NCBI GenBank assembly: GCA_958296235.1 | Contig: OY282457.1 | Span: 635,769-699,768 of the forward strand | DNA from: an uncultured Candidatus Binatia bacterium | Lineage (GTDB): Bacteria; Desulfobacterota; Binatia; Bin18 | Reading direction: 5' to 3' | Length of the DNA: 64,000 nucleotides | Shown: piece after piece, positions 1-64,000 of the stretch | Numbering within the stretch: position 1 is the stretch's first letter | How the letters are laid out: each line of letters opens with the position of its first letter | Notes under the pieces: generated by a model | The model's database searches: none | What the model was told of the DNA's origin: nothing | What the model saw: the letters and a program-made list of their open reading frames with translations, nothing else | Translations under genes and position numbers: made by a program

Positions 1-156
1 CTCTTGCACCGCCAACAAGCCGGGCGGTCCCGCGACAAGCTCGACGCCTTGTTGAGCAGCGACTTCATGGGCTGCGCCAAAGGCCCGGCAGACCTGGCGG
101 GCCAATACAAGCGTTACCTCATACGTGGCCTGGAGGAAAAGCATGGTATTGGCTGA
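1..156 (+). CDS. 3' end of an upstream ORF (possible antitoxin partner of the downstream PIN toxin); partial at window edge
   Basis: Frame 1 is open from the window edge to TGA at 154-156 and overlaps the PIN-gene ATG at 143 by 14 bp, as in type II TA operons. No recognisable domain in the 51 visible residues. Confidence 0.3.
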   Translation, partial: LLHRQQAGRSRDKLDALLSSDFMGCAKGPADLAGQYKRYLIRGLEEKHGIG

Positions 157-574
157 CACTGGATATTGGCTTGCGTTGGCTAATAGCCGGAACCGCTGGC
201 ACGAAGCCCCGATTGAGGCCAGTCGCGGCCTTGACGAAACGTTCGTCGTCACCTGGCCGGTGGTGACGGAAACCTGCCATCTCATGCTCTCGCGATTGGG
301 AGTGCGCGCGGAATTACGCTTTGTCGAGCAGGTATGGAAAAACGTGGACATCCACGCGATCGGACAGGGACATCTCGGCGCTATCCACGAGTTGATGGAG
401 CGCTACGCAAATCTGCCTATGGACTTGGCGGACGCCTCTCTTGTGGTGGCGGCGACCGAACTCGGAGAAGGCCGGATTCTTTCCACAGATCAGCGCGATT
501 TCGAGACGTATCGATGGAAGGATACGCAACCGTTTCACAACCTGCTGCGCCCCTTTGCGGCAGATGCCCTGTGA
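143..574 (+). CDS. vapC: PIN-domain ribonuclease toxin (VapC family)
   Basis: N-terminus MVLADTGYWLAL has the conserved PIN Asp; acidic residues are spread as in PIN domains and the C-terminus is STDQRDFE. ATG at 143 preferred over 125. Overlaps the upstream ORF stop. Confidence 0.75.
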   Translation: MVLADTGYWLALANSRNRWHEAPIEASRGLDETFVVTWPVVTETCHLMLSRLGVRAELRFVEQVWKNVDIHAIGQGHLGAIHELMERYANLPMDLADASLVVAATELGEGRILSTDQRDFETYRWKDTQPFHNLLRPFAADAL

Positions 575-625
575 GCCTGCCACGCTGCCGGCTGGGAAAG
601 AATTACGGCTCTATTTTGAGGCAAC

Positions 626-1642
626 TCACCCCCGAAACCCCGGCATGACCTCCTTGGCAAACAGCTCCAGCGAGCGGGTCGATTTCCTGGGGTCCATGCC
701 GGCCAGCTGCGTGCTCATGATAAAGTGGGTGCATTGAAATTCGTCTGTGAAGCGTTCCATTTTGCGGGCGACCTGGTCCGGCGTGCCGATCATCACGGCT
801 TCACCAAAGGCCGAGTGGCGGAGTTCGCTCGGCTTGGTGAACCGCCATACATCTTTATCCCCAGGGGCGTCATTCGCCTCAGCCAGAATATGGCCGTAGA
901 ACTCCATCATGCTGAACAAATGCTCCTGGCAGTCTTCCCAGGCCTGGTCTGCGGTGTCGGCCAGATACACCAGGCGCAATTGCGCGATATTGAAATCGTC
1001 CGGGTTGCGCCCGCATTTCTTGAGTTCGTCAATATACCACGGCGCCGGGTCGGGCCCGATGGTTGCCATGAGATGACAGCCCAGCCGGGCCGCGTTGCGG
1101 GTCGCCTTCTCGGCCCGCGCGCCGATCCACAGCGGCATGGGCTGCTGCACCGGCTTGGGGCTCAGGGTCAGGTCTTTCACCTGAGTAAAACGCCCGTCAA
1201 ACGTGACCGCGTCTTCAGTCCAGACTTTTTGAATCAGCTCGACGCCCTCGCGTAAACGCGCCGAACGTTCCTTGCGCGGCATGCACAAGGCGTCAAATTC
1301 CATATACGAATAGCCCTGCCCGACACCTAAGTCGAACCGGCCGTTTGACCAGATATCGACACAGGTGGCATCTTCCGCCACCCGAATCGGATGCTGAAAC
1401 GGCAGCAGCAGAATAAACGTCCCAATCCGAATGACGCTGGTTCGGGTAGCAATCGCCGTTGCCGTCGGCAGCAACGACGGATTATAGCCGTCCGCGGTAA
1501 AGTGGTGCTCGGTCAGCCAGACGTTGTCATAGCCCAGCTCTTCTGCCCGAATGGTTTGATCTAACAGCGCGTTATAGAGCTCGGGAAATGGCCGCGCCCA
1601 GGGCTCAGGGTTCCGAAAATCCTCCATAAAACCAAACTGCAT
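626..1642 (-). CDS. LLM-class flavin/F420-dependent oxidoreductase (luciferase-like monooxygenase family)
   Basis: 338 aa, LGYDNVWLTEHHF and a TIM-barrel LLM pattern throughout. Confidence 0.8.
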   Translation of the reverse strand: MQFGFMEDFRNPEPWARPFPELYNALLDQTIRAEELGYDNVWLTEHHFTADGYNPSLLPTATAIATRTSVIRIGTFILLLPFQHPIRVAEDATCVDIWSNGRFDLGVGQGYSYMEFDALCMPRKERSARLREGVELIQKVWTEDAVTFDGRFTQVKDLTLSPKPVQQPMPLWIGARAEKATRNAARLGCHLMATIGPDPAPWYIDELKKCGRNPDDFNIAQLRLVYLADTADQAWEDCQEHLFSMMEFYGHILAEANDAPGDKDVWRFTKPSELRHSAFGEAVMIGTPDQVARKMERFTDEFQCTHFIMSTQLAGMDPRKSTRSLELFAKEVMPGFRG

Positions 1643-1689
1643 AGGATAGTCCTCCTCTCTAATTTACGAATTGACATACTCAGAACGCT

Positions 1690-1790
1690 GTCAGGCTCCA
1701 CTCCGCTCATCCTTAAACTTCCCCTCACCCTCTCCCCCAAGGGGCGAGGGGATAAGACAAGACTCCCCCAATCCCTAATCCCCAATCTCC
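1690..1790. repeat. GC-rich hairpin REP-like element (singleton in window)
   Basis: Intergenic ccctcaccctctcccccaaggggcgagggg palindromic stem. Same sequence style as the other hairpin repeats (translates as PSPxGEG in ORF artefacts). Confidence 0.35.
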
Positions 1791-3193
1791 GGGCGACGCT
1801 CGCCCACCCGCGTGGCCTGCTCAAACGCATAGGCTAACTGAAGCACCCCCAATTCGTTCTGGTGCCGACCAACGATCTGCACCCCAACGGGCAGGCCCTC
1901 TGGTGTAAAGCCGCACGGCACTGAAATGGCCGGCAGGCCGGTGACGCTGATATAGTAACACGAGCGCATCCAGTCCAAATATGTCTCCATCTGTACGCCG
2001 TTAATCTCCCGCACGTAGCGCTGTTTGACATCAAACGGCGGCACCTGAGAGACGGGCGCAATGAGAAACTCGTACTGTTCCATGAACGCATGCACCCGAT
2101 GATAGAGCAGCGTCCGCTTTTTCTCGGCCTGCCCGATTTGCGGGCCGGTGAGTTTTGTCCCTTCTTCAATATTCCAGATAACCGTGTCCTTCATTTTGTC
2201 CCGATGTTCGGGCAGCAGCTCGCCCAAAGACAGCTCAAAATACCACGCCCGCCACACGCGAAAGACTTCGTCAGCGTCTTTGAAATCGGGCGTCGCTTCC
2301 TCGATGACGCAACCCAGGTCAGCAAACACGGCCCGCTGGCTTTCGAGCGCCGCGGTCACGCGGGCGTCCACCGGCAGGCCACCCAGCGTCGGACTCCAGG
2401 CAATCCGTGTATCCGCAAAAGAACGTTCAAGGGGCTGAAGAAACTGCGCGCCCGATTGGGGATTAGCAATCGGCGCCCGAGGGTCAGGCCCGGCCATAAC
2501 GCTCAGCAACAGCGCCACATCCTGCACGGTGCGCGCCAGCGGCCCTTCGACGGCAAACGGAAACCAGCCGACCCGGTGCGGCCAGGTGGGCACCCGACCG
2601 GGCGAGGGGCGAAACCCGACGACATTGCAAAAACTGGCCGGGTTGCGCAGCGAGCCGCCCAGGTCGCTGCCGTCGGCAATCGGCAGCATCCCGATCGCCA
2701 GCGCCACCGCGGCTCCACCGCTGCTGCCCCCACAGGTTGTGGAGAGATCGTATGGGTTGAGTGTTTCACCAAACACTTCGTTATACGTTTGCGAGCCGGC
2801 CCCGAACTCGGGCGTATTCGTCTTGCCAATGGCAATCGCGCCGGCGGCGCGCAGGCGTTCGACAATAATCTCGTCCTGGTCGGGAACAAAGTCGGCAAAG
2901 ATCGGCGAGCCGAGCGTGGTGCGTATGCCTTTGGTCAAGACCAAATCCTTGTGCGCAATGGGCAAGCCGTGCAGCGGGCCAACCGCCTGGCCTCGCCCGA
3001 GCGTTTCATCGGCTTCGGTCGCCCGCTCCAGGCCCCGCTCGGCCAACAGGGTCACAATCGCGTTCACCCGCGGATTGATGCGGTCGATCCGGGCCAGGTG
3101 GGCTTCCAGGACTTCCCGACATGACACTTCGCGGGCGCGAATGCGCGCGGCCAGTTCGGTTGCGCTGAGAAAACAGAGTTCGGCAGCAGACAT
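1775..3193 (-). CDS. Amidase-signature family amidase (GatA-like)
   Basis: 472 aa with the GGSSGGAAVALA amidase signature and a Ser-cisSer-Lys context. Confidence 0.85.
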   Translation of the reverse strand: MSAAELCFLSATELAARIRAREVSCREVLEAHLARIDRINPRVNAIVTLLAERGLERATEADETLGRGQAVGPLHGLPIAHKDLVLTKGIRTTLGSPIFADFVPDQDEIIVERLRAAGAIAIGKTNTPEFGAGSQTYNEVFGETLNPYDLSTTCGGSSGGAAVALAIGMLPIADGSDLGGSLRNPASFCNVVGFRPSPGRVPTWPHRVGWFPFAVEGPLARTVQDVALLLSVMAGPDPRAPIANPQSGAQFLQPLERSFADTRIAWSPTLGGLPVDARVTAALESQRAVFADLGCVIEEATPDFKDADEVFRVWRAWYFELSLGELLPEHRDKMKDTVIWNIEEGTKLTGPQIGQAEKKRTLLYHRVHAFMEQYEFLIAPVSQVPPFDVKQRYVREINGVQMETYLDWMRSCYYISVTGLPAISVPCGFTPEGLPVGVQIVGRHQNELGVLQLAYAFEQATRVGERRPEIGD

Positions 3194-3347
3194 ACTCCCT
3201 CCCTTGGACGAGCCCGTCCCTCCTGTTTATCCGAGCAGCCTAGCCTTAGCATAGTCAAAGGACAACGGCGCTTGAAAGGGACGCCAGTACTGATATGCAG
3301 TCCGGCATGAGACTCTCTCGACCGCGAACCAGGATGAGGAGGACATA

Positions 3348-4742
3348 ATGAGCCGACCTTTTCCGCCTGATCCATTTCTACAGGGGAATTATGCGCCCTG
3401 GCCTCTGGAGGGCGAGATTCACGACCTGGTCGTCAGGGGCGACATTCCACCTGAGCTGAACGGCACCCTGTATCGCAATGGCTCCAACCCGCAGTTTGCG
3501 CCACGTGGGCGGTATCACTGGTTTGATGGCGACGGCATGATCCACGCGTTTACCCTGAGCGCGGGCAAAGCGCATTACCGCAATCGCTGGGTCCGCACAG
3601 AACGGTTCAGGCTTGAGCGCCAGCACGGGGAAGCGCTCTTTGCCGGTCTCAGCGACCTGAGCAATACGGATGAACGAGCCCAGGGCGTTTTTCCGAACGC
3701 GGCCAATACGAATATCATCTTCCATGCCGGGCGGCTGCTCGCCCTGTGGGAAGGCGGCCCACCCTACGAACTTGACCCCTCAACCCTCGAAACCATTGGT
3801 GGGTATGATTTTAACGGGACACTCCAGGGGGCCATGACCGCCCATCCCAAGGTCGACCCGGAAACGGGCGAACTCCTCTTTTTTGGCTACGGGCCGTTCC
3901 CGCCCTATCTGCGCTACACAGTCGTCTCCGCGGACGGCGTTATTACGCGGCACGAAGAGATTCCCCTTCCAGTACCGACCATGATGCACGATTTCATTGT
4001 CACCCGAGAGCACGTCATCTTCATGGTTTTTCCGGCCACGCTCCGCCCGGAAAATCTGACTTCCGGCTCTCCTGTACGCTGGGAGCCGGAACTCGGAACG
4101 CGCATCGGGGTCATGCCACGCAACGGGGGGAACGCGGATATCGTCTGGTTTGAAACCGAGCCCTGCTTTGTGTTTCATGCCATGAATGCCTACACCCAGG
4201 GCCATACAGTCATTGCCGACGTGTGTCAGTTTCACCGGCTGCCACTGTTTCAGGTTGCCGAAGGAGACCTGGAGACCAATATCCCGGTCTTCACTCGCTG
4301 GTCGCTTGACCTGACGGACCGCTCAATCACCCAGGCACAACAGGACGACCGCTTCAGCGAGTTTCCCCGCCTGGACGAACGCTATGCCGGCCGGCCCTAT
4401 CGGAAGGGGTATGCCGCCGGCCAAGAGGGCAGCGTGCCTCCCTCGGAAGGTCTTTTTAACACGGTCATTGGGTATGACCATGCAAACGGCCACTCCCATA
4501 CCCACGCGTTCGGCCCGGACAGCTATTCCTCGGAGCCGATTTTTGTCCCACGCTCTGCGCGGTCAGCCGAAGGCGGGGGATTTCTGCTCGTGGGAGTGTA
4601 CCGCAAAGAGGAAAACCGGAGCGACCTGGTCATTCTCGACGCCACAAACATGACACACGAGCCACTGGCCACCGTCCACCTCCCCCACCGGGTGCCGTAC
4701 GGCTTTCATGGCAACTGGGTTGAGGGCTTGTCGGTGGAGTAG
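3348..4742 (+). CDS. Carotenoid/apocarotenoid cleavage dioxygenase (RPE65/CCD family)
   Basis: 464 aa. N-terminal FLQGNYAPW and GELHDL-type motifs, conserved His positions and a beta-propeller pattern. RBS-like purines precede the ATG. Confidence 0.85.
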   Translation: MSRPFPPDPFLQGNYAPWPLEGEIHDLVVRGDIPPELNGTLYRNGSNPQFAPRGRYHWFDGDGMIHAFTLSAGKAHYRNRWVRTERFRLERQHGEALFAGLSDLSNTDERAQGVFPNAANTNIIFHAGRLLALWEGGPPYELDPSTLETIGGYDFNGTLQGAMTAHPKVDPETGELLFFGYGPFPPYLRYTVVSADGVITRHEEIPLPVPTMMHDFIVTREHVIFMVFPATLRPENLTSGSPVRWEPELGTRIGVMPRNGGNADIVWFETEPCFVFHAMNAYTQGHTVIADVCQFHRLPLFQVAEGDLETNIPVFTRWSLDLTDRSITQAQQDDRFSEFPRLDERYAGRPYRKGYAAGQEGSVPPSEGLFNTVIGYDHANGHSHTHAFGPDSYSSEPIFVPRSARSAEGGGFLLVGVYRKEENRSDLVILDATNMTHEPLATVHLPHRVPYGFHGNWVEGLSVE

Positions 4743-4772
4743 CGCTTTCGGCCCACCAACGCTCCTGCTCGG

Positions 4773-5213
4773 TCAGGCCGGAGTACGGAAATCTCCCAAG
4801 CGCGCAATGCAACCGACCGAGCGCGCCTTTCGATAGTAACGCTCGTCCGCGGTCACGAGCGTCGTATCAAAAGCGCACAGGGCAACGGCATGGTACAGGG
4901 TGTCAAACAGATGGTGCTTAAATTGAATAGCCAGTTTGCAGGCATGCTTGTACACTTCGAGCGTTTCCAGGACAGGAATTTCCATAGCGGACAGTAACCC
5001 GACCTCTTCGTGTACCGCCTCTGGGGCCAGACGGGAGACGACTGCAGCTACTTCGGCCAACCAATGAGATGGCTGTACGACCTGCACGCTTCCCGATTGC
5101 ATTGCCCGGAGCAGAGCCACCGCGGCTTGCGCGTCAGCCTCGTTTTCAGGGTCGGGAAAAATCCACTTGACGACAACACTCGCATCCACAACCGCCCGAA
5201 CCACTGGCATCAA
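4773..5213 (-). CDS. vapC: PIN-domain toxin (VapC family)
   Basis: 146 aa, VVDASVVVKW N-terminus. Start overlaps the stop of the upstream RHH antitoxin by 4 bp. Confidence 0.8.
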   Translation of the reverse strand: MMPVVRAVVDASVVVKWIFPDPENEADAQAAVALLRAMQSGSVQVVQPSHWLAEVAAVVSRLAPEAVHEEVGLLSAMEIPVLETLEVYKHACKLAIQFKHHLFDTLYHAVALCAFDTTLVTADERYYRKARSVGCIARLGDFRTPA

Positions 5214-5443
5214 GGGCGGCCTTTCTCTCGGGCCGTACGCAGCGTTGCCGTGCGCACGGATGGCATCTTTTGTCGTGCGGTGAGCAAGGCCTCAATCGCG
5301 TGAGAACGCCGCTCAAGACGCTGGTGTTCCTCAATGGCGTCCCGCATGAGTTGCGTCATAATGGCGCTCTTGTTCTTTTTCGCAAAGACCTTATTGAATT
5401 CCGCCTTGACCTCTTCGGGAACGCTGAAATTGACGGTTGCCAT
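5210..5443 (-). CDS. vapB: Ribbon-helix-helix/ParD-like antitoxin (VapB partner)
   Basis: 77 aa MATVNFSVPEEVKAEFNKVFA, typical RHH antitoxin. The ORF track starts at GTG 5449; ATG at 5443 is preferred (GGAG RBS at 5447-5452 on the minus strand). Confidence 0.7.
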   Translation of the reverse strand: MATVNFSVPEEVKAEFNKVFAKKNKSAIMTQLMRDAIEEHQRLERRSHAIEALLTARQKMPSVRTATLRTAREKGRP

Positions 5444-5455
5444 ACCCACTCCATT

Positions 5456-5474
5456 TTGTTGAAATTTTCAACAA
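5456..5474. promoter_or_regulatory. Perfect 9-1-9 palindrome TTGTTGAAA-t-TTTCAACAA just upstream of the vapB RBS (putative autoregulatory operator)
   Basis: Read directly from the sequence. Position is typical for a TA operator overlapping the promoter. Confidence 0.5.
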
Positions 5475-5585
5475 CCAATACATCCCGCAGACCCTTGGGT
5501 CAAGGCGATTGAAGTCTCACGCTTCGGCTGAAAAGGATTCGCCCTCGCCCTGCGGTCGCAGGGCGTGTGGAGAGGGCAATGCGGA

Positions 5586-5846
5586 TCAACCTTTCTCGTC
5601 AAGCAGTTTCCGTAGCGCGTCCGTGTGCGCATTGAGGGTAGCTGTCTGCGCATTAAGAGCAGCTGCATTGGCGTTGAGAGTGGCAGCGTTGGCCTTGAGG
5701 TCCTCGGCTATACCATACAGGACCGCAGTATTGGCTTTGCGTTCTTCGTTGCTCAGTTTCATCAGGCTGATGCCCCAGGCGATCAGACCTGTTTGCAAGA
5801 GGCTCACAACGACTTGAGCAATTGATGTCATCTCTACTATCTGCAT
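5586..5846 (-). CDS. Small membrane-anchored coiled-coil protein (hypothetical)
   Basis: 86 aa: N-terminal TM helix IAQVVVSLLQTGLIAWGISLM followed by LNA(N/H/Q)-type heptad repeats. The DNA shows degenerate ~21-nt tandem units (gcgcattgagggtagctgtct ...). Confidence 0.4.
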   Translation of the reverse strand: MQIVEMTSIAQVVVSLLQTGLIAWGISLMKLSNEERKANTAVLYGIAEDLKANAATLNANAAALNAQTATLNAHTDALRKLLDEKG

Positions 5847-5972
5847 AGGGCCTCAGTAAGGAATTTATTCATCCGGGCGAGCCTAGCGCAACGCCGGGCG
5901 CTTGACAAATCAAGTCCGGCGCAGACAGGTGGAGTCATTGACGGCGTAGAGGTACAGACATAAGGCTGAGTC

Positions 5973-6704
5973 ATGAATCGGCGTGTCATCGGCCTCGGTC
6001 TGGGCTGCCTCGTCTGCGTAGCTGCGGTCGGCACCAACGCGGCCCCGGACAGCGATATCGAGCGCAGCGGCAGCATAAGCGGACAGGTCGTCTTTGCCGG
6101 CAGCGCTCCGCGGCAAGGCAGCCTGCCCGTCCACAAAAACAAAGCAGTCTGCGGAGCAAGCACTCCTGACGAGAGTCTTCTTATCGATACTCACGGCGGA
6201 CTCAAGAATGTCGCTGTCATCCTTGACGGCATTGACGCCGGCAAAGGCCGCCCGGCCCCGCCCGCGCAACTGGACAACAAAGACTGCGCCTTTGTCCCCC
6301 GCGTCCAAACCATGACCGTCGGGCAAACCCTCATCCTTCGGAACAGCGACTTCATCCTGCATAATGTCCATGCTCGCCGCAATGGCTACAAGACCGTGTT
6401 CAACCTGGGCCTGCCGCACTGGTCCGAGAAAACCTATCGCTTTGAGCAGCCGGGCCGTATTCGAGTTGACTGTGATGTGCTGCATACCTGGATGCGAGCG
6501 CATATTATTGTTACCGACCATCCTTATACCGCGGTAACGGATGCGGCGGGACAGTTCAGCATCACCCGGATTCCCCAGGGAAAATATGCCCTGCGCTTGT
6601 GGCACGAGCAGCTTGGAGAACAAGCCCAGCCAGTGTCAGTCCGCACGGCCCAGGAGACCCGTGTCCGGCTGACCTATCCAGCCCAGGCGCAAAAGGGACA
6701 CTGA
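5973..6704 (+). CDS. Secreted cupredoxin-like (type-1 copper) protein with carboxypeptidase-regulatory-like beta-sandwich segments
   Basis: Signal peptide MNRRVIGLGLGCLVCVAAVG. Candidate T1-Cu ligands are His in FILHNVH and C-x3-H-x2-M in VDCDVLHTWM. C-terminal DAAGQFSITRIPQGKYALRLWHE resembles a CarboxypepD_reg fold. Confidence 0.55.
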   Translation: MNRRVIGLGLGCLVCVAAVGTNAAPDSDIERSGSISGQVVFAGSAPRQGSLPVHKNKAVCGASTPDESLLIDTHGGLKNVAVILDGIDAGKGRPAPPAQLDNKDCAFVPRVQTMTVGQTLILRNSDFILHNVHARRNGYKTVFNLGLPHWSEKTYRFEQPGRIRVDCDVLHTWMRAHIIVTDHPYTAVTDAAGQFSITRIPQGKYALRLWHEQLGEQAQPVSVRTAQETRVRLTYPAQAQKGH

Positions 6705-6705
6705 A

Positions 6706-7041
6706 TCAGTCGATTGCCAGGAAGCGGGACAGCGCATCTTTCACCGCTCTGCCGTCTCGGTGCGACAACGTGCCAACCTTACGCACAATCAGGGCGTCAT
6801 CGAGGGTGAAGAGCTTGAAGCGGACCTTACACGGGGCGTTGAGGCCGGCTTCCCGCCAGCCCTGGATCGCCACGTCGCTCGGCCAACTACCTCCAGTCGA
6901 GGTAATCATGGCCAGGATCGTCTGTTCGTGAGCCTCATTAAAGCTGGCCGATGAGACGATCAGAGCCGGACGGCGCTTGGTGGCTCGTCGGTCTGTGAAA
7001 GGAAAGGGAACGACGACGACATCAAGCGGCTCACAGGTCAC
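6706..7041 (-). CDS. mazF: MazF/PemK-family endoribonuclease toxin
   Basis: 111 aa, VVVPFPFTD...KRRPALIVS hallmark. Overlaps the upstream antitoxin by 11 bp. Confidence 0.8.
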   Translation of the reverse strand: MTCEPLDVVVVPFPFTDRRATKRRPALIVSSASFNEAHEQTILAMITSTGGSWPSDVAIQGWREAGLNAPCKVRFKLFTLDDALIVRKVGTLSHRDGRAVKDALSRFLAID

Positions 7042-7255
7042 GCCACGCTTCCTCGTCCTCGGGCGAGGCCCATTCGCTGAGAACCTCGGAGAGGCCTTGC
7101 AGGTAGTCGTCCCGCCCTGGTGTCACCTTGTGCACCACCAGATGATTGCCCTCAATCTCGAAGGCAATCACGTCGCCCGCGTGCAGGTTCGCCGCCTCGC
7201 GGATGCTCTTGGGGATCGTCGTCTGCCCACGTGCTGTAATCTTGGCGAGTTCCAT
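7031..7255 (-). CDS. mazE: AbrB/MazE/SpoVT-family antitoxin
   Basis: 74 aa, ITARGQTTIPKSIRE swapped-hairpin motif. Acidic C-terminal tail. Confidence 0.8.
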   Translation of the reverse strand: MELAKITARGQTTIPKSIREAANLHAGDVIAFEIEGNHLVVHKVTPGRDDYLQGLSEVLSEWASPEDEEAWRDL

Positions 7256-7322
7256 TTACGTACTTTATTGATATGCTTATCAGGCAGAAAGTAGGAGAAA
7301 ATAGCACTGAAGGCAACGCCTG

Positions 7323-7475
7323 GTACTGGTCCAGTTTCACATCTCCCGCCCCCGCTGCCGGCTCAGAGCCCCCCCTCCCTGACCCTCCCCCTCCAGGGGG
7401 GAGGGAATATCTGCTCCCTCTCCCCTGGAGGGAGAGGGCTGGGGTGAGGGGGAATAAGCAAACTGAACCACTACC
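7323..7475. repeat. MITE/REP-like element, family A copy 1 (16-bp terminal inverted repeats, two GC hairpins)
   Basis: About 90% identical over ~100 bp to 10038-10164. Ends ggtactggtccagttt ... aaactgaaccactacc are reverse complements. Produces the spurious PSPQPSPSRGEG ORFs. Confidence 0.7.
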
Positions 7476-7520
7476 CAACGCCTCCCCATGAACTCGACAA
7501 ATTTGCAGAGGAGAAAGCCC

Positions 7521-8216
7521 ATGTCAAACAATCCTGTACATTATGAACTGAACGACGGTATTGCCGTGCTGCGTCTTGACGACGGAAAGGCCAACGCAGT
7601 CAACCATGCGCTGATCCAGGGCGTGAATGATGCTTTGGACAAGGCTGCGCAGGAAGCCAAGGCCGTGGTCTTGACGGGCCGGCCCGGTCGCTTTTCCGCG
7701 GGATTTGATCTTGCGGTCCTCCAGTCCGGTCCAGAGGCCGGCCACACCCTCGTGACTGCCGGCGCGCGGATGCTGCTCAAATTATTTACCCATCCGCAAC
7801 CGGTTGTCGCTGCCAGCACAGGTCACGCTATTGCCGCCGGCGGCTTTATGCTGCTCGCCAGCGATACCCGTTTGGGCGTACAGGGCGATTTCAAAATCGG
7901 ACTCAATGAGGTCGCTATTGGGATGACGCTGCCGGAATTTGGCCTGATGTTCGCGCGTGAGCGGCTGTCCAAGCGTCACTTTACCAACGCAGTGATCCAA
8001 GCCCGCTTGTACACGCCAGCCGAGGCAGTTGATGTCGGTTTCCTGGATCGGGTGTGTACGGCTGAAACCCTGTTAGACGAAGCGCTCAGCGAAGCCCGTC
8101 GCCTTACCTCGCTCGACCTGCCATCCTATGGCCGCACGAAGTTACGCTCGCGGAGTGCGCTTGCAGAGCAGATACGCAGCGGTTTGGATGAAGATATCGC
8201 CCGGTTAATGGCCTAG
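7521..8216 (+). CDS. Enoyl-CoA hydratase/isomerase (crotonase) family protein
   Basis: GIAVLRLDDGKANAVN, GRPGRFSAGFDL oxyanion-hole motifs. ATG 7521 preferred over 7488. Confidence 0.8.
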   Translation: MSNNPVHYELNDGIAVLRLDDGKANAVNHALIQGVNDALDKAAQEAKAVVLTGRPGRFSAGFDLAVLQSGPEAGHTLVTAGARMLLKLFTHPQPVVAASTGHAIAAGGFMLLASDTRLGVQGDFKIGLNEVAIGMTLPEFGLMFARERLSKRHFTNAVIQARLYTPAEAVDVGFLDRVCTAETLLDEALSEARRLTSLDLPSYGRTKLRSRSALAEQIRSGLDEDIARLMA

Positions 8217-8240
8217 GGGAGTCGAATTGCCGAGGCAGAA

Positions 8241-8386
8241 TTCCCCTGCCCTCTTAAGGCGTGTGCTGCCCATTGTGTCGCCGGCCCCCCAAGCGGTCCG
8301 TCGGCCCCCTCACCCGGCCCTTCGACAGGCTCAGGGCCACCCTCTCCCTCCAGGGGAGAGGGAAAGGCAGGAGGCCCGCTCCCGCG
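8241..8386. repeat. REP-like element, family B copy 1
   Basis: Shares cgtgtgctgcccattgtgtcgccggcccc ... ctcacccggcccttcgacaggctcagggccaccctctcc ... aggggagagggaaag ... gcccgctcccgc with 48008-48152. Confidence 0.6.
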
Positions 8387-8400
8387 ACCTGCTCAAAGGA

Positions 8401-9915
8401 CTACTTCGCCAACTGACCCGTGGCGTGACCGTTCGGCCTCGTTTCGACTGTCCTCTCCGACAGAATCGCTGCCGCGGCCTCTTCGACCGCCGTGCCTTTG
8501 AAAAAGTCGGGGTTGGCCTCGCCCCAGAAGCGGACTGGATTGGTACACATAAAGTCACGGAACCCAATGTCGCTGACCAGGCCTTTTTCAACCAATTCGT
8601 ACGCTTCGGGCACCACCTGGTTCATGTTTGCTACGTCAAAGTGGCCGATGTCCGAGCCGAAGAGCGCGTTGAGCTGCGCCCCAAACGGATTGCAGTGACG
8701 ATTGAAGGCCCAGGCGTTCATCTTGTCGTCCGACTCACAGCCGAAGTAGAAATTCTTGACAAACAAGTCGTGGATGTCCGCCGCCTGGGTGATCGCGCAG
8801 GCCGAAAAATCGTCCAGGTTGTCAATGCCGCCGACGGCTGTTGAGCCTTGTGCACTCAGCACTGTGTCCAAGGCCGCCTCGCGCTGCTTGAACGCCTCAG
8901 CCATGTCTGCGCTGCCATATTTCAGCGCCAGTTCGCTCAGCAGTCGCTGGTCGAGATTGGCGGGATCAACCTCCGCCAACGCCGCGCGATTCCGCTTCTC
9001 CCAATGTTCAATCAAGTCGGCGTACAACTGACACGCCCAGCCGACTCCCCCCTCCAGAAAGGCGAATTTGAGCGTGGGGAAACGCCGCGTCACGCCACCA
9101 AGAAAGAGGGCTTTACACACGGCTTCGTTTGCCGCGGCAAAATGGCCAACGTGGTTGTACACAAAATTGGAGGGCGAAATCCGTAGCGCATAGCCACGCG
9201 AGCCGGTATGAAACGTCGGCGACAGGCCACGCTCAACGCACATTTCCCAGACCGGGTCGTAGTCGTATGCGCTGTCCAGACCCAGCACGTCGCGCCACGT
9301 CAGCAGTTCTTCCGTACCGGGGTATTGCTCGACCGCGGCGGGAATGGGCCGTTTAATCATGCTGCCCAGCATGATGACCTTCATCCCGAGCTGCGCAGTC
9401 ACATAGTCGATTTCTTCCAGGGCCTCTTCGGGCGTGTGCATCGGAATAACCGCGGTCGGGGTCATGCGGTCGGCATAGGCCCGAAAATAGTCTGCGCTAA
9501 AGATATTAAACGCCCGGCAGGCGGCTTTCCGCAGTTCGGTATCACTGCCGCGGGTCAACCCCAGACCCGCGGTGGGATAGAGGATGGTAAAATCTATGCC
9601 GAACTCGTCCAGGCGTTCATACAGCAACCTGGGCAGCATGGCCGTTGCCCGGTCGCGCGTATTCTTGGTGGGAATCCCCCAAAAGGCTTGCTGCGCGGTC
9701 CGCTGGCGGCGGCGTTCCGCCACTGACAGGCTTAAGTGCTCTTGGACAAGTTTGGTGAACACCGAGAAACCTTCGACTGCCTTGTCGCCGCCAATTTTTC
9801 TCAACTGTTCGCGCACCAGCGGCCCAAACTCCAGCCAGTGTCCGTCCGCGTCTATAATCGGATGCTGCAATCGGGCGCGTATACCCGCTCCGTTCGTCTG
9901 ACCAGTGCTGCTCAT
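8401..9915 (-). CDS. Amidohydrolase-2 family metal-dependent hydrolase (ACMSD/LigI-like TIM barrel)
   Basis: Real start is MSSTGQTNGAG...IIDADGHWLEF (ATG at 9913-9915). The ORF-track N-terminal extension to 10161 only translates REP copy A2. C-terminal EGTNIPSPREGEG is also REP-derived, so the 3' end may be shorter. Confidence 0.7.
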   Translation of the reverse strand: MSSTGQTNGAGIRARLQHPIIDADGHWLEFGPLVREQLRKIGGDKAVEGFSVFTKLVQEHLSLSVAERRRQRTAQQAFWGIPTKNTRDRATAMLPRLLYERLDEFGIDFTILYPTAGLGLTRGSDTELRKAACRAFNIFSADYFRAYADRMTPTAVIPMHTPEEALEEIDYVTAQLGMKVIMLGSMIKRPIPAAVEQYPGTEELLTWRDVLGLDSAYDYDPVWEMCVERGLSPTFHTGSRGYALRISPSNFVYNHVGHFAAANEAVCKALFLGGVTRRFPTLKFAFLEGGVGWACQLYADLIEHWEKRNRAALAEVDPANLDQRLLSELALKYGSADMAEAFKQREAALDTVLSAQGSTAVGGIDNLDDFSACAITQAADIHDLFVKNFYFGCESDDKMNAWAFNRHCNPFGAQLNALFGSDIGHFDVANMNQVVPEAYELVEKGLVSDIGFRDFMCTNPVRFWGEANPDFFKGTAVEEAAAAILSERTVETRPNGHATGQLAK

Positions 9916-10037
9916 AGAAAACCTCCCCGAGATCGATCGAGATAGACCGAGATGGATACATACCGCCCCTCCGGCGGTTCTGCCAAAGCAGGCAGAGTAT
10001 AGGAATTCAGACGGATATTTACAATGCTTGTTATGAG

Positions 10038-10164
10038 GTAGTGGTTCAGTTTCAAAGTGCTCCCCTCCCTGGCCCTCCCCCTCTCGGGGGGAGGGAATGT
10101 TTGTCCCCTCTCCCCTGGAGGGAGAGGGCTGGGGTGAGGGGGAATAAGCAAACTGAATCACTAT
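10038..10164. repeat. MITE/REP-like element, family A copy 2
   Basis: See 7323-7475. Terminal inverted repeats gtagtggttcagttt / aaactgaatcactat. Confidence 0.7.
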
Positions 10165-10191
10165 CTATTACGCTGGCTATTACGCTGGCTA

Positions 10192-13100
10192 CTACGCTGG
10201 AACGGGCGCGAGTTCATCCAGCAATGCCTTTGCCGCCCGCAGGTCCGGCGTTTCCAATCCCTCGGTAAACCACCCGTAGATATTCGAGAGGAGCTGGTAG
10301 GCGTCGTCCGGCTGGCCGCTCTCTTGCCATACTGCAGCCAGACGAAGCGCGCTGCGGAGTTCCAGGGATTTTGCCTGCTGAGTCTGGGCGGTCTGGATGG
10401 CGCGCTGAAAACAGGCCGCGGCTTCCGGGCGGTTTTGATCCGGGCCGTTTGTGGCCGTGAGGAATAATTCCCCCCGAGTGCGCAGCAGTTCAGCCTGCCA
10501 CCATTTTTCGTTGCTCTTGTCCATCTCGGCTTCCGCTTCGATCAACACGGCGAGGCCGTCCTGGACTCGATCGACCTTGCCATAGGCTTCCGCCAAAAGC
10601 AGAGACAGTTGGCCAAGCTGCCGAATGCCGGACTCCTGCCAGATGCGCTGGCCCTCCAGCATGTCGGCGATGCCCTCTTCGACATGGCCCTGTTCGGCTA
10701 AGGCCCAACCGCGCAAATAGGTCCCGGCGGCCTGAAAGTACGGAAATCCCTGCTCACTCGCCAGGGCGACCACGCCCTCTGCCTGGGTCTGGGCCAGCGC
10801 CCCTTCTCGTCGAAAGCGATAGACCGCAGTTCCAAAATGCAGGGCAAAGACCAGACTGTACGGATGGGACATCTCTCGGGCGCGCGTGATGGCTTCCTGG
10901 CTGCGCTGGAGGGCCTGGTCGGGATAACCAAGATGCCACAGCATCCAGGCCAGAAAGGCCAGACTCGAAACACCAGGGTCCTGGCCTATCACTCCCTGCG
11001 CGTTCTCCGGGCCGTGGACGCTCGGATCATACATGTCCACGGAACGTTCCAGATGCGCTCTGGCGTCAGCAAACTCGCCCAACCGAAAGGCCGTCAAGCC
11101 CAGCGCCTGCTGGGCCGGCAAGAATTGCTGGGAGCCGGGCATACACTCGGACAGGCAGCGGAGCTTTTCAATCACCTCTCCCGCGGCGGCATACTCGCCG
11201 CGCACGAGATGAAACCGCCATAAGCCAAACAGGACGGGGAACTTCTGCGGCAGGTCCCCAATCGTGTGCGACAGTTCGCGGGCGCGCGAGTACACGCGCT
11301 CTACTTCCGGCGCGGCGTACCCTTTGGTTGCCATCAGGCACGAGCCGAGTGAGATCAGCAGGGTCAGCTCTTGCTGCGGGCGGTCTGGGGCGGGAGGCAA
11401 CGCCGGCAGCAGGTCCAGCGCATGGTTCAGATCACGAATCGCCTCAGTATAGGCAGACTGCTTGAGCGCCATCTCTCCGGCGCGTTGATAGTACTCGACG
11501 GCTTTTTTCGTATTGCCGCTGTGGGCGGAATGATAGGCGAGTTCTCTGAGGCGGCGGTCATTCAGCTGCGCGTGAAACAGGGATTCAATGGCCTGGGCCG
11601 TCCGGGCGTGCACGTCCTGGCGGCGCTCGGATACAAGCGAGTTATAGGAAACATCCTGGGTAAGCGCGTGCTTAAAGGTATATTCGACTTCGGGAAAGGC
11701 GGGCTGCTCATAGATAAACTCCGCGGTTTGCAAACGGGATAGCACGGGAACGAGGGTTTCCTCAGCCTCCTGGGTCACTTGGGTCAGGAGGCTGAGCGAG
11801 AACTCCCGGCCAATCACCGCCGCGGTCTGGAGCAGGGCTTTTTCTGCTGCGCCTAATTGGTCGATACGCCCGGCCAGCACCCCCTGGACGGTCGCTGGGA
11901 TATGGACCTCAGCAAGCGGCCTGGTAAGGGAAATGCCACCCATCCCACGGACCAGGACACCTTGGTCAAACAGCGTTCGGACCATTTCCTCCATAAAAAA
12001 GGGCGTCCCCTCTGTTTTCTCCAGTATGAGCTGTTTGAGCGGTTCGAGCGAAGCGGCTGTGACCGGCCAGTTTGCTTCGTCGAGGAGCGCGGCCAGGAGT
12101 TCCTTGGCATCTTCCATACCCAGCGCATCGAGGCGGAGCTGGCTGTAATAGGTCTTGCTGCCCCACTCATGCCGGTACTCCGGGCGATAGTTCGTCAACA
12201 GGAGCATGGGCGCGGTGGCCAGGCTCTCACTCAGGGCATCCAGAAAAGCCTGCGTCCCATCGTCCAGCCATTGCAAGTCCTCAAAAATCAGCACGACCGG
12301 CTGGGTGAGACTTTCACGCAGCAGGAGGCGTTTGATGGTGTCAAAGGAGCGTTGTTGGCGGATGTGGGGGTCCATCTGTTGCAACGCCGCGGTGAACTCC
12401 GAATGGCCTAAGAGGCTGAGCAGATAGGGCAACCCGTCTTCGAGCGCACGCTCAAGCGCGACCACGCGACCGGCGACTTTTTCATGCAGCGCGCGCTCAT
12501 CATCCTGGGGGCGAATCTGGAAATAATTCTTCAGCAACTCAATCAGGGGCAGATACGCATGGCCTCTACCATGTGCGACACAAAATGTTTCCAGGACAAG
12601 ACAGTGTTGCTCGGACAGCGCTTTGAATTCGTGAAACAGCCGGGACTTGCCAACTCCCGGCTCGCCCATCACGCCGACGATCTGGCCCTGTCCGTTGGTG
12701 GCTTGTTCGCGGACCTGTTTGAGATGTTCGATTTCTTTTTTTCGCCCGACAAAACGAGACAGGCCGCGCGTGGCTGACACCTGGAGACGGGTCCGTAACG
12801 CGCCAACCCCGAGGAGTTCGTAAATCCGTAAGGGCTCGCTGACGCCTTTGATCTTCGCCGCGCCCAAATCCTTGAACTCGAAATAGCCCTCAGCAAGCTG
12901 GTGGGTGTACTCACTCACGACCGTAGAGCCCGGCGTGGCCAGTCCTTCCATGCGGGCCGCCAAGCTGGTCGAATGACCAACCGGCACATAGTCAGTATGC
13001 AGATCGTTTTTGCGAATGGAGCGTACCACCACCTCGCCGGTGTTGACGCCCACCCGCATCTGAAGATTGACCCCTTTGTCAAGCCGGAGCTGTTCGGCGT

Positions 13101-13617
13101 AGGCTTTCCCCTCTGCCTGCATGCGTAAGGCGGCAAACAAGGCCCGCTGGGCATGGTCTTCATGGGCGATAGGCGCGCCAAAGAGGGCAAAAATGCCATC
13201 GCCCATAGACTGGGCCACATAGCCTTCATAGCGATGCACGGCAGCCATCATGAGTTGCAGGGCCGGGTCAATAATGGAGCGGGCTTCTTCCGGGTCAAGG
13301 TCCTCAATAAGTTCCATCGAGCCCTTGATATCGGCAAACAGCGCGGTAATGGTTTTCCGCTCTCCATCAACCGCCCCACGCGCTTCGAGCGCGGCCTGCT
13401 CAGCGCGGATGCGCTCGGCCAGATGGGGCGGGGGATTGGGGGTGGGGGATTGGGGATTGGGCAGCCTGGCGAGTGACGTCCCGCATTCCATACAGAATTT
13501 GGCTCTGGGGACGTTCTCACCGCCGCAGTTCGGACAGCGGTTCTGGAGCGCGGCTCCGCATTCGATACAAAACCTTGCGCCGTCGGGATTGTCGGTATCA
13601 CACTGGAGACATCGCAT
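10192..13617 (-). CDS. Multidomain signalling protein: double zinc ribbon - class III adenylyl/guanylyl cyclase - AAA/NB-ARC-like ATPase - TPR repeats
   Basis: 1141 aa. N-terminal CxxC x4 (RCLQCDTDN...CPNCG...CMECG), cyclase catalytic core (FADIKGSM...GDG), P-loop GEPGVGKS, long TPR/helical C-terminal region. Confidence 0.8.
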   Translation of the reverse strand: MRCLQCDTDNPDGARFCIECGAALQNRCPNCGGENVPRAKFCMECGTSLARLPNPQSPTPNPPPHLAERIRAEQAALEARGAVDGERKTITALFADIKGSMELIEDLDPEEARSIIDPALQLMMAAVHRYEGYVAQSMGDGIFALFGAPIAHEDHAQRALFAALRMQAEGKAYAEQLRLDKGVNLQMRVGVNTGEVVVRSIRKNDLHTDYVPVGHSTSLAARMEGLATPGSTVVSEYTHQLAEGYFEFKDLGAAKIKGVSEPLRIYELLGVGALRTRLQVSATRGLSRFVGRKKEIEHLKQVREQATNGQGQIVGVMGEPGVGKSRLFHEFKALSEQHCLVLETFCVAHGRGHAYLPLIELLKNYFQIRPQDDERALHEKVAGRVVALERALEDGLPYLLSLLGHSEFTAALQQMDPHIRQQRSFDTIKRLLLRESLTQPVVLIFEDLQWLDDGTQAFLDALSESLATAPMLLLTNYRPEYRHEWGSKTYYSQLRLDALGMEDAKELLAALLDEANWPVTAASLEPLKQLILEKTEGTPFFMEEMVRTLFDQGVLVRGMGGISLTRPLAEVHIPATVQGVLAGRIDQLGAAEKALLQTAAVIGREFSLSLLTQVTQEAEETLVPVLSRLQTAEFIYEQPAFPEVEYTFKHALTQDVSYNSLVSERRQDVHARTAQAIESLFHAQLNDRRLRELAYHSAHSGNTKKAVEYYQRAGEMALKQSAYTEAIRDLNHALDLLPALPPAPDRPQQELTLLISLGSCLMATKGYAAPEVERVYSRARELSHTIGDLPQKFPVLFGLWRFHLVRGEYAAAGEVIEKLRCLSECMPGSQQFLPAQQALGLTAFRLGEFADARAHLERSVDMYDPSVHGPENAQGVIGQDPGVSSLAFLAWMLWHLGYPDQALQRSQEAITRAREMSHPYSLVFALHFGTAVYRFRREGALAQTQAEGVVALASEQGFPYFQAAGTYLRGWALAEQGHVEEGIADMLEGQRIWQESGIRQLGQLSLLLAEAYGKVDRVQDGLAVLIEAEAEMDKSNEKWWQAELLRTRGELFLTATNGPDQNRPEAAACFQRAIQTAQTQQAKSLELRSALRLAAVWQESGQPDDAYQLLSNIYGWFTEGLETPDLRAAKALLDELAPVPA

Positions 13618-13737
13618 GGGCAGTGCCTAAGAGTCTTGCGAGGCGAGTGCGGACGTGTTCTATCGTCTCAATCCGGTGGACAATCATTTGGGCGCAGAAT
13701 TCAACGATGAGGCCCTCGTTTGCGTCAAAACGAGTAC

Positions 13738-13968
13738 TCACAACACCACGGCCGTATTCTTGGGCAGGCTCCCAACAAAAAGTAAGGCACAGTGTTTCGG
13801 TTTGAACAGGCGTGCCTGACGGTAGACCTCATCTCGGTTCTTACTGTGCCATAAGACCCGTCCTCGCTGAACACTCAGAGAAGCATCTACCTCCGGGTCA
13901 TTAATGAGGACCCATTCTCCATCATACTGGGTTCGGATTTCTTGGACCGAAAGGATATTTGTATCCAT
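13738..13968 (-). CDS. Small conserved hypothetical protein (76 aa)
   Basis: ORF MDTNILSVQEIRTQYDGEWVLINDPEVD... sits between the CoA ligase and the cyclase gene. The ORF-track 206-aa version is an antisense extension into the ligase gene. Confidence 0.35.
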   Translation of the reverse strand: MDTNILSVQEIRTQYDGEWVLINDPEVDASLSVQRGRVLWHSKNRDEVYRQARLFKPKHCALLFVGSLPKNTAVVL

Positions 13969-14002
13969 AAGTTTCTCGCAAATATGCCGGGCCACAGAGA
14001 CG

Positions 14003-15592
14003 CTACTCCGGCGTCCGCAGCTTATAGCGCTGAATTTTCCCGGTCGCGGTCTTGGGCAGCTCGGATACGAATTCGACCCAGCGGGGGTATTTGTGCGGCA
14101 GCGTGCGGTCTTTGACAAACAGGCGCAGCTCCTGGGCCAGCTCTGCTGAGGCGGTCTGGCCTGCTTTGAGCACCACAAATGCCTTGGGTTTGAGCAGACG
14201 ATTGGCGTCTTCCCAGCCGACAACCGCGGCCTCCAGCACGGCCGGATGTTCAAACAGAATGCCCTCGACCTCGGCCGGCGAGACCCACTGACCCGAGACC
14301 TTGAGCATATCATCCGCACGGCCACAGTAGGTAAAATACCCCGCTTCGTCCTGGACATAGGTATCTCCGGTGTTGATCCAGTCTCCGCGCATGGTTTGCG
14401 CGGTCTTCTCGGGGTTGTTCCAGTAATAGACGGCCCCGGACTGGCCCCGAATCAGGAGGCGACCCATCTCGCCGGCAGTGACCGGATTCCCGCTTTCATC
14501 CACAATCCTGGCCTCATAGCCGGGAACCGGGCGTCCGCTGGCGCCTGGCTGATAATCGTCCAGGCGGTTGGAGATGAAAATATGCAGCAGTTCGGTCGAG
14601 CCGATGCCATCCAGAATCGTCAGGCCGGTGCGCTCCTTCCAGCCGCGGAAGACCTCGGCCGGCAGCGCTTCGCCGGCCGAGACACAGGCGCGTAAGGACG
14701 GGAACGCGCGTGCGTGCTCTTTTTCCTGCTCCAGGGCGAGCAGTTGGGCCGCGTACAAAGTCGGCACCCCGAAATAGAGCGTGGGCCGGAAACGGTCAAT
14801 CAGGGCAAACGTCATATCCGGTGAGGGACGCTGGTCGCTTAAAATTGCGGTTGCTCCGCACCAGAGCGGAAACGTCATGGCGTTGCCCAGACCGTAGGCA
14901 AAAAACAGCTTGGCCGCGGAAAAACACACGTCCTGTTCCGTCATGCCCAGCACGCCCTGGGCGTACCGGACACAAGTGACAACCATGTCGCGCTGGCGAT
15001 GGACCGCGCCTTTGGGCCGACCGGTCGAACCTGAGGAATACAGCCAGAAGCAGGCGTCTTCGGCCGAAGCCGGCGCGGGTTCCAGCGCGGCAGATGCGGA
15101 CCGCATCAACGCGGCGAAGGGGGTGTCCTCCCCGGCCACGCATACGGACTGCGGGGTGCGTTCGGCCCCGGCCAGGGCCGCTTCCACGGTTGGCGCGTAC
15201 TCTGCGGAATAGGCCACCAGCGCACACTCGGAGTCGTCTATCATATATTGATAATCGGTCGCCCGGAGCAGCGTATTGACCGGCACGGGGACGATCCCGG
15301 CCTTGATGGCTCCCCAAAAGAGCGAGAAAAATTCGGGGCAGTCCTTCACGATCATCAGCATCCGGTGGCCAGTCCCAACGCCCATTGAGCGCAACGCATT
15401 GCCACACCGATTGACCTGTTCGGCAAGCTGCCCATAGGTCACATCGCCGTGAACCGTGCGGATGGCAATATTGCGTGCCCGTCCCTCTTCCAGATGCCGG
15501 TCGATAAACGACACGGCCACGTTGAAACGTGGCGCAAACCGGATGGACGCTGGAGAGCCGGTTGGATCAATGCTGACGGTATTGGCCTGCAT
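14003..15592 (-). CDS. Aromatic acid-CoA ligase (benzoate-CoA ligase family, AMP-binding)
   Basis: 529 aa, YSSGSTGRPKG AMP-binding motif. Sits next to boxB/boxC. Confidence 0.8.
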   Translation of the reverse strand: MQANTVSIDPTGSPASIRFAPRFNVAVSFIDRHLEEGRARNIAIRTVHGDVTYGQLAEQVNRCGNALRSMGVGTGHRMLMIVKDCPEFFSLFWGAIKAGIVPVPVNTLLRATDYQYMIDDSECALVAYSAEYAPTVEAALAGAERTPQSVCVAGEDTPFAALMRSASAALEPAPASAEDACFWLYSSGSTGRPKGAVHRQRDMVVTCVRYAQGVLGMTEQDVCFSAAKLFFAYGLGNAMTFPLWCGATAILSDQRPSPDMTFALIDRFRPTLYFGVPTLYAAQLLALEQEKEHARAFPSLRACVSAGEALPAEVFRGWKERTGLTILDGIGSTELLHIFISNRLDDYQPGASGRPVPGYEARIVDESGNPVTAGEMGRLLIRGQSGAVYYWNNPEKTAQTMRGDWINTGDTYVQDEAGYFTYCGRADDMLKVSGQWVSPAEVEGILFEHPAVLEAAVVGWEDANRLLKPKAFVVLKAGQTASAELAQELRLFVKDRTLPHKYPRWVEFVSELPKTATGKIQRYKLRTPE

Positions 15593-15610
15593 GGCTGCTG
15601 TCCTCTTGCG

Positions 15611-17152
15611 CTAGGCGTTTTCTGCCCATTGCACATACGGAAAGTCGAGGGGCTGATTGTTGATTCCGCGGGCCGGCGGGGCAATCCAGCTTGCCATTGC
15701 GCCAGGTTCGGTGACTGGCTGCATGAGCGCAGCCACAAAGGCGTGATCGTCCTCGGTCGGCAACCACGCGGCAAGCTGGCGCTGCCACTCTTCGGCTGTC
15801 ACCACATCGCCCTGTGGAGAGATATGGACATCGGAAAAAGCCCCAATCCTGCGGTGAAAGCCTCGATGGGGCAAGACCAGCCGGCGCTCAATGCCCTGCC
15901 GTTCAATAACATTGTTCCAGCGGTTCAGCCCCCGCTGCGAGTCGGCAATATAATCGTCGCGTAACCGTTCGTTAATGGCGAGTAAAGCCGGCGCGTCCTC
16001 ACGCACGATGCTGCCGTCTGCCGGGCGCTGGATCGGCCAGGTCAGCGCCGAGAGACGATGGTCATCGTTGATGCGGGTTTCGCGATAGCGGCCTTTGAGG
16101 CCGGTCGTAAAGTAGTCGGCGGCGTTGGTCGAACGTTCCTGGCCGAACAGGTCGAGCGAGACGCTGTAATGAAAATTGATGAAGCGCTGCAAGGTCGGCA
16201 GGTCGATGGCCCCTGCCGCCCGGATACGCGCCGGGTCATCCGTCTTCAGTTCATTCATGACTGCGCAGGTGCGCTGGATAATCCGCATGACACCTGTCTC
16301 ACCCACAAACATATGATGCGCCTCCTCCGTCAGCATGAACTGGCAGGTTCGGGCCAGGGGATCGAAGCTGGATTCGGCCAGCGCGGCGAGCTGATATTTC
16401 CCATCCCGGTCGGTGAAAAAGGTAAACATGAAATAGGCCAGCCAGTGGGGCGTCTCCTCGTTAAACGCGCCCAGGATACGCGGTTTATCCACATCGCCGG
16501 AATGGCGCTCCAGCATCATCTCGGCTTCTTCCCGACCATCCCGACCAAAATAGGCGTGCAGGATATAGACCATGGCCCACAGATGACGCCCCTCTTCAAC
16601 ATTGATCTGAAACAGATTGCGCAGGTCGTACAGCGAGGGGCAGGTCTGGCCCAGACGGCGCTGCTGTTCGACGGAGGCCGGCTCAGTATCCCCTTGGGTC
16701 ACGACCAGGCGGCGTAACAGGCTGCGATATTCGCCTGGGATTTCCTGCCAGACCGGCTCTCCAAGGTGGTCCCCAAAGGCGACCCGCCGCCCCTCCTGCG
16801 GCTTGGCCAGGAAAATGCCCCACCGATAGTCGGGCATTTTCACATAGTCAAAATGGGCCCAGCCGTCGGCCTCAACGCTCATAGCCGTCCGCAGATAGAC
16901 GTCATGCGCCTGCGTTCCTTCAGGACCACAGGTATCCCACCAGCGTAAATAGTTCGGCTGCCACGATTCCAGTGCGCGTTGGAGTCGGCGGTTGTCGGCT
17001 AAGGCAACATTGTTCGGAATACGCTCAGTATAATCAATCGCCACGGCTACACCCTCTGTTTCCGAAAACGGCTCTGTTTCCCCGTGCCATACAGCGTCAA
17101 CGCCCCGTCTTCGCCAACGGCGTTCGGTCGCTGAAAGATCCAGTTCTGCCAC
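15611..17152 (-). CDS. boxB: Benzoyl-CoA 2,3-epoxidase subunit B (BoxB, diiron oxygenase)
   Basis: IDYTERIPNNV N-terminal block, diiron EEGRHLWAM and EEAHHMF motifs, about 480 aa core. The ATG at 17152 would overlap boxC by 106 nt. A GTG at 17042-17044, 2 nt after the boxC stop, is an alternative start. Confidence 0.75.
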   Translation of the reverse strand: MAELDLSATERRWRRRGVDAVWHGETEPFSETEGVAVAIDYTERIPNNVALADNRRLQRALESWQPNYLRWWDTCGPEGTQAHDVYLRTAMSVEADGWAHFDYVKMPDYRWGIFLAKPQEGRRVAFGDHLGEPVWQEIPGEYRSLLRRLVVTQGDTEPASVEQQRRLGQTCPSLYDLRNLFQINVEEGRHLWAMVYILHAYFGRDGREEAEMMLERHSGDVDKPRILGAFNEETPHWLAYFMFTFFTDRDGKYQLAALAESSFDPLARTCQFMLTEEAHHMFVGETGVMRIIQRTCAVMNELKTDDPARIRAAGAIDLPTLQRFINFHYSVSLDLFGQERSTNAADYFTTGLKGRYRETRINDDHRLSALTWPIQRPADGSIVREDAPALLAINERLRDDYIADSQRGLNRWNNVIERQGIERRLVLPHRGFHRRIGAFSDVHISPQGDVVTAEEWQRQLAAWLPTEDDHAFVAALMQPVTEPGAMASWIAPPARGINNQPLDFPYVQWAENA

Positions 17153-18774
17153 GCGCTCAGACGCCCGAATATCTTAGTCTGGAGGGTTTCCTGACCGGCA
17201 AAGCGCAGGCTGGCCTCCATGCCGGTGAGAGCGTCGGGCGAGAAACTGGCGCGCTCTTCCAGGGCGAGTCTGACTTCGTCTTCCCAGTCGATATCATCTG
17301 GAGTGAAAGTGACCAGCCCCAGCGCGTCAGCCGTCTCGGCGTCGATATCCCGCCCCATATACGACTGCAATTCCGCCATATGCTCCGCTTGCGCGGGGAA
17401 ACGGCTGGTCAGGCGCGTGCCGGCATTATTCATGGGGAGCGGCCCAAAGTTCAGCGGCGTCAAACGGAGCGTGGCCGGAGGCAAATCGCTCTCCGCAAAC
17501 CGGCCGGCCAGCATATACGACCGGTCAGCGGCCAGTACGAGTTCGAGCAGGGTACCAGTGAAACAACTGCCCGGCTCGATCAGGGCGATCAAGCTCCGCG
17601 CGCTCACGTCCAGGCGCTGCAAGGTGCGTTTGAGATAGAGGATAATCTCGCGGATCAGCCAGTCATCGGCATGCTCGACCAGGAGGCGGTCCGCGGCTTC
17701 GACCAGCGCGGCCTCACCTCTGGTACGAAAAACCCACGTCCCAATCTCTTCTTCATTCAGCCGCAGGTGCAGAATGGCGTCGTCAAACTCACGCGCGAGC
17801 GCCAGGGGCCAGAAGCGCGCCCCAGCAGTATGGACGGCTTCCAGTGTGGGCGGCAGGTCGCCGCTCGGCGCGTGGAGCGTGAACGCCGCGGTTCGCAGCG
17901 CGCGGTCCAGCTCGACCGTGAGGTGATCGTAGGTCAGAGTTGTTTCCTCAATGGATCGAGCCAGCGGAGTCAGGGCGACGCCGCCCGCAGCCGCCGGCCG
18001 GTCCGATTGGGCGGCAAAAGTCAAGGCGCGGGCGTGAACCGTTTCCTCAAAACGCGAGCGCGGAGCGATTTCGTCAACCAGCCGCCACTCCTGGGCCCGT
18101 TTTCCCCGCAGCCCCTCGGACGTGGTACACAGGAAATCGGCCCGGTCACGCCGCACATGCCGTTTATCAACCAGCCGCGTCAGGCCGCCGGTGCCAGGCA
18201 AGACCGCCAGCAACGGCAGCTCGGGCAGGGCTACCGCACTTGAGCCGTCGTCAACGAGAATAATATGTTCACACGCCAGGGCCAGTTCATAGCCACCGCC
18301 TGAGGCGGCCCCATTCACGGCGCACACATAGGTTTGCCCGGAGTAGGCGCTGGCATCCTCAATGCTATTGCGCGTCTCGTTCGTAAACTTGCAGAAGTTG
18401 ACTTTATGCGCGTGTGAAGACTGGGCCAGCATGCGAATGTTGGCCCCAGCACAAAAGACCTGGGGCTTGGCCGAACAGAGCACCACCGCAGCGACTTCGG
18501 GGTGCTCAAAGCGGAGGCGCTGGACTGCATCGTAGAGTTCTATGTCTACGCCCAGGTCGTACGAATTGAGTTTGAGGTCATAGCCCGGAACCAGGGGCGC
18601 GTCTTCCTGTACATCCATCGCCAGCGTGGCAATCCGGCCGTCAATCGACAGGGTCCAGTGCCGATAGCGCTCGGGCTGGGTCGAAAATTCGATTCTGCGC
18701 GCAGGGGATGGGGCTGACGCAGTTCGCGCCTCAGATTGCCGCGCCTGTTCATCAACCCGTATGGCCGTACTCAT
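17047..18774 (-). CDS. boxC: 2,3-epoxybenzoyl-CoA dihydrolase (BoxC, crotonase superfamily)
   Basis: 575 aa, HWTLSIDGRIATLAMDV...GYDLKLNSYDLGVDIEL...FCAGANI block as in BoxC. Confidence 0.8.
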   Translation of the reverse strand: MSTAIRVDEQARQSEARTASAPSPARRIEFSTQPERYRHWTLSIDGRIATLAMDVQEDAPLVPGYDLKLNSYDLGVDIELYDAVQRLRFEHPEVAAVVLCSAKPQVFCAGANIRMLAQSSHAHKVNFCKFTNETRNSIEDASAYSGQTYVCAVNGAASGGGYELALACEHIILVDDGSSAVALPELPLLAVLPGTGGLTRLVDKRHVRRDRADFLCTTSEGLRGKRAQEWRLVDEIAPRSRFEETVHARALTFAAQSDRPAAAGGVALTPLARSIEETTLTYDHLTVELDRALRTAAFTLHAPSGDLPPTLEAVHTAGARFWPLALAREFDDAILHLRLNEEEIGTWVFRTRGEAALVEAADRLLVEHADDWLIREIILYLKRTLQRLDVSARSLIALIEPGSCFTGTLLELVLAADRSYMLAGRFAESDLPPATLRLTPLNFGPLPMNNAGTRLTSRFPAQAEHMAELQSYMGRDIDAETADALGLVTFTPDDIDWEDEVRLALEERASFSPDALTGMEASLRFAGQETLQTKIFGRLSAWQNWIFQRPNAVGEDGALTLYGTGKQSRFRKQRV

Positions 18775-18882
18775 GGGACGCCTCGTCTCTGCTCTGTGTG
18801 TTTCACTGTATCGTCATTGAAAAGTCTATGCCAGCTACCGACGACACTCCCAGGATTTTCCTTTTGTGCTACAGTCTTCAGC

Positions 18883-20307
18883 ATGAAAATTGGTCCCAGT
18901 CCGCAAGAGCTCCAACAGGCCCTCTCTGAAGCCGCGGCATGGGTCGCCTCCTATTTGCAGCAGGTCGGCGACCGGCCGGTTCTGGCGCGTGTCTCACCGG
19001 GCGACATCGCAGCAAGTCTGCCCGAGAGCCCACCCGAACACGGCGAGGCGCTGGAGGCCATTCTCACCGACATCGACCGTCTCATTCTGCCCGGCATTAC
19101 CCACTGGAATCATCCGGCTTTCTTTGCCTATTTTGGGATTAGCGGGTCGGGCCCCGGCATTGTGGGCGAACTGATTTCCGCGGCGCTCAACGTCAATGCC
19201 ATGCTGTGGCGCACCTCGCCCGCGGCAACCGAGCTGGAACAGCGCACGCTGCAATGGGTGGCCGAGATGCTCGGTTTACCCACGGACTGGTTCGGAGAAA
19301 TCACAGATACGGCCTCAGCCTCCTCTTTATACGCGCTGGCCGCGGCGCGTGAAGCGGCCGGCCTGGACATTCGTGAGCGCGGCATGGCCGGTCGGGACGA
19401 TCTGCCACCGCTGGCGCTGTATACGTCAACCCATGCGCATAGTTCGATTGATAAAGCGGCCATTGCGCTGGGAATCGGGCGGCGTTGGACCAGGCATATT
19501 AAAACGGACGACAGGTTTCGGATGCGACCGGACCGTTTGGAGCAGGCCATTGCGAGCGACGTGGCGGCCGGGGTCAAACCCGTTGCCGTTGTGGCAACGG
19601 TCGGCACGACCTCGTCGACCAGCATTGACCCGATTCCGGCTATTGTGGATATTTGCGAACGATATCAGGTATGGCTGCACGTTGACGCCGCCTATGGTGG
19701 AGCCGCAGCCCTGGTTCCGTCGCATCGCGGCGTACTGGCGGGGTGTGAGCGGGCCGACTCGTTTGTCACCAACCCCCACAAGTGGCTGCTGACCCCCATA
19801 GATTGCAGCCTGCTGTATACCCGCCGGCCCGACGACCTCAAACGCGCCTTTTCGCTGATGGCCGAATATCTCAGAACCGACGAGCAGGATGTCGTCAACC
19901 TTATGGACTACGGCCTGTCTCTGGGCCGGCGCTTTCGGGCACTCAAACTGTGGATGGTCATCCGTGCCTATGGTCGGGCTGGGCTGGCCGCCATCATTGG
20001 CGGCCATATGCGGGAAGCGCACTGGCTGGCCGAGCAAATCGACGCCGCCTCAGGCTGGGAACGGCTGGCGCCGGTCCCGTTCTCCACCGTCTGTTTCCGA
20101 CACGTCCCGGCCGGCGACCGCGACCCGGATGCGCACAATGCCGCCCTTATTGACGCGGTGAACGCCAGCGGGCAAGCGTTCTTGTCGCACACCCGGCTGA
20201 ACGACCGGTATGCCATCCGCGTTGCTATCGGCAACCAGGCCACCAGGCATGAACATGTAACGCGGGTATGGGCGTTATTGCAGGCCGCGGCGGAGCAGTC
20301 GGACTGA
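18883..20307 (+). CDS. PLP-dependent group II decarboxylase (aromatic-L-amino-acid/tyrosine decarboxylase family)
   Basis: Start MKIGPS at ATG 18883. HWNHPAFFAYF, NPHKWL (PLP-lysine), SLGRRFRALKLW motifs. Confidence 0.8.
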   Translation: MKIGPSPQELQQALSEAAAWVASYLQQVGDRPVLARVSPGDIAASLPESPPEHGEALEAILTDIDRLILPGITHWNHPAFFAYFGISGSGPGIVGELISAALNVNAMLWRTSPAATELEQRTLQWVAEMLGLPTDWFGEITDTASASSLYALAAAREAAGLDIRERGMAGRDDLPPLALYTSTHAHSSIDKAAIALGIGRRWTRHIKTDDRFRMRPDRLEQAIASDVAAGVKPVAVVATVGTTSSTSIDPIPAIVDICERYQVWLHVDAAYGGAAALVPSHRGVLAGCERADSFVTNPHKWLLTPIDCSLLYTRRPDDLKRAFSLMAEYLRTDEQDVVNLMDYGLSLGRRFRALKLWMVIRAYGRAGLAAIIGGHMREAHWLAEQIDAASGWERLAPVPFSTVCFRHVPAGDRDPDAHNAALIDAVNASGQAFLSHTRLNDRYAIRVAIGNQATRHEHVTRVWALLQAAAEQSD

Positions 20308-20316
20308 GAGACGGCC

Positions 20317-21567
20317 TTACGATGTCTGGCGCGCAGGGCCGTTTTGGTCTGATTGTTGCGGAGGAGACGGACGTTCCTTGAGACGCACGCTCACGCTCGC
20401 CGGGTCCATACCGGCGACCTGGAGGCCGAGGGGGACATTAATATCGCGCTCGGTCAGGGGAAGGCGGCTCCGCCCGGCCCGAGCGCTTGAAAGATCGACC
20501 TGCGCCCGCAGGCCACGCGGGTCAAGCAAGGCCAGCAGCTCACGCGATCCCCGCACCCGCAGATAGACCTCTTGGGTGTTCTTGCCGGCCATGTCCAAAT
20601 GCCTGGGGATATTGTAGTAGACCACAGGAACCGCAAACCCGACCTCAGTGTTTTGCGGGCCAACCAGGATCAGCCAGAGGACGCAGACTGCCGCCAGGGC
20701 GCCCAGCTTGGGGCGGATATTGGTCTTCAGCATGTCACGCCAGCGCCAGTGGGTACGCCTTTTCCTGGTCCCGGAAAGACGCAGATTCAGCCAGGTCAAC
20801 AGGCCGGCCGATTCCGGCAGCGTCACCATACCGCCCCGGTCGACAACGGAGACCTCGCCCCGCTCTTCCGAAACAACGACAGACAGCGCGTCGGAACGCT
20901 CCGTAATTCCCAGCGCGGCCCGATGACGAGTCCCATACGTATAGGGCAGCGAACGTGACTCTGAAAGCGGCAAAATACAGCCCGCCCGGCAGACCCGCCC
21001 GGCCCGAAAATAAACGGCGCCGTCGTGCAGCGGGCTGGAGGGCGTAAACAGATTATCAAGCAGCAAATCGCTGACCGCGGCATCAATCAGGACGCCCTGG
21101 CTGCGCAAGAGAGGTTCGACCGGATCGTTCCGTTCAAAAACGAGGATGGCGCCGCGGCGCTTTTTCGCCAGGCTGAAACACGTCTCCGCTATTGTGACCA
21201 GGAAATCGGCAACCCAAGTCTCAGCAGAGGTTCGACGAAACATCTTTGGAGTGGACAGGACAGGGTTGACCTGCTCAAGAATCTGACGAATTTCAGCCTG
21301 GAACACGACAACGACCAGAATAAAGGCCGCGGCCCAAATACCACCCAGCACCCAGGTGGTTAAAAAAAGCCCCGCTTGGCTGGCCAGGAAATAGAACAGA
21401 CCGAGTACGGCCAGCCCCACGCCTATCCGTGCGGCCTGCGTACCACGAAAGCGGATGTAGGCCTGGTATACGACAAACGCCATACAGGCGATGTCGATCA
21501 TATCTCGCCAGCGAAATTCCCAGCCGAGACGCCAATCGGGCGGTAGGAAATCCAAAAATTCTGTCAC
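20317..21567 (-). CDS. cdaA: Diadenylate cyclase CdaA (3 TM helices + DAC domain) fused to a TM helix and a YbbR/CdaR-like domain
   Basis: DAC motifs LHDGAVYFR, YGTRHRAALGITE. After a further TM helix (LGALAAVCVLWLILV) there is a YbbR-like beta-rich segment. GTG start at 21567. Confidence 0.7.
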   Translation of the reverse strand: MTEFLDFLPPDWRLGWEFRWRDMIDIACMAFVVYQAYIRFRGTQAARIGVGLAVLGLFYFLASQAGLFLTTWVLGGIWAAAFILVVVVFQAEIRQILEQVNPVLSTPKMFRRTSAETWVADFLVTIAETCFSLAKKRRGAILVFERNDPVEPLLRSQGVLIDAAVSDLLLDNLFTPSSPLHDGAVYFRAGRVCRAGCILPLSESRSLPYTYGTRHRAALGITERSDALSVVVSEERGEVSVVDRGGMVTLPESAGLLTWLNLRLSGTRKRRTHWRWRDMLKTNIRPKLGALAAVCVLWLILVGPQNTEVGFAVPVVYYNIPRHLDMAGKNTQEVYLRVRGSRELLALLDPRGLRAQVDLSSARAGRSRLPLTERDINVPLGLQVAGMDPASVSVRLKERPSPPQQSDQNGPARQTS

Positions 21568-21573
21568 GCTTTG

Positions 21574-21948
21574 TTACTCGGTGTAGTTCTCGTAAAAAAC
21601 ATAACTGGTTGAATAATCACTGAATTCAAAATAGACCTTCTTCTCGCCTTCATCGACCCGGAAATTCAAATTCTGGTCGGCATAGCCATAGCCAAAACGG
21701 TAGGGTCTCGCCGTACTTCCGTCGCCGGTTGCCGCCGCGGTGCTGAGCTTATCGATCTCAATAAAGCGCAGCACAAGCTTTTCTCCGGCATAAATATCCA
21801 ACACGCCGTTGGTGCCCGTCCAGTTTTGAATGGAACGGCTCAGCATATTCTGCGATTCCTGCGTACAACCAGCGAATCCTCCCGCCAGCCCACCCAGGAG
21901 AAGTCCGGCGACAATGCTGCTTCGAGAATACTTCCACAAGCCCTGCAT
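21574..21948 (-). CDS. Lipoprotein (hypothetical), upstream of cdaA
   Basis: Signal peptide with lipobox LAGGFAGC. 7-bp gap to cdaA. Confidence 0.55.
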   Translation of the reverse strand: MQGLWKYSRSSIVAGLLLGGLAGGFAGCTQESQNMLSRSIQNWTGTNGVLDIYAGEKLVLRFIEIDKLSTAAATGDGSTARPYRFGYGYADQNLNFRVDEGEKKVYFEFSDYSTSYVFYENYTE

Positions 21949-22123
21949 AAATAATTCCTTACACGCGAACGTCTCTCATGGTTCAGATTATCATTCCTCC
22001 TTGCCACACGCAAAATACGGCGTAGTTTTTCCACTCCCCTACACGTCTCAACAGTGCACTCTTGACCCTCCCCCAGGGAACCCATACTGAGCAGAGAGAA
22101 ACTTCTACCTGGCTGTCCATTCC

Positions 22124-22190
22124 CCACTACCCACTACCCACTACCCATTCCCCACTATCCACTAATCACTACCCACTATCCACTATCCAC
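22124..22190. repeat. Heptanucleotide tandem repeat (CCACTAY)x~9.5 abutting the degT-like start codon
   Basis: ccactac x3, ccattcc, ccactat, ccactaa, tcactac, ccactat x2, ccac-ATG. No purine-rich SD. Confidence 0.8.
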
Positions 22191-23303
22191 ATGGCCATTC
22201 CCTTGCTCGACCTCACAGCTCAATACGCCACCCTCCGGCAGGAAATCCAGGCTGCGGTTGCGCGCGTTCTGGAGTCTCAGCAATTCATTCTGGGACCAGA
22301 GGTGGAAGCCTTGGAGCAGGAGGTCGCCGCCTACTCTGGGTGTCGGTACGGGATCGGGGTATCATCCGGCACGGATGCCCTGCTGGTCGCCCTGATGGCG
22401 ATCGACATTCAGCCGGACGATGAAGTCATCACTTCGCCGTATACCTTTTTCGCCTCAGTCGGGAGCATTGCCCGCCTCGGAGCGCGGCCGGTTTTTGTTG
22501 ATATTGACCCGCTGACGTATAATCTGGACCCGGCCCGGATTGAAGCCGTCATCACCCCGCGGACTCGGGCCATTATCCCGGTTCATCTGTTTGGCCAGAT
22601 GGCGGACATGGACCCGATGCTTGAGATTGCCGCTCGCCGGAATCTTTTTCTGATCGAAGACGCGGCTCAGGCAGTTGGCGCAGAATACAAAGATAAGCGC
22701 GCCGGCTCGCTTGGGCATTTGGGGTGTTTGAGTTTTTTCCCTTCTAAAAATCTGGGTGGCTATGGTGACGGTGGGATGGTGATTACCAATGACGCGCAGC
22801 TGACCCAACGGGTCAGACAGCTACGGAGTCATGGGGAGCAGGCCAGGTATGAGCATACGCGGGTGGGCGGAAATTTTCGTCTGGACGCCCTCCAGGCCGC
22901 AGTGCTGCGCGTCAAACTGCGGCATTTAGATGCCTGGACGGCTGCCCGGCAGCGCAATGCCGACACCTATCGCCGGCTGTTTGCTGCCCACGGACTCGGA
23001 GAGATGAGTCTGCCGGTCGAGGCCCCGCAGCGGCGCCATGTCTATAATCAGTTTGTGGTCCAGAGCGCCCACCGGGACGTTCTGTTGGCACGGCTTCAGC
23101 GCGAGGGGATCGGTACGGCCATTTACTATCCGACACCGCTCCATCTCCAGCCCTGTTTTGCCGCTTTGGGCTATGAGCGTGGAGCCTTCTCCCACAGCGA
23201 ATACGCAGCAATGCACAGCCTGGCCCTGCCCATCTATCCAGAGCTTACCCCGGCCATGCAGGAAGAGGTGGTGCGGGCTATTGCGGCATTTCATCGACAC
23301 TAG
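22191..23303 (+). CDS. DegT/DnrJ/EryC1/StrS-family PLP aminotransferase (sugar aminotransferase)
   Basis: MAIPLLDLTAQYATLRQEI canonical N-terminus. 370 aa. Confidence 0.85.
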   Translation: MAIPLLDLTAQYATLRQEIQAAVARVLESQQFILGPEVEALEQEVAAYSGCRYGIGVSSGTDALLVALMAIDIQPDDEVITSPYTFFASVGSIARLGARPVFVDIDPLTYNLDPARIEAVITPRTRAIIPVHLFGQMADMDPMLEIAARRNLFLIEDAAQAVGAEYKDKRAGSLGHLGCLSFFPSKNLGGYGDGGMVITNDAQLTQRVRQLRSHGEQARYEHTRVGGNFRLDALQAAVLRVKLRHLDAWTAARQRNADTYRRLFAAHGLGEMSLPVEAPQRRHVYNQFVVQSAHRDVLLARLQREGIGTAIYYPTPLHLQPCFAALGYERGAFSHSEYAAMHSLALPIYPELTPAMQEEVVRAIAAFHRH

Positions 23304-23328
23304 AGCAAATTACGGTTCTGTGTAGCCA

Positions 23329-23450
23329 CTTGTCATTCCTGCGGAGGCAGGAATCCAGGCCCCCAGCCCCCGCCGCCGGCTGGATGCCGGATCACGTCCG
23401 GCATGACGGGAGCCCCCAGCACGGCTACAGACGAGCGTAAAACACTCTAG
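23329..23450. repeat. MITE-like element, family C copy 1 (terminal inverted repeats gtcattcc.gcg / c.ggcatgac)
   Basis: Matches 42947-43066: shared tcgtcattcc...atccaggccc...ggatgccggatca..tccggcatgac...ggctaca...gcgtaaa...ctag. Confidence 0.6.
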
Positions 23451-23541
23451 GCGGGCGCCCGCTCCGTCCAAACATTGACAGTTCATCTGCGGAGAGCGAT
23501 AATTCCTCACACTTTCATTCCCTGCAAGAGGAGCAGCTACC

Positions 23542-24573
23542 ATGCGATTTGGTCTTGGCCCATTCTCGATGCAGTCGCCGCCAGGCTCCGGCAAGACCCA
23601 CGCCGAGCTCTACCGGGAAATGCTTGAGCAGATTGTCATTGCCGAGGACATTGGTTTTGAATCCGCCTGGCTGGTCGAGCACCATTTTATGGAAGACGGC
23701 ATGTGCCCTTCCCTGCTCGTCACCGCCGCGGCCATGGCGGCCCGGACATCCACGCTCACCATCGGGACGAGTATGTACCTCCTGCCGCTGCATCGCCCTG
23801 TTCAGACCGCGGAAGATGTTGCTGTGCTCGACGCGATTGCAGAGGGTCGTTTGATCTTCGGCGTGGCCACTGGCTATCGTCCAGAGGAGTACGCCGGCTA
23901 TGAGGAGCAGCGCAGCGGACGTGAAAAACGCATGGAGGAGGAACTTGAAATCATCATCAAGAGCTGGACAACCGAGAGCTTCTCGTTCTCGGGTCGCTAT
24001 TACGATGTGAAGGACCTGCGTGTGACACCCAAACCCCACCAGCGCCCCCATCCCCCTATCTGGATTGGGGCCTCAACTCCCGGCGGTGTACGCCGAGCGG
24101 CCCAGTGGGGCTCTGCGCTAGTGGCGTCTCCGCGCCATCATATCAACGAGTTGAAAGAGCACTACCGGCTCTATCGCCAGCAGTTGGAGCGTTTTCATAA
24201 AACGGCCAGCGCAACCCCGGTTATTCGTGAAGTCTATGTGGCAGAAACCACAGCCCAGGCGGAAGAAGAAGCGCGTGCCGGCATTATGTATATCCACGGC
24301 GGCATGTACGGAAAATGGGCCAATGTTCGGCCGCTGAGAGATGACGCCGGCCAAGTTGTGGAAAATCCCGCCAGCGTCACATTTGATACCCATCGTGAGC
24401 GGTTCATTATTGGCGACCCGGATCATTGCATTCGAGAAATTGAAAAATATCAGCGAGAGCTTGGCATGGATTATCTGATCTGCTGGATGCACTACCCAGG
24501 GGCAGAGCACGCCAAGACGGTCCGAGCCATGCGCTTATTTGCCAAAGAAGTGATGCCCCATTTTCAAGACTGA
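23542..24573 (+). CDS. LLM-class flavin/F420-dependent oxidoreductase
   Basis: 343 aa, IGFESAWLVEHHF. Paralogous in pattern to 626-1642. Confidence 0.8.
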   Translation: MRFGLGPFSMQSPPGSGKTHAELYREMLEQIVIAEDIGFESAWLVEHHFMEDGMCPSLLVTAAAMAARTSTLTIGTSMYLLPLHRPVQTAEDVAVLDAIAEGRLIFGVATGYRPEEYAGYEEQRSGREKRMEEELEIIIKSWTTESFSFSGRYYDVKDLRVTPKPHQRPHPPIWIGASTPGGVRRAAQWGSALVASPRHHINELKEHYRLYRQQLERFHKTASATPVIREVYVAETTAQAEEEARAGIMYIHGGMYGKWANVRPLRDDAGQVVENPASVTFDTHRERFIIGDPDHCIREIEKYQRELGMDYLICWMHYPGAEHAKTVRAMRLFAKEVMPHFQD

Positions 24574-24588
24574 AGAACGGAGGACACA

Positions 24589-25401
24589 ATGGGCAGAAAC
24601 TGGATCGATCTCAATAGTGATATGGGCGAGTCGTTTGGCAACTTCGTGCTGGGCCGACCGGAAGAGGTCATGCAGCGCATCTCCCACGCCAATATTGCCT
24701 GCGGTTTTCATGCCGGTGACCCGAGCTGGATGAGCCGCACGGTGGAATGGGCCAAAACGTACGGGGTCACGGTGGGGGCCCACCCTGGCTTTCCCGATTT
24801 GCTGGGCTTTGGCCGACGGCTGATGAATATCACCCATCAGGAGGCGACCGATTATGTCGTCTATCAGGCCGGCGCCCTCAAGGCATTCTGTGCAATGCAC
24901 GGCCTCACGCTTCAGGCCGCCAAGCCGCATGGGGCGTTCTTTTCGTGGGGGATACAGTCCGAAGACAACGCCCGCGCCATTCTGGAGGGTTTTCAGGCGG
25001 TTGATCCCCACCTCACCGTCTATCTGCCCGCCCTGCCCTCTTTTCCGCTGGTCTCTACCGCAGAAAAGATGGGGTTTCGGGTTGTCAAGGAATTCTATCC
25101 GGGTCTCAACTACGATGAGACTGGCGCGATTACCGTTAAGCGCTCGTATGGCACCGAAGATGTGGAAGAGATCGTTGAGCTCGTGCTGCGATTTGCTGTT
25201 GACGGACAGACAACGGCAGACACGGGAGCGGTGATCGACGTTGAGGGAGAAAGCGTGTGCGTCCACGGGGATGTGGTCAACGCCCCGGAGGTCCTTGACG
25301 GGCTGCACGCCGCCCTGCAACGGGAAGGCATCGCCATTCGGAGCGCGATTCATACCGAGAATGCGGACATTCTGCCTTTGCGGCAGCGGGTGAGCGCCTA
25401 G
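24589..25401 (+). CDS. pxpA: 5-oxoprolinase subunit A (LamB/YcsF family)
   Basis: IDLNSDMGESFG, ACGFHAGDP motifs. Confidence 0.85.
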   Translation: MGRNWIDLNSDMGESFGNFVLGRPEEVMQRISHANIACGFHAGDPSWMSRTVEWAKTYGVTVGAHPGFPDLLGFGRRLMNITHQEATDYVVYQAGALKAFCAMHGLTLQAAKPHGAFFSWGIQSEDNARAILEGFQAVDPHLTVYLPALPSFPLVSTAEKMGFRVVKEFYPGLNYDETGAITVKRSYGTEDVEEIVELVLRFAVDGQTTADTGAVIDVEGESVCVHGDVVNAPEVLDGLHAALQREGIAIRSAIHTENADILPLRQRVSA

Positions 25402-25468
25402 CCTCTGAGGCGTGGCTCTCCTCGGCAATTCTGATCTGGAGCAGCGGTTCGTGGAACAGGGTGGAGCG

Positions 25469-26344
25469 ATGTCAGAGACGCGCTATGACTATGGTGGCGA
25501 TGAATATCTGCTGGTGGTCTTCAGCGAGGCAATGGACCTCGCCATTAACTTCAAACTACAGTCGATCTGTCGCGAGATTGAGCGCCGGCGTCTCCCCGGC
25601 GTCATTGAGGTCTGCCCGGCCAACGCCTCCTATATGGTCCATTTCCGGCCCGAAGAGACCCATCCCGACGCCCTGATCCGAACCCTCAAGGACCTCGAAC
25701 GCGAGATTCAGTCCGCGGAAACACTGACCTCCCGGCTGGTCGATATCCCGGTGCTGTTCGATGATCCCTGGACCCAGGAGTGCGCCAAACGCTTTGCCGA
25801 CCGGCACCAGGACCCGTCGGTGTCCAACCTCGAATACCTGATGCGGGAGAACGGCTATTCCTCGAAGGAGGAATTCATTACCGCCTACTGCGACCGGCCG
25901 TACTGGATATCCATGGTCGGTTTCGTGCCCGGTACGGCCTGGTGCTATCGCATGTGCCCGCCCGAGCAGGCCATTCAGGCTCCCAAATACATCCGCCCAC
26001 GCACGGACACCCCTGAGCGCGCCGTCGCTCATGCCGGCGTGTTTCTCTGTATTTACCCCGTGCAGGGGCCGGGCGGGTATCAGATGGTCGGCATGTCTGC
26101 GGTGCCCGTGTATGACCCGGAGGAGCGTATGCCAGACCTCCAGGGCCGCTATATTCTGGCCCAGGCCGGGGATCGCTGGCAATTCCGGCCCATTGATATG
26201 GATGAGTATAATGACATCCGCGCCCAGGTCGAAGCCGGCAGCTATCGCTATCGGATCGTCGAACAGGACTTTCAGCCGAGCCGCTACCTGGACGACCCCG
26301 CGGCCTACCTGAAGCGGCTGAAAGAAGAAGCCGGGACATGCTGA
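25469..26344 (+). CDS. pxpB: 5-oxoprolinase subunit B (KipI/allophanate hydrolase subunit 1 family)
   Basis: MSETRYDYGGDEYLLVVF, CPANASYMVHF motifs. Stop overlaps the original pxpC ATG at 26338. Confidence 0.8.
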   Translation: MSETRYDYGGDEYLLVVFSEAMDLAINFKLQSICREIERRRLPGVIEVCPANASYMVHFRPEETHPDALIRTLKDLEREIQSAETLTSRLVDIPVLFDDPWTQECAKRFADRHQDPSVSNLEYLMRENGYSSKEEFITAYCDRPYWISMVGFVPGTAWCYRMCPPEQAIQAPKYIRPRTDTPERAVAHAGVFLCIYPVQGPGGYQMVGMSAVPVYDPEERMPDLQGRYILAQAGDRWQFRPIDMDEYNDIRAQVEAGSYRYRIVEQDFQPSRYLDDPAAYLKRLKEEAGTC

Positions 26345-26526
26345 ACGTCATCGAGCCCGGCCTGTCGACCACCGTCCAGGACCTCGGGCGGCTGCACTGG
26401 TACCACATCGGCATGCCGCCGGCACAAACAGCGGGGGGCGAATCACAACCACTGGGGAGCAGACAGGAGCAAGGCTGTGAGTTGGAGGCGCACAGAGAGA
26501 GTAACCACAACTCCCAGCCGGATTGA
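26338..26526 (+). pseudogene. Orphaned 5' fragment of pxpC (first 28 codons intact, then unrelated sequence)
   Basis: MLNVIEPGLSTTVQDLGRLHWYHIGMPP is identical to the start of the intact pxpC at 27389. It diverges at 26421. Confidence 0.6.
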
Positions 26527-26752
26527 GGTGAACATCCGGGCCATTCCACGCCTTTCCCCTGACGGCTGGAAGCTTCACTCGCTTACAGAGAAGATCCCAA
26601 TCTCACTCGTTGGCGCCGTTCCGAAAAACTATTTGTCCTATGGCGACCCCCGCTCTCCTGCAGTCGTTGGCTACATTGCAAAAAAGGGCCGACAGCAAGC
26701 CGCCGCGCGCGAATGTGTGACCGAGGAGATCATTAAAATCATTTTGAGTTGA
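26477..26752 (+). CDS. Hypothetical ORF A of inserted cassette
   Basis: 91-aa ORF. Its stop overlaps the start of ORF B. No recognisable domain. Confidence 0.2.
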   Translation: MSWRRTERVTTTPSRIEVNIRAIPRLSPDGWKLHSLTEKIPISLVGAVPKNYLSYGDPRSPAVVGYIAKKGRQQAAARECVTEEIIKIILS

Positions 26753-26949
26753 TCGCCTGGATCATGGAGAACCATCCGAATACGCTTGGGAAACCAATTC
26801 GTAAGCTCTTTAGAGCGATTCACCTTCCATCCATTGAGCGCATGCTCCAGCAGCGGTTTCGTAGGGTTGTCACACCGCTCCGAATTCGGTGTATTATGGA
26901 ACTCCTGACCTTTCGGATTAAACATCTTCAACGAGAGGTTCTGCTATGA
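26749..26949 (+). CDS. Hypothetical ORF B of inserted cassette (weak HTH-like LGKPIRKLFRAIHLPSIERML segment)
   Basis: TTG 26749 or ATG 26764. Stop TGA overlaps the ATG of the HipS-like ORF (ATGA). Confidence 0.25.
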   Translation: MIAWIMENHPNTLGKPIRKLFRAIHLPSIERMLQQRFRRVVTPLRIRCIMELLTFRIKHLQREVLL

Positions 26950-35216: not shown

Positions 35217-36086
35217 TTACTTTGCCTTGTATTTGTAGGCAAGGCGTAAGAGTTCTTTGAGGATTTCGGCGCTGGAATGGATGTCGTCCTCCTTCAATTG
35301 AAGACGATAGCGGCGGCCCTTGTACTTAAGCGTAGTAAACCCAGCGTTCTCTATTTTCTCGTCAAGTTCGTCGGTACGTGGCAATTTAATCCTGACGGTG
35401 ATCTTATCTTTCAGCGGCTTGAACCACACAAAATTGTAAGGTCGGCCGTCCTTCTCGATGCCGATGTACTGTTTGTTGTATTTCAGGCTCAGGCTTGAGT
35501 CGATTTCACGCATGATATCTAGCATTTGGTCGGCCAAGGCGACGGTCTTCGTCGCGCGCTTCTCCCAATAAGCCCGGTCGGTCGGCGCGGCCTGGGCAGC
35601 CTCATCGTCGTCATCGACGAGGCCACGTTCCAACTCATCCATCACCTTGGTGAACACGACAGTCATATTTTCGCCGACCTGAACCGCCTGCATCTGGATG
35701 GCGATCAGCGGAAGTGCGCCGTTGAAAAGCGATATGACGTTAAAAAAGCGGCTCGTAATATCTTCCGCAACGATCACTGCGCAGTGGTCGTACTGCGGGT
35801 AATGCCTTTTCTCGATGTCCCAGTACTCAATTGTCCTGATGATGTGCGACTCGTCTGTTGCCCCGAGCTGAATTTCAACCTCGTATCGCCGCGCCGTCTC
35901 GGTGTCCTCAAGTAGTAGGTCAAGCCTTCCTGCGTGAGGCTGTCTCCGTTCCCTGTCCCGCAGGAACAGATCGCCTAATCCGAGAACTGATGGATCGTCC
36001 TCGATGAGATTCTGGATCCATCTCTCTTTCAAGGTCGGATGCTTTTTAAGAGAGAAGGGTTCCGGTTTCAGATAGTTGTTATTCAT
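35217..36086 (-). CDS. Hypothetical protein with PD-(D/E)xK-like nuclease core plus a conserved C-terminal domain, inserted between hyuB and hyuA
   Basis: GRLDLLLED ... YEVEIQLG resembles D...(D/E)xK. C-terminal YIGIEKDGRPYNFVWFKPLKDKITVRIKL...TLKYKGRRYRLQL block. By eye, GC is lower than the neighbours. Start ATG 36086 (MNNNYLK). ORF-track start 36191 would overlap hyuB. Confidence 0.5.
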   Translation of the reverse strand: MNNNYLKPEPFSLKKHPTLKERWIQNLIEDDPSVLGLGDLFLRDRERRQPHAGRLDLLLEDTETARRYEVEIQLGATDESHIIRTIEYWDIEKRHYPQYDHCAVIVAEDITSRFFNVISLFNGALPLIAIQMQAVQVGENMTVVFTKVMDELERGLVDDDDEAAQAAPTDRAYWEKRATKTVALADQMLDIMREIDSSLSLKYNKQYIGIEKDGRPYNFVWFKPLKDKITVRIKLPRTDELDEKIENAGFTTLKYKGRRYRLQLKEDDIHSSAEILKELLRLAYKYKAK

Positions 36087-36206
36087 TACACCAGCCCTAC
36101 TTCCCAGCTGCGAGTTTGCACAGGGCAAGGTTGGCGGTTTCGTATTCAGACATGCTGCGTTTCCTTCTGGCGTCTTGCCGGCTTCTTTCACCGCTGACTG
36201 CGCCGT

Positions 36207-37931
36207 TCATTTTCCGACCGCGAGTTTGCGCGGCTCGTCCGCTTCGACCCGGACGCCGTACTCTTCCCAGGCGGCCTGGACGGACACGAAGCCGTTGCGT
36301 ACGTCTTCGAGCACCTTGGCCCGGTCGCGTTCACGCGGGTCGCCCACGCCGCCGCCGCCGGGGTTCTGGTTGGCGAAACGCTCGCCCGGCTCGATTTCGG
36401 CGATCCGGTTGGTCTTGATCTCCTCGATATTGCCGTCTTTCTTGTAATACAGCGCCCGTCCCACCTTGGGTTCGCACAGCGTCGAGGCCGCGCCGAGCGC
36501 GCCCTGGGCCGGGTAGCGCCGTCCTTCGCCAAACATGACAACCGTCATGGGGTCGTGGAGCGGTTCGACTTCCCAGTGCGTGCCCGAGCCGCCGCGCAGT
36601 TTCCCGGCCCCGCCCGAGTCCGTCATCAGGCCGTAGCGGTGAATGATAATCGGATATTGGTATTCAAGAATTTCAATATCGCCGCTTGTTAAGGCGCCAA
36701 AACAGCACTGCGGACCCACGGCCGGCCAGCCGTCCGTCTTATGCGAGGCGCCGCCACCGCTGATAATCGTCGCCAGGATCATGGACACGTATTCTTCGCC
36801 CGAGCGGTAATCCTGCCCGGCAATATTCAGTCCGTTTGAATGTCCCCAGGAAGCCACCGCCTTTTCGGGCAGGGCTTGTTCGAGCGCCATACGCACAGCA
36901 TCCGTAATCGACTCTGACGGGGTGGTTGTACAGTTGGCGTGCGGCGCCGGTTCCTGGGCGTTGGTAAGGGTGCCTTCCGGGCCGACATCAACACTAATAG
37001 GCCGATACAGCCCCTCGTTATACGGCGGGGGCAGTTGGGCGAACATCATCACCCCGAGATACACCCCGGACAGCGAGTTGGCCGCATAGGAATTGATGAA
37101 ATACGGAATCTGGGGCGGGCTCGCCAGCGCAACGGCCATAGTGTCGCCAGCGACCTCAACGGTCGCCGCAATCTCGATATCACCATAGCCATGCCCAGCG
37201 TCTTCGAGCACGGATTTCCCGTGATAGGTTCCGTCAGGAATAGCGCGGATAAATGCCCGCATCTGGTGTTCGGCCAATTCGAGCAATTCCGCCATACAGG
37301 CCATGACCATATCTTTGCCGTATTTCTCCAGCAGACCGAGCAGGTTGCGTTCGCCAATTGTGACCGCGGCAAGCTGGGCGCGCATATCGCCGGCCTGGAG
37401 TCGGCGGGAGCGGACATTGGTCAGAATAAAATTCACCACATCGCGTCGCTCTGTTCCGCGGTCCCGTATTTTCAGCGGCGGAATACGCAGGCCCTCGGCA
37501 TAAATCTCTTTGGCCTCGGGGTTATAGCCGGCGGGCACCGGGCCGCCGATGTCGGTGACATGGCCTTTGCTGACCGTCCAGAACACGAGTTCGTCCTGGT
37601 AGAAGACCGGCTTGTACATGCAGCAGTCAACAATATGGGAGCCGCTCCAGGCCGGATCGTTATGATAGAACACATCACCGGGATGGATATCGTCACCGAA
37701 ATAGCCGGCAACAGTCCGCAGGGCCGGCATGAGGGAGCCTAGATGAATAGGGATATCCTGGCCTTGCAGAATCATCTCGCCGGAGCCGAGAAACAGGGCG
37801 TTGGAGTAATCGCGCGCAATATTAAAAACGGACGAGCGCGATGTTTTCTCAATGGTCAGCGTCATCTCACGCTGGGTTGATTCAAGCATGCCCTGGACAA
37901 CGGCCAGGGTAATGGGGTCGGTCTTTGCCAT
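36207..37931 (-). CDS. hyuB: Hydantoinase B/oxoprolinase (HyuB family)
   Basis: 574 aa, MAKTDPITLAVVQGMLEST... Confidence 0.85.
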   Translation of the reverse strand: MAKTDPITLAVVQGMLESTQREMTLTIEKTSRSSVFNIARDYSNALFLGSGEMILQGQDIPIHLGSLMPALRTVAGYFGDDIHPGDVFYHNDPAWSGSHIVDCCMYKPVFYQDELVFWTVSKGHVTDIGGPVPAGYNPEAKEIYAEGLRIPPLKIRDRGTERRDVVNFILTNVRSRRLQAGDMRAQLAAVTIGERNLLGLLEKYGKDMVMACMAELLELAEHQMRAFIRAIPDGTYHGKSVLEDAGHGYGDIEIAATVEVAGDTMAVALASPPQIPYFINSYAANSLSGVYLGVMMFAQLPPPYNEGLYRPISVDVGPEGTLTNAQEPAPHANCTTTPSESITDAVRMALEQALPEKAVASWGHSNGLNIAGQDYRSGEEYVSMILATIISGGGASHKTDGWPAVGPQCCFGALTSGDIEILEYQYPIIIHRYGLMTDSGGAGKLRGGSGTHWEVEPLHDPMTVVMFGEGRRYPAQGALGAASTLCEPKVGRALYYKKDGNIEEIKTNRIAEIEPGERFANQNPGGGGVGDPRERDRAKVLEDVRNGFVSVQAAWEEYGVRVEADEPRKLAVGK

Positions 37932-38108
37932 ACTATCCTCTCGTGTCGCGCGTGTTCTTTTGCCGATGAAGAACGGTCTCTCCGCGTCGTGAGCAACATA
38001 GCCAGCCAGCCCCTCCTCAGCAAGCCGTATTTGGCACGCTGGGCGAGTTTCTGCTATCTCCTCAGAAGGAAAACAACCCCTTAGAAAGAAAACAACAAGG
38101 AGGACGAC

Positions 38109-38870
38109 ATGGGCCGTTTAGACGGAAAAGTCGCTATCATTACCGGCGCCGCGCGCGGCCAAGGCGCGGTGGCCGCCCAGACCTTTGCCCAAGAAGGCGC
38201 TTCGCTGGTAATCAGCGATATCCTGCCAGAGATCGAACACACCGCCACGCATATTCCCTCGGCAGGAGCCCGAGTCGCATGGGTCCGGGCTGACACCGCG
38301 GACGCGGACGGGATCAAGGCGGTGGTCGAAAAAGCCATTTCAGCCTTTGGTCGCATCGATATTTTATATAACAATGCCGGGGTCATCCTGGGCAAACCGT
38401 TTCAGGAAACGACTCTGGAAGAGTGGGAACGCATCATTCGGATCGATCTGACCGGACCGTTCTTGATGAGCCAGGCAGTGGTCGCGCATATGGAGAAACA
38501 ACACCGCGGCTCGATTATTAATATTTCATCAGCCGGTGGCATTCTGGGCTATCCGCAGATGTCGGCCTATGGGGCGGCCAAAGGCGGGCTGGTGAATCTG
38601 ACGCGCTGTATGGCGGTGGACCTGGCTGCGTATAATATTCGGGTCAATGCCATTTGTCCGGGCGCGATCGACACCCCCATGCCGCGCGAATACATCAAGG
38701 ACATGGAGAATAAAGAGGCCGTGTGGCAACAAATTGCAGACGCGCATCTGCTCAAGCGCTTTGGGAACTCGCACGAAGTGGTCTCCTTAGCCCTCTATCT
38801 GGCCTCGGATGAGGCCAGCTTCATGACAGGCGCGGTCATTCCGGTTGATGGCGGCCACAGTGCGCATTAG
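38109..38870 (+). CDS. Short-chain dehydrogenase/reductase (SDR)
   Basis: GKVAIITGAARGQG, NNAG, catalytic S...YxxxK (YGAAK). Confidence 0.85.
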   Translation: MGRLDGKVAIITGAARGQGAVAAQTFAQEGASLVISDILPEIEHTATHIPSAGARVAWVRADTADADGIKAVVEKAISAFGRIDILYNNAGVILGKPFQETTLEEWERIIRIDLTGPFLMSQAVVAHMEKQHRGSIINISSAGGILGYPQMSAYGAAKGGLVNLTRCMAVDLAAYNIRVNAICPGAIDTPMPREYIKDMENKEAVWQQIADAHLLKRFGNSHEVVSLALYLASDEASFMTGAVIPVDGGHSAH

Positions 38871-39030
38871 GCCCTTCGACTTCGCTCCGCTACGCTCAGG
38901 GTGAACGGGCTTGTAGGGGCAGCCCCCTGTGGCTGCCCTTCTCTTCTCGGGCCGAGGGCAGGCAGAGGGAGTTGATTCGACACAGCCCGGCAGGATACTG
39001 TCTGCCTCTACTCGAAATGAGCGCGCCAGC

Positions 39031-39972
39031 ATGATCGAAGCCTCAGGTCTGACCAAACTCTACGGCACGTTTCGCGCCGTCTCAGCGGTGAGTTTTTCCG
39101 TTGAGCACGGAGAGATCGTCGGTCTGCTCGGCCCAAACGGAGCCGGCAAGTCTACGACCATCCGCATGCTGGCCTGTATTCTGTCGCCGACCACGGGCAC
39201 GGCCAGCGTTGCCGGCCATAGCGTGCTGAGCGAATCGCTGGCCGTCAGACGCCAGCTCGGCTATATGCCGGAACACATCTCGCTCTACCCGGAGATGGAG
39301 GTCGCCACCTATCTCGATTTTGTGGGCAAGCTCAAAGGGTTAGGCGGTACGGCGCGGCGGGTCCGCGTGTCCCAGGTCATTGAAGAGTTGGACCTCGGCT
39401 CTGTCATCCGCGTCTACATCGGCACGCTCTCAAAAGGCTACCGTCAACGTGTCGGCTTGGCCCAGGCCATGCTGCACGACCCCAGCGTGCTCATTCTCGA
39501 TGAGCCGACTATCGGCCTCGACCCCGAGCAGGCGGCCGAGTTTCGCCAGCTCATACGCGGCATGCGGGGGAATCGGACGGTCTTGCTGTCCACGCATATT
39601 TTGCCTGAAGTGCGGATGACGTGTGATCGGGTGATGATCCTGGCCAGAGGCCAGTTGCTGGCCCTGGATACCCCAGACAACCTGACCCTGCGGCTGCGCG
39701 ATGCGAGTGAGATTGTCGCCCATATTGACGGCCCGCAAGCCGAAGTGGCAGCGCTCCTGCATCGCCTGCCGGGTGTCCACGGGGTCCAGGTGACCTCTCA
39801 GGAGAGGGGTGGTCCGACCGCCTATACGGTGCGCGCCGCTCAGCACGAGGACGTCCGGCCCAGCATTGTGGAAGCCGTGTCCGGGCGCGGCTGGCGCTTA
39901 TTTGAACTCCGCGCTCGGGAGATGGACCTTGAGGAGATCTTCCACCGGGTGGTCGATCAGCCGCAGCCATAG
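39031..39972 (+). CDS. ABC transporter ATP-binding protein (ABC-2/gliding-motility GldA-like type)
   Basis: Walker A GPNGAGKST, signature LSKGYRQR, Walker B ILDEPT. Start MIEASGL at 39031. Confidence 0.85.
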   Translation: MIEASGLTKLYGTFRAVSAVSFSVEHGEIVGLLGPNGAGKSTTIRMLACILSPTTGTASVAGHSVLSESLAVRRQLGYMPEHISLYPEMEVATYLDFVGKLKGLGGTARRVRVSQVIEELDLGSVIRVYIGTLSKGYRQRVGLAQAMLHDPSVLILDEPTIGLDPEQAAEFRQLIRGMRGNRTVLLSTHILPEVRMTCDRVMILARGQLLALDTPDNLTLRLRDASEIVAHIDGPQAEVAALLHRLPGVHGVQVTSQERGGPTAYTVRAAQHEDVRPSIVEAVSGRGWRLFELRAREMDLEEIFHRVVDQPQP

Positions 39973-39997
39973 AGAACAGCATCAATGAGCCCAAGGT

Positions 39998-42214
39998 ATG
40001 GTTCTCCGCGCGATTTTTATTAAAGAATTACGGGCGTATTTTGGCCTGTTTCTGGCATATGCCATTGTGGCGGTTGCCCTGGCCTTGTCCGGCTTCTTCT
40101 TTTACACCGACATCAGCTTCTTTATGATGTGGGGCGGCCAGAACCTGGAGCGGGGTCTGTGGGAATTCTTTTTCCACGACCTCCGCTATGTCCTGCTGCT
40201 GCTCGTCCCGGCCATCACCGCGCGCTCGTTTGCGGAAGAAAAAAAACTCGGCACCCTCGACCTGTTATGGACTTACCCGATCCCGGAGAGCAGCGTTTTA
40301 CTGGGTAAATTCTTGGCTGCCGCCACGCTGCTGCTGGTCGTTCTGGGGCTGACCCTGCTGTATCCTCTCGTCCTCTCGTGGTGGCATCCTGCTGTGTATT
40401 GGCCAGCCTTGCTGCCGGGCTATGTCGGCCTGCTGCTTATTGGCCTGGTGTTTATCAGTGTCGGCCTGCTCTTATCGGCCCTCACCGACAGCCAGGCGAT
40501 TGCGGCCATGGCAACCCTCGGCGTCCTGGTCCTGTTCTGGTCGCTGACGTGGAACGAGCAGGCCGTGAGTGAAGCCTGGCTTCAGTTCCTGCTGCAAATT
40601 TCACTCTTTGATCGCTTTTACAATTTCGCCCGAGGCGCGATTGATAGCCAGGAAATCACCTTTTTTCTCTTCTTCTTCTCCTTTTTTTTATTACTGACCT
40701 GGCAGGCCCTGCGCGCGCGGCGGTGGCATGGCAAGGGTGAATTCTCCTCGGTGCGGACGTTTCTGGCCACGCCGAGCCGAAAGCAGTGGGTCACGGTGGC
40801 TGTGCTTGATCTGCTGATTCTGCTCGGTCTGGTCGGTCTCCAAACGCTCTCCATTCGGAATAATCTGCGCTGGGACTTCACCCCCACACAGACCTTATCC
40901 CTCTCAAAGCAGACCAGAAGCCTGCTGGCCGACCTGGACAAAGACGCGCTGCTGACCTTGTTTTTTGGTGGCTCTCCAGATGCGTATCAACGCTATGAGG
41001 ATGTGCTCAAGCGCTTTACCGCGGAAAATTCCTACTTCCAGTATCGCATCCTGCACCGGGACCGGAACGTGGGGCTGGCCCGGCAGTACGGAGCGACCCA
41101 TTACGGCACCGCGGTGCTCGAATACGACGGGCAGCAGAAATTGTTGCCGGGCGCGGGCGAGCCGACCATTACCGAGGCCCTGTTTCAGTTTCTCCGAAAA
41201 GAGCAAAAGACCGTTTATTTTGTTGGCGGCCACGGCGAAAAAGACCCGCGCAGCGGTCAACCGCAGTTGGGCTATAGCGAGGCCGCTTCCGCTTTACGCA
41301 ACGAAAACTTTATTGTCCGTCCCGTCTTCCTGGCGCGGACCGAGCGCGTCCCCGAGGACGCCGCCCTCGTCGTGGTCAGCGGCCCGCAGACTGACCTCTT
41401 GCCGGACGAGCTTGAGCGTCTTGGCCGCTATCTCTCGGCAGGCGGGAGTCTGCTCTTCATGCTCGACCCCCTGTCGGCGCCGAACCTGACCGCTTTCCTC
41501 GCCCAATACGGGGTACGGCTCGCTCAGGATGTTGTCTATGATCCGCAGAACAGACTCTTTGGCGGCGACGCGCTGAGCCCGCTGGTGTCGCTGTATAATA
41601 CCGAGGTCGAGATTGTAAAAGACTTCCAGGTCGGCACCATTTTTCCTCTCTCCCGTTCGGTTGAGCCGGCCGACCCGCTGCCGAGCGGCGTGCTCTCAGC
41701 CCAGCCGTTCTGCCGCACCGGACCGGGAGCCTGGGCTCGCTTTCGCGTTGGAGCCGCATCACCCGAAGGCGCGGTGGACTTTGAAGGCACAAAAGCCCGA
41801 CCGGGGCCGATCTCCCTGGCAGTGGCGGCCACGATTCGCCGAGACCAGCCGGGCAGTCTGAATCCGTCGGACCAGCCCACCAACGGGACTGCGCCACCCG
41901 CCGGCAAAGACCAGGCCGCGGCGCCCGCGGCCCGGCTGGTTGTGTATGGAGACAGCGATTTTGCCAGCAATGCCCGGCTGTCTTTGCTGGGGAATAGAGA
42001 CCTCTTCCTCAACACGGTGCAATGGCTGGCGCAGGACGAGAAGTTTATTACCGAACGCCCTCGGGACGCCTCCATTCAGCGGAAAATTTCTACCCTGGTG
42101 CTTACCACGGAACAGACGCGGCAGCTCTTCCTTATCACCATTGTTGCCGAGCCCGGCGTGATTCTTCTGCTTGGCGGGCTGGTCTCCCTGTATCGACGCA
42201 GACACCGGCGCTAG
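39998..42214 (+). CDS. Fused ABC-2 permease (6 TM) + GldG-like auxiliary domain with C-terminal TM anchor
   Basis: 738 aa. N-terminal ABC-2 permease, central and C-terminal ABC_transp_aux/GldG-like region, terminal TM helix and RRRHRR. Confidence 0.7.
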   Translation: MVLRAIFIKELRAYFGLFLAYAIVAVALALSGFFFYTDISFFMMWGGQNLERGLWEFFFHDLRYVLLLLVPAITARSFAEEKKLGTLDLLWTYPIPESSVLLGKFLAAATLLLVVLGLTLLYPLVLSWWHPAVYWPALLPGYVGLLLIGLVFISVGLLLSALTDSQAIAAMATLGVLVLFWSLTWNEQAVSEAWLQFLLQISLFDRFYNFARGAIDSQEITFFLFFFSFFLLLTWQALRARRWHGKGEFSSVRTFLATPSRKQWVTVAVLDLLILLGLVGLQTLSIRNNLRWDFTPTQTLSLSKQTRSLLADLDKDALLTLFFGGSPDAYQRYEDVLKRFTAENSYFQYRILHRDRNVGLARQYGATHYGTAVLEYDGQQKLLPGAGEPTITEALFQFLRKEQKTVYFVGGHGEKDPRSGQPQLGYSEAASALRNENFIVRPVFLARTERVPEDAALVVVSGPQTDLLPDELERLGRYLSAGGSLLFMLDPLSAPNLTAFLAQYGVRLAQDVVYDPQNRLFGGDALSPLVSLYNTEVEIVKDFQVGTIFPLSRSVEPADPLPSGVLSAQPFCRTGPGAWARFRVGAASPEGAVDFEGTKARPGPISLAVAATIRRDQPGSLNPSDQPTNGTAPPAGKDQAAAPAARLVVYGDSDFASNARLSLLGNRDLFLNTVQWLAQDEKFITERPRDASIQRKISTLVLTTEQTRQLFLITIVAEPGVILLLGGLVSLYRRRHRR

Positions 42215-42262
42215 ACAGGAAAGCCGCCATAAGACGGACCTCGTGAATCCGCTCGACAGGGA

Positions 42263-42886
42263 TTATTCGTCGGCTGTGGCTGGTCTGACGCGCCATTCGG
42301 TCAGCCATAAACTGACCCGGCCCTGGCGCGGGCCAGCCTCGCCGCCCAACCCGCCCAGAAGGGTAAACGACTCATCCCGCTGCACCATACCCACCCCAGG
42401 GGCGTACAGCGTCACGGCCTTGGCTTGGCCATTGCGGCTCCAAAAGGTGATCTCGATACAGTCTTCAAATACGCCCGCCGGCACCGCGGCAAGCGCCTGC
42501 GTCGCAGTAATTTCGTAGCGTCCGGCAGACGTTTGCCAGGTCGCCCCCAGTATGAGCGGCGGTTTGAGGATGAACTGCGGCTGCCCGTCTTCGGACGCGG
42601 TGTCGCTCGGCTGCATCACCACCCCGGCAGACGAGGCGGAGACAAACTCCGCAGGAGCGTCCCTGGCCAGGAGACTCTGCTGAATACGCAGCACATAGCC
42701 CGGCCCTTTTCGGCTGACCACCTCCCAGGTCTCGGTCACGGGGCTTGTTGGAGTACCTTCGCTCGACTCGTACTGCCAGCGGTTTGCCAGCACGAGGGGG
42801 AAATAGTCGCCAGGGCGTTCGGCCGCTTGGCCGACCCCTCCGGTCAGCAGCAGGGCCCCGGTCCACAAGGAAAATAAACGCCGCAT
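42263..42886 (-). CDS. Secreted hypothetical protein
   Basis: Signal peptide MRRLFSLWTGALLLTGGVGQA. No recognisable domain. Confidence 0.45.
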   Translation of the reverse strand: MRRLFSLWTGALLLTGGVGQAAERPGDYFPLVLANRWQYESSEGTPTSPVTETWEVVSRKGPGYVLRIQQSLLARDAPAEFVSASSAGVVMQPSDTASEDGQPQFILKPPLILGATWQTSAGRYEITATQALAAVPAGVFEDCIEITFWSRNGQAKAVTLYAPGVGMVQRDESFTLLGGLGGEAGPRQGRVSLWLTEWRVRPATADE

Positions 42887-42946
42887 AGGAGAAGAGAACT
42901 GCCTGGAGCATTGCGCGCCAGAGCGTTTTACGCCGCTGTGCAGCTA

Positions 42947-43066
42947 CTCGTCATTCCGGCGCAAGCCGGCATCCAGGCCCGCTGTCCCCCCCCGATGGAG
43001 GCCGGATCAGATCCGGCATGACAAGCGCCTCACGACAGGGCTACAACCTGGCGTAAACTGCCCTAG
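42947..43066. repeat. MITE-like element, family C copy 2
   Basis: See 23329-23450. Its terminal ccctag overlaps the TAG stop of the adjacent LLM gene. Confidence 0.6.
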
Positions 43067-43935
43067 CCCATCATCTTTTCCGCAAAGTCTTCGAGAGCCG
43101 TGAGCGTCTTATGGGTATCAGCCGTCGTCATAAACAAGATCAATTCCTGCACGCCCAGCGCGCTGAGCTGAGGAATGACCTCTGGCTTGCGGAGCAAGGG
43201 GCCGGCGGCGCTCAGGGCCGAGACGGACAGGTCGGCATAGTCTCGTCCGCGTTCAGCCATGAGGGCGGTGAGTTGAGGAACGCTTTTTGACAGCGCCTTG
43301 AGGGAGGCCGTGCCAGGCTGCCAACCGTCGCCCAAGTCGGCCACCCGCCTGAGGGCTGGCAGACTCTCCCCGCCGAAAATAATGGGCGGATGCGGCTTCT
43401 GGACCGGCAGGGGAACGGTGTGGATATCTGAAAAGGTGAGGAACTCGCCGGAGAAGCTCGTGGGCTCGGCCTGCCAGACCGCTTTCATGATGTGCAGATA
43501 TTCTCGGGTTTGCCGCGCCCGTTGAGCAAAGTCTTCTCCTAAAGCGTCGAACTCTTCTTTGAGCCAGCCGACGCCAACCCCAAATTGAAAACGACCGTGC
43601 GACAAGAGATCAACGGTGGCGACCGCCTTGGCAACCGCGAGCGGATTTCGATAGGGAATGACGATGACGCTCGTGCCCAGCAGAATCCGCGAGGTGGCCA
43701 GGGCCAGACCGCCGAGCATAACAAAGGGGTCGGGGAACGGAGCCCGCCGTGGAAAGCCGGCCGCCCCGTCCGCCGAATAGGGATAGGCCGCCTCAATTTT
43801 TTCCGGGATCACAATATGGTCTCCCAGCCAGAGCGAGTGATAGCCACACGCTTCCGCCTTTTGGGCAACCTGGATATAATCGTCTGCCTCGGGATTCGCG
43901 TTGACGCCAATAGAATAGTGAACGCCGAATTTCAT
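43063..43935 (-). CDS. LLM-class F420-dependent oxidoreductase
   Basis: 290 aa, MKFGVHYSIG..., GYHSLWLGDH. Confidence 0.8.
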   Translation of the reverse strand: MKFGVHYSIGVNANPEADDYIQVAQKAEACGYHSLWLGDHIVIPEKIEAAYPYSADGAAGFPRRAPFPDPFVMLGGLALATSRILLGTSVIVIPYRNPLAVAKAVATVDLLSHGRFQFGVGVGWLKEEFDALGEDFAQRARQTREYLHIMKAVWQAEPTSFSGEFLTFSDIHTVPLPVQKPHPPIIFGGESLPALRRVADLGDGWQPGTASLKALSKSVPQLTALMAERGRDYADLSVSALSAAGPLLRKPEVIPQLSALGVQELILFMTTADTHKTLTALEDFAEKMMG

Positions 43936-44052
43936 GCCGGTCCTCCTCCTGCTGTACCGTCCGGGTCATACCCATCATATCCCTGCCATTGACGCAAAGG
44001 CCACGGCGCGTCATCGTGGAGGCAGCGACACCCACCACAGAGAGGCCAGCGC

Positions 44053-44940
44053 ATGGATGGTGCTATCGATATCGTCTGTAACCTTTTCACCCCCCAAGAA
44101 GTCCAGCAGGGCCAGACCGGAGTGGATGAGCATTTTCTCGACCAGGTCCGGTTTCCACCCCAGTTACGGCCCGGCGTACCGCTGGAGACCTATCTGGAGA
44201 AAATGGACCGCGCCCGGATTCAGCGCTCCCTGCTGATTGCGGTGCGGGCCGGCGACCTGCGCATCACCGGCTCATTCGAGATTCCGTATGCCCGGGTGGC
44301 CGACATCTGTCAGCGCTACCCGGACCGCTTTTCCGGTCTGGCCGGGGTTGATCCCACCCGGGGGATGCAGGGTCTGCGCGACCTGGAATACGCGGTCAAG
44401 GAGTATGGATTTGTGGGCGCCCATCTCTACCCGCACTGGTTTGGCCTGCCGCCCGACCATGCCCGCTATTATCCCATTTATGCCAAGTGCTGCGAGCTGG
44501 AGATTCCGATTATGATGCAGGTCGGCCACTGCCTGCGCTATCAGCGCGAGCGGATTCTGCCGAGTGTTGGCCGACCGATTACGCTGGATCAGATTGCCAT
44601 TGATTTTCCTGAGCTGACGCTCATCGGGATTCATCTGGGATATCCCTGGACTGAGGAAATGATCTCGGTGGCCTGGAAGCATGAGCATGTCTATATCGGC
44701 TCCGATGCCTATGCGCCGCGCCATTGGCCGGAGTCTTTTGTCCATTTCATCAATACTTGGGGCAAAGACAAAGTCCTGTTCGGAACGGACTGGCCGGTGA
44801 TTGACCCCGAACGGGCCATCACAGAGATCGAGGCGCTTGAACTCAGGCCGGAATCAAAGCAGAAGCTCTTGCGCGACACGGCTCTGCGGCTGTTCCGCCT
44901 GCCCGAGTCGCCGACGGCAACGGAGCGCCGTCACTCTTGA
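44053..44940 (+). CDS. Amidohydrolase-2 family hydrolase
   Basis: IDIVCNLFTP N-terminus, HLYPHW, MMQVGHC blocks. Confidence 0.7.
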   Translation: MDGAIDIVCNLFTPQEVQQGQTGVDEHFLDQVRFPPQLRPGVPLETYLEKMDRARIQRSLLIAVRAGDLRITGSFEIPYARVADICQRYPDRFSGLAGVDPTRGMQGLRDLEYAVKEYGFVGAHLYPHWFGLPPDHARYYPIYAKCCELEIPIMMQVGHCLRYQRERILPSVGRPITLDQIAIDFPELTLIGIHLGYPWTEEMISVAWKHEHVYIGSDAYAPRHWPESFVHFINTWGKDKVLFGTDWPVIDPERAITEIEALELRPESKQKLLRDTALRLFRLPESPTATERRHS

Positions 44941-44945
44941 CTCAG

Positions 44946-44963
44946 GTATAACCACAGTTATAC
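44946..44963. promoter_or_regulatory. Inverted repeat GTATAAC-caca-GTTATAC immediately upstream of the RHH antitoxin gene (putative operator/-10 region)
   Basis: Read directly from the sequence, 10 bp upstream of ATG 44973. Confidence 0.45.
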
Positions 44964-44972
44964 TTCATCCGT

Positions 44973-45221
44973 ATGAAAACAGCGATTTCGATTCCGGCTC
45001 CCATCTTCCATGCCGCCGAACAACTCGCGCAACGCAACGGGGTGTCTCGGAGTGAATTATATACGAGGGCGATTGCCACCTATCTCAAAGCGCATCAAGG
45101 AGACGGTGTGACGCAACGCCTCGACGAAGTCTATGCCATGCAGGAGTCTGCGACATCCGCTCCGATTGATCCGGTGATTCACGCCTTGCAGCGCCGATCT
45201 CTGCCTCAAGAAGAATGGTAG
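44973..45221 (+). CDS. Ribbon-helix-helix (CopG/MazE-like) antitoxin
   Basis: 82 aa, MKTAISIPAPIFHAAEQLAQRNGVSRSELYTRAIATYL, typical RHH. 7-bp overlap with the downstream toxin. Confidence 0.7.
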   Translation: MKTAISIPAPIFHAAEQLAQRNGVSRSELYTRAIATYLKAHQGDGVTQRLDEVYAMQESATSAPIDPVIHALQRRSLPQEEW

Positions 45222-45562
45222 TCCGTCGCGGAGAAGTATGGTGGGCCTCATTGTCCCAGCCAGGTGGGTCTGAACCCGGCTACCGGCGTCCACTTGTTAT
45301 TATCCAGTCAAATGACTTTAATCGGAGTCGTATTCGGACTGTTCTTGCAGCCGTCATAACCTCAAACCTGCGATTAGCTTCCGCACCAGGCAATATGCCG
45401 CTCTCAGCAAAACATATCGGTTTGAAACGAGACTCGGTTGTGAACGTTTCACAACTCATCACCATAGATAAGGATTTTCTCACAGAAAAGATTGGCAAAT
45501 TGACAGCCAGGCAGGTGCAAGAGATGAACGCGGGCTTACGTCTGGTTTTAGCGCTTCAATAA
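45215..45562 (+). CDS. mazF: MazF/PemK-family toxin
   Basis: RGEVWWASL...RPLVIIQSNDFN...VLAAVITSN hallmark. Confidence 0.8.
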   Translation: MVVRRGEVWWASLSQPGGSEPGYRRPLVIIQSNDFNRSRIRTVLAAVITSNLRLASAPGNMPLSAKHIGLKRDSVVNVSQLITIDKDFLTEKIGKLTARQVQEMNAGLRLVLALQ

Positions 45563-45606
45563 GAGCCCGCGACAGGCAGGGAGCGCCGCTGTAAGGACGC
45601 TGACTC

Positions 45607-47313
45607 ATGGCAACGACCGACACCCCCCAAGCCACCGACTTTATTCGGACGATTATCGCCCAAGACCTGAAGACCAATAAACATAACGGCAGAGTCGCCA
45701 CCCGCTTTCCGCCCGAACCGAACGGCCATCTCCATATCGGGCATGCCAAGTCCATCTGCCTGAACTTCGGAGTGGCCCTGGAACAGGGCGGGACGTGCAA
45801 CCTCCGCTTCGACGATACGAACCCGACCAAAGAGAACATCGATTATGTCGAATCCATCAAGCGCGATGTCAAATGGCTCGGCTTTGACTGGGACGACCGG
45901 GAATACTACGCCTCGGACTATTTCGAGCAATTGTATGCCTATGCGGTCCAACTTATCAAAGACGGGCACGCCTATGTGTGCAGCCTGAGTCCAGACGAAA
46001 TCCGGGCCTATCGCGGCACCCTGACCGAGCCGGGTCGAGACAGCCCCTATCGGCAGCGCTCGGTTGAGGAAAATCTCGATTTATTTGCCCGTATGCGCGC
46101 CGGCGAGTTTGCGGAAGGCACGCACGTCCTGCGGGCCAGGATCGATATGGCCTCGCCCAATATCAATATGCGCGACCCGACGCTGTACCGGATTCTGAAG
46201 GCCCCGCACCACCGCACAGGGGAACGCTGGTGCATCTATCCCCTGTATGACTTCACCCACTGCCTGAGCGACGCGCTCGAAGGGATTACCCACTCGCTGT
46301 GCACCCTGGAGTTCGAGGATCATCGTCCCCTGTACGACTGGGCGCTGGACGTCCTGCCCGTTCCGAGCCATCCCCAACAGATCGAGTTCGCCCGCTTGAA
46401 CCTGACCTATACGGTCATGAGCAAACGCAAGCTCCTCACCCTGGTGACAGACAACTACGTGAGCGGCTGGGACGACCCGCGGATGCCGACCCTGGCCGGA
46501 CTCCGCCGCCGGGGATATACGCCGCAGTCGATTCGGAGCTTCTGCGAGCGCATCGGTCTGGCCAAACGGAACAGCACGGTTGACTATGCCATGCTCGAAC
46601 ACAGTATCCGCGAAGAGCTGAATCGAACCGCCCCGCGGGTCATGGCGGTTCTCCGCCCGGTGCGGGTTGTCATAGACAATTATCCCCAAGACCGGGTTGA
46701 ATACCTCGACGCGATCAACAACCCGGAAGACGCCAGCGCCGGCACGCGCCAAGTCCCCTTCTCGCGCGTGCTCTATATTGAGCGTGAGGACTTTCGTGAA
46801 GATCCGCCGCGCAAATTTTTTCGTCTCGCGCCCGGCCGGGAAGTGCGCTTACGCTACGCCTATATCGTCAAATGCGTCGGCGTTGTCAAAGATGACACCG
46901 GAGAGATTACGGAGATTCACTGCACCTATGATCCCGAGACGCGCAGTGGCCGCCCGCCCGCCGGGCGCAAGGTCAAAGCCACGCTGCACTGGGTGTCAGC
47001 CGAGCACGCCGTCAACGCCGAGGTCCGGCTGTACGACCATTTTTTCACCAAGCCTGACCCGGACAATGTGGAAGACGGTCAGGCGTTCACCGATTATCTG
47101 AATCCCCACTCGCTCGAAATCCTGACCGCCTGCACAGTCGAGCCGAGTCTGGCCCAGGCCGAAGCCGGCAGCCGCTTTCAGTTTGAACGGCAGGGCTATT
47201 TCTGTGTGGATACAGTTGACTCGTCTCCGGGCCGCCCGGTCTTTAACCGAACCGTGACCTTGCGTGATACCTGGGCCAAAATCCAAAAAGCGGAGCAGCA
47301 GAAAAGGGCCTAG
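45607..47313 (+). CDS. glnS: Glutamine--tRNA ligase
   Basis: [17 protein letters not shown] (HIGH), VMSKRK (KMSKS). Confidence 0.9.
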
Positions 47314-47319
47314 GTTCGC

Positions 47320-47997
47320 ATGGCAACTTCGCTTCGAGCGCTTCAATTTACGCCAACCGAGCGGGCCGGGGCCGTCTCTGCGCTGCTCCTCCGACCCGCA
47401 TCCGCCCGCGCCCTGCTCGTGCTGGGCCACGGCGCCGGAGCCGGGATGCGCCACCCCTTTATGCAGGCCGTAGCAGAACAGCTTGCCGCCCGAAAAATTG
47501 CAACGTTCCGCTATCAGTTTCCGTATATGGAAAAAGGCAGGAAAAGCCCTGACTCTCAGGCGACATTACGCGCAACCATCGTCTCAGCGGTTGCCGCCGC
47601 AAAAAAAGTCGCCCGGGGGCTGCCCCTCCTGGCCGGCGGAAAATCCATGGGAGGCCGGCTGACCTCGCTTGTTGCCGCGGAAGGCGGCCTGCCGGACGTC
47701 CAAGGACTGATCTTTTACGGCTTTCCTCTACACGCCGCGGGGAAACCGTCGAGCGAGCGGGGTGCGCATTTAGCCCAGGTGAACGTTCCGATGCTCTTCT
47801 TACAGGGGACGCGGGACAGGCTGGCCGAACTCGATTGCATCACGCCCTTATGTCGCAACCTGGGTAAGCGAGCCACCCTCCATATTGTTGAGGGTGGCGA
47901 CCACTCCTTTCACGTCCTCAAACGCTCAGGCCGGACAGATGCGGAAGTGCAAAACGAACTGGGTGAGACCGTGGGCGCCTGGGTCTCAGGCTTGTAG
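47320..47997 (+). CDS. Alpha/beta hydrolase (dienelactone-hydrolase-like)
   Basis: 225 aa, GKSMGG nucleophile elbow. Confidence 0.65.
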   Translation: MATSLRALQFTPTERAGAVSALLLRPASARALLVLGHGAGAGMRHPFMQAVAEQLAARKIATFRYQFPYMEKGRKSPDSQATLRATIVSAVAAAKKVARGLPLLAGGKSMGGRLTSLVAAEGGLPDVQGLIFYGFPLHAAGKPSSERGAHLAQVNVPMLFLQGTRDRLAELDCITPLCRNLGKRATLHIVEGGDHSFHVLKRSGRTDAEVQNELGETVGAWVSGL

Positions 47998-48007
47998 CAA
48001 GACTCAT

Positions 48008-48152
48008 TTCTCCCCTCCAGGGACGTGTGCTGCCCATTGTGTCGCCGGCCCCCTCACCCGGCCCTTCGACAGGCTCAGGGCCACCCTCTCCCCTTCGACA
48101 GGCTCAGGACAGGCCTCCAGGGGAGAGGGAAAGACAAGAGGCCCGCTCCCGC
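48008..48152. repeat. REP-like element, family B copy 2
   Basis: See 8241-8386. Contains an internal duplication cttcgacaggctcagg. Confidence 0.6.
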
Positions 48153-48185
48153 TGGGAGCGGAGTTGGGGCAGCGCCCTCTATCTC

Positions 48186-49091
48186 TCAGCCAATCACCTG
48201 CGATTCCCGCACCGCGTCAAGAATAGCCTGACGGGTGGCTTCCGCAGCTATCGTCCCAACCAGCGTGACATCACTCCGCGCCTGTCCGGCAGACACGCTG
48301 AACACCAGATCGCCGTCCCACGGGCTAAAGGCGGGTGAGAGCGCCCGGGCGAATCCGGCGGTGGCCATTTTTGCTACGATAAAGAGGGCCTCCTGGTTCA
48401 GGGCCGCATTGGTAACGACGGCGACCAGGGTGGTGTTGTTCTGGGGGAGAGAGGTTCTGGCTTCAGCGCTGCCGCGTATCAGATGCTGTTCGGTGTTGAG
48501 AAACCGCCCGTGGATATCAACCGCGCCGGCGATAATATTGCCATTTTCTCTGACATCACCGAAGGCATTCACCGCGGCGCAGGCCAGCACCTTGAGTTCG
48601 CCCGCCTGGATATGCCCAACGCCGAACCCACCCGTCATGGGGCGACCGTTCTCCAGCCCCTTGCCGACGGTCGCGCCACGCCCGACGCCGACCCTCCCGC
48701 GCGCATACTCGCTGTTGGTGGCGGCTTTGCAGGCCGCATAGGCATCCTGGGCAGCCGGATAGACCGGCTCACCATAGGCGAGATCAAAAATACAGGCGGT
48801 GGGCACAATCGGCACAATCCGACCGGGCGTGGCCAGTCCCCGGCCCTGTTCCTGCTGGTATTCCATGACGCCAGTGGACGCCCCGAGTCCATACGCGCTC
48901 CCGCCGGTAAACACCAGCGCGTCGATCTCTTCAACCGAGTTTCCGAGATTGAGCGGGACAACATCACGCGTGCCTGGGGCCGAACCGCATAGATGATAGG
49001 CGCACACCACCCGCTGCGTAAAAAGGAGAACCGAAATACCCGTATTCCCCGCCAGGCTCTTATGCCCTATCAACAGATTCTCAAAGTGCAT
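48186..49091 (-). CDS. P1/S58 family peptidase (DmpA/L-aminopeptidase D-Ala-esterase-like)
   Basis: NTTLVAVVTNAAL and GNTGISVLLF blocks. Confidence 0.7.
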   Translation of the reverse strand: MHFENLLIGHKSLAGNTGISVLLFTQRVVCAYHLCGSAPGTRDVVPLNLGNSVEEIDALVFTGGSAYGLGASTGVMEYQQEQGRGLATPGRIVPIVPTACIFDLAYGEPVYPAAQDAYAACKAATNSEYARGRVGVGRGATVGKGLENGRPMTGGFGVGHIQAGELKVLACAAVNAFGDVRENGNIIAGAVDIHGRFLNTEQHLIRGSAEARTSLPQNNTTLVAVVTNAALNQEALFIVAKMATAGFARALSPAFSPWDGDLVFSVSAGQARSDVTLVGTIAAEATRQAILDAVRESQVIG

Positions 49092-49184
49092 TGTCCTTCC
49101 CCTGTTTACAACGCGCGCACCGTAACGAGCTTACAATCAAGGATCAAGCGTCTTCTCGGACGACATACTGTCTTGATGAGCGGG

Positions 49185-49213
49185 CTTGACGACCATTTAC
49201 TTTCGCTATATAT
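49185..49213 (+). promoter_or_regulatory. Sigma70-like promoter candidate (cTTGACg - 16 nt - TATATAT) in an AT-rich patch
   Basis: Read directly. Followed by RBS AAAGGA and a 28-codon ORF. Confidence 0.35.
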
Positions 49214-49251
49214 TCGCCTTTTGACAAAGACGGCAACAAAAGGAAAACAGC

Positions 49252-49338
49252 ATGGAAGGCTATTATGCGGTGTTCTTTGCCGACCCCGACGGCATGAAGC
49301 TGGAACTGGCCCATATTCCAGCCTGGCCAGCTTCATAG
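49252..49338 (+). pseudogene. Relic C-terminal fragment of a glyoxalase/VOC-family gene (28 codons)
   Basis: MEGYYAVFFADPDGMKLELAHIP matches the VOC C-terminal beta-strand motif (GYYSVYFxDPDGxxIEL). Confidence 0.4.
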
Positions 49339-49369
49339 CGCATAGAACCGTGCGTCCCCATTGTCCCCC

Positions 49370-49455
49370 ACAGGGGAGTGAATGGCCCCCACAGGGGAGC
49401 GAAGACCCACCCCACCTCTCTTCGCTCCCCTGCCCCTCGCCGCGTCTTTTCCCAG
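49370..49455. repeat. GC-hairpin REP-like element (cccccacaggggag x2 ...)
   Basis: Tandem cccccacaggggagtgaatgg/cccccacaggggagcgaag plus ctcttcgctcccctgcccctcgc. Confidence 0.4.
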
Positions 49456-49606
49456 GCCCTCTTCCCGGCACTTGATACCTGCCCGTGGAGGGGTAGTACA
49501 ACACGCTAGAAGATGTTGTCTATCAGTCGTATAGCCTCGACAACACCTGAACATCTGATATTGAGGTGGCGTTGCGTAAAAATTACCCTAACCGGAGGAC
49601 ACCAGC

Positions 49607-50524
49607 GTGCGGACAATCACCCTGTGCAGCGGAAAAGGTGGAGTCGGAAAGACCTTGCTGGCAACCAGCTTAGGCAGAATTATCCAGCGTCAGGAGAAGT
49701 GCAATGTTCTTCTCGTTGATTTGGACTTGTCAGTCCGCGGCCTCACCCTCCTGGCCTTTCAAAACAAGTATGAGCTCGATCGGCTTCCGTTCTCCTTAAC
49801 CGATTATTTTTACTTGGAAGATGAGGATCAACCGGCGCTCCTGCATGATCTCCACAAAGGGCTGGCCCAAAACAACAGCAACGCTGAGGAGAGCCAAGAG
49901 ACAACGGCTCAGGCAACGGCTGGCCCCTCGCCCTATGAACGGTTGGACGGACTTTTTATCCTCCCCTCTTCTACCGAAAGTGAGCGACCCGACTGGACAC
50001 CGTTGCACCACTTGGAACTCAACGAAACGATCGATAAACTTGGCAAGCTCTACGAGTTTGCCACCTCGTCGTTACACGTCGATTATGTCATTTTTGACAC
50101 GCAAGCCGGGCTCGGGAGTTTGAGTTTGGCGGCCACGACCTTGAGTGACATGAACCTTATTGTGTTGGAAGAGGACGATATCAGTTGGCGGACCGCGCTC
50201 AATGCCCTTATGGAAATCTCAGCGCTCAACAAACGCCTCCAGCAGAAGTCGCACAGTTATTTTCTGGCCAACAAGGTAAGCTCCAGCATGCTGGATACGG
50301 CGGATAAGCTCAAAGCCTTTTCGTTTCTGCCCCCCATCCCGTTTGACGCCTGGGTGCAAAAGCTCTTTGCACACGCCACAACCGCCGTGCTGGAAAAGGA
50401 TTTCGAGCAGAGTGATTTCTTCAAGCAGGTAGAATCACGGGTGTGGCAGGAGTTAGCCGTCATTCTGGGCGCGCGACAACGGACAACCGGAAACGGCCCG
50501 CGGTCTTCATGGTGGCGAGGATAG
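49607..50524 (+). CDS. Orphan ParA/MinD-family P-loop ATPase
   Basis: GTG start with GGAGGA RBS. Deviant Walker A CSGKGGVGKT, Walker B VIFDTQAG. Long acidic insert between them. By eye, AT-richer than the surroundings. No ParB-like partner is visible. Confidence 0.7.
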   Translation: MRTITLCSGKGGVGKTLLATSLGRIIQRQEKCNVLLVDLDLSVRGLTLLAFQNKYELDRLPFSLTDYFYLEDEDQPALLHDLHKGLAQNNSNAEESQETTAQATAGPSPYERLDGLFILPSSTESERPDWTPLHHLELNETIDKLGKLYEFATSSLHVDYVIFDTQAGLGSLSLAATTLSDMNLIVLEEDDISWRTALNALMEISALNKRLQQKSHSYFLANKVSSSMLDTADKLKAFSFLPPIPFDAWVQKLFAHATTAVLEKDFEQSDFFKQVESRVWQELAVILGARQRTTGNGPRSSWWRG

Positions 50525-50582
50525 CCCGAGGGACGGTCGTCGCCGGCAGCTTGCCTCGCCGTCCTGCTCCAGAGAACGCCCT

Positions 50583-51581
50583 CTACTCCCGCTCTAACCA
50601 CACATCCGGGCAGGTCACCACACCATGCCGCTCAAAGATCGCGTCAACTTCGGCAAAGTCCTCTTGCCTGATATCCCATCCGAGAGCGCCGACATTATCT
50701 TCTACCTCGGCCGCTTTGCGACAGCCAACCAGAGCGGTGCTGACCGCCGGATGCGAGAGCGTCCAGCGCAGCGCAAACTGCGGCAGGCTTTTGTGATAGC
50801 CGGCAGCCAGACCCTTCAGCTCTTCCACCGCCCGAATGTTGTTGGGAAAATGATCCGGCCCGAACATGGTCTGGAACAGATTAATGCCCCCCATGCGTCC
50901 CTGACGCGCTCGCCAGTCTCCCTCATCAAAGGTCATATCCGCGTGAAAGGCGCCGGTCAGCAGACCGTAGGCGAGCGAGCCATAGGCCATGACGCCCATA
51001 TTCTGCTCACGACAGTAGGGCAGGATCTCCTGGTCCATACGGCGGTCGAACATATTCCAGCAGTATTGGGCGACATCCACTCGACGGGTTGTCATACTGG
51101 TTTCAATCTGCTCGCGCCGGAAGTTTGAGACGCCGATAGCCCGGGCCTTGCCCTGCTGAACAATATCGTCCAAGGCCCGCATGGTTTCTTCAAACGGCGT
51201 GTTGATGTCCGGCCAGTGGACCATATACACGTCCACATAGTCCGTGTTCAGGTTCTTCAGGCTTTTCTCGATTGAGACCATAACCCGCTCGCGGCTGCTG
51301 TCTCGATAATTTGGCGCTTCTTTGTAGCCAATACCAAACTTGGTCACGACAACCGCGTCTTTCCGCCGGTCGCCGAGCGCCTTGGCCAGCGAACGCTCCG
51401 AGGCCCCGAACCCATAGGCTTCGGCGGTATCAAAACACGTCAGGCCCAGGTCCAGGGCGGTGTGCACCGCGGCAATAAACTCTTGTTCTTCAATTGACCC
51501 GTAGCCGCCGCCAATCTCCCAACAGCCAACGCCAATAGCGGACACTTCGATACCGGTTTGTCCAAAAGGACGATATTCCAT
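50583..51581 (-). CDS. Aldo/keto reductase
   Basis: MEYRPFGQTGIEVSAIGVGCWEIGG, FDTAEAYG. Confidence 0.85.
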   Translation of the reverse strand: MEYRPFGQTGIEVSAIGVGCWEIGGGYGSIEEQEFIAAVHTALDLGLTCFDTAEAYGFGASERSLAKALGDRRKDAVVVTKFGIGYKEAPNYRDSSRERVMVSIEKSLKNLNTDYVDVYMVHWPDINTPFEETMRALDDIVQQGKARAIGVSNFRREQIETSMTTRRVDVAQYCWNMFDRRMDQEILPYCREQNMGVMAYGSLAYGLLTGAFHADMTFDEGDWRARQGRMGGINLFQTMFGPDHFPNNIRAVEELKGLAAGYHKSLPQFALRWTLSHPAVSTALVGCRKAAEVEDNVGALGWDIRQEDFAEVDAIFERHGVVTCPDVWLERE

Positions 51582-51595
51582 GAGACAGTCCCCCT

Positions 51596-52417
51596 CTAGT
51601 GCAGTTCGATGCCGCCATCGACATTGATGGCCTGTCCGGTCACGTTCTCGGCGACGGACAGGTATACAGCCAGTTGCCCGATATCGTCCGGCGTTTGGGG
51701 CCGGCCTTGGGGAATCACATTCTTGACCCAGCGCTGCCAGGAGTCTTCCTTGGATTCGTCCGGCTGTTTGAGCGATTCGGCCAAGTATTCCCACATCTGG
51801 GTGCGCAAAATGCCCGGACAAATGGCGTTGACGCGGATATTGGCCTGGGCCAGCTCCTTGGCCAGAGAATTGGTAAAGCCCACCACCGCAAACTTTGAGG
51901 CGCAGTAGTGCGCCAGACCGCCAAAGCCGCTCTTTCCCGCGATCGAGGCAATGTTAATAATCAGACCCCCACCCCGGTTTTTGAGGGCGGGAATCGCGGC
52001 CTGACAGGAGAGAAAAACCCCTTTGGTATTGACCGCAAAGGTCAGGTCCCAAGCGTCTTCGGACATGTCCTCGACTTTCGCCATATTCACCACGCCGGCG
52101 TTACAGACCATGATGTCGAGACCGCCCAACGCGCCGCAGACCTCCTCGACCATACGCCGGGTATCGCCCTTCTGAGTCACATCGGCTTGAATCGCCAGTG
52201 ACCGCCGCCCGAGGGCGATGATTTCTTCCGCAGTTTTCCGAGCTTGCGTAAACCCCCCGACCGCAGTCGCGCCGTACTGCTGGGCCGTACTCGGCATGGT
52301 TTCGATGTCCGACACGGCCACATCAGCACCGGCATTTGCCAGCGCCAGGGCGATGCCTCGCCCAATCCCCCGCGCTCCACCCGTGACCAGGGCGACTTTT
52401 CCATCCAGTTGTGACAT
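51596..52417 (-). CDS. Short-chain dehydrogenase/reductase (SDR)
   Basis: GKVALVTGGARGIGRG, NAGV, Y..ASK. Confidence 0.85.
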   Translation of the reverse strand: MSQLDGKVALVTGGARGIGRGIALALANAGADVAVSDIETMPSTAQQYGATAVGGFTQARKTAEEIIALGRRSLAIQADVTQKGDTRRMVEEVCGALGGLDIMVCNAGVVNMAKVEDMSEDAWDLTFAVNTKGVFLSCQAAIPALKNRGGGLIINIASIAGKSGFGGLAHYCASKFAVVGFTNSLAKELAQANIRVNAICPGILRTQMWEYLAESLKQPDESKEDSWQRWVKNVIPQGRPQTPDDIGQLAVYLSVAENVTGQAINVDGGIELH

Positions 52418-52440
52418 ACGTCTTCCTTTCTCCGTCTGTT

Positions 52441-53889
52441 TTAGAAACCGGCCGGGCGCGGACACCCGCCCATCATTGCAAACAGATGTTTCGCCACGTG
52501 CAGTGTTGTCCGGTCTTCAAGATAGGGTCCGACGATCTGGACACCAATCGGCAAGCCATTATCGAGCTGTCCCACTGGAATCACTGTCGCCGGCAGCAGA
52601 CAGGCACCGGCCGGCGCCATCCACGTCACCAGGTCCCAATACGGTCGCTGCTGCCCCCCGACCAGGGCCGTCCGTCCGGCTTGGGGCTCAGAGTGGTCAT
52701 GCCTGATCGCCGGACACGGCATGACCGGCAGCAGCATGACGTCCCAATCCTGGAAGAACTCTTCCCAGCGTTTGCGCATCTGCATCCGGCGTTCGTTATA
52801 GCTCAGCCAGGCGCGATGCCGCATGGCAAACAGCCGCCGGGTCTGGTCCGTCGCGGTGGCACCGCTTGCCTGCGCGTACTCTTCGATTTTGTCCCGCGAC
52901 ACCCCACCGGACAGGGCGGACTGTAACAGGGCCATAAAGGTCGCAGCGACTTTTTCCAAGCTGAATTCGGGCCGCGCGTCCGCTCTCACCGTCGCTCCCG
53001 CCCGCGCTAATGCGCTGGCGGCGTTTTCCAAAAGGGTGCGGACTTCCGGCTCGACCGGACAATGAGGGTCGTCCAGCCAAGTCGCAATGCGGTAGTCCTT
53101 GAGCGCGTGTTTCCGCGGAGCCGGCAGTTCCAGCCGCCACGCCGGTCGCTCCCAGCGATTGGGGCCGGCCATGATATCAAGCCCCAATTCCAGGTCTGCG
53201 ACGCTCCGGGCCATAGGCCCGGCAACCGCCAGGTCGGCCAGGGTGAGGGTTCCCGGCGGGCCCGGAATCTGCCCGTGGGAGGGGACAATGCCATAGCTCG
53301 GCTTGTGGCCGGTCACGCCGGACATATGGGACGGCAGACGGATCGAACCGCCGATATCACTCCCCAACTCCAGGGGCGTGAAGCCACAGGCCAGCGCGGC
53401 TCCTGAGCCACCGGACGAGCCGCCAGGCGTGCGCGTGGTATCGTGTGGATTATTGGTCGTCCCAAAAATCTCATTATAGCTTTGCAAGTCCCCCGCATAG
53501 ATCGGCAGATTGGTCTTGCCGTAGATGATAGCCCCGGCTTCGCGCAGGCGGGCCACCGGCCAGGCGTCCTCCTCTGGGATGAAATCCGTGAGTTCCGGCG
53601 CGCCCGACGTCGTCCGCATGCCTTTGGTTTGATACGAATCCTTGATCGTCATCGGCACGCCGTGCAGCGGTCCTCGGGATGTTCCTCCGGCCAACTCCGT
53701 ATCTGCGGCATCAGCCTCTGCCCGCGCCCGTTCCGCATCAATCGTCACCACGCTATTGATGGTTTTATCGAGCGCTTCGACCCGGTCAAGAAAAAAGTCG
53801 ACGGCTTCGCGGCTGGAAACCTCTTTCCTTTGGATCATGCCGGCGATTTCGGTGGTCGTCGCATAGGCAAGCTGAGACAGATCAGACAT
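52441..53889 (-). CDS. Amidase-signature family amidase
   Basis: GGSSGGSGAALA signature. GGAGG RBS before ATG 53889. Confidence 0.85.
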   Translation of the reverse strand: MSDLSQLAYATTTEIAGMIQRKEVSSREAVDFFLDRVEALDKTINSVVTIDAERARAEADAADTELAGGTSRGPLHGVPMTIKDSYQTKGMRTTSGAPELTDFIPEEDAWPVARLREAGAIIYGKTNLPIYAGDLQSYNEIFGTTNNPHDTTRTPGGSSGGSGAALACGFTPLELGSDIGGSIRLPSHMSGVTGHKPSYGIVPSHGQIPGPPGTLTLADLAVAGPMARSVADLELGLDIMAGPNRWERPAWRLELPAPRKHALKDYRIATWLDDPHCPVEPEVRTLLENAASALARAGATVRADARPEFSLEKVAATFMALLQSALSGGVSRDKIEEYAQASGATATDQTRRLFAMRHRAWLSYNERRMQMRKRWEEFFQDWDVMLLPVMPCPAIRHDHSEPQAGRTALVGGQQRPYWDLVTWMAPAGACLLPATVIPVGQLDNGLPIGVQIVGPYLEDRTTLHVAKHLFAMMGGCPRPAGF

Positions 53890-54047
53890 GGCTCCCTCCT
53901 TCTTCAGGCTGCCGTGAGAGTGTGGCGTGTACCAGGCAGCAGCATCTTGCCACGCGCCCGGCAGGGACACAAGCTTGCAGAACTGATACGCTTAGCCCAG
54001 GGTGGGCGAATGGAGCCCGGCAGCGCATGGTTCACCCAGGAGGCAAT

Positions 54048-54809
54048 ATGACCGCGACACAAGAGGCCCTCATAGACTCCCTCTACTCCGCCCGCCGAAA
54101 CGGAACCCGACCGGCTCACATTGATCCTACCCCTGCGGATTTGGACGAAGCGCTCGCCGTACAGCTCGGTGTTCTCCAGCGATTTGAGACAGCAGGAGAA
54201 CACCTTGGCGGCTGGAAGGTCGGGCTGACGTCGGGGAAAGCTCGCGACCGGATGGGAAAAGACGTGCGCCCGTTTGGCTATGTCCTCCAGAGCCGGGTCT
54301 TTGAGTCCGGCGCGGCCATTCCCGTTTCTTCGATTATGCAGTGTCATATTGAGCCCGAACTCTGCCTGCTAGTCGGCTCGGCGTTGCGCGGCCAGAACAT
54401 CGAGCGCGAGCAGGCCAAAGCCGCGGTTCGGGCCGTTGCTCCGGCATTTGAGATCAACGAGATCCGCGTCCAACCAGGTCAGGGCCCCCTGCCCTTGGTG
54501 GCCGACGGCTTGGCCCAGTGGGGGATAGTCGTGGGACCGGAAGCCCCGGTCCGAGACGGGTTGGTCGATACTACAGTGACATTTTCGCATAACAGCCAGG
54601 TGGTCGAGACCAAAACGCCAGGCACAACAATGGATGATCCCTATCTCTCACTGGCGCGCTTGTGCCGCCGCCTGCATCCATTCGGCTTGGGCCTGGAGCC
54701 GGGCCAGCCCGTCATTACCGGCTCATTTTGTCATTACGCGGTTACGCAACCGGGGAGCTATAGCGCGGATTTTTCCGGCGTCGGAACCGTGTCAGTCAGA
54801 TTTCGCTGA
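54048..54809 (+). CDS. 2-keto-4-pentenoate hydratase family (MhpD/BphH-like)
   Basis: GGWKVGLTSGKARDRMG matches the G-x-K-[IV]-G-L-T-S hydratase motif. AGGAGG RBS. Confidence 0.65.
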   Translation: MTATQEALIDSLYSARRNGTRPAHIDPTPADLDEALAVQLGVLQRFETAGEHLGGWKVGLTSGKARDRMGKDVRPFGYVLQSRVFESGAAIPVSSIMQCHIEPELCLLVGSALRGQNIEREQAKAAVRAVAPAFEINEIRVQPGQGPLPLVADGLAQWGIVVGPEAPVRDGLVDTTVTFSHNSQVVETKTPGTTMDDPYLSLARLCRRLHPFGLGLEPGQPVITGSFCHYAVTQPGSYSADFSGVGTVSVRFR

Positions 54810-54926
54810 GCGCCTCGCGGCCAGGACACCTGCGGACGCCTAGTCTCACCGCCGCAAATTCTATAGGCTGCGCAGGGCGGCACTCGCCAGGGCGAGAATC
54901 CATACACCTGAGAAAGAGAGAAGAAG

Positions 54927-55466
54927 ATGAGCGAACATACCAACCCGAGGGTCTTTTTTGATATTATGATCGGAGATGATGCAGCCGGACGGATCGTTTT
55001 TGAACTCCGGCCTGACGTGGTTCCCGAGACAGCAGAAAATTTTCGGGCGCTCTGTACCGGCGAGAAAGGGAGCGGCCAGTCCGGCAAACCCCTGCACTAC
55101 AAGGGTTCGACCTTTCACCGCGTTATTCCCGACTTCATGTGTCAGGGGGGAGACTTTACCAGGGGCAACGGCACCGGGGGAGAGTCCATCTACGGTTCCA
55201 AATTTGCCGACGAGAATTTTCAGCTCAAGCATACCGACCCCGGTTTGCTGAGCATGGCCAACGCCGGTCCTGGGACGAATGGCTCCCAATTCTTTATCAC
55301 CACCACCCAGACGCCTTGGCTGGACGGCAAGCACGTGGTGTTTGGCAGTGTGGTCGAAGGGATGGACGTGGTCCGCGCCATGGAGGCCCAGGGCAGTCAG
55401 AACGGCCAACCCAGGCAGCGTATTGTGATTGCCGATTGTGGTCAGCTCGACGAGTCTGCCGCGTAA
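54927..55466 (+). CDS. Peptidyl-prolyl cis-trans isomerase, cyclophilin type
   Basis: [26 protein letters not shown]. Confidence 0.9.
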
Positions 55467-55560
55467 TAGAGGGCGGCTGGAAATATGCGGGATGCCAGCC
55501 TGGGACTTGCAGCAGCCCAACATTCCGTCTGCCATCGTCAAGTAAGGAGGTACGGACAGC

Positions 55561-56382
55561 ATGCCGACCGTCTCTGCCAATCAGTGTGAGATGTATTATG
55601 AAGTCGATGACTTCACCGATCCCTGGATCACGGAGAAGGAGACGGTCTGGCTCCAACATGGGGTCGGTCGGAGTACCAGGTTTTGGTACCATTGGGTCCC
55701 GGCCCTGGCGCGCCACTATCGGGTGCTCCGCCGAGATATGCGCGGCCACGGCCAGTCGGCTGACCCCGGCCCGGACCATCGCTGGTCCCTGGACGAGCTA
55801 GTCACGGATATGCATGACTTCATGGACGCGCTGGGTCTCCAGCAGGTGCACTATGTGGGCGAATCCATTGGCGGCATCCTCGGGGTGCTGTTTGCCACAC
55901 GCTGGCCGGAGAGACTCAAGAGCCTGACGATTTGCAATTCACCGACCACGATTCGCCCGGCCGGCACACGCGCCTTGTCTGGTGAGCAGGGCAATCTGCA
56001 CAAACTTCTAGCCTCCGAAGGGTCTGTCGGCTGGGGCCGTTTGATGATTGAGCGCAAGATCATCAGCGGACACAGCCCGGAGCACATGGCATGGGTGCTC
56101 AAGGAGTGGGCGAAAACACCGACGCATGTCTTATAAGGGATTACCAGGACGCTGGACGGGGCAGATACGGCCCCGCTCCTGTCCCAGGTCACCGTCCCGA
56201 CGCTAGTGCTGGCTCCTGCCAACAGCCCCATCACACCCTTGACCGACCAGCTCTCCATGCGTACGGGGATTCCCAACGCGCGGATTGCCGTTATCGAAGG
56301 CCCTGGACACGAAATCTATGTGGACAGGCCCGAGGAGTGTCTGAGCACTTTGCAGAATTTTTTGGGGTCGCTCTCGCCGTAA
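55561..56382 (+). pseudogene. Alpha/beta hydrolase (enol-lactonase-like) interrupted by an in-frame TAA at 56134-56136
   Basis: N-terminal 191 codons (HGVGRS...GESIGG nucleophile elbow) and the C-terminal 81 codons (VPTLVLAPANSPI...IEGPGHEIYVDRPEE) are in the same frame, separated only by TAA. Confidence 0.55.
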
Positions 56383-56459
56383 GGCTTTGAGCCACCGCGC
56401 CGTGAGAGGTCAGAAAGCAGGCGGAAGGGGAGAGCGACCTTCCGCCCTCAGCGGTGCAG

Positions 56460-56864
56460 CTAACCGCCCATACCACCCATAAACACCGCGACACACAGGA
56501 CGACGCCGCCGATATACGTGCCGAGGGCACCGATGAAACGGAGCGGATGAGGTTGCGCCAGCGTCGGACAAACGATCATGCCGATGGCGTGCAGATAGCG
56601 GCAGGCGGTCACCAGTATCATCGTCCACATGGCCCAGGCCGGGACGCCGCCCTCACCCATCGCCACGATGAGCATAAGCAAGGCCAACATGGGCGCATAC
56701 TCGGTCGCATTGCCGTGTGCCCGCACCATTTTATATAAGCGGTCGGCGGGGTCCGCATTGACACCACTGGTGGTTTCCGTCTTCCCGCGTGTCATAGAAA
56801 CCATAAAGCCGAGTACAAAGACCAACAAACCCAGTAAACCGGAACAGAGGACTGCCGTTTCCAT
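56460..56864 (-). CDS. MAPEG-family membrane protein
   Basis: 134 aa, 3-4 TM helices, RAHGNATEYAP motif. AGGAGG RBS. Confidence 0.65.
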   Translation of the reverse strand: METAVLCSGLLGLLVFVLGFMVSMTRGKTETTSGVNADPADRLYKMVRAHGNATEYAPMLALLMLIVAMGEGGVPAWAMWTMILVTACRYLHAIGMIVCPTLAQPHPLRFIGALGTYIGGVVLCVAVFMGGMGG

Positions 56865-57156
56865 ATGTGCCTCCTTTGCGTTGAGCGCTGTGTCTGGGAA
56901 ATCTGCGGCTCTCCTCAACCTCTTACGTGGGGCCGCCTGCATCGTGCGTCCACCCGAAGCACCGCGTCAAGGCTTGGGGGAGAAATAGTTACAAACGCAA
57001 AAAGCAGGCGGGCGGGTGAGCAGAGCGGTATCCAACAGCCCCTCTCGGTCTCACACTTTCCAGCATTCATCAATGCGTTGCATCCAGCGGTGTGAGAACG
57101 GGTTGACAGATGATAGAATCTTTCATACGCGATAGGCGCACTGAGAGGAGGGACTC

Positions 57157-57465
57157 ATGGGAGAGATGCAGCAGGTACAGGACCCGCGCACGGAGAGACT
57201 AAAATCGATACTCGCTTCTCAGGACATACCGCATATCTACGCAAACGGGTTTACAAACGCGTTCAGTAATGCCGACGTTATCATGGTGCTGGAACGCAAT
57301 AACTCTCCGGTCGCCGTCCTGAATATGTCTTACATAACGGCAAAATCCTTAGCCCATGACCTTTCCCGACTCATTGCCGACTTTGAAAAGAAAAGTGGGC
57401 AAGCCATCATGACCACAGATATTGTGGATAGAGTCCTCTCGCAGCAGACCGAAGGTCAGTCATGA
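57157..57465 (+). CDS. DUF3467-like small protein (hypothetical)
   Basis: 102 aa. IYANGFTNAFSNADVIMVL ... VLNMSYITAKSLAHDLSRLIADFEKKSGQ fits the DUF3467 pattern recalled from memory. GAGGAGG RBS. AT-richer region. Confidence 0.45.
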   Translation: MGEMQQVQDPRTERLKSILASQDIPHIYANGFTNAFSNADVIMVLERNNSPVAVLNMSYITAKSLAHDLSRLIADFEKKSGQAIMTTDIVDRVLSQQTEGQS

Positions 57466-58049
57466 AATACACTGTGGGACATTCTCAGTCCCTCTCCTTT
57501 GCTTTCGATCTTTCTCCCGACCCGCTGCTGGCAAAACTCCAAGAGTTGGCAGACCTGCCAGACGGATGGCGATTTGGGGAAGGAGTTCCGCCCCGGCCAC
57601 AGGCGCTCGACAGGGCGCGGGAAATTCACCGACAGGCTGCTTCCCTCCGGCTCAAGGCTGACGCATTCCCAAGTGCAGACGGGTCCGTGAACTTGGTTTT
57701 TTACGCCGGCGAGAGGTGTGTCGAGATTTATGTGTCTCAGACTGGAACAATCAACGTCAGCGTAGAAGAAGGAGAGGGGTTTGATTTCCGGGAAATCAAG
57801 GAAATATCAAATGCCTCGATTACCGACGCGGTAGAAGAAGTGAATTTTCTTGCTCAGAAGTCAGACATATGGAACTTATTAGACTCCTTCATCCACGAGA
57901 GTACGATAAGCATTCAAAGCGCTTCCGCAGTTCATGTTTCACCAACTCCAGCGACGGGACAGGAATATCACTTGTTGATCTTGAATGCGTCCGAGAGCAC
58001 TGTACGCCCATATGTCAACACATCGAACGCTATTATCCCGGTGTCGTAG
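57462..58049 (+). CDS. Hypothetical protein (195 aa), translationally coupled to the DUF3467-like gene
   Basis: ATGA overlap with the upstream gene. GAAGG RBS. No recognisable domain. Confidence 0.4.
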   Translation: MKYTVGHSQSLSFAFDLSPDPLLAKLQELADLPDGWRFGEGVPPRPQALDRAREIHRQAASLRLKADAFPSADGSVNLVFYAGERCVEIYVSQTGTINVSVEEGEGFDFREIKEISNASITDAVEEVNFLAQKSDIWNLLDSFIHESTISIQSASAVHVSPTPATGQEYHLLILNASESTVRPYVNTSNAIIPVS

Positions 58050-58525
58050 GAGAGCCTATTACATATTGGCAGATTCCGGCTTCCTTGCCATCTGACGTGC
58101 AGGTTGAAGAAACGAAAAGCGATACCGGCGACCCCTGCCACAGACAGCTTTTCGGCCTTTCAAACAACCAAAGCACCAAATTCTTTAAACGTTCATGCCG
58201 TCCTGAAGACCTCCGAGTCTGTCAAGATGGAAACCCGGTTCCCTGTAACCAAGAATTACTGGAAACGATTTTTCTAGGGTGAGTGACTTTGAGACGAGCG
58301 CAATTAACCCTTGAGCCTGACCAATTGGACGGCAAAGCCAGCTTGCCCGTGATACCCCTTTCCACCAGGTTGTCTGTTTCCGCCAAAGTTCCCGTTGTTT
58401 CCAATACTTCCCTGAAAAGGAAATATCGACAGAACAGGGCTAGGCCATTGCTCCTTTATCTTTGAGACTTTCTCAAGATATTCCACAATACTTGTAATTT
58501 TCCGTTCTTCGCCCATCTTACCGCC

Positions 58526-61500
58526 TCATATCTTCCAGCACCCCTCAATCCGTCCCATCTGGTCAATGGTGAAGCGCAACACGTTCACGACGTTCTGGAC
58601 GTTTTCGATTTCATCCAGCGACAGGGCGCGGCCTTTGCGGGATTTGAGGTATTTGTCGAGCACTTGGTAGCCACCGATATGAAACGCCCACACATCCTGC
58701 GGCACCGGAGCGAAATACTGCGTCTTGTTGATACGCAGCCGCTCACGCTCCGCGTCGTAAGCGGGCTTCTCTACTGTGAAGTCGCCGGGGGTGGGCTCTA
58801 CTTTCAACGATGATGGGACGGTTTTCAGCAAATGCGCCTGCACCAACTCCCAACCGAGTTTTGATAACGCCTCGAACGTCTTGCGCTGGTTCACGAACGG
58901 GACACGCGGGAAGTCGATTTTCAGAAAGTCGAGATATTTTTGTCGATAGGTTGGGCTGTGGAGTACGGCATAGATATAGCCCAGGATGTCCTCGGGGCTG
59001 TAGTGGTGCTGGTATTTGGCGTCTATAAACGCCCGGAACTTGGGGCTGAGGTTTTCAATTCGCTCTTTGCCTTGGAACGGGTCAGCGTCTTCAAAGAGTC
59101 TGCTTTTACTTTTTTCCTGGCCCTCTGGCGGTGGGTAGAGGTGGAGAGGAAACAGATAGTTTACCTCTTTCAGTGAGGCCGTGTGATGCTGAATAATCCG
59201 GTCGCAGCAAAGAACGTGTTCCCAGCCTCCACCTGTTTCTTTTCCTCGGGAGGTACATAATCCCAGATTCTCACCAGCCAGTATGTGATACATGACTTTC
59301 CCGCGCGGCATACAGTGGAAGCCGCGTGAATGGCCCGTGTAATAGGTATAGCGCATGTCAAACGGGCGGTAGGCAACAGGAACCACCTGGTCTTGCAAAA
59401 GCCCGCTGTCCTCCAGGTCTTGCTGAGCGAGTGCAACCTTCCAATCCCGGGCGTCCTTTCCTAACGCATATTTCCGTCGGGCCTCCTCTACAGGCAAAGC
59501 CGCAAAATCCTGAACAGTCTTCCAGGCTGCCTCTTCGCTGTACTGGATGGTCAGGCGATCCCGTGCGGTTGTAATACCCACGGAATTGACTGGAAAAATC
59601 TCCGTCACCTTCCAACCCCCTTCGTACTCCTCCCGCAATGCCTCATCCTGTGGAATGAACAGATAGAAGGGCGTTGACGGATTCAGCTTCGTCCATTCCA
59701 CCGAATCCTTTTCGGTTTCAAGTAGCGCTCGATATTTCCCCTGGCGTGTTCCCCACAGGTCGGCGTGATACACGGCCCGCTCCAGCCCTTGCTTTTTCAC
59801 CAGCAAGGAGACGGCCACGCCTTGTTCAATGTCGAACACATTTTCATCCTTGCCGCCCTCCGGCGCTCTCTCCTTCTTCTTGGCGTTGCCGTGCAGGTCG
59901 AGCACGTAGAGTTGATGAAAGGTCTGCATCAGGGATTGGCGCATTCCCCGGAAGGTCGGACCGTCCAAAAAGGAATGATTGGTAATGATGCCGACCACGC
60001 CCTCCTCCACCTGTTCCATTTTCCATTGGGCAAAGCGGATGAACTTCACGTAATCGTCTTGCAGCCACTTGGGGTTCTTCTCGCCCAGCGGCTTGCCATC
60101 GACCTGTTTGTAGGTGTCAATCAGCCCGGTAATCCACTCGCCCGTGTTTTTTGAATGGCCTGAATAGGGCGGGTTGCCGGTAATCACCAGCACAGGTTTG
60201 TCTTTAATCGTCTGGGCTTCCTCCACTTCCCGCGACAGGGCCGGCAACAGGAAATTGGCCTGCGGTTCGATGGGTTCCAGCGTGTTCGTCAGGTAGATAT
60301 GCAGCCGTTCGCCGGGCGGCATGACGTAGCCTTTGTCGTGCAGGAATTGCGACAGCTTCAGATGAGCGACAGTGTACGGGGCAATCAAGTATTCAAAGCC
60401 GTACAGGTTCTTCAGGACGTGCTCTTTCACGACTTGGGCCCGGACGCCTTCGGAAACCGTCTCGAATATCTGTTGCAGCACTTCCAGCAGAAAGGTTCCC
60501 GTGCCGGTGGCGAAGTCCAGCACGGTGACGCGCTTCCTGTCCGCCAGCCCGGGGCCAATGCCGAAAGTGTCTTTGAGGCTGTCATGCACGGCCCGGACAA
60601 TGAAGTTCACCACCGGCGGTGGAGTGTAATACACGCCCCGGCTTTTGCGGGTGGCCCGGTCATAGGCTTTCAGAAAGTCTTCGTAGAAATACACATACGG
60701 GTCTTTGGCGAACAGCAGCCGCTCGTCCTCGTTCGAGGCAGGCTGCCGACCCCGCGGCCTGGTAAAGGATAAATCTTCGTGAATGGCGGTCAGGTCGAGC
60801 GTGTTCATGATGCTCAGGATTTCTTCCACCAGCCAGCGGATGCCCTGGTATTCGTCGCGCTCCAGTTCGTCCAGAAAATCGACCAGTTCACGCAGCAGGG
60901 CAAAATTCGTCGGGATATAGCGCTTGGCGTTTACCAGCGTGACTGCGGCCGTCTCCCCAGCGTTGAGCTTGGCCAGGAACAGCCCATAGCCCAGCGTTTG
61001 GGCGAAGGCATCAGCAAATTCTGCGATCTCCAGTTTTTGGAACACCTCTTTCTTGAACACCGCGTACAGTCCGTACAGTCGGCCTTCCCGATGCTCCTTT
61101 TCTTGCCGCTCCAATTCTTCCAACAGAAAATCGCGTAGATCGTGACAGCGCACGGCCAAGGCGCGGGACAGGGTGTTGGTGTTGCCCAGCTTGGCCGGAG
61201 GAACGGACAGGAAACTGGCAATGAGCGTGGCGACTCTTTCCGCCTTGTCCGTGTCGAGCCGTGCCCTGCGGTTGCCGGCATCGTTGGGATAGCACAGCGT
61301 TTCACGTCTGGTGATTTCGCCGTCTCTCAGCCATATCCACTCCAGATAGTCGGTGAGGATGAGATTCCCGGACAGTCGTTTGTATTTGGCGATTTGGTCA
61401 GATTTGCGTACCGCGTCCAGGTCTTCGCCGATCTTCTTGTTTTCCAGATAGCCGACGATCGCTTCATTCAATTTGATTTTGAAATCGGGCGCACCCAGCT

Positions 61501-61666
61501 TGGTCTTGTCTCGCTTGGGTTCGTGAATGACAATGACGTTCGATTTTTCGTCGGCGGCAATGGCGTTCAGCAGGTTTTCCAGTGCGCCGCGCAGGGTATG
61601 CTCAGTGCCCTCGGCGATGTCCAGGCGCTTTATAGCGTTGAAATAGGATGAGAATGGCTCCGCCAT
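58526..61666 (-). CDS. Type IIG restriction-modification enzyme (N-terminal PD-(D/E)xK endonuclease + gamma-class N6-adenine methyltransferase + TRD), MmeI/Eco57I-like
   Basis: 1046 aa. N-terminal APDF...GYLENKK (D...ExK). AdoMet-binding LDFATGTGTFL. Catalytic ITGNPPYSG (NPPY). Long C-terminal specificity region. Confidence 0.75.
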   Translation of the reverse strand: MAEPFSSYFNAIKRLDIAEGTEHTLRGALENLLNAIAADEKSNVIVIHEPKRDKTKLGAPDFKIKLNEAIVGYLENKKIGEDLDAVRKSDQIAKYKRLSGNLILTDYLEWIWLRDGEITRRETLCYPNDAGNRRARLDTDKAERVATLIASFLSVPPAKLGNTNTLSRALAVRCHDLRDFLLEELERQEKEHREGRLYGLYAVFKKEVFQKLEIAEFADAFAQTLGYGLFLAKLNAGETAAVTLVNAKRYIPTNFALLRELVDFLDELERDEYQGIRWLVEEILSIMNTLDLTAIHEDLSFTRPRGRQPASNEDERLLFAKDPYVYFYEDFLKAYDRATRKSRGVYYTPPPVVNFIVRAVHDSLKDTFGIGPGLADRKRVTVLDFATGTGTFLLEVLQQIFETVSEGVRAQVVKEHVLKNLYGFEYLIAPYTVAHLKLSQFLHDKGYVMPPGERLHIYLTNTLEPIEPQANFLLPALSREVEEAQTIKDKPVLVITGNPPYSGHSKNTGEWITGLIDTYKQVDGKPLGEKNPKWLQDDYVKFIRFAQWKMEQVEEGVVGIITNHSFLDGPTFRGMRQSLMQTFHQLYVLDLHGNAKKKERAPEGGKDENVFDIEQGVAVSLLVKKQGLERAVYHADLWGTRQGKYRALLETEKDSVEWTKLNPSTPFYLFIPQDEALREEYEGGWKVTEIFPVNSVGITTARDRLTIQYSEEAAWKTVQDFAALPVEEARRKYALGKDARDWKVALAQQDLEDSGLLQDQVVPVAYRPFDMRYTYYTGHSRGFHCMPRGKVMYHILAGENLGLCTSRGKETGGGWEHVLCCDRIIQHHTASLKEVNYLFPLHLYPPPEGQEKSKSRLFEDADPFQGKERIENLSPKFRAFIDAKYQHHYSPEDILGYIYAVLHSPTYRQKYLDFLKIDFPRVPFVNQRKTFEALSKLGWELVQAHLLKTVPSSLKVEPTPGDFTVEKPAYDAERERLRINKTQYFAPVPQDVWAFHIGGYQVLDKYLKSRKGRALSLDEIENVQNVVNVLRFTIDQMGRIEGCWKI

Positions 61667-61877
61667 GAGCTTGTTCTTTCGCCTCCCTTCATTTCAGATG
61701 CCTGTTATTCCTGATGGAGCAACACTAAGCCATTATCTCCAATAACGTGAGGTGAAGAAAACAGGTTGCGCTTGGAGACGGAATGCAGAACAATGATTCA
61801 TCCTACCCTACGGGTAACGTCGGTTCTTGTCTTTGGCGTAGGGTATGGCGGTACGATGACATACTGAGGAGGAGAGC

Positions 61878-62795
61878 ATGACCAGCGTAACACAACTCGG
61901 ATATTTGGGACTGAGCGTCAGTGACATGACCGCCTGGGAACAATTCGCTACCTCGGTGCTCGGGCTGGCCGTCAGCGAACACGCCGCTGACGGCTCGCTC
62001 TCTCTGCGTATGGATGAGTACCATCATCGTTTTCTGGTGCATCCGACGGGCAAGGATGACCTGGCCTATATTGGCTGGGAGGTCGCGGATGAGCACGCCT
62101 TGCACGCCTTGGCGGACCAGCTACGGGCCGCCGATGTCGAAGTCACCCCAGGGACGCCTGAAGAGCTGGCCACCCGGCGCGTGGCCGGGCTGATTCGCTT
62201 CCAGGACCCGAGCGGTATTCCGTCGGAGATTTTCTATGGTCCGCTGGTTCATTTTGATAAACCGTTTCAGTCGCCGCGGCCGATCTCGGGCTTTAAGACC
62301 GGGGAGCAGGGCTTAGGACATTTTGTGATCCTGGTCAATGACGCCCAACAGAGCATCAACTTTTACCGGGATGTCCTGGGGCTGCGGATCAGCGATTATG
62401 TCCATATCACCCCCGCTCCGGGCATGACTTTTCAGGCCACCTTTTTCCACTGCAACCCGCGCCATCACTCGCTCGCCTTTATCGAAGCCCCCAACCCGCC
62501 CAAGCGTCTGAATCATTTCATGTTGCAGACGCAGTCGCTCAACGATGTAGGTTCGACCTATTATCTGTGTCAGGACCAGGACGTGCCGATTACGATGAGC
62601 CTGGGCCGTCATACCAACGACCATATGACCTCGTTCTATATGCAAACGCCGTCCGGCTTTGCGGTTGAGTATGGCTGGGGGGCGCGGGAAGTGGATGACG
62701 CAACCTGGCAGGTCCAGATGCACACCTCGGGCAGCATCTGGGGTCATGTCCGCCGGGCCCCGGTTCTTGGTGGGGTCGCGCAGGAGAAGGCCTAG
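61878..62795 (+). CDS. Extradiol ring-cleavage dioxygenase (type I, catechol/2,3-dihydroxybiphenyl dioxygenase; VOC superfamily)
   Basis: 305 aa, two VOC modules, HFVILV / HHSLAF metal-ligand His contexts. Confidence 0.8.
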   Translation: MTSVTQLGYLGLSVSDMTAWEQFATSVLGLAVSEHAADGSLSLRMDEYHHRFLVHPTGKDDLAYIGWEVADEHALHALADQLRAADVEVTPGTPEELATRRVAGLIRFQDPSGIPSEIFYGPLVHFDKPFQSPRPISGFKTGEQGLGHFVILVNDAQQSINFYRDVLGLRISDYVHITPAPGMTFQATFFHCNPRHHSLAFIEAPNPPKRLNHFMLQTQSLNDVGSTYYLCQDQDVPITMSLGRHTNDHMTSFYMQTPSGFAVEYGWGAREVDDATWQVQMHTSGSIWGHVRRAPVLGGVAQEKA

Positions 62796-62824
62796 GGCAC
62801 TTTGCTGTCAGGCCTGTAAGCAAA

Positions 62825-62895
62825 CATGTAATAAGACACCCGCACCCTCCCAGAGGGAGAGGGAATGAGACGGTAAACCCCCTCCTCAGAGAGGA
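62825..62895. repeat. GC-hairpin REP-like element (singleton)
   Basis: ccctcccagagggagaggg and cctcctcagagaggagg palindromes. Confidence 0.35.
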
Positions 62896-62925
62896 GGAAC
62901 TGGAGGTGGGCCGACCGCAGCCTTA

Positions 62926-63702
62926 TCAGGACGGCAGCGCGTCCAGGTAGGCTCGGACAATGCGGTCAAAGGTTGCCGGTTGTTCCTCATACGTCCAGTG
63001 GCCGGCTTGGGGAATGATTTCCAACTGACAGTGCGGCATCCGCTCACGGAAGTACTCGGCATATTTGACTGGCGTAAAATAGTCTTCGTCCCCGCAGATG
63101 GCGATCGACGGGGTATGTATGTTGGCGACTCGACTCATACAGTCGAAGGTATCATCGCTGATCCAGTCCTTGTAGGTCACCTGGGGGTCGGTCCCGGCCG
63201 TCAAGGTCTCAATCGCATCGACAATTGACTGGGGCGTGCTTTTGGCAAAGCCGAGACGCGGATCAATAGGAATCCCGGCTTCGCCCGCTGCTAGCTGACG
63301 CGAGTTCTCAAGAACGTTCGGGTCCACCCGCAGCCGCGCGCCCGTATCAATCAGCATCATGCCGGCGAGACGGTCCGCATAATAGATGGCCGCGGTCAGG
63401 GCGACCCCGCCGCCGAGCGAATGCCCGGCAATCACAAACCGCTCCCAGCCCAGATGATCGGCCAGCCGGACAGCATAATGGGTATAATCCGCGGCTCCAC
63501 GAAACCCGCCGCCGGACGATTGGCCGTGCCCCGGCAGGTCGATCGCTACCGGCGTATGACGGTTAGCCATTGCCTGCATATGCCTGTGCCACACCCGACC
63601 GTCACAGCCCGTGCCGTGGATGTATAGGACGCGCTGCCCGTGTGAGCCGCCTCCAGCGGTATGATAATGTATCCGCAGTCCGTCAATATCGGCATATCCC
63701 AT
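62926..63702 (-). CDS. Alpha/beta hydrolase (meta-cleavage product hydrolase/enol-lactonase-like)
   Basis: 258 aa, GHSLGG nucleophile elbow. Confidence 0.8.
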   Translation of the reverse strand: MGYADIDGLRIHYHTAGGGSHGQRVLYIHGTGCDGRVWHRHMQAMANRHTPVAIDLPGHGQSSGGGFRGAADYTHYAVRLADHLGWERFVIAGHSLGGGVALTAAIYYADRLAGMMLIDTGARLRVDPNVLENSRQLAAGEAGIPIDPRLGFAKSTPQSIVDAIETLTAGTDPQVTYKDWISDDTFDCMSRVANIHTPSIAICGDEDYFTPVKYAEYFRERMPHCQLEIIPQAGHWTYEEQPATFDRIVRAYLDALPS

Positions 63703-63731
63703 GCGTTCTCCTCCGTTGGCGGTCTGCTTGG

Positions 63732-64000
63732 CTATGCAGAGACACCCGTATCGGCCGTCAGCCCGGCCGCTTCAATGCCGGCCACGGCACATTCCTCATC
63801 AATATCCGAGGTATCGCCCGATATCCCAACCGCCCCGATAATGGACTGCGCTCCATCCCGGATCAGCACCCCACCCGGCACCGGCACAAGTTTTCCCTGA
63901 GCGACCGCAGTCAGGGCTTGCACAAAATGCGGCCGCTCAGCCGCGACGCTGCCCAGCATCCGAGACGAGCGGCCCATGCCCAACGCGCCCCACGCCTTGC
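63732..64000 (-). CDS. GlcG/HbpS-like (DUF336) heme-binding protein, partial at window end
   Basis: GGVLIRDGAQSIIGAVGISGDTSDIDEECAVAGI matches the DUF336 core. The N-terminus probably lies beyond 64000. Confidence 0.55.
   Translation of the reverse strand, partial: KAWGALGMGRSSRMLGSVAAERPHFVQALTAVAQGKLVPVPGGVLIRDGAQSIIGAVGISGDTSDIDEECAVAGIEAAGLTADTGVSA

Follow-up and report, generated by a model that had tools for sequence, protein, structure and literature searches.

Heptamer repeats are over-represented in bacterial genomes, as has been recognized since 2007. In marine Beggiatoaceae and in some Cyanobacteria and Bacteroidetes, the repeated unit is TAACTGA; these repeats stop a few nucleotides before start codons, a Shine-Dalgarno (SD) sequence is found in only ~10% of the repeat-containing intergenic regions, and a role in SD-independent or protein-mediated translation initiation has been proposed for them (MacGregor, 2015; PMC4679880). 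G-rich heptamers, namely GGGAATC in Xanthomonas and GGGGA(T/C)T, including the cyanobacterial STRR, in Nostoc, occur either on the non-coding strand, 0–50 bp before an ORF, or on the coding strand, where they overlap stop codons, and the excess of heptamers has been ascribed to polymerase slippage (Rehm et al., 2015; PMC4692102). In Haemophilus influenzae, the (ATCTTTC)n tracts of hmw1A and hmw2A lie between promoter and start codon, are polymorphic in populations and form a long hairpin with a G-rich partner, with cleavage by RNase III (PMC8262952; PMC12721329); expression of hmw1A is inversely proportional to repeat number (PMC12721329). Genes devoid of an SD depend on being locally free of structure (Scharff et al., 2011; PMC3121790).

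The array described here lies in a 64-kb stretch of DNA (the window, meaning the whole stretch that was analyzed) and leads directly into the gene of a DegT-family aminotransferase (hereafter DegT; Table 1). Judging from its sequence features, it is best read as a member of the known bacterial heptamer-repeat class (TAACTGA, GGGGAYT/STRR), with which it shares a tandem 7-nt unit in an intergenic position, polarity with respect to the ORF boundary, and variation in length and sequence at a conserved location. Like the TAACTGA repeats, it ends at a start codon without an SD. However, its units are different (CCACTAY, CCACTAA, TCACTAC, and CCATTCC), it is a single array of ~10 copies in 64 kb compared with 2–6 copies at 169 loci in one genome (PMC4679880), and it has a traceable origin and strain-level alleles. 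Its 7-nt unit, mostly intergenic class, strand polarity and variability at a conserved site match GGGAATC and GGGGAYT, and the lack of a link to surface or virulence genes is also common to both; in contrast to the repeats of Rehm et al., its units contain only two or three C each and its capacity to form a G-quadruplex (G4) is not conserved among alleles. As in hmw1A and hmw2A, a heptamer tract that is polymorphic in the population separates the start codon from a promoter, here a candidate one, but the DegT array is imperfect and directly replaces the SD. Finally, it resembles SD-independent unstructured leaders in lacking an SD and in having a start codon that is predicted to be unpaired, the difference being that these leaders reflect a genome-wide tendency (Scharff et al., 2011, PMC3121790; Nakagawa et al., 2017, PMC5397173) whereas the DegT leader is built of repeats. 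On balance, we consider it probable that an array of the heptamer class displaced the ancestral ribosome-binding site of DegT and now forms an unstructured leader, composed of C, A and U only, on which initiation at the AUG proceeds without an SD.

Table 1. Positions of the features of the DegT locus within the window.
Feature	Positions	Strand	Details
Divergent 124-aa gene	21574..21948	-	Lipoprotein-like signal peptide; no Pfam/NCBIfam match
Candidate promoter	22062..22090	+	TTGACC (22062-22067), 17-nt spacer, TACTGA (22085-22090)
Decayed ancestral ribosome-binding region	22091..22108	+	GCGGAGAG to GCAGAGAG; MAFFT alignment
Ancestral start relic CTGGCTGTCC	22109..22118	+	Homologous to ATGGCTGTCC (Met-Ala-Val) of array-less orthologues
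G-free stretch, 77 nt	22116..22192	+	Array and AT of the start codon; RNA predicted unpaired
Heptamer array	22117..22190	+	CCATTCC, CCACTAC x3, CCATTCC, CCACTAT, CCACTAA, TCACTAC, CCACTAT x2, CCAC
DegT/DnrJ/EryC1/StrS-family PLP aminotransferase, 370 aa	22191..23303	+	Pfam PF01041, E = 2e-120

The array is a 74-base imperfect tandem repeat of ten full units and a final CCAC, which runs into ATG 22191 with a gap of 0 nt, and its C-rich strand is the sense strand of DegT. Tandem Repeats Finder reports period 7 for 22123-22190 (9.7 copies, 83% matches, score 87) and also a period-28 superstructure for 22117-22190. All six occurrences of the two-unit pattern CACTAHYCACTA in the window fall inside the array, against 0.00 expected from 100 shuffles, and a pattern search of the 64-kb window found no second CCACTAY array. 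The original prediction had the array begin at 22124 with about 9.5 heptamers; the array itself stands, whereas position 22124 is that of the first CCACTAC and the true beginning is one unit earlier. As also predicted, the array makes up the whole translation-initiation region of DegT and directly abuts the ATG. There is no SD before this codon, because not a single G is present in the G-free stretch of Table 1.

On the evidence of its homologues, ATG 22191-22193 is the true start of DegT: an M-x-x-PLLDL N-terminus is found at this position in 120 of 120 homologues among the matches listed, and the Pfam domain begins at residue 15. In the 90% cluster of the protein, the only named member is a MAG labelled 'Desulfurellaceae bacterium'; the next named homologues, at 73% identity or less, belong to Caldilineae, Anaerolineales, and Roseiflexaceae. 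The protein falls under the cut-off of every specific NCBIfam equivalog. Two other starts were considered and rejected. The frame of DegT is open through the array from TTG 22062, which would allow an N-terminal extension, but alleles of 82 and 55 nt shift the frame and the homologues start at M-x-x-PLLDL; moreover, the upstream open frame of the window is not conserved, since one of the alleles (L001) closes it by an in-frame TAA 18 nt before the ATG. Downstream, an alternative start with an SD, which would have argued against the array as initiation region, was sought without a convincing candidate: the sole SD-like one, flagged by a crude SD scan, is TTG 22311 (codon 41), which is preceded by GAGGTGGAAG and falls inside both the conserved PEVEALE motif and the Pfam domain. 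ORFs that may stay open through arrays, as this one does, are a warning for annotation. In a related lineage (L006), the called DegT product has 390 aa, of which 20 are an N-terminal extension through an array. To judge from its other genes, the organism of the window does use the SD mechanism, strong and well-spaced SDs of the GGAGG type being found at ~20 of the 44 long ORFs of the window, where 26% are expected by chance under the same permissive test.

The surroundings of the array are conserved. In all relatives fetched, the gene order comprises a PLP decarboxylase, CdaA and the 124-aa gene on the opposite strand, DegT, and 5-oxoprolinase-like genes; the closer lineages also have a luciferase-like gene after DegT. 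DegT and the divergent 124-aa gene share an intergenic region of 242 bp, whose candidate promoter has both hexamers, TTGACC and TACTGA, and their 17-nt spacing invariant in 10 orthologous loci, the sequence of the spacer varying between clades. The -10-like TACTGA is devoid of the consensus final T, and a scan for consensus sigma-70 promoters over 21500-22700 called none, including this pair. A terminator scan over the same interval returned two terminator-like sites, at chance level, and a search of the whole window against Rfam at gathering thresholds gave no match. On the minus strand, a nearly invariant block (21981-22016; TTTTGCGTGTGGCAAGGAGGAATGATAATCTGAA in minus-strand sense) is located upstream of the 124-aa gene; it contains a strong AAGGAGG, which is followed by tiny ORFs (MII* and MRDVRV*) ahead of the AAGGAA-ATG of the 124-aa gene itself. 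The block may be a leader or regulatory element.

Array-less orthologues in the same syntenic context, at 86–91% nucleotide identity in DegT (L003/L212, L004, and L007-L011), preserve the ancestral layout: an invariant TTGACC-N17-TACTGA-GCGGAGAG block is followed by a short purine-rich leader (e.g., GGGAAAGAAG) and then by the start, so that GGAGAG and GGGA(A/G)(A/G)GAAG are found 8–12 nt before ATGGCTGT(C/T)CC. The lineage of the window keeps the TTGACC-N17-TACTGA block (22062-22098), but it has lost the 10-nt SD core (GGGAAAGAAG in L003) between 22100 and 22101, and the ancestral start has become a relic on the left of the array, in which ATG is changed to CTG and which is out of frame with the present ORF. 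MAFFT, unprompted, aligned ATGGCTGTCC with the CTGGCTGTCC of the window and opened a gap of 10 nt where the SD core would be. The start region is present a second time on the right of the array, as ATGGCCATTCCC, and this copy provides the present initiation codon. The relic on the left and the start copy on the right indicate that the array expanded just inside the ancestral 5′ end of the coding sequence. Traced through these alignments, the array originated by expansion at the 5′ end of DegT in one species-level lineage.

A separate lineage, L006, which is 12–14% divergent from all others, appears to represent an intermediate stage. In its region 850-1130, the old SD and ATG are intact and open a 9-codon uORF (MAVPFLTNH*), the end of which lies in a degenerate array; another short degenerate array precedes the real start, and an inverted copy, GTGGTTAGTGGCTAGTGGG, lies further upstream. 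Since arrays occur in L006 and in the clade of the window but the intervening lineages have none, their distribution calls for repeated loss, repeated gain or recombination. The locus is thereby a rare before-and-after series, in which SD and ATG are kept (sister lineages), an array coexists with a uORF (L006), or the array stands alone (window). What is new here is such an explicit evolutionary series for a minisatellite that relocates a start codon and erases an SD, together with four alleles that co-exist in one community.

These alleles come from five array-bearing conspecific genomes, whose flanks are 97–99.8% identical and whose arrays have four lengths. Measured as the distance from CTGGCTG to ATG, the allele is 75 nt long in the window and in L213, 69 nt in L214, 82 nt in L001, and 55 nt in L002, with a longest perfect run of five units in L002 compared with three in the window. 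The original prediction had proposed that repeat number be compared across strains, an invariant number counting against it, and copy number did prove to vary. L001, L002, L213, and L214 lie on separate contigs within a single metagenome assembly (ERZ19489113), so that one community harbors all four alleles; a metagenome scan for more close alleles returned only relatives at 67% identity or less. The array is hypervariable and evolves much faster than its flanks, given that L001 and L002 are different at 0 of 1113 nt in DegT and nevertheless have arrays that differ by 27 nt and by several unit types. On the other hand, the array is identical in the window and L213 despite 1.3% divergence of their DegT, from which it follows that the rate is not extreme or that recombination shifts alleles among strains. 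Length, unit order and the reading frame through the array are not conserved among alleles; a complete lack of G and the ending YCAC-ATG are common to all of them.

Such variability raises the question of a contingency locus, in which slipped-strand changes in the number of heptamers would switch or grade DegT and bring about a phase- or level-variable modification of a surface sugar on the model of hmw1A. The four length alleles in five conspecific genomes, two of which have an identical DegT, are what this reading would lead one to expect, as are the position of the heptamer tract upstream of the start, which is that of hmw1A (PMC12721329), and the assignment of DegT as a sugar aminotransferase. 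The label of a classic slipped-strand phase switch that the original prediction had given to the array does not fit the locus well, however. The array is outside both the ORF and the candidate -35/-10 interval, and thus neither a frameshift nor a spacer-type ON/OFF mechanism is available to it. Its imperfect units (83% matches), with a longest perfect run of only three in the window, would lower slippage rates, and the window and L213 have one and the same allele in spite of the 1.3% divergence of their DegT. The hairpin with a G-rich partner on which the hmw mechanism relies is not predicted for DegT, the neighboring genes are 5-oxoprolinase-like and luciferase-like instead of a glycan cluster, and in many other phyla similar arrays precede housekeeping genes such as those for IspD, RNase PH, LpxD, and PrmC. 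Taken together, these observations make a contingency locus unlikely.

If the candidate promoter is used, the array would be transcribed within a leader of ~94 nt. Folds of this leader, which assume a transcription start 6 nt after TACTGA, give a mean unpaired probability over -20 to +15 of 0.82 in all array alleles vs. 0.38–0.57 in the array-less orthologues. In the minimum-free-energy structure the array is unpaired, and the stability of a 304-nt fold is below that of shuffled controls (z = +1.04). No inverted partner of the array was found within 1.5 kb, and no hmw-like hairpin was predicted. The original prediction had also put forward the array as an SD-independent enhancer, which is plausible in view of the predicted unpaired leader and of the SD that the array-less sister lineages have. 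By contrast, we regard it as highly improbable that the array bears the promoter itself, such that the mRNA would be leaderless or nearly so and an SD unnecessary: the array does adjoin the ATG without a spacer, and A-T-containing hexamers such as CACTAT and TATCCA recur in it every 7 nt, but no unit can form a TANNNT -10, the promoter scan found nothing, and a conserved -35/-10-like pair is located upstream instead.

Arrays of this kind are not confined to DegT. When one genome per species was searched for four consecutive CACTAHY units, at least 120 loci were obtained, where we estimate roughly 0.06 matches by chance, and these YCACTAN loci are distributed over Planctomycetota, Bacteroidota, Chloroflexota, Cyanobacteria, Acidobacteriota, Verrucomicrobiota, Proteobacteria, and Firmicutes. 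Among the CACTA-seeded loci in the matches listed, period 7 accounts for 299 arrays and any other period from 5 to 12 for at most 11. About 90% of the YCACTAN arrays among the matches listed are intergenic according to a crude ORF analysis; with the C-rich strand on top, the median gap to the ORF for 86 such arrays is 17.5 nt on the 3′ side vs. 155 nt on the 5′ side, and the nearer ORF is on the 3′ side in 69 cases and on the 5′ side in 15 (p = 1e-8). In the 51 cases among the matches listed in which the right-hand gene is encoded on the opposite strand, the median gap is 2 nt and the stop codon is often within the array, because TAG and TGA arise from the complement TAGTGA; where it is on the same strand (35 cases among these matches), 13 arrays end within 30 nt of the start. 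Arrays among the matches listed are commoner at gene 3′ ends (61) than at 5′ ends (38), and a role at the start codon is therefore not a general property of the YCACTAN class. At least 10 housekeeping genes without an SD, from several phyla, have their starts -1 to 13 nt downstream of a YCACTAN array. They code for a beta-CASP RNase, UbiE, a squalene/phytoene synthase, IspD, PrmC, LpxD, a T2SS-F/PilC protein, ChuX, RNase PH, and MgtE, and the starts of these ten genes are confirmed by Pfam domains that begin at the N-terminus. A literature search for CCACTAA, CCACTAT, and CCACTAC and their complements found nothing relevant.

The C-rich units also bring to mind a DNA-structure element, in which the template (GGGTAGT)n would fold into a G4 and the sense strand into an i-motif, thereby regulating transcription as has been proposed for GGGAATC and GGGGAYT. 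A motif of four C3+ tracts separated by N1-7 is indeed present in the window, L213, and L214, and the G-rich strand is non-coding and 0–50 bp from the start, the arrangement preferred by G4-forming heptamers (PMC4692102). This motif is missing from L001 and L002, however, most of their units being CCACTAT or TCACTAT with only two C, and most YCACTAN arrays elsewhere among the matches listed (TCACTAT, CCACTAA) are unable to form three-tetrad G4s. A structural role of this sort therefore has very little probability in our assessment.

Another alternative is that the array is a functionless by-product, i.e., a neutral or slightly deleterious minisatellite generated by polymerase slippage with a preference for 7-nt units. 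It would have damaged the initiation region, and DegT of this lineage would be poorly expressed and under relaxed selection. The polymorphism of DegT bears on this point. Within the array clade, its polymorphic codons include 14 nonsynonymous and 17 synonymous ones, vs. 10 and 60, respectively, for four neighbors pooled (CdaA, the 124-aa gene, the luciferase-like gene, and LamB/YcsF); this excess of nonsynonymous polymorphism in DegT (Fisher p = 0.0018) comes from a small sample in which recombination is not controlled for. In a McDonald-Kreitman-type contrast with fixed differences, p is 0.03 when L003 is the reference and 0.08 when L004 is. The excess could reflect relaxed or diversifying selection, and on account of it we give the by-product reading a small probability. 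The sister lineages manage without an array, YCACTAN arrays occur in every intergenic configuration across phyla among the matches listed, and polymerase slippage is the cause to which the excess of heptamers has been attributed (PMC4692102), all of which would be in keeping with a by-product. On the other side, the DegT ORF is intact in 5 of 5 array-bearing genomes and its codons 1–40 are free of amino-acid polymorphism, every allele is G-free and ends in YCAC-ATG, and essential genes follow such arrays in other phyla. In addition, the old SD and ATG decayed only in the lineage with the new start, which argues that the new start works.

We return to the displacement of the ribosome-binding site as the preferred reading. 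The anatomy of the locus, its origin and variability, the missing SD and the lack of predicted structure are shown by the sequences; where transcription begins, how the ribosome initiates and whether copy number affects expression are matters of inference. The array expanded in the extreme 5′ end of DegT, just past the third codon of the ancestral ORF, and moved the old SD and ATG ~80 nt upstream. There, they have decayed by deletion of the SD core, by conversion of GGAG to CAGA within the stretch that follows the -10-like hexamer (GCGGAGAG to GCAGAGAG), and by mutation of ATG to CTG, whilst the duplicated start on the right of the array (ATGGCCATTCCC) has taken over. Transcription most likely still proceeds from the conserved upstream TTGACC-N17-TACTGA and would produce a 5′ leader of about 75–100 nt, formed by the array and composed of C, A and U only. 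Being devoid of G, this leader would be unable to fold and would leave the AUG fully accessible, and initiation would be SD-independent, by virtue of the absent structure and probably also of binding by ribosomal protein S1. Use of an AUG without an SD on an unstructured leader fits the reliance of SD-less genes on absent structure (PMC3121790). Slippage or recombination rapidly alters the number and composition of units and with them the length of the leader, which may tune expression without acting as a binary switch.

A bolder extension, which we consider improbable, is that G-free YCACTAN arrays, and perhaps all bacterial heptamer arrays, form a self-expanding leader module that is able to take over initiation from the SD across phyla and serves the ribosome, or an RNA-binding protein such as S1 or a cold-shock protein, as an unstructured landing pad, with the number of units as an evolvable rheostat and a polar mechanism of placement at ORF boundaries. 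For the DegT locus itself, the four alleles of one community are material for asking whether repeats replace a ribosome-binding site and whether their length tunes expression.

Other repeats and genes of the window are mentioned here in their own right. A (CCCCAAT)3-type array, CCCCCAATCCCTAATCCCCAAT, at 1766-1787 overlaps the 3′ end of an amidase gene (1775..3193, minus strand), whose TAG stop (complement of 1775-1777) lies inside the array with the same polarity as in stop-overlapping G-rich heptamers. A GGGGATT/CCCCAAT array of 4.4 copies (13425-13461), whose unit is that of the Nostoc STRR/GGGGAYT, is found inside a 1141-aa ORF (10192..13617, minus strand), where it encodes a Pro-rich linker, LPNPQSPTPNPPPH, between N-terminal zinc-ribbon-like and cyclase-like regions. 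Longer units also occur: a 204-nt tandem repeat (30086-31493; 6.8 copies, 88% matches) encodes 68-aa units in a 1304-aa ORF (29014..32928, minus strand). Finally, two adjacent genes on the minus strand (33101-37931) score above the cut-offs of the equivalogs for the caprolactamase alpha and beta subunits (NF050156 and NF050157), and several amidase genes are located near this pair.

Follow-up and report, generated by a model that had tools for sequence, protein, structure and literature searches.

We identified, in an uncultured Candidatus Binatia bacterium, a gene that is lodged between hyuB and hyuA, which encode the two subunits of a hydantoinase/oxoprolinase-type enzyme. The gene and its 289-aa product, here named X, are unrelated to hydantoinase chemistry. 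Comparison of alleles, homologues and a predicted structure suggests, with a probability of about 0.5, that X was acquired horizontally, acts as a solitary DNA endonuclease and evolves under diversifying selection, and that it probably functions in defence or against mobile genetic elements (MGEs).

X was found in a 64,000-nt stretch of DNA (contig OY282457.1, positions 635,769 to 699,768), which we call the window, and its features are listed in Table 1. The six-frame list of open reading frames gives an ORF of 324 codons with a GTG start (35217..36191, minus strand). The true start is the ATG at 36086, from which more than 100 homologues of 290–293 aa align, and the ORF of about 290 aa that the initial annotation placed between hyuB and hyuA is thus confirmed. 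The same annotation described the gap between the two genes as exactly filled. This is true on the hyuA side, where 7 nt (AGGACCT) separate the X stop codon from the hyuA ATG at 35209, but not on the hyuB side, where 120 nt lie between the hyuB stop codon and the X ATG. Since a simple scan for internal promoters and terminators gave no convincing candidate and no more hits than in shuffled sequences, X is probably co-transcribed with the hyuBA operon, in which it has the same orientation as both neighbours. The position inside the operon, the shared orientation, the scan result and the retention of X in six genomes could also be read as signs of an accessory subunit or a regulator of the hyuB-hyuA enzyme. 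Such a role is scarcely credible, as unrelated genes stand beside X in 77 other species and the fold is that of a nuclease joined to a DNA-binding domain, and we rejected it, since about 27 related hyuBA loci have no X. Besides hyuA and hyuB, the neighbours of X in the window are an SDR, an ABC transporter and a Sel1/FGE-sulfatase protein; the locus is not a defence island. Neither silent C-domain cassettes nor paralogues of X were found within the 64-kb window.

Table 1. Position of gene X, its predicted domains and its surroundings in the window.
Feature	Coordinates	Strand	Description	Basis
Gene X	35217..36086	-	Solitary two-domain protein, 289 aa	ORF list, homologue alignment, AlphaFold model
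X stop codon	35217-35219	-
N-terminal domain of X, aa 1-155	35622..36086	-	PD-(D/E)xK (NucS-like) nuclease domain
Linker of X, aa 156-170	35577..35621	-	Acidic, low-confidence, LVDDDDEAAQAAPTD	pLDDT 61-71
C-terminal domain of X, aa 171-289	35220..35576	-	DUF5655/'double-wing' (YjbR, MotA-CTD-like) putative DNA-binding domain
Most variable C-domain block, aa 223-268	35283..35420	-		Pairwise dN/dS, DNA identity
hyuB-X spacer	36087..36206	-	120 nt	Comparison with L001, L002/L003
Remnant ORF in hyuB-X spacer	36097-36153	-	18 codons, MSEYETANLALCKLAAGK, then stop
hyuB	36207..37931	-	Hydantoinase/oxoprolinase B subunit, upstream flank	Pfam Hydantoinase_B, 1.3e-152
hyuA	33101..35209	-	Hydantoinase/oxoprolinase A subunit, downstream flank	Pfam Hydant_A_N, Hydantoinase_A, Hydant_A_C

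The arrangement hyuB-X-hyuA was found six times: in the window, in L001, whose flanks are 98–100% identical to those of the window at the DNA level, and in L002, L003 (a Candidatus Binatia MAG), L121 and L122, whose flanks are about 88–92% identical. A scan of metagenomes with HyuB recovered 36 loci, about 27 of which also hold hyuA, and in every locus with both genes hyuB directly adjoins hyuA without X. The normal adjacency of the two genes, which the initial annotation had stated, and the insertion of X into their operon were both borne out. One of the empty sites is L084 (HyuB 96% and HyuA 94% identical to the window), where the hyuB stop codon lies 2 nt from the hyuA ATG and no remnants of X were found in the empty-site tail. 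The p-distances from L084 to each of the X-bearing genomes (0.083–0.099) do not exceed those among the X-bearing genomes themselves (0.099–0.111). Because L084 is as near to the occupied genomes as these are to one another, and because about 27 sites are empty, the comparison indicates that X was gained within a group differing by at most 11% at hyuBA; it was possibly lost again within the same group. The initial annotation would have taken an identically placed copy in relatives as a sign of an ancestral member of the operon. Five other genomes do carry X there, which shows that the insertion is not recent, but with the empty sites X is not an ancestral member. All six copies are intact.

The spacer between hyuB and X points to another event at the same junction. 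The last 24 nt of the remnant ORF in the window (36097-36120) are a decayed duplicate of the 3' end of hyuB. The corresponding spacer of L001 has 386 nt, with an intact ORF of 85 aa and a 59-nt duplicate of the hyuB end, and those of L002 and L003 have 10 nt. The window spacer is thus the relic of a second small insertion.

Base composition was one of the grounds on which X had been called foreign. X has a GC content of 51.5%, below that of hyuB (60.0%), of hyuA (62.8%) and of the 41 ORFs of the window on average (59.9%, sd 3.1), as the initial annotation had estimated by eye. The deficit falls mostly on the first and second codon positions and reflects amino-acid composition: GC2 is 0.32 compared with about 0.45 in the neighbours, whereas GC3 is only mildly low (0.66 against 0.71–0.75 in hyuA and hyuB; window mean 0.693, sd 0.047). 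For the ORF as listed (35217-36191), the synonymous-usage score is -0.014, and only one of the 41 ORFs scores lower (mean 0.156, sd 0.079). Because the deficit lies mainly in GC1 and GC2, the low GC in the window genome is weak evidence of foreignness, and we rejected it as proof of a recent transfer. Of 78 species with a family member, 77 have a copy with more AT than its locus, the average difference being 10 points, and in 67 of the 78 its GC3 is below that of the neighbouring genes. This family-wide bias looks like the mark of a mobile gene.

Most informative are the X alleles, which are mosaics of segments exchanged between lineages. We computed DNA identity along the locus in 90-nt bins. 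Between the window and L001, identity falls to 69–89% over window positions 35745-35300, compared with 98–100% in the flanks. The opposite pattern is seen between L001 and L003/L121, where the flanks are about 90% identical and the C-terminal part of X is 96–100% identical. L003 and L121 share flanks of 97–100% identity and a C-terminal part of 99–100%, and their N-terminal parts are 81–91% identical. Whole copies of X at the hyuBA site are only 70–77% identical, against 92–99.8% for the flanks. The exchange presumably uses the conserved hyuA/B arms.

The substitution rates rise from the flanks to the C-terminal half of X. Between the window and L001, dS and dN are 0.06 and 0.002–0.004 in hyuB and hyuA, 0.17 and 0.041 in the N-terminal half of X, and 0.36 and 0.22 in its C-terminal half. 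Comparison of the proteins sorts the six alleles into three types by C-domain. Type A comprises L001, L003 and L121, together with L122 at 83%; type B is that of the window, 60–66% identical to all other alleles at the site and at most 69% identical to any other protein retrieved; type C is that of L002. The most variable block, aa 223-268, has a DNA identity of 69–85% between the window and L001, against 98–100% in the flanks of X, with a dN of 0.34 and a dS of 0.34 (0.36 and 0.33 between the window and L003). The dN/dS of about 1 in this block, compared with 0.02–0.09 in hyuA/B and about 0.6–1 in the C-domain, comes from pairwise comparison of 46 codons, in which positive selection and relaxed constraint are indistinguishable. 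Old alleles of X thus persist, and the putative DNA-recognition domain changes fastest. Diversifying selection, as on immunity or specificity genes, would be expected to leave such a pattern.

A gene that comes and goes between two conserved genes might also be a selfish one. In phages, conserved genes can be separated by inserted free-standing homing endonuclease genes, which also vary between presence and absence; X resembles them in both respects. X might thus be a homing-like free-standing endonuclease whose cuts at empty hyuB-hyuA sites, or at sites specific to other lineages, are repaired by copying the gene in, with changes in the C-domain retargeting it to new sites. The precise position of X between conserved genes in the same orientation, with spacers of 7–10 nt in L002 and L003, would suit such an element, as would its presence or absence among close relatives, its lineage-specific sites in other phyla, the lack of a partner gene, and the movement of a C-domain segment between genomes about 10% apart. 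We also found long direct repeats around X in two loci, L041 (73 bp) and L055 (16 bp), which are above the null expectation. Over about 85 loci, however, no common flanking element, inverted repeats or target duplications were found except in these two, and a transposon-like vehicle for X is not supported. The copies at the hyuBA site differ far more than their flanks, which is the opposite of a recent invasion by a single element: homing endonuclease genes are near-identical, whereas the X alleles at hyuBA predate the divergence of their hosts. Near-identical copies of a whole gene at one site in divergent hosts were not seen, and only the C-domain segment of 96–100% identity is shared in that manner. 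All six copies being intact, the decay phase of such an element is absent, and the mosaics are explained by ordinary homologous recombination with hyuA/B as conserved arms. Furthermore, X is chromosomal and its family is virtually absent from phages, unlike the free-standing homing endonuclease genes: none of 50,697 phage records, 7 of 2.9 million viral contigs and 13 of 72,556 plasmid records, several of them fragmentary, contain a member. We consider a homing-like element unlikely on this evidence.

The AlphaFold2 model of X built from an alignment of 71 sequences has two domains and a pLDDT of 92.8; it superseded a model from a shallower alignment of 27 sequences (pLDDT 68.7). The N-domain has the alpha-beta-beta-beta-alpha-beta core of the PD-(D/E)xK superfamily, and the restriction-endonuclease-like core proposed from the motifs GRLDLLLED and EVEIQ, which are nearly invariant across the family, was upheld by structure prediction and fold search. 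The linker, in which pLDDT falls below 50 at residues 157–159, carries indels between alleles. The beta-rich C-terminal domain turned out to have the DUF5655/double-wing fold that had been guessed, being structurally similar in the fold search to the solved double-wing domains of YjbR, DUF419 and MotA-CTD. Compared with DUF5655 (PF18899), MmcQ/YjbR (PF04237) and T4 MotA, this domain of X lies 2 bits below the Pfam cut-off: the DUF5655 match, over aa 173-284 and profile positions 4-106 of 109, scores 22.0 bits against a cut-off of 24 (E 1.7e-4). Among the 71 homologues, 22 match the same profile, the best at 8.8e-9. The double-wing fold is documented as DNA-binding, and it has been suggested to provide the specificity of nuclease fusions (PMC7641849). 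The double-wing domain of X is distinctive in being fused to a nuclease and fast-evolving, and its DNA binding is putative, by fold alone. The catalytic domain has no Pfam model. Searches with X against NCBIfam and against the PDB, by single sequence and by profile, gave no match, and neither did Pfam with ten relatives of atypical length.

The candidate active site consists of E21 in helix 1, D56 in strand 2, E71-x-Q73 in strand 3, and E108. E21, D56 and E71 are conserved in 69–70 of the 71 sequences and lie on the elements expected of the fold, and E108 is invariant; together the four are conserved in 69–71 of 71. The structure prediction proposed earlier for the catalytic triad thus places the acidic residues where they were expected, but the canonical lysine is absent. 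Its position, residue 73, is occupied by Q in 59 and by M in 12 of the 71 sequences, so that the candidate site appears non-canonical. Inactive restriction-endonuclease folds are known, such as Pfam NA-iREase1, which is present among the neighbours of the family, and with Q or M in place of the (D/E)xK lysine X could be a catalytically dead fold that only binds DNA, as a regulator, a nucleoid-associated protein or an anti-restriction factor. We regard this as improbable, given that four acidic residues so conserved on canonical elements would be hard to explain without metal-ion catalysis. Active enzymes with variants other than lysine also exist, BglII having ExQ and BamHI having ExE. By analogy with these, catalytic activity of X is plausible.

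The closest structural match of the nuclease domain is NucS/EndoMS (PDB 2vld and 5gke), with 17–20% identity over about 115 residues. X is not a member of the NucS/EndoMS family by sequence or by architecture. NucS has an N-terminal DNA-binding domain followed by a C-terminal nuclease, whereas X has the nuclease at the N-terminus, lacks the NucS DNA-binding domain and carries the double-wing domain at the C-terminus instead; the Q or M at the lysine position is a further difference. The Pfam NucS domains do not match the window protein, and NucS_C matches one of the 71 family members at an E of 0.077. The structural resemblance might still suggest that X is a cellular repair or recombination nuclease for a DNA structure or lesion, analogous to NucS/EndoMS and neither immune nor selfish. 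The extreme conservation of the N-domain across phyla, the predominance of housekeeping genes among the neighbours and the retention of X at one locus while the flanks diverged to a dS of about 0.4 are consistent with this. NucS is, however, a repair gene passed on vertically, whereas X has a patchy distribution, is AT-rich and may be present or absent at hyuBA DNA differences of at most 11%. Multiple mosaic alleles with the dN/dS of this C-domain would also be unusual for a housekeeping repair enzyme, and, adding the reversed domain order, the different second domain and the low identity, we find this explanation distinctly unlikely.

The family of X is very large, with matches in more than 8000 clusters at 90% identity, the top 120 of them 65–77% identical to X, and in 2065 clusters at 50% identity with E <= 1e-3. 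It occurs in at least 549 species representatives of many phyla, with hosts that include Binatia, Alphaproteobacteria, Nitrospirales, Acidobacteriota, Planctomycetota, Treponema and CPR; no relative was found in E. coli genomes. The source annotations of the members read only 'hypothetical' or 'predicted transport protein'. The mean identity to X is 67% in the N-domain and 48% in the C-domain, and about 160 residues of the N-domain are nearly invariant among the top homologues. Such a conserved N-domain is unusual for an arms-race protein and speaks against a defence reading. As the initial annotation presumed, the gene is always solitary: over 80 family loci, each in a different species, there is no recurring neighbour gene family and no recurring methyltransferase, nor is there a methyltransferase beside X in the window. 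A homologue 77% identical to X (P0004) has an unrelated gene context. The 149 immediate neighbours of family genes fall into 124 Pfam families, mostly of housekeeping genes, which likewise speaks against defence. About 10 of the 149, as a raw count, are type IIG or type IV restriction enzymes or phage-defence candidates (PDCs), including four MmeI-type IIG enzymes, two Mrr and a few PDCs.

The link to defence comes also from distant similarity to known candidates. PDCs were derived from multi-gene defence systems on the principle of 'guilt by embedding' (Payne et al. 2024, bioRxiv 10.1101/2024.01.29.577857). In PADLOC, the window protein matches PDC-S18 (E 0.0021) and PDC-S11 (E 0.0093) at 13–15 bits. 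PDC-S18 is matched by 17 of the 71 family members (best 8e-9) and PDC-S11 by 14 (best 1.5e-8). The scores suggest that X is a distant relative of these two candidates rather than a member of either. Like X, they are single-gene proteins (about 300–360 aa for the PDCs), and the HMM matches cover both domains. X is also embedded like the PDCs, between genes of a multi-gene unit and in the same orientation, but its host unit is the metabolic operon hyuBA, whereas theirs is a type I restriction-modification, BREX or DISARM system. FokI, N.BspD6I, AspBHI and MspJI are also modular, with a separate recognition domain, but that of X is of a different kind, and no sequence homology between X and these enzymes is detectable. 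X also lacks the adjacent methyltransferase of a type II restriction-modification system.

The three lines of evidence behind a defence or anti-MGE function are the mosaic, fast-evolving alleles, the modest number of restriction-modification neighbours and the distant similarity to the PADLOC candidates. In a scenario of this kind, X, which was inserted at the hyuB-hyuA junction of one Binatia-like lineage, would cleave DNA as a solitary endonuclease and probably dimerise, as NucS does. Cleavage would fall to the conserved N-domain, with E21, D56, E71 and E108, and the choice of target, whether a sequence or a modification of the DNA, to the rapidly changing double-wing domain. X would then be a one-gene restriction-like defence or anti-mobile-element factor, the diversity of which might be kept by frequency-dependent selection. 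A bolder and more tentative proposal is that the family as a whole constitutes a new and very widespread single-gene immune system, or else a self-propagating nuclease, in which a conserved NucS-like cutter is combined with swapped double-wing domains. Its multi-allelic loci would be embedded in ordinary operons instead of defence islands, and searches based on such islands would have missed the family.

Several components of this picture are of known kinds, namely the PD-(D/E)xK nuclease, the double-wing domain and the solitary, embedded candidate-defence gene, of which many comparable examples exist. The new elements are the documentation of the family, the presence/absence polymorphism within a metabolic operon and the shuffling of alleles at the level of domains. 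If X is inert or a repair enzyme, the result would be a well-documented insertion of a gene into an operon and nothing more. Should X prove to be an active nuclease with a specific target, it would stand for a very large uncharacterised family that exists outside defence islands, in housekeeping operons. The locus is also an example of how 'guilt by embedding' may reach beyond defence operons. The hyuBA locus is a natural experiment, with six alleles, three C-domain types and an empty site at hyuBA differences of at most 11%, which would allow a direct test of the double-wing domain as the determinant of specificity.

A second small insertion has left its scar as the spacer between hyuB and X, the gene for a predicted PD-(D/E)xK nuclease that separates hyuB from hyuA. 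In L001, a relative with X at the same site, the spacer carries an intact 85-aa ORF with a single hydrophobic stretch, for which a Pfam search gave no match. Downstream of this ORF, and abutting the ATG of X, lies a decayed 59-nt duplicated copy of the 3' end of hyuB, which reads EYGVRIKDKALCKLAVGK*. Relative to L001, a 266-nt deletion between GCCCT microhomologies has shortened the spacer of the window, where the remnant at 36097-36153 reads MSEYETANLALCKLAAGK*. The corresponding spacers in two further relatives with X at this site, L002 and L003, are just 10 nt long.

In the close relative with an empty site, L084 (6690-6760), the hyuB tail is extended by 10 codons of unrelated sequence ending in …EDDTQRDRPYAVRTQEKYLAGK*, and 2 nt separate the end of hyuB from the ATG of hyuA. 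No remnant of X was detectable in this tail. The hyuB-hyuA spacers of more distant relatives span 125-265 nt and contain palindromic repeats. Just past hyuA, L121, another relative with X at this site, has an extra 88-aa ORF and a PIN-domain gene (8034-8674), which together resemble a toxin-antitoxin module. Since the pair is absent from L122 and L002, the hyuBA neighbourhood takes other small insertions too.

Features compared or scored in the window
Feature	Coordinates	Strand	Remarks
hyuB-X spacer	36087-36206	-	Compared with L001 (5615-6000), L002 and L003
1304-aa protein ORF	29014-32928	-	Sel1, PG_binding, two FGE-sulfatase domains, tandem PEGA-like repeats, TonB_C
195-aa ORF	57462-58049	+	Lowest GC3 and lowest synonymous-usage score of the 41 scored ORFs

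Two other ORFs of the window deserve mention. The PEGA-like repeats of the 1304-aa protein form a tandem run of units of approximately 70 aa each; its orthologue in L001 has 1234 aa, with offset BLAST matches among the repeats, and repeat number therefore differs between near-identical genomes. The 195-aa ORF had a GC3 of 0.549 and a synonymous-usage score of -0.109, each the minimum among the 41 scored ORFs of at least 150 aa, and a Pfam search with it returned no match. This ORF could be a further gene of foreign origin or else no real gene.

Across the X family, as sampled at 78 loci from L001-L082, 77 of the 78 species have a gene that is AT-richer than the locus around it. The mean difference is 10 GC points, and the GC content of the gene correlates only moderately with that of the host (r ~0.58). 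Direct repeats bracket the homologue at two loci, both above the cross-locus null (maximum 26 bits). In L041, from a Xanthobacteraceae MAG (5740-7010), 73-nt repeats with 82% identity enclose X and ~130 nt upstream, within which a hairpin precedes a T-run. In L055, one copy of an exact 16-nt repeat lies 12-27 nt upstream of X and the other 40-55 nt downstream of it. Among the ~85 loci compared, no other had comparable X-flanking direct repeats.

X is again lodged between related genes in L060, from a Nitrospinota MAG, and in L067, from an unclassified MAG. At both loci it lies ~30 nt from a same-strand ORF of ~650 aa on either side. BLAST clustering placed these ORFs in one family, and they are probably the AMP-binding/acetyl-CoA-synthetase-type neighbours from the Pfam search of genes adjoining X. 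Whereas the flanks are ~90% identical between the two loci, X is more diverged (dN 0.24 in its C-terminal half), outdiverging its flanks as it does at the hyuBA site.
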